The position numbers were made by a program, and so were the translations under genes. The notes under the pieces are model-generated. The model was given only the letters and a program-made list of their open reading frames with translations, was not told the origin of the DNA and did not search any database. Source: a virus (Duplodnaviria; Caudoviricetes). Taken from it: 32,896 nucleotides of DNA. The stretch covers positions 1 through 32,896 of IMG/VR virus record IMGVR_UViG_3300030330_003037; one strand, written 5' to 3'. Of this stretch, positions 1 through 32,896 are shown piece by piece; within the stretch, counting starts at the first letter, position 1; each line of letters opens with the position of its first letter.

Positions 1-342
1 CTCGATCGGTGAACCGTTCAGATCCTCCGGTCGGTACACGTACAGGGCGCAACCTCTAGGGTCCGATTGGTGGTAGATCCTCAGGCCGAACCGTTGCGCT
101 GTCTTGCGAGCACGATCCAACGCGTAGTCCTCAAAGTTGAATGTGGGGCGTCCTTTCGCCGTGTAGTCTCCCCACCGATCCTTACGGTAGAGGTGAGGTT
201 CCCCCGTGTCGTCATCCCATTGGATGCGACCGTTACATTCATCCTCGCTCCATTTGTGGAGGATCCTTTCACAGTCGCGTAGCTTTCGCCACGCATAATC
301 TGTCACCCCATAACGGGAGCGGATTCTGGTTCGGTTGCTCAT
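1..342 (-). CDS. Phage hypothetical protein, 3'-truncated by the window edge (not in ORF track)
   Basis: Manual translation from ATG 342: MSNRTRIRSRYGVTDYAWRKLRDCERILHKWSEDECNGRIQWDDDTGEPHLYRKDRWGDY...RIYHQSDPRGCALYVY..., open to position 1. The start overlaps the stop of 339..557 (ATGA). Confidence 0.75.
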   Translation of the reverse strand, partial: MSNRTRIRSRYGVTDYAWRKLRDCERILHKWSEDECNGRIQWDDDTGEPHLYRKDRWGDYTAKGRPTFNFEDYALDRARKTAQRFGLRIYHQSDPRGCALYVYRPEDLNGSPIE

Positions 343-557
343 TGTTCGGCCTCGTAAGTGAAACTGCCAATCCTGTTGCCATTAGCATCGCGGATCGGTT
401 CAATCCATCGCGTGGTTCTGTCGCCGCCAACGTCGTTGGCTGCTTCCTTTGTCATCCGCGCCCGTAGCTGCCGCAGGATCCATCCAATCTCTTGGAACGT
501 CTCGCAGTCGGTCTCACCGAACGCCGCATTGTCGGTCTCGAATTCAAGTTTGAACAT
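339..557 (-). CDS. Small phage hypothetical protein (MFKLEFETDNAAF...)
   Basis: 72-aa ORF in a tightly packed leftward run; its stop overlaps the next start. Confidence 0.75.
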   Translation of the reverse strand: MFKLEFETDNAAFGETDCETFQEIGWILRQLRARMTKEAANDVGGDRTTRWIEPIRDANGNRIGSFTYEAEQ

Positions 558-558
558 T

Positions 559-729
559 TCAGGGATGCGAAACGAAATAATGGGCTACAGCTGTAGGAAT
601 GCCAGACAGGTTCAGTCGTCCGTTCTGCTCATCGCAGAAGTCCTCGGCATCGTCCGATGACCAGAAGCGGCCAACGTATTGCGTGTCTGGTACGTCAACC
701 GACCAGAAGCGCACTAGAAATTCATCCAT
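559..729 (-). CDS. Small hypothetical protein, 56 aa (not in ORF track)
   Basis: MDEFLVRFWSVDVPDTQYVGRFWSSDDAEDFCDEQNGRLNLSGIPTAVAHYFVSHP*; TGATG overlap with the upstream gene; ends 1 nt before the next start. Confidence 0.65.
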   Translation of the reverse strand: MDEFLVRFWSVDVPDTQYVGRFWSSDDAEDFCDEQNGRLNLSGIPTAVAHYFVSHP

Positions 730-884
730 CACCGCGCCACCATCCGATAAGTTTGGGTGCCCGTGTGTTGTGTTGGTACGTCAGCCAGTGACGACAGGCC
801 AACGTGAAACCCAACACCGATCAACCCGATGGTGAACAGTGCCATGCAGCAGTCGTGCAACAGCTTTTCGTACTTGTAAAACAT
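729..884 (-). CDS. Small membrane protein, 51 aa (not in ORF track)
   Basis: MFYKYEKLLHDCCMALFTIGLIGVGFHVGLSSLADVPTQHTGTQTYRMVAR*; one hydrophobic segment; preceded by an A/C-rich leader repeat. Confidence 0.6.
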   Translation of the reverse strand: MFYKYEKLLHDCCMALFTIGLIGVGFHVGLSSLADVPTQHTGTQTYRMVAR

Positions 885-893
885 TAGTTTAGT

Positions 894-1110
894 GTTGTTT
901 GTGGTTGGTTTTCTTAAGTGTTCGGCTCATCTCAGCAGCCCTCCGCATATGGTTTGGCGCGTTGAACGTGTGGCATCGCCGCAGCCCGTAAGACTGCCTC
1001 ATACATGCTCGGTGCTTTAACATCGATTACATACCAGCCCTTACGGGTCCGGATACATACAGGATGCAATTCCATTGTGTTGGGTTTGAGTTGTTTGTGG
1101 TTGGTTTTCT
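894..1110 (-). repeat. 21-bp exact direct repeat (894-914 and 1090-1110) upstream of two small genes
   Basis: GTTGTTTGTGGTTGGTTTTCT twice; on the coding strand AGAAAACCAACCACAAACAAC, 9 and 14 nt before the ATGs at 884 and 1075. Confidence 0.85.
932..1075 (-). CDS. Small hypothetical protein, 47 aa (not in ORF track)
   Basis: MELHPVCIRTRKGWYVIDVKAPSMYEAVLRAAAMPHVQRAKPYAEGC*; carries the same leader repeat. Confidence 0.55.
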   Translation of the reverse strand: MELHPVCIRTRKGWYVIDVKAPSMYEAVLRAAAMPHVQRAKPYAEGC

Positions 1111-1213
1111 CTCACATTGCGGCCGCAGCGGTGAAAACGTGCGATCTGGTGAGAATGTAGGCGACCGCTGGCAGGATTAACCCGGTTTGGTCGCCTGTTG
1201 CGCTGTTTTGGTG

Positions 1214-1468
1214 TCAGGCTGCGGTTTTGGCCTTGTCGATTGACTTGCCAAGCTCAAGGAAGGCAGCCGCTAGCTTTTGTTGTGTTGCTTCGCAGTCGTC
1301 GTCCAAGTAGCGGTAACGAATGTAGGAGCAAACAGCATCGAGCAAGTAAGCCTCATCTAAGAAGCGGACTTCAACGGCGTTGTTCTCGCCTTGGATCGTG
1401 ATGGAGGATGACACGATGGAGACTTGGCAGCGCTGCCCATCGTATCGGTCGGTAGTGAACTTGTTCAT
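1214..1468 (-). CDS. Hypothetical protein, first gene of the leftward cluster
   Basis: Start reassigned to ATG 1468 (MNKFTTDRYDG...), which follows the A/C-rich leader AACAACACAAAACACACC. Confidence 0.65.
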   Translation of the reverse strand: MNKFTTDRYDGQRCQVSIVSSSITIQGENNAVEVRFLDEAYLLDAVCSYIRYRYLDDDCEATQQKLAAAFLELGKSIDKAKTAA

Positions 1469-1578
1469 GGTGTGTTTTGTGTTGTTCGAGAGTAGCTGTC
1501 TGCCCCTCTCAATCAATACAATACACCATCTTGAGCCCCTGATCGCCCTGATGTGACGATTTCTGATGTGGTTTTTTC

Positions 1579-1632
1579 ATTCTCAATAAGGTGGAGTAGT
1601 TGATTCTCAATAGCGGGGGTGCTATTGCGAAT
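1579..1632. promoter_or_regulatory. ATTCTCAATA repeats and inverted repeat (putative protein-binding site)
   Basis: ATTCTCAATA at 1579 and 1603; ATTCTCAATAGC(1603-1614)-GGGGGT-GCTATTGCGAAT(1621-1632), 1 mismatch. Confidence 0.45.
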
Positions 1633-1694
1633 GCCTACCCTAGCAGCAGTTTTCGGGGAACTTAAACATATATTCGCTAAACAGCTCTTTTGTA

Positions 1695-1722
1695 TTAAAA
1701 AAGCCCCCCAAGGATGGGAGGC
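1695..1722 (-). terminator. Rho-independent terminator of the terS-like gene
   Basis: Minus strand GCCTCCCA-TCCT-TGGGGGGC followed by TTTTTT, 28 nt after the stop. Confidence 0.75.
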
Positions 1723-1750
1723 GGGGGAGGGGTTTGCGTTTGCTGGAGCG

Positions 1751-2131
1751 TCAGTCGGGCTTGTCCTGAATTTTGATGGTCAATTCAGGCGCTTGGATAT
1801 TGACGGTTTCAACAGACTCACCGATGACACGTCCGATGGAATCGAGCACTTGCGTTGCAGTTTGCAGTTGCCCCTTCTTCAGAGCTTGATGGAAGAGCTT
1901 GGTCCGCATGTGCTGCAGACGAGCGAGCATATTTTCGCGATCATTTTTCCAGTCTTCATCAACGAGCTGTTTTACGGCTGCCCAATCGCGCCAAGCAGTT
2001 TTGATTGAGACCTGTTCTTTGTCCGCGTGATCGTAAACAAGTGCCCGAGCGGACAAGCCGTCCAACTGGCGACGATACAAACGCCTGACACGGGCTTCTA
2101 CAACAGCATCAGGCGATCGTCCGACGGTCAT
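1751..2131 (-). CDS. Putative terminase small subunit (HTH-like protein)
   Basis: 126 aa, adjacent to terL; HTH-like N-terminus (VSIKTAWRDW), helical middle and beta-rich C-terminal tail (PELTIKI), which is a TerS-like layout. Confidence 0.55.
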   Translation of the reverse strand: MTVGRSPDAVVEARVRRLYRRQLDGLSARALVYDHADKEQVSIKTAWRDWAAVKQLVDEDWKNDRENMLARLQHMRTKLFHQALKKGQLQTATQVLDSIGRVIGESVETVNIQAPELTIKIQDKPD

Positions 2132-2223
2132 TGCCTTAATTGACTATCTTTCCTCGATACTACCCCTTGCTGGAGCGGTTTGAAGGGGGGTAGGGGTTGA
2201 AAACCTCCGTTATTGTGGAGCGC

Positions 2224-3477
2224 ATGGCAGTAAAAGAGCAACCGATTGAGCTTCGCTGGGCACAAGGCGAAGTTTTCAAGTGCGACAAACGTTTCAGGGT
2301 GTTGGTTGCGGGTCGCAGATTCGGCAAATCGTACTTGGCTTGCGTTGAGCTGTTGCGTGGAGCGTTGAATGCACCGGGCGAGACGTTTTTTTATTGTGCT
2401 CCGACGTATCGGATGGCAAAGGATATTGCGTGGCGAGCGTTAAAGAAGCTGGTTCCAAAGGTTTGGATCAAGGCGAAGAACGAAACCGACCTTCGGATTG
2501 AGCTGATTAACGGTTCAACGATTGAATTGAAGGGTACTGAGAACGCGATGGCGTTGAGGGGCCGCAGTTTGAGCGGTGTGGTGTTGGACGAGGCTGCATT
2601 TATGGAGCCAGAGGTATGGTTTGAGGTAATTCGACCTGCTTTAGCGGATAAGGAGGGCTGGGCGTTATTTATTTCAACACCTGATGGGACGGCTAGCTGG
2701 TTTTACGATTTGTGGTGTTATGTAGAGGAAGATCCGAAGGATTTATGGCGTCGATGGAGCTATACGACGATTGAAGGAGGAAATGTTAGTAAACAAGAGG
2801 TCGAAGCAGCCCGCGCTCAACTTGATTCGCGCACGTTCCGCCAGGAATTTGAAGCGTCGTTCGAGAACCTCACCGGACTGGTCGCCATCAGCTTCTCCGA
2901 CGACAACATCTCCCCCGACGCCAAGGACATCTCGATCCAACCGTTGCTGCTAGGCGTTGACTTCAACGTTGATCCAATGAGCGGCATCTGTGCGGTCAAA
3001 GATCAGGACACGTTGTACGTGTTTGACGAGATCATGTTGACGGGCGGGGCCACCACTTGGGATTTTGCGGAGGAAGTTACCCGTAGGTATGGGGTGGATC
3101 GTCGGGTTATTGCTTGTCCTGACCCTACGGGCGGAGCCAGGAAGACAAGCGGTGTGGGCGTAACGGACCACGCAATCCTCAGGCGCAGTGGCTTTACGGT
3201 TCAAAGTCCTAGGTCGCCGTGGAAAATCCGTGACAAGATCACAGCGGTCAACACTGGCCTAATGGACGCTTCTGGAGCGCGTCGGGTGAAGATCCATCCA
3301 CGTTGTAAGGAGTTGATCAAGTCGTTGCGGACGTTGACCTATGCCCCTGGGACGGGTCTACCTAACAAAAATCTAGGCGTGGACCACGCCTTTGATGCTT
3401 TCGGGTATCTTGTGCTCCAACAGTTCAACTTGGCCAAGCCTGAGGCCATGGGAACTACGTCATACCGCTTGTATTGA
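2224..3477 (+). CDS. terL: Terminase large subunit
   Basis: Walker A AGRRFGKS, LRGRSLSGVVLDEAAF (Walker B), ISTP motif, nuclease motifs GVDFNVDP and DHAFDAFGY; ATG 2224. Confidence 0.95.
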   Translation: MAVKEQPIELRWAQGEVFKCDKRFRVLVAGRRFGKSYLACVELLRGALNAPGETFFYCAPTYRMAKDIAWRALKKLVPKVWIKAKNETDLRIELINGSTIELKGTENAMALRGRSLSGVVLDEAAFMEPEVWFEVIRPALADKEGWALFISTPDGTASWFYDLWCYVEEDPKDLWRRWSYTTIEGGNVSKQEVEAARAQLDSRTFRQEFEASFENLTGLVAISFSDDNISPDAKDISIQPLLLGVDFNVDPMSGICAVKDQDTLYVFDEIMLTGGATTWDFAEEVTRRYGVDRRVIACPDPTGGARKTSGVGVTDHAILRRSGFTVQSPRSPWKIRDKITAVNTGLMDASGARRVKIHPRCKELIKSLRTLTYAPGTGLPNKNLGVDHAFDAFGYLVLQQFNLAKPEAMGTTSYRLY

Positions 3478-3479
3478 GG

Positions 3480-3734
3480 ATGTTCCGTCCGCTCAACGCG
3501 CCTCTCTGCCCAAAATGCGGCTCAGAGGAGTCCAAGGTGATGGGGCGATATACGTCACAGGACAACGATTGTGTGCGTGAGCGGCGTTGTTTGAGTTGTG
3601 ATCACCGTTGGAAGACGCTGCAATCAGCTGAGGAGGCGCTTGATCCGTCGATACAGGTGCGATTTTTCCGATGGAATTCACCGAGTGGTAGCAAACGGCG
3701 CGTAACGCTGGAGTATGCGTCGAAAAGTTCTTAG
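3480..3734 (+). CDS. Zinc-ribbon protein resembling the NrdR N-terminal domain
   Basis: CPKCGSEESKV...RERRCLSCDHRWKT; too short to include an ATP-cone. Confidence 0.7.
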   Translation: MFRPLNAPLCPKCGSEESKVMGRYTSQDNDCVRERRCLSCDHRWKTLQSAEEALDPSIQVRFFRWNSPSGSKRRVTLEYASKSS

Positions 3735-3830
3735 GATGGCGGGGTAACTTTGCCAAAAGGCGAAGGACAAGTCTCCTGCAGCGGATCAGGAGTGAGGGAC
3801 GCCAGGTGCGCGAGCCGGTTCTAGTCCGCA
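3735..3830 (+). ncRNA. Candidate structured RNA (three-way junction plus pseudoknot)
   Basis: P1 UGGCG/CGCCA, P2 CUUUGCC/GGCGAAG, P3 CUCCUG/CAGGAG; P3 loop GCGGA is complementary to downstream UCCGC; fills the intergenic gap. Confidence 0.55.
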
Positions 3831-3844
3831 ATCATTTAGGGCGT

Positions 3845-3850
3845 TAGACT
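3845..3850 (+). promoter_or_regulatory. Putative -10 element TAGACT (also at 4419, 7561, 12093)
   Basis: Identical TAnnnT hexamer 21-30 nt upstream of four gene starts in the structural region. Confidence 0.5.
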
Positions 3851-3874
3851 GAATTTGTCGTCGCATTTTGCGTC

Positions 3875-3964
3875 ATGCCTAAGGGTCCTGGAACTTACGG
3901 CACACAAAAAGGCCGTCCGCCCAAGAAGAAAAAGGGCATGAAAAAGGGCAGCAAAAAGATGTGA
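3875..3964 (+). CDS. Small Lys-rich basic peptide, 29 aa (not in ORF track)
   Basis: MPKGPGTYGTQKGRPPKKKKGMKKGSKKM*; TGATG-coupled to the next gene; downstream of TAGACT. Confidence 0.7.
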   Translation: MPKGPGTYGTQKGRPPKKKKGMKKGSKKM

Positions 3965-4194
3965 TGGCTGCCCGTAAATTTCGTAAAACCCGCAAGGATC
4001 CCAAGACTGGGGTAGCACAGAAGTACCTTTCTGGCTCTAAAAATCGAGCCGCTAAGGCGGCAGAGATTAAAGAGACTGCCAGGAAGTACAAGCGGGGCGA
4101 AAATATCGACGTCAAAGCCGTCAGTCGTTCCAGGAGCCAGCAGGATGCCAGCAAAACCACTAAACGAAAAAACAAAAAAGGCTCTAAGAGATAA
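3964..4194 (+). CDS. Small basic protein
   Basis: Very K/R-rich 76-aa ORF with a coupled start. Confidence 0.7.
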   Translation: MAARKFRKTRKDPKTGVAQKYLSGSKNRAAKAAEIKETARKYKRGENIDVKAVSRSRSQQDASKTTKRKNKKGSKR

Positions 4195-4396
4195 GGCTGA
4201 GGGCACCCGCTTCACTTACGGCGAGCTGGCTCAGGTTTATCGTCGTGGGCAAGGTGCATACCTGTCTAGCGGCTCCCGTAACGTTTCTATGGCGGCTTGG
4301 GCAATGGGTAGGGTTAACAGCTATATGTCAGGCAAAGGAGGCGCTCGCAAGGCCGATTCTGATATCTACAAAAAAGCGCGAAGTCGCGGTAAGTAA
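4145..4396 (+). CDS. Small basic phage protein
   Basis: 83 aa; YRRGQGAYLSSGSR...AWAMGRVNSY...ADSDI pattern, recalled from marine phage small proteins. Confidence 0.75.
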   Translation: MPAKPLNEKTKKALRDKAEGTRFTYGELAQVYRRGQGAYLSSGSRNVSMAAWAMGRVNSYMSGKGGARKADSDIYKKARSRGK

Positions 4397-4454
4397 TGGC
4401 TTGACGGTTGTAAAGAGTTAGACTCGGGGTTATAGACCCTTCCTATGTCTAATC

Positions 4455-4877
4455 ATGGCCATCCTTCGCGGAGAGCAAGGTGCGGTCCAGTTTGACGCTG
4501 CTGGTTCTTCCAACGCCACTATCGTCGGTACTCGCAGCTGGACACTGAACATCACCAAAGAAACGCTGGACGTTACCGATCACGGTGACACGTTCCGTAG
4601 TTTTGTCGGCAGCATGGTCAGCGGTTCTGGCACTGTTGAGCTGGTTTACGACCCAGAGGCAAGTGGTCAGGCTACTTTCATTGAAGACGTTGTAACCACT
4701 GCAGACCCTGCAGACGCAACTTTCGAGTTGTTCACGACCGGCACCACCTCTGGCACTGACTCTGTAAGTTTTGCCGGAATCATCACCAGCATGGATATTT
4801 CGTCCACCGTTGGTGATCTGGTTGTTGCCACCTGCAACTTCGTCACCAGTGGCACCATCACTTCCAACCTTGAATAA
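4455..4877 (+). CDS. Major tail (tube) protein
   Basis: 140 aa, beta-rich and T/S-rich; WTLNITKETLDVTDHGD, SGSGTVEL, FAGIITS, ATCNFVTSG fit siphovirus tube proteins; no other tube candidate in the tail operon. Confidence 0.8.
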   Translation: MAILRGEQGAVQFDAAGSSNATIVGTRSWTLNITKETLDVTDHGDTFRSFVGSMVSGSGTVELVYDPEASGQATFIEDVVTTADPADATFELFTTGTTSGTDSVSFAGIITSMDISSTVGDLVVATCNFVTSGTITSNLE

Positions 4878-4888
4878 GGGTTGATCTG

Positions 4889-5173
4889 ATGGCCAAAATC
4901 GAGCGTGGTGGCCACGTTTTTGATGGCTACAACAAGCCGATCCGTACTCCTGGGCATTCCAGCGGTAAATCCCATGCTGTTGTTATCAAAGACAACGGCA
5001 AGGATCGGCTGATTCGATTTGGCCAGCAGGGTGCCAAAACAGCAGGCAAGCCAAAGCCTGGCGAAAGCGAGGCGATGAAAAAGAAACGTGCTGCCTTTAA
5101 AAAGCGACACGCCAAAAACATCGCCAAAGGCAAAACCAGTGCTGCTTACTGGGCAAATCGCGTGAAATGGTGA
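4889..5173 (+). CDS. Small basic phage protein
   Basis: KSHAVV...LIRFGQQGA...FKKRHAKNIAKGKTSAAYWANRVKW; ends immediately before the portal start. Confidence 0.75.
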   Translation: MAKIERGGHVFDGYNKPIRTPGHSSGKSHAVVIKDNGKDRLIRFGQQGAKTAGKPKPGESEAMKKKRAAFKKRHAKNIAKGKTSAAYWANRVKW

Positions 5174-5174
5174 C

Positions 5175-6677
5175 ATGACCTACTCCGTTCCAGGACTCGT
5201 CAGAACGCATCTCGTCAGCTCTTCCTATATGGGAAGTGTTGATAGTCCGTTCGTGCGAACACGGGCTGTGATCGACCAGATGAAGGGCTGGGAGATCATG
5301 AAGGCCGTTACAAACGGAACGGAGTATTTACGTGAAAACAGCGAAGCATTCCTGCCTCTAGAACCCCGCGAAGACTATTCCGCATATCTGGCGCGGGTCA
5401 ATCGTTCAGTTTTTACGCCTTACACGCAGCGGTTGATTCGAGCTGCTGCAGGCTTAATTCTTCGCAAACCAATCAGCATTGAAGGCGACCCTTATTGGAC
5501 AGAGGTCTTTAATAAGGATGTTGATGGATGTGGATCGGATTTAGATGAGTACGCTCGACGACTCTTGATTTGTGCCCTGACGTATGGGCACTGTCACACG
5601 CTGGTTGATTTTCCTGCGCCTTCGGACGCAAGAAGTCTTGCAGAGGAGCGTGCTCTTAATCGTCGGCCCTATTGGATTGAAGTGGATCCAACCAACATCT
5701 ACGGTTGGCGACTGGACCGCGAAACCAATTATGGAAACCTTACACAGGTTCGGATTGGGGAAAAGGCAGTAGTCCCTGATGGCGAGTTCGGAGAAAAAGT
5801 TTATGACCAAGTACGTGTCATCGAGCCTGGTCGTTATCGCGTCTTTCGACAGGAAGAAGAGAAAAAAGAAATGCAAGGGAAGTTTCCATACCCCTCTGCA
5901 TTCGATCAATCCGACGCTACGTCGCAGTATGAGCTGGTTGAATCTGGTCCTTACTCGCTCGATCAAATTCCACTGGTAACGATCTATGCGAATAAAACGG
6001 ACACAATGACCAGTAAGCCACCGCTTCTGGACATTGCTCATCTCAATCTGGCGCATTATCAACGGCAAGCGGACCTTATCCACAGTCTCCACATTGCTTC
6101 GCAACCGATGCTCGTCCTTGAGGGTTGGGACGACCAGACGAAGGACATGGCTATCAGCGTTAATTACGCGATGGCGACCCAGCCGGGTAACAAGGTCTAT
6201 TACGTGGAGCCTGCATCAAGCGCGTTTGAAGCGCAATCATCGGAAATACAAGAGCTACAGCAGCAGATGGGGACGCTTGGGATCAGCACGTTGAGCCAAC
6301 AAAAGTTTGTTGCTGAATCTGCTGACGCCCGCCGTCTGGATCGAATTGATCAAAATTCGATGTTGTCGATGGTGTCTATGGATCTGGAGTCAGGCTTGCA
6401 GAAGTCCTATGACTTGGCTGCAAATTATCTGGGCATTGAAGCTCCAAAGGTCAAGATCAGCCGTGACTTCGATCTGCAACGTCTGATCGGACAAGACATT
6501 GCTGCGATGGGTCAGCTGTTTGAAGATCAGATTATTAGTCGCGAAGAGTTCCGCGACATGCTGGTTCAAGGTGAGATCCTGCCTACAGCAGCAGAGCAAA
6601 AGCAAGATCCTCCCAGTGAAGAGTCTTCACCCAACAGCGATCAAATCGACCGTCTAATCAACGCAATGATGCAGTGA
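5175..6677 (+). CDS. Portal protein (DUF4055-like)
   Basis: 500 aa; [51 protein letters not shown] motifs; lies between terL and the capsid genes. Confidence 0.9.
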
Positions 6678-6681
6678 GGCC

Positions 6682-7563
6682 ATGGCAGACAAAACCAGCC
6701 TCACGCTTGCACAGATCACTGCCCTAGTAAAACTTGCTAAAAAGGTTGATCAGTTCAACAACCTGCTGTCTGGCAATGGCGCTCCAGGGGACATCGGCAC
6801 CAACGGCGATTGGTACGTTGATGTTTTAACGAAGCGGTTATACGGCCCAAAAACAAAAACAGGTTGGGCAGGACAGCCAGTTGCGATCGGCACATCAGAT
6901 GAAAGCGGCACTCCGCGTTCTACCGCTCCAAGAACAGCTGTTAATGCTGACGGCACATTGGCTGCTGGTTCAGGAGCAACTGGCCCTCAAGGTCCACAAG
7001 GTGAACAAGGGCCACAAGGCGAGCAAGGACCAGCCGGAGCAACTGGTGCTACTGGTGCAGCAGGAGCTACGGGAGCTACCGGACCACAAGGTCCAGCAGG
7101 TGCAGACGGAGCTAATGGAGCAGATGGAGCCGATGGTGCAACTGGCCCTCAAGGGCCACAAGGTGCAACTGGTCCACAAGGGCCTCAAGGTGACACAGGT
7201 TTAACGGGCGCTACTGGAGCTGCAGGTGCAGATGGCGCTGATGGTGCTGCTGCAACAATCGCAGTTGGCACAGTCACGACAGGAACTGCAGGATCTGCTG
7301 CTTCCGTAAGCAATAGCGGGACGTCAGCTGCAGCAGTTTTTGATTTCACGATTCCTCGTGGCGCAACAGGAGCCACTGGTGCTCAAGGTCCAGCTGGTTC
7401 TGATGCTTTTGTGGCTGTAGGAACTACTGCGGAACGCCCAGGATCTCCTGCTACTGGGGCAATCCGGTATAACACGACAGAAAATCGTTTTGAGGGTTAT
7501 AACGGAAGCGCCTGGCTAAATCTGTCACCCGCCAACGTGGATGAGCTTGGTGGTACGGTTTAG
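6682..7563 (+). CDS. Collagen-like fibre protein (probable head fibre or decoration protein)
   Basis: Long Gly-X-Y run; N-terminal GDWYVD...LYGPKT; C-terminal GTTAERP...[18 protein letters not shown]. Confidence 0.8.
6973..7251 (+). repeat. Collagen Gly-X-Y repeat, 31 uninterrupted triplets
   Basis: Triplets such as GAT/GPQ/GEQ/GAD, seen as 9-nt periodicity. Confidence 0.9.
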
Positions 7564-7587
7564 ACTTAACAAAACGCCTACTTCGCC

Positions 7588-7692
7588 ATGGGACTTCGTT
7601 TTGAGGAAATCAATCCTCCCAAAAAAGAAGAAAAGCCCGCAGAAAAGAAGCCTGCCGCTAAAAAAGCAAAGGCAAGTAAGGTAGAAGAGTAA
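7588..7692 (+). CDS. Small K/E-rich peptide, 34 aa (not in ORF track)
   Basis: MGLRFEEINPPKKEEKPAEKKPAAKKAKASKVEE*; fills the gap, 21 nt after TAGACT. Confidence 0.55.
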   Translation: MGLRFEEINPPKKEEKPAEKKPAAKKAKASKVEE

Positions 7693-7706
7693 ATTCTTTT
7701 CTACTA

Positions 7707-8414
7707 ATGGAAGAACAAGTCATTCAGGAGACGCCCGTGGCGCCTTCTGAGCAGCCCGTGGCTGAGACTGCAAACACCGTCAACGTTGATGTTTCTGCTT
7801 ACGAGCAGCAAATCCAGGCGTTACAACAGCGTGCCGCTGAAGCCGAAGAAAAATTCCAAGGCATCAAGGGCAAACTGGACGACGTTTACAAGAAACAAGA
7901 CGAGCAACGTCGCAAAACGCTGGAAGACCAAGGCCAGTGGAAAGATCTCTGGGAAGAAGCCAACAAAACTGCTCAAACCAAGGATCAGCAGATTGCTGAC
8001 CTAGAGCGCCAGTTGGCAGATCTTCGGACTTCCAATGAGACAGCAGCAATGAAAACGACTGCACTGTCTGCAATTAGTCAGTCTGGAGCGATCAATGCTG
8101 CGCAAATGCTTCAGCTGGTTCAAGGCAACTTGAAGAAGGCTGAAGATGGCAGCGTCAAAGTGCTGAATGGTGGCGTTGAGGAAGACCTCAATGTTTACCT
8201 CGCCAAGCTGAAGAATCCTGGCTCTGGTTATGAGCATCATTTCAAGCCAAGTGCTCAGGCTGGCATGGGCGCTAAACCAACAACTGGAACTGCAGGCGCT
8301 GCAGGTGTCGCTAATCCTTGGGCAGAAGGTAGTATTAACTTAACAAGGCAAATGTCCTTGGAAGCTACCGACCCTGAGCTTGCAGCTGTGCTCAAGCGAG
8401 AGGCCGGTAAATAA
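7707..8414 (+). CDS. Capsid scaffolding protein
   Basis: Acidic N-terminus, long coiled coil, G-rich linker and C-terminal NPW...helix; directly upstream of the major capsid gene. Confidence 0.85.
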   Translation: MEEQVIQETPVAPSEQPVAETANTVNVDVSAYEQQIQALQQRAAEAEEKFQGIKGKLDDVYKKQDEQRRKTLEDQGQWKDLWEEANKTAQTKDQQIADLERQLADLRTSNETAAMKTTALSAISQSGAINAAQMLQLVQGNLKKAEDGSVKVLNGGVEEDLNVYLAKLKNPGSGYEHHFKPSAQAGMGAKPTTGTAGAAGVANPWAEGSINLTRQMSLEATDPELAAVLKREAGK

Positions 8415-8451
8415 GTCCCCGTGGGACACCACTTTCAAGTCCGTGGCTTGA
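8415..8451 (+). promoter_or_regulatory. Tandem hairpins with identical CGU triloops in the capsid leader
   Basis: GTCCC-CGT-GGGAC and TCAAGTC-CGT-GGCTTGA. Confidence 0.55.
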
Positions 8452-8481
8452 GAACCCGCAAACCTTAACCCTGAATAAGAA

Positions 8482-9561
8482 ATGGCCGCACCATTTCAGA
8501 ATTATTCCGGCGGTGTCCTTCTGGCGGACATCGTAAAAAGGAATAATCTCAGCACCTATGTGTCTGAGGCAATCAAAGAGCGCAGCCTGTTCGTGAAGAG
8601 CGGTGCTGTGGTTCGTAACGCTCTTCTCGATGCACGGGAAGGCGGTAGCCGCATTCAAGTTCCTGAGTTCAATCCTGTGTCTCCGACTGAGGAGATCATG
8701 GACGGTACTGCTACGTGGGGCACCAGCTCTGCTGGCTACCTGACTCCTCAAAAGGTTGGCACCGGAACTCAAATTGCAACCATCTGCCATCGCGGTTTTG
8801 CGTATGCAGTGGATGACGTTGCAATGTTGGCCGCCGGTGAAGACCCGATGCTTCACATCCGCAACCAACTGGCTGATGCCATCAACAAGCTGAACAGCGC
8901 ACGTCTGTTCTCTCAGCTTGCTGGCTTGTTCGGCACGGCACTGTCTGGCAATGCACTGGACAAAGGTGTTGCTGCCGCTTCTGGTGGCGCTGAAGCCAAC
9001 TTCCTGACTGCTGCGAACGTTGCTGAAGCTCGTTCCAAGCTGGGTGAGCGTGGCGAAGAGCTGGACACCATTGTTGTTCACCCCTCCGTTGCTTTCTACC
9101 TGTATCAGGTGGGAATGCTGACCTTCTCCACTTCTGCACTGGCTGCTTCTGGCGCGGTGACTTGGGGTGGCGGTGGCGTTGGCATTGGCGCTCGCGAAGT
9201 TGGTGAGTTTGCCGGTATGCGCGTCATTGTTGACACTGCAGTCAACACTGTTGCTCCTGGCACCTCTGGCCACCAGCGTGAGTTCTACTGCTATCTGATC
9301 AAGTCCGGCACCATCCTTGAGGGTGTGCAGCAAGATCTTCGGATTGAAGCTGACCGCAACGTGCTCTCGAAGCAGGACGTCCTGTCTGTGGATTACCACT
9401 CTGCTTATCACGTGATGGGCACCAAGTGGTCTAACGCCGCTGACAACCCGACCAATGCCACTTTGGCAACGGCTGGTAACTGGGCCGCTACCTATGACAT
9501 CGACCTGATCCCCATGGTTCAGCTCACCGTCAACAGCCCCCTGGACACCACCACCATCTGA
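8482..9561 (+). CDS. Major capsid protein
   Basis: 359 aa after the scaffold; FVKSGAV, DPMLHIRNQLA, LGERGEEL..IVVHP, IEADRNVL; strongly biased codon usage; followed by a terminator. Confidence 0.9.
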   Translation: MAAPFQNYSGGVLLADIVKRNNLSTYVSEAIKERSLFVKSGAVVRNALLDAREGGSRIQVPEFNPVSPTEEIMDGTATWGTSSAGYLTPQKVGTGTQIATICHRGFAYAVDDVAMLAAGEDPMLHIRNQLADAINKLNSARLFSQLAGLFGTALSGNALDKGVAAASGGAEANFLTAANVAEARSKLGERGEELDTIVVHPSVAFYLYQVGMLTFSTSALAASGAVTWGGGGVGIGAREVGEFAGMRVIVDTAVNTVAPGTSGHQREFYCYLIKSGTILEGVQQDLRIEADRNVLSKQDVLSVDYHSAYHVMGTKWSNAADNPTNATLATAGNWAATYDIDLIPMVQLTVNSPLDTTTI

Positions 9562-9581
9562 TCTTTCTTGATCAGAGCAAA

Positions 9582-9614
9582 GGCCCTACCATTAGGTGGG
9601 GCCACCTTCTTTTT
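9582..9614 (+). terminator. Terminator after the capsid gene
   Basis: GGCCCTACC-ATTA-GGTGGGGCC then ACCTTCTTTTT. Confidence 0.7.
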
Positions 9615-9619
9615 GCGCT

Positions 9620-10150
9620 ATGGCTGCCACGATCAACGCCACACTGAAGAGTGCGACAGCCAACAGCTATGTGACGTTGGCCGAAGCCGACGCATATTTT
9701 GAAACCGTTCCAAGCAGCACGCAGTGGGACAACAAGCAGGACGACAAGAAAAACCGTGCGTTGATCTCAGCTACACGCTGGATCGACACGTTGAATTTTT
9801 ACGGTGATCGTTGCGATGCAGATCAAGCCCTGAGCTGGCCCCGCAACAATTATCACGTTGATCGCGTTGAGCTTGTCTGCTCTGCGATTCCAAACGACAT
9901 CAAGTATGCAACGTATGAGCTAGCCAACGCGCTGGCGAACGATACTGATGCGATCACTGGAACGACTGGCGACACGGGATTGTACGAGTCAGTCAAGCTT
10001 GGGGAGATGGAAGTCAAGTACAACACTTCGAGCCAAGCTACGGGAACAGTCAATAACGTTTTTGATGTTTATCCTTGGCTTCAGTCTTATCTAGGCGCTT
10101 ATTGTCTTGGCGGTAGCGGCAGTTATCAAGTTCGTGTCGTGAGGGGTTGA
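9620..10150 (+). CDS. Head-tail adaptor (putative DnaT-like family)
   Basis: ANSYVTLAEADAYF, ALISATRWID, QALSWPR, IPNDIKYATYELA; ATG 9620. Confidence 0.8.
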   Translation: MAATINATLKSATANSYVTLAEADAYFETVPSSTQWDNKQDDKKNRALISATRWIDTLNFYGDRCDADQALSWPRNNYHVDRVELVCSAIPNDIKYATYELANALANDTDAITGTTGDTGLYESVKLGEMEVKYNTSSQATGTVNNVFDVYPWLQSYLGAYCLGGSGSYQVRVVRG

Positions 10151-10151
10151 G

Positions 10152-10535
10152 ATGGCAGGCGCACTCGACAGTCTGTTTAAAAGCGTTGCCAAATCGGTTG
10201 TTGCTGATCTTGGCAAGTCATTTGATCACACGATCACGTACACCCGTAAGGCGTCTCCGACTTACAACACCAGCACTGGAGCGTTGACGACGACGGATAC
10301 AACGTATTCGTTTGACGCACCCCTTGAGTTTATCGAATCAGACCGCGATGAAAATCGAGAGGAGCGGCGGGCAAGGCTTTATATAACTCCTGACTTGATT
10401 GGTGACAATCAACCGACAACGGAGGATACGATAACGCTGACATATGCAGGCTCTAGCCGGGTTACTCAAATCACTGAAATCAAAACCTATCGAGGCGATC
10501 AAGAGTACATGTATATCGTGGGAGTTAGATTCTGA
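10152..10535 (+). CDS. Putative head closure (stopper) protein
   Basis: 127 aa, beta-rich, YNTSTG motif; position after the adaptor. Confidence 0.65.
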   Translation: MAGALDSLFKSVAKSVVADLGKSFDHTITYTRKASPTYNTSTGALTTTDTTYSFDAPLEFIESDRDENREERRARLYITPDLIGDNQPTTEDTITLTYAGSSRVTQITEIKTYRGDQEYMYIVGVRF

Positions 10536-11101
10536 TGGCTAAAAGATCTATTGCCGACGACATCGAAAAAAAGATGTTTGAAGATTTTGACCGTTTTGTA
10601 AAATTTACGGTGTATGAGTTGTCCACGGACTTTAACGCTGGTGGCGTAAGTCCAGTTTATACAGGTTATTTTGCGTCAAGCTGGACGGCAGCGCAAAGCG
10701 GTTACGTTAGGAAAGAAGATCCAATTACAAGTCAAAAAAATAGATCAACAAAAGATCCTTGGAATAAGGCTTGGGAGAGTCGTGGAGCTGAGCCTGGCGA
10801 AATCAAAGAGCGTTTTATAGGCAGTGTGATGAAAAGAACGTTTGACTTTAGGAAAATGGTAAGGATTGGCAACACAACAAGTTACGCAGCTTTTGCAATG
10901 CAAAAGGGACAGGTGGCGTTTTTTGTTCAGGGAGATCTGCGCAAGTTGGTGAACAAGTATTTTGGAGATCGAAGAGAAATGGCTGATCTTCGGGTTGGTG
11001 ATCGTCCAGTTGTTACGCGCCCCTACGACATATACGGTATTGGCACGCTGCCTGGAACAGTGCGGTCAACTTCAATTATGCGAGGGAGGCGTGAATCATG
11101 A
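10535..11101 (+). CDS. Putative neck or tail-completion protein (HK97 gp10-like)
   Basis: SPVYTGYFASSW and IGNTTSYA motifs; gene position. Confidence 0.65.
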   Translation: MAKRSIADDIEKKMFEDFDRFVKFTVYELSTDFNAGGVSPVYTGYFASSWTAAQSGYVRKEDPITSQKNRSTKDPWNKAWESRGAEPGEIKERFIGSVMKRTFDFRKMVRIGNTTSYAAFAMQKGQVAFFVQGDLRKLVNKYFGDRREMADLRVGDRPVVTRPYDIYGIGTLPGTVRSTSIMRGRRES

Positions 11102-11526
11102 CGCTAGTCAACGCTAGAGCTGCTTTTGAAAAGGCTGTTACCGACGCAGTTGCTGCTGTGGATAACACGGTGCTGATGGTTTACGACAATGTTGCGTACA
11201 CCACGCCGGGTAAGACCAAGAAATACATTTTGATGCGAATTGATTTTGTGCAATCAACGCTTCAAACGCATGGAGCCGCATCGGATTATTACAGCGGAGT
11301 CATTCAGTGCAACGTTTACGTCCCAAGAAACGCTGGTACGTCGGTCTTGGCAACTTTGAGTGAAGCTGTAATCGATGGCCTGACTTCAGTAAATGCTTCT
11401 GGATATGTGGACACTTTCAGCTCGTCACCCAGGGTAAAAGACGTTAATGGTCCGACGCCAATCGAGCTGGACGACGTTTCACATTATTTGGCAATTATTT
11501 CTTGCCAATTTACTGCTATTGCATAG
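11098..11526 (+). CDS. Putative tail terminator protein
   Basis: YDNV, GVIQCNVYVPRNAGT; 142 aa; gene position. Confidence 0.7.
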   Translation: MTLVNARAAFEKAVTDAVAAVDNTVLMVYDNVAYTTPGKTKKYILMRIDFVQSTLQTHGAASDYYSGVIQCNVYVPRNAGTSVLATLSEAVIDGLTSVNASGYVDTFSSSPRVKDVNGPTPIELDDVSHYLAIISCQFTAIA

Positions 11527-11554
11527 TATAGTGCGGTAAGTAAAACTCTTTTGT

Positions 11555-11905
11555 ATGCGTGCTTCCGAGCTTCTGCGGAACAAATTTGGCGTTAGCCAAC
11601 TTTACAAGCATGTCATTGAGGACAATGGCGAGGTTGTGCTGGAGGTTTACTGGCATCCTTTGACGATTGCAGAGCGTGAGTCAATCCAGAAAAAAGCTGG
11701 CACTGACGACTCAAATGACTTTGCGTTGAACATGATGATCCAGAAAGCGTTGGATGCTGATGGCAAGCGGTTGTTTCAGGACGGCGAAAAGGCTGTACTG
11801 AAGAACGCTGTTGAAGCATCGGTGCTGCAAGAAATTCAGCTTGCAATGCTGGCTTCTGGAGCGGAAAGCAAGGTGGAGGAAGCGAAAGCAGATCTGAAAA
11901 GCTAA
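11555..11905 (+). CDS. Tail assembly chaperone (gpG-like)
   Basis: 116 aa upstream of the tape measure; PLTIAERE, KALDADGKRLF; ends EEAKADLKS*. Confidence 0.8.
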   Translation: MRASELLRNKFGVSQLYKHVIEDNGEVVLEVYWHPLTIAERESIQKKAGTDDSNDFALNMMIQKALDADGKRLFQDGEKAVLKNAVEASVLQEIQLAMLASGAESKVEEAKADLKS

Positions 11906-12095
11906 TAACGACTGGCTTTTTATGTTTTTTCTGGCCAAAGAGCTGGGAATGACGCTTGCTCAGCTGACGACTGATCTAACGCTAGAGGAGCTAATCGGCT
12001 GGGCAGCTTTTTATGAGTTGAAGTCAGAGGAAGAGCAGCGAACGATGGATCGCGCCAAAACTGGTAAAAGGGCGCAGACAATGAGTGGGCGGTAG
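11898..12095 (+). CDS. Tail chaperone extension (gpT-like), probably reached by frameshift (not in ORF track)
   Basis: +1 frame: KANNDWLFMFFLAKELGMTLAQLTTDLTLEELIGWAAFYELKSEEEQRTMDRAKTGKRAQTMSGR*; alternative ATG at 11922. Confidence 0.75.
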   Translation, partial: KANNDWLFMFFLAKELGMTLAQLTTDLTLEELIGWAAFYELKSEEEQRTMDRAKTGKRAQTMSGR

Positions 12096-12125
12096 ACTGG
12101 AGCGTAGGGTTCTGCGTTCCAGCCT

Positions 12126-14510
12126 GTGGCCAACTACAACGTAGATATTGACGTTGCGGTCAGGGGTTATAACCGTGTTGAGCAGAACCTCAAGAAACTT
12201 GATCGGCTGATTGGCAAGCCAAGAGTTCTTGAGATAAATCCTGGTATTCAATTTAGAAAATTTAGACAAGAAAAGCTGCAGCTACTTAAGGAGATGCGCC
12301 GCGCTGGTGCGGAATCTGCTGTTGCTTTTCAGCAAGCGTTTGAGCGTGAGGCAAGAATCGCGAGACAAGTTGCCGGAGCTGGCAGTCGAACGTTGCCAGC
12401 AGCCGCTGGTCCGATTGCGTTGTTGCCTGCAACAGCTGTTGGTCAGTTTCAAAGGGCTGCAGCTGCAGCAAAAGCAATCGACATGGCATTTGCGAATGCA
12501 AAGCGTTCGATTGACGGCATGACAACTCAATTAACGCGAGCGCTTCCTGGTGGAACTGGCGTGTCTGGTCCGGGCGTTCGCATTGCTGGGTTGTTGCCAC
12601 CTGCTGGTGGTGCCGGAGGAGCTGGTGGAGGCGGTGGAAGCTTCGGAAGTTTTACCGCTCCTGGAGTTCCGGGTCCTGGTCAAGGATTTACTCCAGCGTT
12701 TAATCCAAATATGTATGCCAGTCCGATTGGGCCTAGGAGAGCACCGTTCCGATTAAGTGGAGCACAGCGATCAGCTGCGATGACTGGTGGCGCGTTTCCG
12801 CTTCTGTTTGGTGGAGGATTTGGCCAAGCAGCTGGCGGTGCGATTGGTGGCGCAATAAGCGGAAAAATGTTTGGCGGGCTGACAGTCGGACTTCAAGTTG
12901 CCGGCATGACTGTTGATTCAATGGTCGCCAGCACAATTCGATTTGGCGAGACTCTTAGAGAAACAGACACAGCGCTTCAGTCAATGACTGAGCGATCTTT
13001 ATTTTCAACTAAGGCTACGCAAAAACGTGCAGAAGAACTTCAGGCTCTTGGTGAAACTGAAGAGCTAGCAAATCTTCTTACAGCAGAACTAGCAACTACC
13101 ATTGGCACGGAAGGCGTTAAAGCGTTCCAAGCCTTAGGCGACGAATCTAGCAAGTTTAATACGTTAATTAATAAGATATTTGTCTCAGTACAGGCTTTAA
13201 TTGCCGGACCATTGGCCGGATTTTTGTCTTTAGTGAATACTGTTTTAGGCCGGGACGTTAGTGAGCAAAGCATTCGCAGTTTAAAAGGCAGCCTTCAAAC
13301 GCCTGAAGGCGTAGCTGCATTTGAGAAACGAGTTAAAGAGGTTGCTGGTACGGAAACGAGAACCTTATTTAAAGGTCAAGGAGTAACAGAGACAAAAACA
13401 GTAACTAAAGACCTTAGTTTAGATCAGATTGTACAACTGCAACAAGAAGTTCTTGAGGGAGCTTTTGGCGAAACAAACTTGCTTGCCAATAAAATTAAAG
13501 CAAGTGTGCCAGCACCTCAAAAAGCAAGAACTAAAAAAGAAAGAGAGAGTCGTGTTCCTCAACTGACCATTGAAGTTGGCTTAACAGAAAGACTGAATAC
13601 GTTAAACAGGCAAATCTTGCAAGCCAAGCAAGATGAAGATTCAGTTAGAGAAGCTGCTCTGCAGATGGAAGTAGCGATGGAAAAGGAGGCAGCAAAAATT
13701 GCAAAAATAAATTTAGACAAAATTCCGCAAGCAGAAAAAGACTTGCAGATTAAAGAGGTAGGGCTGCAAACAGACCAAGAAATTTTTGAAATTAACCATA
13801 AGCTAAAAGACCTTCAGCAGGCTCAAGCCGAAAAAAATCAAAAAATAATTGCTGATTTTCAAAGTCAAAATGACTTACTGCAAGCACAGCTTGACGGACG
13901 CTTGGAAGAAGAAGAAATAGAGCAGCAGCTTGCCAAGCTTAAAGAAGAAAACAAAGGATTAGACATAGACAAAGTTCGCAACATTCTTGAGGCAAACAAT
14001 GCCTTAAAAGAGCAAATTGCCGTTGCTGAAGAGCTAGATCGACTTTATGAAACTATCGGGCAAAGCATTTCATCGAGTATCGTCGATGCGTTGACTGCTG
14101 CTGTTGACGAAACCAAGAGTCTTGCTGATATTGCCACTCAAACGCTCAGGCAGATTGCGAACATCCTTTTGCAGTTCGGAGTCCAGACTGTTTTAAGCAG
14201 TCTTGGCGGAAATGACACGACTGGTTTCTTTACAAAGCTTTTTCCCAAAAAAGCTCTTGGCGGCGCTGTTGGTGCGAATCAGCCTTATATGGTTGGCGAA
14301 AAAGGTCCTGAACTGTTCGTCCCTGGAGCGCAAGGCAACATCGTTCCAAACAACGCAATGGGAGGTTCTAACATCGTGGTGAACGTTGACGCCTCAGGCT
14401 CTAACGTGGAAGGTGATGCACAGCAATCCAAAGCTCTTGGTCAAGCCATCGGCGCTGCTGTTCAAGCTGAGATCATCAAACAGAAAATGCCCGGAGGACT
14501 TCTGAACTGA
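12126..14510 (+). CDS. Tail tape measure protein
   Basis: 794 aa, GTG start; helical coiled-coil body; C-terminal ALGGAVGANQPYMVGEKGPELFVP...PGGLL. Confidence 0.9.
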   Translation: MANYNVDIDVAVRGYNRVEQNLKKLDRLIGKPRVLEINPGIQFRKFRQEKLQLLKEMRRAGAESAVAFQQAFEREARIARQVAGAGSRTLPAAAGPIALLPATAVGQFQRAAAAAKAIDMAFANAKRSIDGMTTQLTRALPGGTGVSGPGVRIAGLLPPAGGAGGAGGGGGSFGSFTAPGVPGPGQGFTPAFNPNMYASPIGPRRAPFRLSGAQRSAAMTGGAFPLLFGGGFGQAAGGAIGGAISGKMFGGLTVGLQVAGMTVDSMVASTIRFGETLRETDTALQSMTERSLFSTKATQKRAEELQALGETEELANLLTAELATTIGTEGVKAFQALGDESSKFNTLINKIFVSVQALIAGPLAGFLSLVNTVLGRDVSEQSIRSLKGSLQTPEGVAAFEKRVKEVAGTETRTLFKGQGVTETKTVTKDLSLDQIVQLQQEVLEGAFGETNLLANKIKASVPAPQKARTKKERESRVPQLTIEVGLTERLNTLNRQILQAKQDEDSVREAALQMEVAMEKEAAKIAKINLDKIPQAEKDLQIKEVGLQTDQEIFEINHKLKDLQQAQAEKNQKIIADFQSQNDLLQAQLDGRLEEEEIEQQLAKLKEENKGLDIDKVRNILEANNALKEQIAVAEELDRLYETIGQSISSSIVDALTAAVDETKSLADIATQTLRQIANILLQFGVQTVLSSLGGNDTTGFFTKLFPKKALGGAVGANQPYMVGEKGPELFVPGAQGNIVPNNAMGGSNIVVNVDASGSNVEGDAQQSKALGQAIGAAVQAEIIKQKMPGGLLN

Positions 14511-14848
14511 TGGCTACTTTTCCCGCAATTACGCCGACCTACGGCCTTCAAAAGAACAGCGCCCCAAACGTAAGGATCGTCCAGTTCGGATCAGGTTATA
14601 GCCAGCGCAGCACGTTTGGCATCAATCAAAACCCCAAGTCCTACAGCCTGACGTTTCAGGTTTCTGAGACGGATGCGGACACGATCGAAACGTTCTTGGA
14701 TGCTCGCGGTGGAACGGAACATTTTGACTTCACACCACCCGGTGAAGCCAGCAGCGGCAAGTACATCTGTCGCAACTGGAGCAAGTCGATTCCATACTTG
14801 AACCGTGCCACAATTCAAGCAACGTTCGAGCAGGTGTTTGAGGCATGA
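14510..14848 (+). CDS. Distal tail protein (lambda gpM-like)
   Basis: VQFGSGYSQR..GIN, FLDARGG..FDFTPP, ATFEQVFE. Confidence 0.9.
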   Translation: MATFPAITPTYGLQKNSAPNVRIVQFGSGYSQRSTFGINQNPKSYSLTFQVSETDADTIETFLDARGGTEHFDFTPPGEASSGKYICRNWSKSIPYLNRATIQATFEQVFEA

Positions 14849-15585
14849 CGACAACACCCGATAAGGTCGAAAGGGAACTACATTCCCTTGAGCCGTCAGC
14901 AATCATTGAGCTGTTCGAGCTGCACCTAACTGCTGCTGTAAATGGCGTAGATCTGATCTACTACTATCACGCTGGAACGAACGAGCTATCGCAGAATATC
15001 GTATTTAACGGCAAAACTTATGCGGCAGTGCCGATTGAGGTCGATGGCTTTGCTGTGACAACAAAGGGTACGTTGCCCCGTCCCAGCATGAAAGTTGCTA
15101 ATGCAAATAATGCAATTACAACCCTGCTGAATTCTTACAACCCGCTACAGGCAGAAGTCAGGCGAATCCGCACATGCAAGAAGTTTCTAGATGCTGTTAA
15201 TTTTTCAAGCGGTACAAACCCGACAGCAGATCCCACCGCACTCTTCAACGGTGGCTATGAATCTTGGTACATCGATCGTGTAGCGAGTGAAAATCCTCAA
15301 CTTGTCGAATTTGAGCTTGTCGGCAAGCTTGATCTGACCAATCTGCGGTTGCCAGCGAGGCAGGTTGTTGAGCACTGCCCCTGGATTTACAAAGGCAACC
15401 AATGCAAGTACAAGCCAGGCAAGATGTTTAATCTGCAAAATCAGCAGGTAACGGATCCGTCTCAAGATCAGTGCGCCAAGAACTTGAAGGCGTGTGAGCT
15501 GCGTTTTCCGAAAGGTCAGGGCATTGGACCTGGCGACAAGTTGCTCCCGTTTGGAGGATTCCCAGGTGCGCGACTTCAGGTCTGA
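14845..15585 (+). CDS. Tail tip protein (lambda gpL-like)
   Basis: IIELFEL, GTLPRP, CPWIYKGNQC...DQCAKNLKACELRF, LPFGGFPG (four C-terminal Cys). Confidence 0.9.
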   Translation: MTTTPDKVERELHSLEPSAIIELFELHLTAAVNGVDLIYYYHAGTNELSQNIVFNGKTYAAVPIEVDGFAVTTKGTLPRPSMKVANANNAITTLLNSYNPLQAEVRRIRTCKKFLDAVNFSSGTNPTADPTALFNGGYESWYIDRVASENPQLVEFELVGKLDLTNLRLPARQVVEHCPWIYKGNQCKYKPGKMFNLQNQQVTDPSQDQCAKNLKACELRFPKGQGIGPGDKLLPFGGFPGARLQV

Positions 15586-15874
15586 TGCAGAACAACACGC
15601 CCAGTCATCTGGAGACGCTGAGTCATGCGGTCTTGTGGTTGACGGTATTTTCTGGCCTTGCCGGAATATCGCTGATGACCCTTGTGCTGACTTTGCCATT
15701 GACCCAAGAGACTACGCAGCCGCAGCATTTCGTGGAACGATTGAAGCGATAGTGCATTCGCATCCAAAAGGCGGACCAGCCAGTGAAGTTGATAAGCGTG
15801 CTTGCACTGGAACGGGATTGCCGTGGCATATTTGGAGCGTGCCAGACAAACAATGGTCAACTATCGAACCCTGA
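15566..15874 (+). CDS. Tail assembly protein K, JAB/MPN metallopeptidase half
   Basis: GTG start at 15566; ESCGLVV and HSHPKGGPASEVD (JAMM motif). Confidence 0.85.
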   Translation: MRDFRSDAEQHAQSSGDAESCGLVVDGIFWPCRNIADDPCADFAIDPRDYAAAAFRGTIEAIVHSHPKGGPASEVDKRACTGTGLPWHIWSVPDKQWSTIEP

Positions 15875-16245
15875 TCGGCAGGCAGTGGGATTACGGGAAG
15901 TTTGACTGCTTCACGTTGATCCGCGATTGGTTTGGGTTGCAAGGCATCGAGTTGCCTGATTTTGAACGGCCTGCAGATCTGCAGACCTGCGAAAGCATCT
16001 TTCTAAAGCAGGCTTTAGCAATCGGGTTCGAGCAGGTTGATTACGCAAAAAGGCGACCTGGCGATGTGTTGATCATGTGCCTTGGAACGGCAACGCCGAT
16101 GCACGCCGCAATCCTTTTGCCTGATGAGCGGATTCTGCACCAGCGTCAGGATTCGCTGAGTGCAGTGGAACCTTTTGGGCGATACTATGTCTCTAGAGTT
16201 GCGGCGGTCTTTCGGTATGCAGCAGACCGTAAGGTTGCTGGGTGA
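15853..16245 (+). CDS. Tail assembly protein K, NlpC/P60 half
   Basis: ATG 15853; GKFDCFTLIRDW, PGDVLI, HAAI, ILH. Confidence 0.85.
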   Translation: MVNYRTLIGRQWDYGKFDCFTLIRDWFGLQGIELPDFERPADLQTCESIFLKQALAIGFEQVDYAKRRPGDVLIMCLGTATPMHAAILLPDERILHQRQDSLSAVEPFGRYYVSRVAAVFRYAADRKVAG

Positions 16246-17590
16246 TCTGGGCGAGCGTTACGGCTCAGAGCACAAATACCATGACCTGCGTTCCCCTGCG
16301 GAAGCAATTAAACTGCTGTGCATCAATGAGCCAAAGTTTGCCAAGGAGCTAGCCCAGGCGCATGAGCATGGCATTGGTTACACGGTTGTGCAGGCCGATG
16401 AGTTTTTGGGATATGACGATTTGCACTTGCCGTTAGGCAGCAATGATTTAGTGCTTACGCCTGTCATTGCAGGTAGTGGTGGTGGTGGCACCACCACAAT
16501 CCTTGCTGGCGTTGGCCTTATTGCAGCGGCAATTATTTTTGCTCCTGCTGGCGCCGGATTCTTGGGCGTTGGATTGGGAGTTGGCGCAACAACTACAGCA
16601 ACATTTAGTCTTGCTGCTGGAGCTTATGTTGCTACTACTGCCTCTGTTTTGTCGGCTGGTTTATCTGTTGCCCTTGGAGCGATCGGCACAAGCTTGGTGC
16701 TTACTGGAGTATCTCAAATGCTTTCGCCGCAACCAACTGTCCCTAGTATCGGAGGCGGCAGCAGAACTTCTCCAGGTGAAAACACCAATGCAACTGGACC
16801 GCAGGGCGTTTCACGCGCCACCTCTGGTCAGCAGTCTTACGCTTTTTCTGGCCCTGCAAACACGGTTGGTGTTGGAGCGACAGTGCCTCTTGTTTACGGC
16901 AAGCTTTTGATCGGCAGTCACCTGATTTCATCGAAGGTAGAGGTCACAAGCGAAAGCGACCCAACTGGTGCGTATTTCTCGCCGCCAGGCAGGGACTCAA
17001 TCACAGTCAACGGGGAGAAGCCTTCATTTGAGTTTGAAGTCCTTAACGGCCTAAGAACAAGACGATGGTTTTACCATCAAACTAAATTTCGCAACAGGCA
17101 GTCAAATAACGGCCGTTTTATTCAAAGAGTAAGATCTGACACTCTTAACTTTAATGTTGGTGAAATTGACAGGGTTAGTTCTGTTATTGATTTTGACGCT
17201 GACGATCGTAAGTCCGAAAACTTGCAAATCTTCTTTGAGATTGATAATGGTTTGAGCCGCGTTATTGGCAGCCAGTTAGTCCCTGCATTCGTGACATATG
17301 AAATTACTTTAAAGAAGAGCAATTACGACGGAGAGTCCCCTGTGTTTGGCAGAGTCCGCGCTACGGTGCAGGGGCTTTTAAGGAAAACAGACAACTACAA
17401 GTGGTGCCATGCCATTGATGTTGGGCATAGTGGAGTTGAGGACAATGACACGGTTGTAGACACTAGGGTGCAAGTCATAGACACAGACGCCGACAACAAA
17501 GGTGGTCGTATTAGGATCAGAGCAATCGGATACAAGAATTTTCGCAGAAACAGCGAGAACTTTACTGAAAACCTTGTAGTTGATTCGTAA
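16217..17590 (+). CDS. Tail assembly protein I-like with a long C-terminal extension
   Basis: ATG 16217; VRLLGDLGERYG, SPAEAIKLL, PVIAGSGG, hydrophobic G/A-rich segment, SYAFSGPANT...VPLVYG. Confidence 0.85.
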   Translation: MQQTVRLLGDLGERYGSEHKYHDLRSPAEAIKLLCINEPKFAKELAQAHEHGIGYTVVQADEFLGYDDLHLPLGSNDLVLTPVIAGSGGGGTTTILAGVGLIAAAIIFAPAGAGFLGVGLGVGATTTATFSLAAGAYVATTASVLSAGLSVALGAIGTSLVLTGVSQMLSPQPTVPSIGGGSRTSPGENTNATGPQGVSRATSGQQSYAFSGPANTVGVGATVPLVYGKLLIGSHLISSKVEVTSESDPTGAYFSPPGRDSITVNGEKPSFEFEVLNGLRTRRWFYHQTKFRNRQSNNGRFIQRVRSDTLNFNVGEIDRVSSVIDFDADDRKSENLQIFFEIDNGLSRVIGSQLVPAFVTYEITLKKSNYDGESPVFGRVRATVQGLLRKTDNYKWCHAIDVGHSGVEDNDTVVDTRVQVIDTDADNKGGRIRIRAIGYKNFRRNSENFTENLVVDS

Positions 17591-19662
17591 TGGGACTTAA
17601 CTCTGAGTCTGTAATTAAGATCATCGACCTTCTGTGTGAGGGGCCGATTGATGGGATTGAAGGCGCTAGGAAGGGCGTTTTTCTTGATGAGTCACCTTTG
17701 CGATCAAAGAAAAATAACCAAGATCTTGTTAGGAAAAGCCATTGTTCTTATACGCTACGGGAAGGCGGACGCACACAGAATTATTTGCCTCAAGCAAAAG
17801 GCAAAACCAGCAACATTATTAACGTCAACAAAGAAGTAGGGCAAGGTTACACAGAAATTCTGAACAAAACTGGCACCGCAGTTAAACGAAGAAATTACGG
17901 CAGCGGCAGTCAGACCGTTCAAATTACCGACACCGATGTTGATAGCGTTGACCTAATTTTCACGATTCCACGTCTTTTTTCTACAGCACAAGAGGGTCTG
18001 GTTAAGGGTCAACTTTTTGATGCTGAGATCAATTTTGACATAAAAGTCCAAGACGTAGGTAGTGGTACTGCGTTTAAGAGCGTTAAGAAAACAAGTATTG
18101 ATGAGGTAAGTGAGGAATTTAAAGGTGGCTCCAGCAATGTTTACGTTATCGAGGGGATTAGCACCACAAACTATCAATATCAAGTAAGCGGAATCGAGCT
18201 TGAAGGTAAAGGCCCTTGGAACATCAAGGTTACTAAATACCCTAACTCTAGATTCCATGGCGATATCAAACATAGCCAAAGCAATGCTGGCACTATCGAT
18301 AAGCGCATGTTTGCTGCTTCTTTCAAAGATTTTGAAGATGTAGACAAGCGCACTCCGCTAAAAGACGGGCGTGCTAATACTCTTGTCTGGTCTGCAGTTG
18401 TAGAGCACGTTGATATTAGGACGGCCTATCCATTCTCGGCTTGCGTCGGGATGAGCATCTCAACCGACGAGTTCCAGACATTGCCGACTAGAGCTTATTT
18501 AGTACGAGGCAAGAAAGTTCGGGTTCCGCATAATGCTGTGCCAAGAAAAGATGGAAGTTTGAGCTTTCATGGCAATTTTAATGGAAAGCTAGGGGCTTCA
18601 GTGTGGACAACATGTCCCGTTTGCATTTTCTACGACTTGCTTGTAAACGAGCGTTATGGCGCGGGACATTTTATTGACAAGAAAAATTTAAGCTGGGTTG
18701 ATTTGTACCCTTTAGCGCGTTACGCAAACGCGCTTATTGACGGCGAGCCGCGTTTTGCTTGCAACGTTCAAGTGTCATCGCAAGCGCAAGCCTTCACCGT
18801 TTTGCAGGACTTTGCCAGCATATTCAGGGGCATGATGTATTGGCAGTCAAACACCATCCAAGTGACTGCAGATCATGGCAACCTTGACGGTAGCGATGTT
18901 GATCCTGTCCATATCTTTTCAAACTCTGGCGTGATCAATGGAGCTTTTAACTATAGTGGCTCTTCACTGAAGACTCGCAGCACTAGCATCAAAATCCGCT
19001 ACAACGATCCAGACAATTTCTATAAACCAAACGTTATCTGCATTGAAGACGCGGCTTTGATTTCAAAGTATGGCTATCAGTCCAAAGAGGTTCTGGCTTT
19101 CGGCTGCACGTCCAAAAAACAAGCCAAACGCATGGGGCGGTGGATGATGAAGTCAGAGGAGCTTGACGCCAATACGGTGACGTTTGCTGTCGGCCTCGAT
19201 GGCGCTCTTGTGTTTCCTGGGCAGGTCTTTGCAGTACAGGACGAGATGCGTGCTGGTCAAAGGTTGTCTGGCCGGATCAGCAGCTCAACGACAACTCAAA
19301 TTGTGGCGGACCAGTCGATTACTTTACCGAGTGGCAGCAACCCAACTTTGACGTGCGTGTTGACAAATGGAACGGTAGAAAGCAAGCCAATCAATCAGAA
19401 CACTTCTAGCGGAACACTTGTTCAAGTCACTTCAGCGTTCAGCGAAACTCCGCTTGCAGATGCCATTTACTCAATCAGCACTGACAACGTTCAAGAACAG
19501 AAATTCCGCTGCCTTTCTGTTGCTGACAATGGTGATGGAACGTTTGCTGTTGTTGGCGTTGAATTTAACGATAGCATTTATGCAGCAGCAGACGAGGATG
19601 AAGAGCTTGAGTTTATAGACGTGACTAACTTGGATGAAACTCCTGCTATCCCCATAATCTGA
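17590..19662 (+). CDS. Tail tip or host-specificity protein J, N-terminal part
   Basis: IDLLCEGPIDG, WTTCPVCIFYDLLVNERYGAG, EPRFACN, FRGMMYW, AFGCTSKKQAKRMGRW. Confidence 0.9.
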   Translation: MGLNSESVIKIIDLLCEGPIDGIEGARKGVFLDESPLRSKKNNQDLVRKSHCSYTLREGGRTQNYLPQAKGKTSNIINVNKEVGQGYTEILNKTGTAVKRRNYGSGSQTVQITDTDVDSVDLIFTIPRLFSTAQEGLVKGQLFDAEINFDIKVQDVGSGTAFKSVKKTSIDEVSEEFKGGSSNVYVIEGISTTNYQYQVSGIELEGKGPWNIKVTKYPNSRFHGDIKHSQSNAGTIDKRMFAASFKDFEDVDKRTPLKDGRANTLVWSAVVEHVDIRTAYPFSACVGMSISTDEFQTLPTRAYLVRGKKVRVPHNAVPRKDGSLSFHGNFNGKLGASVWTTCPVCIFYDLLVNERYGAGHFIDKKNLSWVDLYPLARYANALIDGEPRFACNVQVSSQAQAFTVLQDFASIFRGMMYWQSNTIQVTADHGNLDGSDVDPVHIFSNSGVINGAFNYSGSSLKTRSTSIKIRYNDPDNFYKPNVICIEDAALISKYGYQSKEVLAFGCTSKKQAKRMGRWMMKSEELDANTVTFAVGLDGALVFPGQVFAVQDEMRAGQRLSGRISSSTTTQIVADQSITLPSGSNPTLTCVLTNGTVESKPINQNTSSGTLVQVTSAFSETPLADAIYSISTDNVQEQKFRCLSVADNGDGTFAVVGVEFNDSIYAAADEDEELEFIDVTNLDETPAIPII

Positions 19663-21140
19663 TGCCGATTGACTTTCAGCTAATTTCAAAGGACGGCGGC
19701 CTGACAAACCGTGGTGTAGCCACTTGGACGAGAGGCACTGGCGGGTTTACTGCTTCTTTTGATGTAAGGCATCGAATAGATAAAGGCACTTTTACGCAGT
19801 TAAACACAACTAGCACGTCGATTGCAGTTGATGGAATCAAGCCTGGCTCAACTTTTGAGGTGCAGGTCCGAGCTGTTGGTATCGGCTTTCCTGTCAAAAG
19901 ATCTACTTTTGCAAAAGTAAAAGCAGTTGCACCGGCACTTCCTGATCTTGGTAAGGATGAAAAAGGAAAGCCGGTCGCACAGGTTGTTCCTAACGTCATC
20001 AATCTTTCGTTCAGTCCAATTAACGATACGCAAGGAGCCCTTAAGTGGAACCCACCTGCAAACGAAAAGCTCAATAATCTTGTAGCTCTGATCAGACATT
20101 CAAGCAAAACAGATGGCACCGGCACATTTGCTAATTCCGTGAAACTGGCGGAAGTGCAGGCAACAGCAAACATAGCAACCGTTCCACTGATGAACGGTGA
20201 ATACATTATCAAGCTGCAAGATCAAACAACCAAGGTTAAAAGCGCCACGCCGATCAGTCTTGTCTTAAACATTCCTGATGCAATACCCAAGCTTTTAATT
20301 CAAACAAGGCGTGAAGATACAGACACTCCTCCATTTCAGGGCGAGAAGTTTGGTTGTTTTTACAGCGAGGAAAACGATGGCTTGGTTTTAGATGGGCAAG
20401 ACACGATCGATGATGTGCTGCTCATTGACGATCTGTCTGAGATGGACTTCATCGGTGAGCGTCTTGCCAGCGGTGAATATGAGTTTCCTGCATTGTTGGA
20501 TCTAGGTGGCAAGTTTCAAGTCGACCTAGACCGCACGATAAATTCACGCGGCCTGTACCCGAGTGATTTGATTGATGATCGCTCGGAGCTGGTCGACGCT
20601 TGGAGTGATTGGGATGGAACGCTGGCAGAAGACACCAACGCAATCCTTTACTTCCGCAGCAGCAATCAAGCGGTTTCAGCGGATGACATCTTGCTTGAGG
20701 CAAGTCCGGACTTCTTTTTGCTTGAAGATGGCGACAATCTGCAGCAGGAGTCTTCAGTAAAATTTGGCGATTGGCGTGTTTTGGAGAAATCTAGGTTTGT
20801 TGCTCGCACGTTCCAGTTCAAGTGTGAGCTAGAGGCTGAACATCCTGATCAGACGCCGTTGGTTGAAGAACTGGGTTATCAGGTGTCCATTCCGTCTAGG
20901 ACTGAAAGCTCTGCGACGATTGCGTCTGGAGCGGCGGCAAAGGCCGTGACGTTCACGAATGCTTTCTATCAAGCCCCTTCAGTTGGGGTTACGGCTTTTA
21001 ATCTTGCCAGTGGGGATTATTATGAGGTCACATCCGTCACGCGGACTGGCTTCACGGTTCATTTCAAGGATTCCAGCAATTCTTCGATTAACCGCAACTT
21101 CCAGTACGTCGCAGCGGGCTTTGGCTCTGAGCAAACCTAG
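19662..21140 (+). CDS. Tail tip protein J, C-terminal part (FN3-like domains)
   Basis: IKPGSTFEVQVRAV FN3 signature; C-terminal VTFTNAFYQAPSV...TRTGFTVHF...FQYVAAGFG; TGATG-coupled. Confidence 0.8.
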   Translation: MPIDFQLISKDGGLTNRGVATWTRGTGGFTASFDVRHRIDKGTFTQLNTTSTSIAVDGIKPGSTFEVQVRAVGIGFPVKRSTFAKVKAVAPALPDLGKDEKGKPVAQVVPNVINLSFSPINDTQGALKWNPPANEKLNNLVALIRHSSKTDGTGTFANSVKLAEVQATANIATVPLMNGEYIIKLQDQTTKVKSATPISLVLNIPDAIPKLLIQTRREDTDTPPFQGEKFGCFYSEENDGLVLDGQDTIDDVLLIDDLSEMDFIGERLASGEYEFPALLDLGGKFQVDLDRTINSRGLYPSDLIDDRSELVDAWSDWDGTLAEDTNAILYFRSSNQAVSADDILLEASPDFFLLEDGDNLQQESSVKFGDWRVLEKSRFVARTFQFKCELEAEHPDQTPLVEELGYQVSIPSRTESSATIASGAAAKAVTFTNAFYQAPSVGVTAFNLASGDYYEVTSVTRTGFTVHFKDSSNSSINRNFQYVAAGFGSEQT

Positions 21141-21142
21141 AA

Positions 21143-22723
21143 ATGGCAACCCACGATTACGTCCTTGCCAACCAAAGCGGCAGTTCGTTCCGTTCGGACC
21201 TGAACAACGCATTGGCTGCAATCGTCAGTCAGAACAGCAGTGCGACAGAGCCCGCAACCAAGTACGCCTATCAGTACTGGGTCGATACCAGCGCAACACC
21301 TGCGCTGATTAAGCAGCGGAATGCTGCAAACAATAATTGGGTAACTCTGGCGGAAGTTGGCGGCCAAACGCTTGCTGATGATGGAACGAATGCAAAGCCT
21401 GGTATCTCGTTTGCTGATGATGTGAATACGGGCCTAAAAAGAAATGCCGCTGATGACGTTTCAATCGTCACAGGCGGCACTCAAGCCATCACGATTGATA
21501 GCTCACAAAATGTTGCGATTGGTACGTCAGGTCCAAGTTCCCAATTGCATTTAAAAAAATCTGACGCTACTGCTTACAGCGCGACCGCAACAGACGGACA
21601 AGTCGGCGTTGGTCCTACTTTATATCTAGAGAACCCAGCAAACACTAATGCAAGTGTCGGCGGTCAGATCGTATTTGGTATGCGATCAACCGAAGAGCAA
21701 GTAAGAATCGCTGCAACTGGTGGAACTACACCTGCACTGACTTTTGGCACTGCAGATGTTGAGCGGATGAGAATCAATTCCAGCGGCAAAGTTGGTATTG
21801 GGACGACGAGTCCTGAAGCAAAACTAAACATTTCTTCTGGGGATGTAGGATTTACTCCAAATGCAGACGCTGATGAACTATTTCTTGAGCATACAGATAA
21901 TTGCGGAATAACGATAGGCTGCGGTCCTAATAAAACAGGCAATATTTACTTCGGCGAGCAAGGAGTAGGAACTAGTCGTGGCGCAATTGTGTATAAAACA
22001 AATGGTAATTCCATGGCCTTCAGCACTGCTGGGCTTACAAATGAACGGATGAAAATCAATGGCAATGGCTACGTCACCCTTGCAGACCAAGCAGCGAGCA
22101 ACGCCATGTTGAGCATTCCTGTTCTTAGCAGCGGTATTGGTGCGATTACATCAGAAGCAGGCACTTCAGGTAACCGCCTCCATATGCGTTTCAAAAACAC
22201 TAACGGCTTAGTCGGCTCAATTGTTACAGGCGGCAGCGGAACCGCATATAACACTTCATCTGATTATCGACTAAAAGAAAATGTTGTTGACATTGCTGAT
22301 GGCATAACTCGCGTCAAGCAACTTGCACCAAAACGGTTCAACTTTATTGTTGATGCAGACACAACCGTTGACGGCTTTTTAGCTCATGAGGCGCAAACTG
22401 TCGTACCAGAAGCTGTTACTGGAACGCAGGATGAAACGGAAAATATCGGCACTCTCACTGAATGGGATGGAACCGTTCTTGAAACTGATGTTGTTGAGCC
22501 TGCGGCTGACGAACTGACTTGGGAAGAAACAATAACTGATGAAGACGGCAACGAAACCGTCGAGACTCGCACCCGTACTTGGACTCAAACCGGCAGCCAA
22601 CCTGTATATCAAGGCATTGATCAAGCTAAATTAGTGCCTTTGTTGACTGCTGCGTTGCAGGAGGCAATCGCCAAGATCGAAACGCTCGAAACCAAAGTCG
22701 CTGCTCTGGAGGCTGCTAACTGA
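21143..22723 (+). CDS. Tail fibre with C-terminal intramolecular chaperone (peptidase S74-like)
   Basis: ERMRINSSGKVGIGTTSP-type repeats; TSSDYRLKENV cleavage motif, GFLAHEAQTVVPEAV, KLVPLLTAALQE coiled coil. Confidence 0.9.
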   Translation: MATHDYVLANQSGSSFRSDLNNALAAIVSQNSSATEPATKYAYQYWVDTSATPALIKQRNAANNNWVTLAEVGGQTLADDGTNAKPGISFADDVNTGLKRNAADDVSIVTGGTQAITIDSSQNVAIGTSGPSSQLHLKKSDATAYSATATDGQVGVGPTLYLENPANTNASVGGQIVFGMRSTEEQVRIAATGGTTPALTFGTADVERMRINSSGKVGIGTTSPEAKLNISSGDVGFTPNADADELFLEHTDNCGITIGCGPNKTGNIYFGEQGVGTSRGAIVYKTNGNSMAFSTAGLTNERMKINGNGYVTLADQAASNAMLSIPVLSSGIGAITSEAGTSGNRLHMRFKNTNGLVGSIVTGGSGTAYNTSSDYRLKENVVDIADGITRVKQLAPKRFNFIVDADTTVDGFLAHEAQTVVPEAVTGTQDETENIGTLTEWDGTVLETDVVEPAADELTWEETITDEDGNETVETRTRTWTQTGSQPVYQGIDQAKLVPLLTAALQEAIAKIETLETKVAALEAAN

Positions 22724-23892
22724 TGGCTACCCGCAAACTTTCTGAGCTTACAGAGCTAACCACCCCTGCTGGTGGTGATGAGTTTCTAGTGCTTGATGCG
22801 TCGGAAAGCACTGACGTTAATAAGAACAAGCGTGTTCGGTTCTCAACCCTTTGCGACCACATTCCCAATGGAAGCGTTGCAGCGCCTTCGCTTGGGTTCG
22901 TCTCTGACACTGGCGACAGTGGTTTCTTCCGCAGCGGAGAGGATGAAATCGCAATCAGCACCAACAACACGCTCAACAGCAAGTTCACGACAACGGGCTT
23001 TCAGGTTGGCGATGGAACGGCAACAGCTCTGTTCCACACGTTCAAGTCGACGACTGGCGATGACGTAATCATTGAGAACACCGAGCCAGGAGCGGCTGAA
23101 GGCCCAAACGTTGTTCTGTATCGCAACTCTGCATCTCCCGCTGATAACGATGTCCTTGGAACGATTGAGTTTCGCGGGGAAGACGACGCCGGAGATGCAC
23201 AGTCTTATGCAGAGATCACCGCATCGATTGTTGACGCAAGCAACAGCACTGAAGACGGTCGGATTGATTTCAACACCACAACCGCTGGCAGCTCGTCCAC
23301 TGTTGTCAGATTGCAAGAAGGCAAGGTTGGCATCAATGAATCTGCACCTGAGGCTCCGATCCATGTAACTGATTCGGACACGCAGATTTTGCGTCTGGAG
23401 TGCCCAAACAATGATGCGTCATCTGGCGCGGACATCAGGATGTATCGCCACCGCAATGATGCGGTTGGTCAAGATGATGATGCTCTAAGCACTGTCTTTT
23501 TCAGAGGTCATAACGACGACTCCGACGCTGCACAGCGTGAGGTCGATTATGCGCAAGTGCAGGCGGTGATCGCTGATGCGACTGCAGACAGTGAAGACGG
23601 CAAGTTGCTGCTGCAGGTTCAAACTGCTGGCACGATGACGACCCAGCTTGAGGTCAACTCAAACAAGATTGGTTTCTTTGGTGCGACGGCTGCTATCCAG
23701 TCCACGCACGTTGCCGATCTTGCCGCGACTGCAACCTCTGGAACCCTGCCAACTGCTGATGGAACGATGACGATTGCCGACGCAGCGTCACCGACTAATG
23801 CGGAGTTGCTTGAGTATTGTCGCGAGCTTGAGGCAAAGGTGAATTCCCTTCTAGCCTTTGCGAGTGCTCACGGCCTGATGGCCTCTAGCTGA
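22723..23892 (+). CDS. Second tail fibre-like protein
   Basis: RKLSELTEL N-terminus, GSVAAPSLGF, KVGINESAP, two tandem internal modules. Confidence 0.75.
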   Translation: MATRKLSELTELTTPAGGDEFLVLDASESTDVNKNKRVRFSTLCDHIPNGSVAAPSLGFVSDTGDSGFFRSGEDEIAISTNNTLNSKFTTTGFQVGDGTATALFHTFKSTTGDDVIIENTEPGAAEGPNVVLYRNSASPADNDVLGTIEFRGEDDAGDAQSYAEITASIVDASNSTEDGRIDFNTTTAGSSSTVVRLQEGKVGINESAPEAPIHVTDSDTQILRLECPNNDASSGADIRMYRHRNDAVGQDDDALSTVFFRGHNDDSDAAQREVDYAQVQAVIADATADSEDGKLLLQVQTAGTMTTQLEVNSNKIGFFGATAAIQSTHVADLAATATSGTLPTADGTMTIADAASPTNAELLEYCRELEAKVNSLLAFASAHGLMASS

Positions 23893-24071
23893 TGGAACGA
23901 CCTGATCCGATGATCCCATGCAAGCCTGGTGCGGAGGACGTTGAGGCCATGGCTAATCGCCAAGCATGGCTGAACGAGCTTTATGTGTTCGATCGTCGGG
24001 ATGATCCTGATCACCCGATGCACGGTCTTTTCACTGGCTTGGCGCAAAAGTATCAACAGTTTCGTGGCTGA
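23892..24071 (+). CDS. Hypothetical protein, 59 aa (not in ORF track)
   Basis: MERPDPMIPCKPGAEDVEAMANRQAWLNELYVFDGRDDPDHPMHGLFTGLAQKYQQFRG*; TGATG overlaps at both ends. Confidence 0.75.
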   Translation: MERPDPMIPCKPGAEDVEAMANRQAWLNELYVFDRRDDPDHPMHGLFTGLAQKYQQFRG

Positions 24072-24196
24072 TGGCTAAGTCATTGAGTGGGCAAAATTTT
24101 GTGCCTAGCAAGCCAAAAAAGACACGTCAAGGTGATGGATCACATTCAAAACCGTCCCATGGACGGAAGAAGTATCGTGGCCAAGGGAAAATCTGA
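24071..24196 (+). CDS. Small basic protein, 41 aa (not in ORF track)
   Basis: MAKSLSGQNFVPSKPKKTRQGDGSHSKPSHGRKKYRGQGKI*. Confidence 0.7.
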   Translation: MAKSLSGQNFVPSKPKKTRQGDGSHSKPSHGRKKYRGQGKI

Positions 24197-24207
24197 TTCT
24201 CTTCCAA

Positions 24208-24597
24208 ATGATCAAACTTCTCATTGCGAGTGGTGTCGCCGTTTCAGCAGCTGCGCTGGGATCTCCTGCAATCGCCGGTCCCTATGTGAACGTTGAGAAC
24301 AACGCTGGTTTTGCCGGTGGTGACGGTCTCGACATGGATTACACCGGTTCTGTGACCGACTTTCACGTTGGCATTGAAGGTGGTGACAAGGCTTCCTGGT
24401 ACATGCAGATGGGGCCTGCGCTGATCCAGCCTGATGGTGGTTCAGCTGATGTTGAACTGTCCGGCAAGATCGGTGGCTCTGTTGTCGTCTCTGCAGACGA
24501 AAAGCTGAGCATCTACGGCGAAATCAGCTTCATCACTGTGGACGACTTCGACGCTGCCAACGTCGGGACCAAGATCGGAGCGAAATACTCGTTCTGA
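24208..24597 (+). CDS. Exported small outer-membrane beta-barrel-like protein
   Basis: Signal peptide ending AIA; alternating amphipathic strands; C-terminal KIGAKYSF (terminal Phe). Confidence 0.75.
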   Translation: MIKLLIASGVAVSAAALGSPAIAGPYVNVENNAGFAGGDGLDMDYTGSVTDFHVGIEGGDKASWYMQMGPALIQPDGGSADVELSGKIGGSVVVSADEKLSIYGEISFITVDDFDAANVGTKIGAKYSF

Positions 24598-24622
24598 GCT
24601 AGCGTAAAGCTGCACGGAAACT

Positions 24623-24663
24623 AAACCCCTTCCTGACCTCACACCAGGGAGGGGTTTTTCTTT
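24623..24663 (+). terminator. Rho-independent terminator ending the tail operon
   Basis: AAACCCCTTCCTG-9nt-CAGGGAGGGGTTT followed by TTCTTT. Confidence 0.8.
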
Positions 24664-24673
24664 GGTGATCACT

Positions 24674-24904
24674 ATGCAAAAGATCTACAACCTGCTTGCC
24701 GTCTTGGCATTCGTGATGTCTGGAACGATGGCTGTGAGTGGCGTGTTGTTCTACAGCCGCATCCCATCGCTAACCAAGAAATACATCAGCGAGTTAAAGC
24801 TGGAACTGACAAAGACAATCCTTGATCAAGTCCCCGTCCCAGAAATCCCTGAGATGCCAGAGCTGCCAACGGAGACAGGTCCTGCGATCAAGTCACCATT
24901 TTAG
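24674..24904 (+). CDS. Small membrane-anchored protein with a Pro-rich tail
   Basis: ATG 24674; MQKIYNLLAVLAFVMSGTMAVSGVLFY hydrophobic segment; VPVPEIPEMPELPTETGP. Confidence 0.75.
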   Translation: MQKIYNLLAVLAFVMSGTMAVSGVLFYSRIPSLTKKYISELKLELTKTILDQVPVPEIPEMPELPTETGPAIKSPF

Positions 24905-25202
24905 TGTTGGCGGTTGGATCGTCGTCATGAGCTTCAGGTCCGAAGCCTTCAGCCTTGATTTTTGCCATATCAAGTTCTGGCGCGGCTGTTTGTGGTTTCT
25001 CGTCAAACGAAGCTAGCCATTCACGTATCGCTTGACCTGTTGGTGTTCCTTTTGGCCATCGGATGAACTCAAGCATCCGTTTGTTATCGGTAAAGAGCCG
25101 AGATGTTAAACCGTTTGACACCGTATAAACGATCGGCGGACCTTCACGATGCTTGGTACGTTCTATGAAGAGCTGACCTGCTGTAAACCGATCTGATTCC
25201 AT
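24888..25202 (-). CDS. Hypothetical protein
   Basis: 104-aa ORF filling the gap between two + strand genes. Confidence 0.6.
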   Translation of the reverse strand: MESDRFTAGQLFIERTKHREGPPIVYTVSNGLTSRLFTDNKRMLEFIRWPKGTPTGQAIREWLASFDEKPQTAAPELDMAKIKAEGFGPEAHDDDPTANTKMVT

Positions 25203-25878
25203 GCCAGAGATTCAGGGGATTGGTGTTGGAACGGTAGGCGTGCCAAGCATTGGGGTAACGGAGATTTTGCCACCGCCAAAGTTGCCAGCGGAACCACCTG
25301 TCACGTTAATGCTGGGATTCCCGGTGGCAGACATCCCAGGCGGTGACATTCCGCATTACGAGCCGTTGGAGTTTACGCCGGGTCAACACACGCACCAAAC
25401 AGCGCCAGTCCCAAGGCCAAGCACTGAGGAAAAACCGGCTGATCGCTCAAAGCAGCCGGTCTCTGCACCCCTACCAGCTGCGCCGTTAACAGCTGATAAA
25501 CCCAATGTAGAAAAAGAACTGCCATGTCCCCCTCCTGACGCAATTCCTTTAGGTGCAAAAAACAAATCGCAAACTGCTGTCATCATTGGTTACGAAGTGG
25601 TCGATGGGAAGTGTGAGGCGATCTATGAGCCGTTGGGAATACCAACCATCATTGGGAACTATTTACCTGGTGCGCCTGTTGTTGCGACGACTGCGACGAT
25701 TGCGGCTGTGGCAACTACGGCGGCCATTTTTACAAAACCGTTGGGTGACATCCTGCTCAAAGCAGTCAAACCCATCGTCAAAAAGACAATCAAGAAGATC
25801 AAGGAGAAGCTAGGGAAGAAAGTTAAGGTTGAGTCTGTTTTTGACCGTCGGAAGTTTCAGCGGTCTTTGCGGAAGTAG
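25201..25878 (+). CDS. Pro-rich protein with a C-terminal membrane anchor and basic tail
   Basis: Pro-rich N-half, CPPP...GKC Cys pair, hydrophobic VVATTATIAAVATTAAIF, K-rich C-terminus. Confidence 0.75.
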   Translation: MPEIQGIGVGTVGVPSIGVTEILPPPKLPAEPPVTLMLGFPVADIPGGDIPHYEPLEFTPGQHTHQTAPVPRPSTEEKPADRSKQPVSAPLPAAPLTADKPNVEKELPCPPPDAIPLGAKNKSQTAVIIGYEVVDGKCEAIYEPLGIPTIIGNYLPGAPVVATTATIAAVATTAAIFTKPLGDILLKAVKPIVKKTIKKIKEKLGKKVKVESVFDRRKFQRSLRK

Positions 25879-26530
25879 GGATTGAGTGGGTGTGGGGCGG
25901 CAGGTTGCTTGGCGGGTTGGTCAAGACCACATCAGCGCAGATTCCACGATATGGACTATCGGTGTGAAAGCTGATGCCCTTACGCAGTAGCTCGCCACAA
26001 TTTTTAAGTCTTGCTATTTCGTGATTGAGCCTTTTGTCCGCCAACTGTTGTTCCAACAAAAGTACCTGTTTCTCTGCGGCTTTATGGCAACTCCTGATAT
26101 GAGCGCGATCCAGCGGTATCGAAATCGTGGCAGTGATTCCGCTATTTATAGAGTAGTTCGTCTTTTGACCAGTCCGAATCGGACGATAGTAAAGGACATT
26201 GCCCGGATTATCGGGGACGCCATCGGGGATGGCATTGCCTTCCTCATCAAACGCGCCAACCAAATCGAGAGTGTCATAGATGGGCTCGCTGTAATAGGAC
26301 TCGTAGGGATGCGCCCAGCCAACGGTTGTGCTCACAAAAGGGTTGATTGTGAGGCTTGTTCCCTGACAGCTGAAGTTTCCGTATTGATAGATAAAATTTT
26401 TGCCAGGCACAACCTGGACTGCCTGGTTGGTCACTGACCCAGAGCTATTTGCAACGGGCGCTGCAGTACTCGAAACTTGCGCTTGCGCTGGAGCGGAAAG
26501 CAGCAAAAGCGTTGCTATGACTCGCTTCAT
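25823..26530 (-). CDS. Exported protein, putative outer-membrane component
   Basis: Signal peptide ending AQA; 4 Cys; amphipathic strands (TSLTINPF, SGITATISIPL) followed by a helical segment. Confidence 0.8.
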   Translation of the reverse strand: MKRVIATLLLLSAPAQAQVSSTAAPVANSSGSVTNQAVQVVPGKNFIYQYGNFSCQGTSLTINPFVSTTVGWAHPYESYYSEPIYDTLDLVGAFDEEGNAIPDGVPDNPGNVLYYRPIRTGQKTNYSINSGITATISIPLDRAHIRSCHKAAEKQVLLLEQQLADKRLNHEIARLKNCGELLRKGISFHTDSPYRGICADVVLTNPPSNLPPHTHSIPTSAKTAETSDGQKQTQP

Positions 26531-26976
26531 TGGGTAAAGGTGCTGATCGTCTCTGTAAGCGATTCGATGTCAGTCGTCCGATTTATGACTGTGTGATTTG
26601 TAAGCCCTGGACCACTGTAAGTTTCGATGAACTGAAACGATGCGCCTTGGTCAACAATCTTCCAGTCAGGCTTTTTGGCTGGATCAAGTCCTTTCCAGTG
26701 ACTTGTTACGCCGTTGAGATTATTGGTTGTGGTGATTAGCTTGTCTGTGGCGACAGCATCTCCGACTGGAGCAACGTTTGTGCCGCTAACAGTCAGTTCG
26801 TAGCCAGTTCGGTACTGGTACGAGTTGATCACTTCAGTTATTTTCTGCGTTGTCTTTGTGGAACTGGACAGCGAGCCCTGTTGGAAGTTAGGTACTACCG
26901 GCAAAGATTTTGCTTCTGGAGCGGCAAGAGCAATGACGGAAAGCACGCCCCAGGTGATCCAAATGCCAGTCCACAT
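26527..26976 (-). CDS. Exported beta-rich protein
   Basis: Signal-like N-terminus; T/S-rich alternating strands; TGATG and ATGA coupling to its neighbours. Confidence 0.8.
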   Translation of the reverse strand: MWTGIWITWGVLSVIALAAPEAKSLPVVPNFQQGSLSSSTKTTQKITEVINSYQYRTGYELTVSGTNVAPVGDAVATDKLITTTNNLNGVTSHWKGLDPAKKPDWKIVDQGASFQFIETYSGPGLTNHTVINRTTDIESLTETISTFTQ

Positions 26977-27464
26977 CACTTGATGGTCAGCTCTTGGATG
27001 ACTTGCCCGATTGCGGTTGTGCCAGCGCCACCAGCAGTGATTGAAAGAGCACCACCAGAGTCAATAGTTCCATCGAGATCGCCTGCGACGCCACCAGAAG
27101 TTGTGGTGGTAGAACCAAGCATCGGCAATGAACCAACCACGCCTGAAGTTACTGTCGTGGCTGATGGTGTGTCGTCTCCTTCAATAAATGATTCTGTATA
27201 GCTAAAAGCGTCACCAGCAGTTGTAACGCTGTAAGCGGCAGGAGTGTAACCAACAGCGGAACCGGCAGTAAGGGTGCCAAGACCACCAGCAGTGTCCAAA
27301 GTGATGTTTGAACCAGAAACAGAGTATGTAGAGGGAATTTTTGCTGCGACTGATCCCGCTCCATCGACACTCAGCTGAATGCTTGATTGGATTTTATGGG
27401 TGATGTCAGCTTGGGCAGGCAATCCCAAGAGTGTCACACTTAATACCAGAAGTGTGCGCTTCAT
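26976..27464 (-). CDS. Exported G/S/T-rich protein (fibre-subunit-like)
   Basis: Signal peptide ending AQA; mature part lacks Cys, Trp and Arg. Confidence 0.8.
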   Translation of the reverse strand: MKRTLLVLSVTLLGLPAQADITHKIQSSIQLSVDGAGSVAAKIPSTYSVSGSNITLDTAGGLGTLTAGSAVGYTPAAYSVTTAGDAFSYTESFIEGDDTPSATTVTSGVVGSLPMLGSTTTTSGGVAGDLDGTIDSGGALSITAGGAGTTAIGQVIQELTIK

Positions 27465-27724
27465 TTGATGCCAGCCTTGGAATCTTTGTTCTCTACGATA
27501 GTCGGCTTCTTATTCGTGTTGCCATTGTTCTTGCGTTCAATGCCAAATGAAGCCATAGCTCCTGTAAGAAGCGATGCTACAAAGGTATTGTCCATTTTCA
27601 TCTGCGGGAAAAGCCCTAGGTAAGAGACGGTGAGCAGCGTGGCGCTCCAGACCAAGACGGCGCATTTAACGAGATCAGCAACGCTGACGCCTTCTTTTTC
27701 GTTGTTATCCGTTGACTCTGCCAT
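27461..27724 (-). CDS. Small two-TM membrane protein
   Basis: Hydrophobic segments LVKCAVLVWSATLLTVSYLGLF and FVASLLTGAMASFGI; charged termini. Confidence 0.75.
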   Translation of the reverse strand: MAESTDNNEKEGVSVADLVKCAVLVWSATLLTVSYLGLFPQMKMDNTFVASLLTGAMASFGIERKNNGNTNKKPTIVENKDSKAGIK

Positions 27725-27748
27725 GATTGAGGAAGTTGCGGTCAGGTC

Positions 27749-28000
27749 ATGGTTGAAGTCTGGGCCGCTGTCGCTGGAGCGTCAATAACCACTGCTGCAC
27801 TTGGAGTTTCAGGAATCAACCGACAGTCACGTCAAGGACAGGATTCATTGATCCGTCTGACCACCGCTGTCGACAACCTGTCCAGCAGGCTCGACATCTT
27901 GCATCAAGACATCAAGAGTAAAGACGTAGAAGTCTTTGGGAGATTGAGCCAACTGGAGCAATCAGTGGCGCGTCTGGAAGGTCACAGTGATAGGCACTAA
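27749..28000 (+). CDS. Membrane-anchored coiled-coil protein (lysis module-associated)
   Basis: N-terminal hydrophobic segment, heptad repeat ending VARLEG. Confidence 0.7.
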   Translation: MVEVWAAVAGASITTAALGVSGINRQSRQGQDSLIRLTTAVDNLSSRLDILHQDIKSKDVEVFGRLSQLEQSVARLEGHSDRH

Positions 28001-28027
28001 CGTATAGATGTTGTTCAAGGCAAGGCA

Positions 28028-28201
28028 ATGATCCTGATCATCAAGCCAATCCTGATGGCATTTTTGAAGTCAGATTCGGTCAAAAGACTGATTCTTGATC
28101 TTCTGCGTGCTTACGCAAAGACCACAGACAACACGATCGACGATCAAGTTTGCGATTACGTCAGCAAGAATCTTTTTCCTAGCACCCGTGTTGAGAAGTG
28201 A
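28028..28201 (+). CDS. Small amphipathic protein, 57 aa (not in ORF track)
   Basis: MILIIKPILMAFLKSDSVKRLILDLLRAYAKTTDNTIDDQVCDYVSKNLFPSTRVEK*. Confidence 0.75.
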   Translation: MILIIKPILMAFLKSDSVKRLILDLLRAYAKTTDNTIDDQVCDYVSKNLFPSTRVEK

Positions 28202-28344
28202 GGTTGTCCGCGTTTTCCGCAACTGGTTGGTTCGTTGCAGGAGGCGCGGTCATGCTTTTGGTTTGCGCCTCAAGTTTGATATTCATCGGCGCATACAACG
28301 CTGGTCAAGACACCTGTCGCCAGGCAGTATCAGAACAATCCTGA
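28198..28344 (+). CDS. Small single-TM protein, 48 aa (not in ORF track)
   Basis: GTG start with GTGA overlap; MRLSAFSATGWFVAGGAVMLLVCASSLIFIGAYNAGQDTCRQAVSEQS*. Confidence 0.55.
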   Translation: MRLSAFSATGWFVAGGAVMLLVCASSLIFIGAYNAGQDTCRQAVSEQS

Positions 28345-28355
28345 TCGTTTTGGCA

Positions 28356-29063
28356 GTGCCGCTCAGCTTATTGCCCTTCTTTCAGTTTTTCCGTGGTACG
28401 CCCCACCAGTTGGCTGCAATTAAGGAACTTGAGGAGTCAGTGCCAAAGGAGTTATTGGAGGAGGATTCCGATTGGTTTGAAACGTGGAGAGAAAGTGGGC
28501 GAGACGTGGAGGTTTACATGCCCTACTTCAGTCAGCGAGATAACAGGACAGGATTTGGCTATCGAGAGTGTTTCAGCTCAGCAGCTGCGATGGTGGCAGC
28601 GTATTACAAGAAGGTCAAAACAGATGATGAGTACATTGCGATCCGCTCCAAGTATGGGGATACAACTTCTGTTCAAGCGCATCTCAAGGCACTGAAAGAA
28701 CTTGGTTTAACAGCTGAGTTTCGCAAGGATGGCGATTCCGATCTGGTTGAACTTGAGATTGAAAGCGGCAGACCGATACTGGTGGGATGGCTGCATTACG
28801 GCAATTTGCTTCTAGGGGAGCCGCCGATGTGTGACGGCATGAGCTGTGGTCATTGGAGCGTCATCAGTGGTTACGCAGGGAAGCACAGCAGCGATCCAGA
28901 GTGGATCATGCAAGATCCCAATGGCTTGCCAGATATGGTGAAGGGAGGGCACAAAAATCCGCATCTGGGACGTAATGCGCGGATTAGACAGGCTGAGTTT
29001 TACCAACGTTGGCAATCGGAGGGTCCCAGGACTGGGTGGGTGATTTTGGTCGATGATGAGTGA
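28356..29063 (+). CDS. Peptidase C39-like protein, putative endolysin
   Basis: PYFSQRDN, RECFSSAAAM (Cys), GHWSVISGY (His), WIMQDPNG (Asp); start moved to GTG 28356 because two small genes occupy the upstream part of the tracked ORF. Confidence 0.8.
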   Translation: MPLSLLPFFQFFRGTPHQLAAIKELEESVPKELLEEDSDWFETWRESGRDVEVYMPYFSQRDNRTGFGYRECFSSAAAMVAAYYKKVKTDDEYIAIRSKYGDTTSVQAHLKALKELGLTAEFRKDGDSDLVELEIESGRPILVGWLHYGNLLLGEPPMCDGMSCGHWSVISGYAGKHSSDPEWIMQDPNGLPDMVKGGHKNPHLGRNARIRQAEFYQRWQSEGPRTGWVILVDDE

Positions 29064-29253
29064 GTTTTATTGGGTCTGGGCGTTTATCAGTGCGTTTTGG
29101 ACAACTGTGGTTGTGCAATGTGCCAAGCCAGTGAACTGGGATCAGTGTTCACGGGTCAATGATTGGTTGGTGCCGTGGGTGCGAGATGTGATGGAGATGC
29201 ACGAAAAAGGCGCTTATGCGTCTGAGAGAAAAATTCTGGGCAAAGCTGAGTAG
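29053..29253 (+). CDS. Small Trp-rich membrane protein
   Basis: Hydrophobic N-terminus, Cys pair; overlaps the peptidase stop. Confidence 0.6.
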   Translation: MMSEFYWVWAFISAFWTTVVVQCAKPVNWDQCSRVNDWLVPWVRDVMEMHEKGAYASERKILGKAE

Positions 29254-29275
29254 GATTGATTTTTGCGTCCTTGGG

Positions 29276-29794
29276 ATGGCAGTTCTGTGTGATTGGGAGA
29301 TCAAGGCTCGGTGCCGTAAGAGCCAAATGGTTGTCCCATTCGATGAAGAGCTGCTGAATCCAGCCAGTTTGGACTTGCGGCTGGGTGACTACTTGATGGT
29401 GGAGAGCATTTATAGCCCTGAGTTGGTGCGTATCAACATCGCTGATAAGACAGAGGATGACCCGTTCATGCTTCAGTCCGGCGAGTTTTGCTTGGCTGAA
29501 ACACTTGAGCTGTTTAACTTGCCCGACGACATCAGCTGTCAATTTGTACTCAAGTCAAGCCGCGCACGATCTGGTCTTAATCACCTGCTTGCTGGCTGGT
29601 GCGATCCAGGCTGGCACGGAAGCAAGCTCACGCTCGAACTGAAGAATGAACGACTGCATCATGCTTTGCCGTTGTGGCCTGGCTTAAAGATTGGTCAGAT
29701 GGTGTTTCATGTGATGTCCAACGCTCCAATGCGTAGCTACGCAGAAACAGGTCATTACAACAACCACTTGACAGTCATGCCTTCCGTGGCATGA
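29276..29794 (+). CDS. dcd: dCTP deaminase
   Basis: LNPASLDLRLG, FCLAETLELFNLP, KSSRARSGL, DPGWHG..LTLEL, KIGQMVF; ATG 29276. Confidence 0.92.
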   Translation: MAVLCDWEIKARCRKSQMVVPFDEELLNPASLDLRLGDYLMVESIYSPELVRINIADKTEDDPFMLQSGEFCLAETLELFNLPDDISCQFVLKSSRARSGLNHLLAGWCDPGWHGSKLTLELKNERLHHALPLWPGLKIGQMVFHVMSNAPMRSYAETGHYNNHLTVMPSVA

Positions 29795-29816
29795 ATTGAT
29801 AAGAATCTTCAGGGCT

Positions 29817-30032
29817 ATGGGCTGGGCAGACTGGATGGTTGTCCACCAAAGCCTTGAAGAGGAGTTGGAGTTGGAACGGAACGTGCGAGACGTTCAAGGT
29901 TGCACAGACGAGGATGCGCTTAAGGCGCTTTGCGTATCACTGGTGCGGACCAACTGGCATCAGGCCAAACTGCTGAAACAAGCAGTAGGTCACATTGGCG
30001 AGCTAGATGCGTCGATGTCGTTATCTGATTGA
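29817..30032 (+). CDS. Hypothetical helical protein
   Basis: ATG 29817, MGWADWMVVHQSLEEELELE... Confidence 0.7.
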   Translation: MGWADWMVVHQSLEEELELERNVRDVQGCTDEDALKALCVSLVRTNWHQAKLLKQAVGHIGELDASMSLSD

Positions 30033-30304
30033 GTGAGCTTGTCTAGGCCAAGGGCTTCCCACGCCTTTTTAGCCTTGCCTTCGACTCTGGCGTTGATGGC
30101 TTCCCGGCGTTTGACCTGATCAAAGGCTTCGGCTTTTGCGAAAGCAGCCTCAGTGGTGTTTTCCTGAATGTATTTATAGGCAAGGTCGCGGAGTAGTACA
30201 GACGGTTTTATGTCGAACTTCTCGGTCAGCTTTAAAAACAGATCTCCTTTTGCAGGTTCAAACAGCACCTGGACATGTAGCCGATTGCCGTGCTTACTTG
30301 CCAC
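29990..30304 (-). CDS. Putative ribbon-helix-helix DNA-binding protein
   Basis: RLHVQVLF strand, helix, then KPSVLLRDLAYKYI. Confidence 0.6.
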   Translation of the reverse strand: MASKHGNRLHVQVLFEPAKGDLFLKLTEKFDIKPSVLLRDLAYKYIQENTTEAAFAKAEAFDQVKRREAINARVEGKAKKAWEALGLDKLTQSDNDIDASSSPM

Positions 30305-30328
30305 GCGCTAATACATTAAAGCCCGATG

Positions 30329-30538
30329 CTACCACGTTATCGAATTATCGATTTTTTTCTTCCACGCACTGCTTTGATTGGAACGGGAGGCTGTTCGCTG
30401 GGTGCGACAACCGGCTCGAACTTCTCTTGCCTGCTCTAGGAACATGGCAGCTCGCTGAAGGTCAGCGGTTGTCGAGAGTTGAATCGCCTTGTTGAGGCGT
30501 TCCATGATGATCTGACGCCCCGATTTCGGTTGCGGCAT
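30329..30538 (-). CDS. Hypothetical protein
   Basis: 69-aa ORF in the leftward run. Confidence 0.7.
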   Translation of the reverse strand: MPQPKSGRQIIMERLNKAIQLSTTADLQRAAMFLEQAREVRAGCRTQRTASRSNQSSAWKKKIDNSITW

Positions 30539-30634
30539 ACTTCATCGCGCCAGCAAGGGATTGGTGGAACGTTAGCGCGTAAGACTCAGTTAGTACAATC
30601 CATTCGTCATTATGACGAAAAATTTGAATGCTCA

Positions 30635-30889
30635 TTAGGCATCTTTGAAAATGTGATGCAGTCTTTTGAACTCATGAATTGGTGTCGCGGTGAGAATGCT
30701 GACCTCAACATTGCAACGCAATGCGTTGATAACTTGTCGCTCCATGTAATCCATGTTGGATTCATAAGTGACTTGTTCAACAGCAAGAGGCTTGTCGTCT
30801 AAGTCGAACGACGTGAAACGAGTTATTGCCAGAGGACAATGCTCATCAGCGATCTGACAGTAATGAAGATGTACTGATTTAGTCCCCAT
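30635..30889 (-). CDS. Hypothetical protein
   Basis: Start reassigned to ATG 30889 (MGTKSVHLHYC...), overlapping the end of the upstream gene. Confidence 0.65.
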   Translation of the reverse strand: MGTKSVHLHYCQIADEHCPLAITRFTSFDLDDKPLAVEQVTYESNMDYMERQVINALRCNVEVSILTATPIHEFKRLHHIFKDA

Positions 30890-31142
30890 GGTTTGGGCTG
30901 AAGAGTTCGTTGAATACAGTGGCGACAAGGCTTTCAGCTTGTTGCCTATCCAGACCATAGCTGGATCGACGACGAACCTTCGTAACAGCTTTGTGAAAAT
31001 CACTGGTGGTTAATCCAAGGTGATTGGGTGGTTGCATGAGGCGTTCACGGATCAAGTCTGACCTGTGAACACCTTTTTCTTTGGCTTCAGCAGAGAGTCT
31101 TTCGACTAGCTCTTCTGGCAAGAGTGTTTCAACTTTTTTCAT
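30879..31142 (-). CDS. CopG-like ribbon-helix-helix protein
   Basis: MKKVETLLPEELVERLSAEAKEKGVHRSDLIRERL; ATG 31142. Confidence 0.75.
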   Translation of the reverse strand: MKKVETLLPEELVERLSAEAKEKGVHRSDLIRERLMQPPNHLGLTTSDFHKAVTKVRRRSSYGLDRQQAESLVATVFNELFSPNHGD

Positions 31143-31143
31143 C

Positions 31144-31169
31144 AAAGAAAGAGGGGGCTCTATACCCCC
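31144..31169 (-). terminator. Terminator-like hairpin
   Basis: Minus strand GGGGGT-ATAGA-GCCCCC followed by TCTTTCTTT. Confidence 0.55.
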
Positions 31170-31198
31170 GGTAAGACGACAAGTAATTTGAGCAGAAG

Positions 31199-31363
31199 CT
31201 AGTCTTGCCAAGACTTCTTGAGCACAGCAAGAATATAGTCGCTGCGTGACTTGTAGACAGACTTTTTGTAAAGGTTGTCAAGGTGTTCACGCTCTTCAGG
31301 TGTCATGCGAATGGGCACAACAACCCTGCTTCGTGCGCAGTCTTTTTGAAGATCTTCTTTCAT
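31199..31363 (-). CDS. Ribbon-helix-helix protein, 54 aa (not in ORF track)
   Basis: MKEDLQKDCARSRVVVPIRMTPEEREHLDNLYKKSVYKSRSDYILAVLKKSWQD*; ATGA-coupled to the ParB-like gene. Confidence 0.7.
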   Translation of the reverse strand: MKEDLQKDCARSRVVVPIRMTPEEREHLDNLYKKSVYKSRSDYILAVLKKSWQD

Positions 31364-32256
31364 TTGTCTGACGTAGCAAAGTGAAGGCCGTTAAAAACTC
31401 CAGTATTCATGAAAGGATTTTTTGCGTAAGACTTTAGTACAAAAACATCTTTTTGAATATAGAGATTGAATGCAGAGGAGGAGCAGAGTCGATAAAAAGT
31501 CATCGAATTAGTGGGCTTCCTTGTAGCTTTGCACTTTAGCTTCAGGTCGCGATAAACGATGGGACTCTTTTGTCCGTGGCTAACGGTTCCGCTGCAATCA
31601 GATCCTTTTCTAATCAATGAAAAGAAGTCTTTGACAAGATCGTAGTCTTGACTGGCCTTTAAAAGCAGCGTTCCAGCGGCGCGTTCACTGGAATTGAGGC
31701 TGGTGGATCCATATTGTTCGTCAATCCATTCAAGTTCTTCGTACAGATGATTGTGCATCATTTTTACTTGATGGCGAACCATTGGGCTTGTAGATCTGAC
31801 GACGTTTCCATCCTGCCAAGGAGTGATGAGCATTAAGCAGGTGGAGCCAACCGTTCTGGAAATCCTGTGACCAGCAATGGTGAGGCGGTCATGAAGTTCT
31901 CTTTTGGAGCCGGAGTCAAGATTCTGCCTTGAGTTGTTCGGCATATTTCTGGCGACCCAGAACACTTGGGCGAGTCCGGTTTTGACGACAGCGTTGAGGC
32001 GATGTTGTCCTTGAATGAGATTGCCGTCTTCGTCAAAGGCGATGGCGTCAGAAGTAAGTGTCCAGCTGTTCTGACGCATCTCCTCCTCGTACCGCTTAAC
32101 GACTGTGGGACGGAGCTTGCGGTTGACGATGTTGGCGCGGAGATACTGAGCCGCGACTTCAGGGGTAACTACCTCCTGAACCATCGTTGCGCTTGGGCAA
32201 AAACCTGGGTGTTCCACGGGTGAAATAAATTGATCACTCGTGAAAACTACTGACAT
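31360..32256 (-). CDS. ParB/Srx-like (DGQHR-type) domain protein
   Basis: VTPEVAAQYL..N..NRKL, AIAFDEDGNLIQGQHRLNAVV, LDSGSKR; ATG 32256. Confidence 0.75.
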   Translation of the reverse strand: MSVVFTSDQFISPVEHPGFCPSATMVQEVVTPEVAAQYLRANIVNRKLRPTVVKRYEEEMRQNSWTLTSDAIAFDEDGNLIQGQHRLNAVVKTGLAQVFWVARNMPNNSRQNLDSGSKRELHDRLTIAGHRISRTVGSTCLMLITPWQDGNVVRSTSPMVRHQVKMMHNHLYEELEWIDEQYGSTSLNSSERAAGTLLLKASQDYDLVKDFFSLIRKGSDCSGTVSHGQKSPIVYRDLKLKCKATRKPTNSMTFYRLCSSSAFNLYIQKDVFVLKSYAKNPFMNTGVFNGLHFATSDK

Positions 32257-32258
32257 CA

Positions 32259-32312
32259 CGTGATAAGTACTGACGCTTTGTGACACTACTAATGGTGTCA
32301 CGCCTTATCACG
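32259..32312. promoter_or_regulatory. Nested inverted repeats (putative operator)
   Basis: CGTGATAAG...CTTATCACG enclosing GTGACAC-N8-GTGTCAC, directly upstream of ATG 32256. Confidence 0.6.
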
Positions 32313-32469
32313 AAACTTTACGTGGCTTCTTGGCTGACTTTCGTTTTGCCAGTGGTCTCGCCTTCCTCAGCGCCCTAGCGCGTGACCGCTCCATTGCCAG
32401 CTTCAACGCCTCCTGACGCCCTGGCGGCTCTGGAACGCCACCGCGCTTCAAGATTCCGCTCCAATCCAT
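32308..32469 (-). CDS. Small basic protein, 53 aa (not in ORF track)
   Basis: MDWSGILKRGGVPEPPGRQEALKLAMERSRARALRKARPLAKRKSAKKPRKVS*. Confidence 0.65.
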   Translation of the reverse strand: MDWSGILKRGGVPEPPGRQEALKLAMERSRARALRKARPLAKRKSAKKPRKVS

Positions 32470-32495
32470 CTCTCGCGCGTATAGATGTCAAATAG

Positions 32496-32699
32496 TGTCC
32501 CCAGAGCCCAAATGCCAGTCGTGCCAACGGATGTGCTTGGGGACATCATGGGGGGACAATCAGAGTTGTCCCCGTTCTTCTGGAGTCAGTTCAATCTCAA
32601 CCGCTCCATCCATCAGAGGGGGACACAAGGGCTTGTCCCCCTTGTCTTGTCCCCCATCAGAATCCGCTCCAGCACTGGCATACGTGCCAAAGGGGGACA
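32496..32699. repeat. Cluster of eight GGGGACA/TGTCCCC repeats (iteron-like, putative origin)
   Basis: Copies at 32496, 32539, 32552, 32567, 32619, 32634, 32648 and 32693, four in each orientation. Confidence 0.75.
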
Positions 32700-32895
32700 C
32701 CTTTTGAACCTCTCCGCACGCGAGGTTGGCTTTGTATTCCTTGGAACGAGAACCTTCTGGGACGAATGAGACGATCAGCTGTTGAGCTTCCAGCCGCTGG
32801 AGCGATTTCTTGATTGCAGCAGCAGAACCAGCAATGACGGCATCAGCCAGCAGATCGGTCTTGGAACGGGATTCGGGATAAGCCGTCCGAAGGCG
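32560..32895 (-). CDS. 3' end of a gene truncated by the window edge, possibly a primase/helicase-type replication protein
   Basis: RLRTAYPESRSKTDLLADAVIAGSAAAIKKSLQRLEAQQLIV... (winged-helix-like) then a repeat-encoded tail ending EERGQL*. Confidence 0.55.
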   Translation of the reverse strand, partial: RLRTAYPESRSKTDLLADAVIAGSAAAIKKSLQRLEAQQLIVSFVPEGSRSKEYKANLACGEVQKVSPFGTYASAGADSDGGQDKGDKPLCPPLMDGAVEIELTPEERGQL

Positions 32896-32896
32896 A

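Follow-up and report, generated by a model that had tools for sequence, protein, structure and literature searches.

Does the gap between the packaging and head genes of this virus encode a functional RNA, and if so, of what kind? The window (the whole stretch of DNA analyzed) was a 32.9-kb IMG/VR virus record of a lambda-like siphovirus with lambda-type tail genes, and the element was located between a Zn-ribbon ORF (3480-3734) and a 29-aa lysine-rich ORF (3875-3964). A preliminary description had proposed a three-way junction with a pseudoknot at this site, resembling riboswitches or small ribozymes and matching no recognizable family. Comparison of homologous sequences indicates that the element is a real conserved pseudoknotted RNA structure of roughly 90 bases, belonging to an uncatalogued, strongly covarying small structured RNA family of marine cyanosiphovirus-like phages. 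The features of the locus were as follows:

2215..3477, + strand: large terminase gene terL (phrog_2, E 9e-46)
3480..3734, + strand: NrdR-like Zn-ribbon ORF of 84 aa, the upstream neighbour (Pfam PF22811, E 3e-7)
3732..3737, + strand: -10-like promoter box TAGGAT, overlapping the stop codon of the Zn-ribbon ORF
3744..3768, + strand: 5′ hairpin P0 of variable sequence, with its top at 3748-3754/3759-3765
3773..3792, + strand: P1 stem (3773-3778/3787-3792) with an 8-nt loop; double changes in five of six pairs
3781..3829, + strand: pseudoknot helix of 6 bp (3781-3786/3824-3829); 97% paired, double changes in three of six pairs
3793-3795, + strand: unpaired UGA junction
3796..3822, + strand: inserted arm carrying most of the conserved sequence (P2, bulge, P3, and loop)
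3796-3800/3818-3822, + strand: P2 of the inserted arm; 100% paired, double changes in three of five pairs
3801-3803, + strand: G-pyrimidine-led bulge of the inserted arm
3804-3807/3814-3817, + strand: P3 of the inserted arm, with loop GCGCGA at 3808-3813
3830..3836, + strand: weakly conserved 3′ tail A-W-Y-Y-A-U-U, the predicted 3′ end region
3845..3850, + strand: second -10-like box TAGACT, outside the RNA and serving the downstream small genes; also present in relatives without the RNA
3875..3964, + strand: 29-aa lysine-rich ORF, the downstream neighbour, which differs between copies
5175-6677: portal gene
8482-9561: major head protein gene

The family was collected by pattern scans directed at (i) the core, (ii) the loop plus the 3′ strand (15 of the 64 parts of the collection covered), and (iii) subgroups; the conserved part was revealed by two diverged copies, and a pattern placed on the window's 5′ part was discarded, with only near-identical copies among its 23 matches. 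The core pattern, which required neither stem nor pseudoknot, gave 145 distinct matches, 143 of which possessed both (the two exceptions were one copy cut at a contig end and one chance match). A relaxed descriptor gave 153 distinct members, in which 32 sequence types of P2 and 16 of the pseudoknot occurred; this descriptor demands the helices, so 153 is a count and not a test of the fold. Homologues were also present in contigs of six of eight RNA-labelled runs, where the contigs extended into both flanks, so that no ends, strand, or level could be read from them, and were absent from contigs of the other two. One strict pattern applied to GTDB genomes gave seven matches, composed of six chance matches and one true copy, the latter (L476) on a 1.5-kb contig (accession number DATHYR010000577.1) filed in a Pseudomonadales MAG and probably a stray phage contig.

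The covariation alignment comprised 51 of 142 sequences after thinning at 95% identity; 92.8% of its cells paired, and changes on both sides were found in 12 of 21 pairs. None of 500 shuffles scored as high (the sequences are related, so this count is not a probability), and slid controls paired at 24-55%. The compensatory changes that the preliminary description had proposed to look for were thus present in the homologues. With the diverged subgroups added, P2 displayed double changes in all five pairs in an alignment fitted to the model. The pseudoknot loops of 12 representatives made 4-7 Watson-Crick pairs with their own 3′ strands versus a mean of 3.4 with those of the others, and 15 of the 132 non-cognate combinations reached 5 pairs. 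P2 contained 328 G-U and 0 A-C oppositions in 715 cells, though the pattern permitted both; the RNA therefore lies on the + strand, as had been argued earlier from one G-U pair. P0 kept its fold while its sequence varied, with a median folding z of -2.5 and values below -1.5 in 84% of 139 copies.

The helix sequences were free, and the conserved letters clustered in the loop and bulge: besides the loop itself, they comprised the G-pyrimidine with which the bulge begins, the two pairs just beneath the loop (G-C and Y-G), the YRA junction, and the A that follows the pseudoknot. The hexaloop GCG(U/C/A)GA was found in all 153 members, with most loop letters fixed by the patterns, and a scan pattern without fixed loop letters recovered the same GCGNGA loop. 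A GNRA tetraloop reading of the conserved loop was possible, and may still apply in three dimensions, but the hexaloop register folded better in 143 of 143 copies and accounted for the G-C to A-U change. Among 143 copies, the 3′ tail had A at +1 in 140, U at +6 in 130, and U at +7 in 138; pairing of this tail with the P1 base plus the UGA junction was rejected, showing no excess over shuffles at any of five positions in 135 copies. An outer stem joining the 5′ spacer to the 3′ end, suggested by loci L001 and L004, was likewise rejected, since it was not kept in the other copies. The linker varied widely, with no conserved single-stranded seed seen in it, and copies of 52 and 53 nt occurred between the same anchors; therefore, no reading frame is kept.

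The segments named in the preliminary description were all found where it had placed them, and much of its fold survived comparison: the pairing of the loop with the 3′ strand is real, extends to 6 bp, and carries compensatory changes; the hairpin 3748-3754/3759-3765 (its P2) is the top of P0; and the stem 3773-3778/3787-3792 (its P3) is P1 of the fold described here. The stem that was to close the junction (3737-3741/3800-3804) failed, with 65.6% of cells paired versus 65.2% in shuffled alignments, 227 of 500 shuffles as high, and a single double change; of its two strands, the 5′ one falls within the -10 box and spacer, before the predicted start, and the 3′ one is part of another, covarying arm, the one at 3796-3822 that had been overlooked. 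This stem being unsupported, there is no three-way junction: the 72-nt stretch 3735-3806 can fold in this way (z -2.0), but the homologues give no junction. Folding energy alone is weak evidence at this locus, the 96-nt stretch 3735-3830 having a z of only -1.3.

The copies also shared an organization that resembles a transcription unit. A TANNNT hexamer started 36-47 nt before the P1 stem in 138 of 139 copies, versus 1-8 of 137-138 in five control windows, and the first paired base followed this -10-like box by 4-6 nt in 133 of 138 copies. Its TA can be a stop codon in terL-linked copies, and the box was equally present at other sites; no -35 consensus was evident among the copies. A transcription start is predicted near 3744, giving a predicted RNA of 88-100 nt. 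No U-tail was found on the + strand, in keeping with the earlier view that the element is not itself a terminator, and a canonical terminator within 150 nt was present in four of 43 terL-linked and seven of 95 other copies, which is the background level. In 44 of 45 terL-linked copies, the distance from the pseudoknot to the second -10-like box was exactly 15 nt. A TARACT-type -10-like box was observed about 33 nt before small lysine-rich ORFs, at 3845-3850 in the window and at the same position in many of loci L003-L080; it often overlapped the upstream stop codon and recurred with or without the RNA.

One cultured carrier was found. Model R1, built without this phage, matched Synechococcus phage S-H1 (accession number MK105819.1) at 22,092-22,166 (E 0.007), in a gap that bears no annotation, downstream of terminase; model R2 includes S-H1, so its E-value for this phage is circular. 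The S-H1 copy was diverged, with every element present and the helix letters different, and displayed the layout -10-like box, RNA, intrinsic terminator some 8 nt past the pseudoknot, and second -10-like box; the terminator was common to five of six metagenomic S-H1-type copies. Of the 14 cultured cyanophages and the one single-cell virus record that were searched, only S-H1 carried the RNA, and two weak model matches were rejected: that in KBS-S-2A was located inside an annotated CDS, and that in S-CBS2 disappeared with the second model. A blastn search of three variants against 50,697 GenBank phages gave nothing real, and one with the S-H1 variant against GenBank phages recovered S-H1 alone. 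At about 300-400 of locus L666, an S-H1-type copy had its pseudoknot 3′ strand and terminator replaced, representing either a decayed copy or a chimeric contig.

The host is likely a picocyanobacterium, because (i) the capsid protein matched best one single-cell marine virus record and then cyanophages, (ii) the 12 best matches of the ThyX adjoining other RNA copies were Synechococcus phages only, and (iii) a cultured Synechococcus phage carries the RNA.

The copies occupied at least six sites, among them one after terL, one at the boundary of the lysis module and the early operon, and several intergenic positions within the early operon, close to ERF, SSB, PD-(D/E)XK, and ThyX genes. terL was the commonest upstream neighbour in relatives (46 of 143 copies, within the fetched flank), and the RNA was present at six of 86 terL 3′-end loci. 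The Zn-ribbon ORF was a non-obligate partner: among 80 loci fetched with the Zn-ribbon protein, the RNA followed that gene in three, and the remaining loci led straight to the next gene or had a small ORF in the place of the RNA. Each of 19 records with a match had one full copy, and no locus had more than one core. Both models found the RNA absent from all six records at least 90% complete, which had been chosen for lacking it at terL. Orientation could be assigned to 147 copies, with 144 on the late-gene strand and three on the early-gene strand; as for the next marked downstream gene, 150 copies divided into 77 with an opposite-strand gene, 40 with one in the same orientation, and 33 for which it was unknown. 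On the best reading of this patchy spread, the cassette behaves as an optional, accessory-gene-like unit. The diverged copies L600, L601, and L615 occupied a site used by many other copies, between the PD-(D/E)XK gene and its neighbour, but in the opposite orientation.

Several observations concern the surroundings of terL. The terL-portal gap looks like a swap zone for small promoter-led cassettes. Between terminase and portal lay a changing assortment of tiny, strongly basic ORFs (29-94 aa), at 3875-4396 and 4889-5173 in the window and also after the Zn-ribbon gene in L001, L003, and L005; it included DUF5824 and, in relatives, DUF5872, and the proteins may condense DNA or belong to the virion. 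The major tail protein gene (4455-4877) preceded the portal gene, an unusual order. The ORF 1751-2131 on the - strand, adjoining terL, is a small-terminase candidate by position only, with no PHROG or Pfam match; it was divergent from terL in the window and co-oriented with terL in L004 and L245.

The earlier view that no known family is represented was borne out by covariance-model search: Rfam 15 gave no matches in the window at the gathering threshold (the best around the element, in 3600-4000, had E 9.8), and the S-H1 copy gave only sub-threshold matches, mostly to its terminator. Full-text literature searches gave no published description of the RNA. The preQ1-II aptamer, pistol, and twister share a stem whose loop pairs with a downstream strand, and preQ1-II has in addition an inserted hairpin and a 5′ hairpin. 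However, preQ1-II gave no Rfam match here, and the pseudoknot contains no ribosome-binding site; the helix order of pistol differs; and the stem needed for a twister-like reading was broken in variants that keep the pseudoknot. The searched parts of a catalogue of structured RNAs from IMG/VR (PMC10690425) contained no match, and its alignment files might still list the RNA. The manA (RF01745), wcaG (RF01761), and PhotoRC-II (RF01717) motifs are likewise structured RNAs of cyanophages or marine origin recognized by comparative genomics, but they precede particular gene classes, with manA and wcaG in T4-like phages (PMC2864571), whereas the present RNA had no Rfam match and no fixed downstream gene. 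Type III antitoxin RNAs and phage pseudo-ToxI resemble it in having an H-type pseudoknot and in acting by binding protein, and phages can use such antitoxin-like RNAs as decoys; these antitoxins, however, are tandem repeats (34-36 nt in the ToxIN family) cut by a cognate toxin (PMC5086642), unlike the present RNA, a 90-nt single unit that includes an inserted hairpin and has neither repeats nor a toxin gene nearby. Pfam and PHROGs scans of the neighbours detected no ToxN, CptN, or TenpN toxin beside the RNA. The RNA thus possesses the full set of defining features of none of the families tested.

The reading to which we give evenly balanced confidence is that of an optional, independently transcribed, protein-binding small RNA of about 90 nt that would act free. 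A free accessory RNA gene agrees better than a leader does with the promoter-RNA(-terminator) layout, with the occurrence as a single copy that moves between sites, with the frequent opposite-strand neighbours, and with the finding that the RNA can be dispensed with. Two of the findings that weigh against such a free RNA, namely a late-strand bias that a purely trans-acting RNA does not require and the absence of a canonical terminator within 150 nt of most copies, also count in favour of an antiterminator or anti-pause element that works in cis on the nascent transcript, like HK022 put. Such an element would remain bound to RNA polymerase and take it past terminators and into the late genes, and, for copies placed among early genes, antisense through those genes. 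This we consider a serious rival, though unlikely, and rank above the readings weighed after it. Like putL and putR, the RNA is phage-encoded and compact, of a size similar to their ~70 nt, and promoter-proximal, as putL directly follows its promoter (PMC9378689); its first transcribed bases, moreover, contained a -10-like NANNNT in 40 of 60 distinct starts versus 21.6 expected, a weak excess given the relatedness of the sequences. Against this, put is described as two stems plus a triplex, with no pseudoknot, acting on co-oriented downstream genes (PMC9378689), whereas the present RNA is pseudoknotted and often faces opposite-strand genes. S-H1 and five relatives have the intrinsic terminator and then a fresh -10 box directly after the RNA, nearly all terL copies have the second box, three copies are inverted, and complete relatives do without the RNA.

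A leader function fared worse. The riboswitch-like character suggested earlier, which the topology (5′ hairpin, stem with its loop pairing 3′, and hairpin in the connecting loop) does recall from preQ1-II-type aptamers, is disfavoured: no common downstream gene or expression platform was found, the 3′ strand of the pseudoknot does not form a ribosome-binding site, the next gene lies on the opposite strand for more than half of the copies, and where the RNA follows terL a separate -10-like box precedes the next gene. A packaging RNA of the phi29 pRNA type, being essential, would be expected in every genome of its phage group; the frequent adjacency to terL would suit such a role, but the rarity of the RNA at terL loci and its absence from the near-complete relatives are a poor fit to an essential motor part, and we regard a riboswitch, leader, or packaging RNA as very improbable. 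That the RNA is a novel self-cleaving ribozyme of small size, or a processing signal, with cleavage at the G-pyrimidine bulge or a junction, is improbable to a slightly lesser degree. Small ribozymes are common in phage intergenic gaps, and the compact pseudoknotted core of about 60 nt has few invariant unpaired nucleotides; yet no Rfam ribozyme family matched, the sole ribozyme-like match being Hammerhead_II on the S-H1 minus strand (17 bits versus a threshold of 37), a strand excluded by the G-U counts, and a unit equipped with a promoter, a 5′ hairpin, and (in the S-H1 group) a terminator of its own would have little but itself to cut. Least probable of all is a mimic of the tRNA acceptor, in which P1 and the pseudoknot helix would form a continuous stack of about 12 bp ending in an NCCA-like 3′ overhang, on the pattern of the tRNA-like structures of plant viruses: the two helices (6+6 bp) are indeed joined with zero spacer, and AACCA follows the helix in 43 of 143 copies, but the tail reads YYA in place of CCA and lies one base off the register that a discriminator-CCA end would need, no T-loop consensus is present, and ARAGORN found no tRNA genes.

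If the RNA does act as a free accessory small RNA, host RNA polymerase would initiate near 3744, the 5′ hairpin and the 3′ pseudoknot would protect the RNA ends, and the 3′ end would be set by the terminator in the S-H1 group or by trimming back to the pseudoknot in most others. The sequence-free helices would form a scaffold presenting the conserved bulge and GCGNGA loop to a protein; conservation confined to loop and bulge on such a scaffold fits shape recognition by protein. Because the spread is patchy and accessory-gene-like, the most likely partner would be a host factor titrated or inhibited by the phage, e.g., a defence nuclease or an RNA-binding regulator. Weighing against this reading as well, no protein partner co-occurring with the RNA was found, nor any host RNA that it might mimic, the latter in cyanobacterial genomes with one strict pattern only.

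More tentatively, the family may represent a new class of mobile phage small-RNA genes swapped between sites by marine cyanosiphoviruses, providing RNA-only counter-defence or host control through a cyanobacterial defence protein or RNA polymerase. S-H1 growing on Synechococcus WH7803 offers a cultured phage-host pair, in which expression, ends, self-cleavage, antitermination, and partners are directly testable. Few phage RNAs acting through protein binding have been characterized; a decoy RNA directed against cyanobacterial defence would, if true, be a notable finding, as would a second mechanism of the put type or a new class of ribozyme.

Follow-up and report, generated by a model that had tools for sequence, protein, structure and literature searches.

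The window analysed here is a 32,896-nucleotide stretch of siphovirus DNA (Caudoviricetes; IMG/VR record IMGVR_UViG_3300030330_003037). It carries a cassette of six genes, all of them real and conserved open reading frames confirmed at the positions first noted (Table 1). Four of these run leftward from 27724 to 25823 and are coupled through ATGA, GTGATG (with TGATG inside it) and ATGA junctions, as the preliminary description of this DNA had read them. The other two lie on the opposite strand, and the Pro225 and C235 genes overlap head-on by 56 bp. A sigma-70 promoter scan gave 4 matches, against 4.4 expected by chance. The matches of the six genes in Pfam, NCBIfam and PHROGs carried no labels other than DUF or unknown. 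Two GenBank labels were rejected: 'plasmid stability' for TM76, which misfits a 76-aa TM peptide, and 'baseplate hub + tail lysozyme' on a Pro225 orthologue, which misfits a Pro-rich TM protein. Left out of the preliminary description were the two genes that flank the block. One encodes a cyanophage outer-membrane-protein-like half barrel and is a neighbour outside the shared core. The other, a putative endolysin gene, is on the opposite strand to the leftward block and probably has its real start 3' of the start of the longest frame.

Table 1. Genes of the cassette and its surroundings in the window.
Feature	Position	Strand	Family or match
PF24653 half barrel (formerly DUF680), 129 aa	24208..24597	+	Pfam E 3e-35
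TM76, 76 aa; N-terminal TM, helix, Pro-rich tail	24674..24904	+	phrog_568; T4-GC414
Accessory 104-aa ORF between TM76 and Pro225, no TM	24888..25202	-	phrog_37139
Pro225, Pro-rich; Cys pair, C-terminal hydrophobic anchor, basic tail	25201..25878	+	phrog_570; T4-GC234
C235 ('gp165'), 235 aa	25823..26530	-	phrog_848/1755; T4-GC235
S150, 150 aa from GTG (149 from next ATG)	26527..26979	-	DUF6322, phrog_650; T4-GC236
S162, 162 aa	26976..27464	-	phrog_564; T4-GC237
TM87, 87 aa; small membrane protein, charged tail	27461..27724	-	DUF6450; T4-GC218
83-aa hypothetical protein, first in divergent unit	27749..28000	+	phrog_26178
57-aa protein, cassette companion in sipho- and podoviruses	28028..28201	+	phrog_2738/402
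Putative endolysin, C39-like peptidase domain	28095..29063	+	phrog_10051 E 3e-57; weak PF13529

C235 combines a signal-peptide-like start, a conserved N-terminal strand motif, an amphipathic β-hairpin and a long helix. Alignment and model agree with the four cysteines, the strands ending in GITATISIPL and the following helix that had been reported for it: all four cysteines are invariant across 111 aligned sequences, hydrophobic and polar columns alternate in the strand that ends in this motif, and the helix spans 42 residues in the model. An h-region was found in 107 of 108 homologues and a lipobox in none; for the six cassette proteins, lipoboxes were counted in 0/108, 1/54, 0/47, 0/75, 0/84 and 0/59 homologues. 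From models and column patterns, C235 is predicted to be exported by Sec and clamped by disulphides. The amphipathic hairpin of the model is of the outer-membrane type that had been proposed for this protein, and we predict C235 to be the subunit of an outer-membrane ring. The monomer models have low pTM values (0.35 for C235, 0.49 for the other), and the conserved N-terminal strand of C235 is modelled with low confidence. Foldseek and VIA searches of the PDB returned nothing significant for C235 or S150, PDB-sequence profile searches gave nothing below E 0.1, and the ESM Atlas returned viral clusters only. This lack of PDB fold matches does not establish that either fold is new.

S150 scores above the gathering cut-off of PF19847 (DUF6322; 113.7 bits), and S162, rich in Ser, Thr, Gly and Ala, is its paralogue (HHalign 89%, E 2e-6). 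S162 is tied to DUF6322 through HHalign and the ESM Atlas only, where the clusters are 100% DUF6322. Both proteins are likely exported. A crude signal-peptide rule, which is not SignalP and which 2 of 16 window genes used as a control also satisfied, held for 51 of 54 S150 homologues and all 47 of S162; together with the h-region of C235, this bears out the three signal-peptide-like N-termini reported earlier. The S150 model (pLDDT 83) shows a small β head and two polar strands of 22 residues each, but no helix of four or more residues. Because the long strands are mostly polar on both faces, they would suit a soluble tube, a prediction drawn from models and column patterns. Among the weak structural matches of S150, long hairpins from ring or tube barrels predominate; none reaches significance (best E 0.007, Z 3.8). 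In BFVD, significant matches were only to cyanophage or unnamed entries. The top weak Foldseek match is part of a phage tail; this and the late position of the cassette behind tail-fibre genes would suit an accessory virion structure, either a fibre or a tail appendage. We consider such a role very improbable, given the signal-peptide-like starts, the occurrence of the cassette in phages of three virion morphologies and its copies on host chromosomes. The cassette proteins are also missing from virion Table S8 of the 2010 survey as available (PMC3037559), in which small proteins can escape detection, and their absence is consistent with the non-virion action that had been suggested for them.

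TM87 scores above the PF20048 (DUF6450) gathering cut-off (58.9 bits). It had been described as a two-TM protein, which stands in part: one TM was called at a threshold of 1.5 and the P-SSP7 orthologue is annotated with two TMHMM helices, but the second stretch is weaker. TM87 is holin-like by shape and was seen on phage DNA only in this analysis; no holin family in Pfam, PHROGs or NCBIfam matched it. TM76, with a TM at residues 7–25 and 10.5% Pro, is indeed a small TM protein with a Pro-rich tail. Its outline resembles an i-spanin, but only ~50 residues lie beyond the TM and no family matched. Pro225 likewise has the Cys pair, anchor and basic tail ascribed to it (14.7% Pro, two Cys, hydrophobic stretch at 160–178). 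The idea that it spans the periplasm as a Pro-rich linker is not supported, as just 3 of 75 homologues have an export signal by the crude rule. Since the family lacks a signal peptide and usually has four Cys (72 of 76), a periplasmic location of Pro225 is not established.

C235 occurs in 412 GenBank phage records, all from cyanophages or unassigned marine phages and including myo-, podo- and siphoviruses. We compared the flanks of 74 loci, 32 of them window-like, 28 T4-like and 14 T7-like. S150 is the constant neighbour of C235 (74/74). Pro225 is present in 32/32, 28/28 and 11/14 loci of the three groups, TM87 in 32/32, 25/28 and 14/14, and TM76 in 32/32, 25/28 and 0/14; S162 is likewise absent from the 14 T7-like loci. 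The genes are co-inherited across the three morphotypes, and similar clusters do occur in T4-like cyanomyophages, as had been suggested. The half-barrel gene lay within the fetched flank in 32/32 window-like, 6/28 T4-like and 0/14 T7-like loci, and the putative endolysin family adjoined the cassette in 32/32, 0/28 and 0/14, so that both genes flank the block in all 32 close relatives of the window. Among window-like loci the 104-aa ORF was found in 23 of 32, the 83-aa protein in 24 and the 57-aa protein in 29, the last also in all 14 T7-like loci. S-PM2 and Syn5, both lytic, have neither C235 nor DUF6450 (two of five records tested).

The cluster had been called a candidate undescribed system, but as a set of genes it has been described before. 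It was printed in 2010 as mobile hypothetical proteins, T4-GCs 218, 219, 234, 235 and 237, present in 15 of 16 T4-like cyanophages of that survey (Sullivan 2010, PMC3037559). In length and position, P-SSM2 gp165 and its neighbours correspond to GC234–237; DUF6450 corresponds to GC218. Orthologues of GC234, 235, 237 and 218 are clustered in the window together with the 'plasmid stability' gene; by a comparison that did not use profiles, no ORF of the block resembles the GC219 candidates. Export, structure, host homologues and podo- or siphovirus members are not described in the available text of the survey (PMC3037559), and we find the cassette also in many T7-like and lambda-like cyanophages. 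New here are the homologues of C235 on cyanobacterial chromosomes. In the literature searched, which included few subscription papers, neither a study of the cassette's function nor a reference to the host operon turned up.

Phage lysis cassettes comprise a holin, an endolysin and spanins, of which the o-spanin is an outer-membrane lipoprotein, and in T7 the lysis genes sit between the tail-fibre and terminase genes. The cassette occupies this same position in T7-like phages, and its late position, small membrane protein, Pro-rich and TM partners and, in the window group, lysin neighbour in 32 of 32 loci recall such a system. TM87 could then be the holin, while C235 with S150 and S162, Pro225 and TM76 would take the role of spanins in breaching the outer membrane, perhaps as host-derived parts. 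Further points in favour are a late-promoter-like motif 5' of S162 (8 of 25 T4-like loci, 4 of 92 coding control windows), the restriction of TM87 to phage DNA, the near-universal presence in T4-like cyanophages (15 of 16; PMC3037559) and the placement of P-SSP7 genes 042–046 within the late class, genes 29–51, assuming the same numbering (cited in PMC7885011). Against it, S-PM2 and Syn5 lyse without the cassette, and the latent period of Syn5 is 1 h as opposed to 8 h for two cassette carriers (PMC7885011 Table 1). The cassette also lacks an o-spanin lipoprotein or any such signal, the window's endolysin family (this lysin family only) adjoins none of the T4-like or T7-like loci, and C235 has chromosomal relatives in host operons without lysin or TM87 matches. 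The soluble exported β-subunits are a further difference. To our knowledge, such subunits are part of no lysis system. We regard a lytic function as possible, though less likely than not.

One family search found C235 homologues in 37 of 401 genomes; other searches gave 9 of 401 and, in 401 phylum genomes, four distant matches besides the centre genome. The 89 homologous proteins bear names from Nostoc, Calothrix, Fischerella, Merismopedia and Pleurocapsa, and HHalign gave 96.2% and 97.5% between C235 and host homologues. The flanks that were read hold housekeeping genes, with no phage genes seen beside the homologues, which often reside in low-GC islands (four islands are low in GC). Clustering placed a C235-like gene in 40 of the 43 regions examined. 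In 28 of these 40, a family of small exported proteins that recurs between regions lies within 5 kb, and the other 12 are without one. The neighbours often include several exported Ser/Thr/Gly-rich proteins, and hand-picked ones include GT41, GT9 and LysM proteins (two loci each) and a cadherin-like protein (one locus). A match to TM87, TM76 or the lysin was found in only one region, which is a T7-like phage contig and the sole genome region matching TM87. A scan of genome contigs gave 25 loci from 49 pattern matches; we took these for phage contigs within MAGs and single-cell assemblies and left them out of the host copies.

Kinship of the host neighbours to the phage subunits is sparse. Of 11 neighbour families compared, one matches S150 (88%, E 3e-6) and none S162, so most of the host 'subunits' are analogous in composition alone. 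A separate host ORF matches the S150 profile (E 3.6e-6), and the small proteins beside the Nostoc-type homologue have no detectable kinship to S150 or S162. Two genomes, G736 and G750, carry the phage-type trio S162-S150-C235, with genes for NAD kinase and citrate synthase and ndh genes as its neighbours. This trio may be phage-derived, since its copies group with phage sequences in a quick tree (SH-aLRT 98), are present in 2 of 81 relatives and sit at the ends of contigs. The host islands also bear on whether the cassette encodes a trans-envelope channel that lacks an external fibre and serves the uptake or export of nutrients or of some phage product. The pore-type hairpin of C235, the neighbouring β-barrel gene in the window group and pstS near the cluster in P-SSM2 would fit a channel. 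We find it improbable, since several secreted paralogues in host islands fit a polymer better and none of the families tested that recur beside phage cassettes is a transporter, an ATPase or a binding protein.

We then compared the cassette with known surface systems. In curli and Fap systems, exported subunits such as CsgA/B are served by an outer-membrane channel such as the CsgG ring, whose subunit is a lipoprotein. The cassette shares the logic of Sec-exported paralogous subunits and a dedicated outer-membrane oligomer (here inferred) in one operon. Unlike in curli, C235 lacks a lipobox and has one hairpin, the S150 model has two long strands and not stacked repeats, and no Pfam CsgG or curlin-repeat match appeared at E <= 0.1. 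C235 resembles TolC and the OEP family in an amphipathic strand ending I/V-P-L followed by a long helix, but has one hairpin, one helix and four Cys; Pfam gave no OEP match, and neither CsgG nor TolC was among the Foldseek and VIA matches listed for the monomer model. No type IV pilin family matched, and the N-termini look like common cleavable signal sequences and unlike those of class III prepilins. A further parallel is the cyanobacterial tubular (CT) pilus of Microcystis, an antiparallel β-tube with a small secreted subunit with long hairpins and a pilin-like paralogue (PMC12397347); a tube is only predicted for the cassette. An O-GlcNAc transferase flanks the CT pilin (PMC12397347), as in some host islands. 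The CT pilin combines two hairpins with a helix-turn-helix at its C terminus, the latter lacking in the helix-free S150 model, and no C235-like gene is named in the available text (PMC12397347). PDB sequence and fold searches gave no match to the solved CT pilin, whose entry may lie outside the libraries. The curli- or pilus-like proposal found no homology to curli, TolC or pilins in sequence and structure searches.

We tentatively favour a reading in which the surface of the infected cell is remodelled by an oligomeric ring in the outer membrane together with a tube or fibre, produced late in infection; lysis is its close rival. The presence of the cassette in hundreds of unrelated marine cyanophages, together with chromosomal kin beside which no phage genes were seen, makes an undescribed surface system likely; the cassette is probably the version of this cyanobacterial surface-building system that phages carry. 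C235 would oligomerise in the outer membrane, one amphipathic hairpin per subunit contributing to a multimeric barrel and the helix forming a periplasmic collar, and its N-terminal strand may pair with neighbouring subunits or with S150. S150 and S162 would assemble on this ring into a β-tube or fibre, with Pro225, TM76 and TM87 as putative phage-side inner-membrane partners. The benefit would be protection of the infected cell over a latent period of several hours, for instance by receptor masking, aggregation or drag, or defence against grazing. We count in favour of the ring and tube the host homologues, whose operons fit the surface role suggested earlier, the absence from S-PM2 and Syn5, the missing lipobox of C235, the absence from the virion table and the prevalence of ring or tube barrels among the weak matches of S150. 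Against them we count the low pTM values, the lack of significance of those structural matches, the host neighbours mostly unrelated to S150 and S162, the 12 regions without exported neighbours and the possible phage origin of the G736 and G750 trio; the added membrane proteins, with a putative endolysin neighbour or a position between tail-fibre and terminase genes, suit lysis. Overall, the observations of the preliminary description were confirmed and its interpretation is partly supported: export signals are predicted, the genes co-occur, and no confident match to a described system or to virion proteins was found.

No function has been attached to this widespread cassette since the 2010 survey, and the host operons make both the surface and the lysis readings testable without infection. 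If the proteins breach the outer membrane, they would represent a new solution to the final step of lysis. Should they instead build a tube or fibre on the surface, an appendage of the host cell would be encoded by lytic tailed viruses, and an assembly pathway so far unrecognised would exist in picocyanobacteria. It is possible, although we lean somewhat against it, that marine cyanophages captured an unrecognised cyanobacterial class of secretion and assembly system, in which a single-hairpin ring in the outer membrane nucleates an appendage, a β-tube of Sec-exported subunits, and that it spread among myo-, podo- and siphoviruses; once infected, Prochlorococcus and Synechococcus cells would then grow a virus-encoded surface appendage. 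Such an appendage would change superinfection, aggregation, sinking or grazing, and it or the assembly pathway would bear on the aggregation and export of infected cells.

The cassette is a real feature of the window. Its six ORFs, their gene overlaps and the two opposite-strand membrane proteins were all confirmed, as were the four cysteines and the strand-then-helix pattern ascribed in the preliminary description to the 235-aa protein, C235. The 32.9-kb virus record encodes a terminase, a capsid, a lambda-J-like tail tip and tail fibres, so we read the phage as a lambda-like siphovirus, and homologues of the window point to a picocyanobacterial host. The cassette has the tail-fibre genes on one side and a putative endolysin gene (phrog_10051) on the other. 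The phrog_703 gene is present in 31/32 window-like (siphovirus-type) loci and sits directly upstream of S162 in the T4-like Sf-FR1 (L004). Six-stranded PF24653-type proteins have been modelled as dimers, according to a preprint (bioRxiv 10.64898/2026.10.24.761521).

Features of the cassette and its surroundings in the window
Feature	Position	Strand	Remarks
Tail fibre	21143-22723		Peptidase_S74 chaperone domain at C-terminus; ordinary
PF24653 half-barrel gene	24208-24597		directly upstream of cassette
Hairpin-and-T stretch	near 24625-24663		after half-barrel gene
TM76	24674-24904	+	
104-aa gene (phrog_37139)	24888-25202	-	opposite strand inside rightward unit; 23/32 close relatives
Pro225	25201-25878	+	Pro-rich
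C235	25823-26530	-	
S150	26527-26979	-	DUF6322
S162	26976-27464	-	
TM87	27461-27724	-	DUF6450
Putative endolysin	28095-29063	+	phrog_10051
66-aa protein (phrog_703)	29053-29253	+	after lysin; hydrophobic N-terminus, two Cys

The preliminary description had put the cassette forward as a candidate undescribed envelope system. The gene cluster is in fact in print as hypothetical, but the literature searches turned up no account linking it to chromosomal cyanobacterial operons. In Sullivan et al. 2010 (PMC3037559), five hypothetical proteins, often accompanied by a 'plasmid stability' gene, are carried by all 16 surveyed cyanophages except S-PM2; their clusters GC234-237 and GC218 were matched to cassette genes through lengths and positions in P-SSM2. 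The paper's virion table has no row for any of these clusters. A virion part fits less well than late remodelling of the cell surface or lysis, and we regard it as very improbable.

A sequence search found C235 in 412/50,697 phage records, with names referring to Synechococcus, Prochlorococcus, cyanophage, marine or uncultured sources. The T7-like form of C235 retrieved 455 phage records and S150 retrieved 412; the protein search yielded 6,221 clusters out of 6,751 candidates. Three viral-contig scans of 80 loci apiece left enough flank for counting in 32 window-like, 28 T4-like and 14 T7-like loci, and all counts are conditional on C235 because every locus was picked through it. S150 accompanied C235 in 74/74. 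Every one of the 32 window-like loci carried the complete six-gene set together with the barrel gene and the lysin. T4-like loci carried S162 and Pro225 in 28/28, TM87 and TM76 in 25/28 and the phrog_10051 lysin in 0/28, while T7-like loci had TM87 and a 57-aa protein in 14/14 and the Pro protein in 11/14, with S162 and TM76 in none of the 14. Whole-record searches found both C235 and DUF6450 in P-SSP7, P-SSM2 and MED4-184 and neither in S-PM2 or Syn5. A T4-like cassette on a 188-kb contig of a Nonlabens assembly (L247, NZ_RMVE01000006.1), similar in size to a T4-like cyanophage genome, is probably a contaminant.

The reported signal-peptide-like starts held in most homologues under a crude rule (not SignalP): S150 in 51/54, S162 in 47/47 and an h-region in 107/108 for C235, against 2/16 control genes of the window. 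Pro225 has no such signal (3/75 homologues), and a rule-based search found lipoboxes essentially absent from cassette protein homologues. The cassette's PHROG labels are 848, 650, 564, 570, 568 and 721. S150 and S162 are distant paralogues by sequence comparison (HHalign 89%), in agreement with the Atlas clusters. The C235 model (111 sequences; pLDDT 72, pTM 0.35) consists of an N-terminal segment of low confidence, followed by a long hairpin and then a helix of 42 residues; in the strand at mature residues 109-123, hydrophobic and polar columns alternate as in outer-membrane strands. In the S150 model (76 sequences; pLDDT 83, pTM 0.49), strands 11-32 and 100-122, mostly polar on both faces, flank a small beta head. 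Neither model was significantly matched by any solved structure in the PDB comparison, and the weak S150 matches, mostly long hairpins from ring or tube barrels (phage collars, pore stems, FliF, a spore appendage), show shape, not family. This anatomy fits a model in which C235 would contribute one hairpin per subunit to an outer-membrane ring and the exported subunits would lengthen it into a tube or fibre. An uptake channel suits the cassette less well than surface remodelling or lysis, and seems unlikely.

Among 401 genomes of the phylum, phrog_848 found four distant matches besides the centre genome; three sit amid housekeeping genes and adjoin small exported proteins, and the fourth is interrupted by a contig end. 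Their profile matches the phage C235 family at 96.2% and retrieves 89 proteins, several of them with names from Nostoc, Calothrix, Fischerella, Merismopedia and Pleurocapsa. It also led to a second C235-like type in smaller genomes (37/401 genomes of the family of genome G341); this type's match to the phage family (97.5%) begins at the N-terminal motif and extends as far as the third cysteine. By clustering, 40/43 host regions examined contained a C235-like gene; small exported proteins of a recurring family lay no more than 5 kb away in 28/40, and a Cys-rich exported protein was present in 17/40. A TM87, TM76 or lysin match occurred in 1/40 (L354), a T7-like phage contig. GC fell to ~35-49% in the four islands checked, against ~52-72% in their flanks. 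Of eleven neighbour families, three are mutually paralogous (93-98%) and one other matches S150 (88%, E 3e-6); it is the only one of the eleven to do so, and S162 has no match among them. The 21 hand-picked neighbours include GT41, GT9, LysM, TPR and cadherin-like proteins. A further, more distant branch of C235-like genes is represented at L347, L349, L351 and L352; at L347 an adjoining polysaccharide deacetylase/GHL13 gene suggests an exopolysaccharide context.

In two genomes, G736 and G750, an S162-S150-C235 run of the phage type adjoins ndh genes and the genes for NAD kinase and citrate synthase; the ORFs scanned around it included no phage gene. These trios lie at contig starts, occur in 2/81 relatives and group with the phage branch (SH-aLRT 98) in a quick, unrooted 65-row tree, so they may be phage-derived. 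The 37 other host rows fall on the opposite side, deeply split. A convergent Pro-rich ORF in G736 is similar to the short Pro form, but only on visual inspection.

With a ring gene, several secreted proteins, glycosyltransferases and no lysin match, the host operons resemble loci for surface structures, on the analogy of curli and of the cyanobacterial tubular pilus of Microcystis (PMC12397347). Membership tests placed the cassette in no known envelope system. Given the predicted ring anatomy and these operons, we rank first, tentatively, a late remodelling of the infected cell's surface. A lysis cassette is a close rival and a distinct possibility: it is favoured by the cassette's position, its timing, its near-universality in T4-like cyanophages and the restriction of TM87 to phages, and a ring of host origin could have been put to this new use. 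On timing, genes 29-51 of P-SSP7 are late according to work cited in PMC7885011, and cassette genes 042-046 would fall within this set if the numbering is the same. Table 1 of that paper gives latent periods, for three phages only, of 1 h for Syn5 (no cassette) and 8 h for the carriers P-SSP7 and S-SBP1. The two readings may also share the cassette between them: lysis would be the role of TM87 and the 57-aa protein, and the exported trio would have another purpose.

Surface remodelling remains our first-ranked reading of the phage cassette, and the host operons have an interest of their own. In picocyanobacterial islands (L290-L294, L325-L346; e.g. G309:C15:304500-308700 and G341:C1:56200-61000), the C235-like gene is accompanied by 2-6 exported Ser/Thr/Gly-rich proteins with F-x-x-x-F-like ends, by exported proteins rich in Cys, and by genes for glycosyltransferases or TPR proteins; no Pfam match came up in the representatives scanned. 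At L346:5967-7956 a C235-like gene is apparently interrupted by a transposase-like ORF. In a Nostoc-type variant (L277-L279, L294), the gene has one or two exported proteins as neighbours, whose sequences end in HET(S/T/A)xGxR and show no detectable relation to DUF6322. The picocyanobacterial operons are undescribed and, as a surface system of the host, are worth investigating for their own sake.
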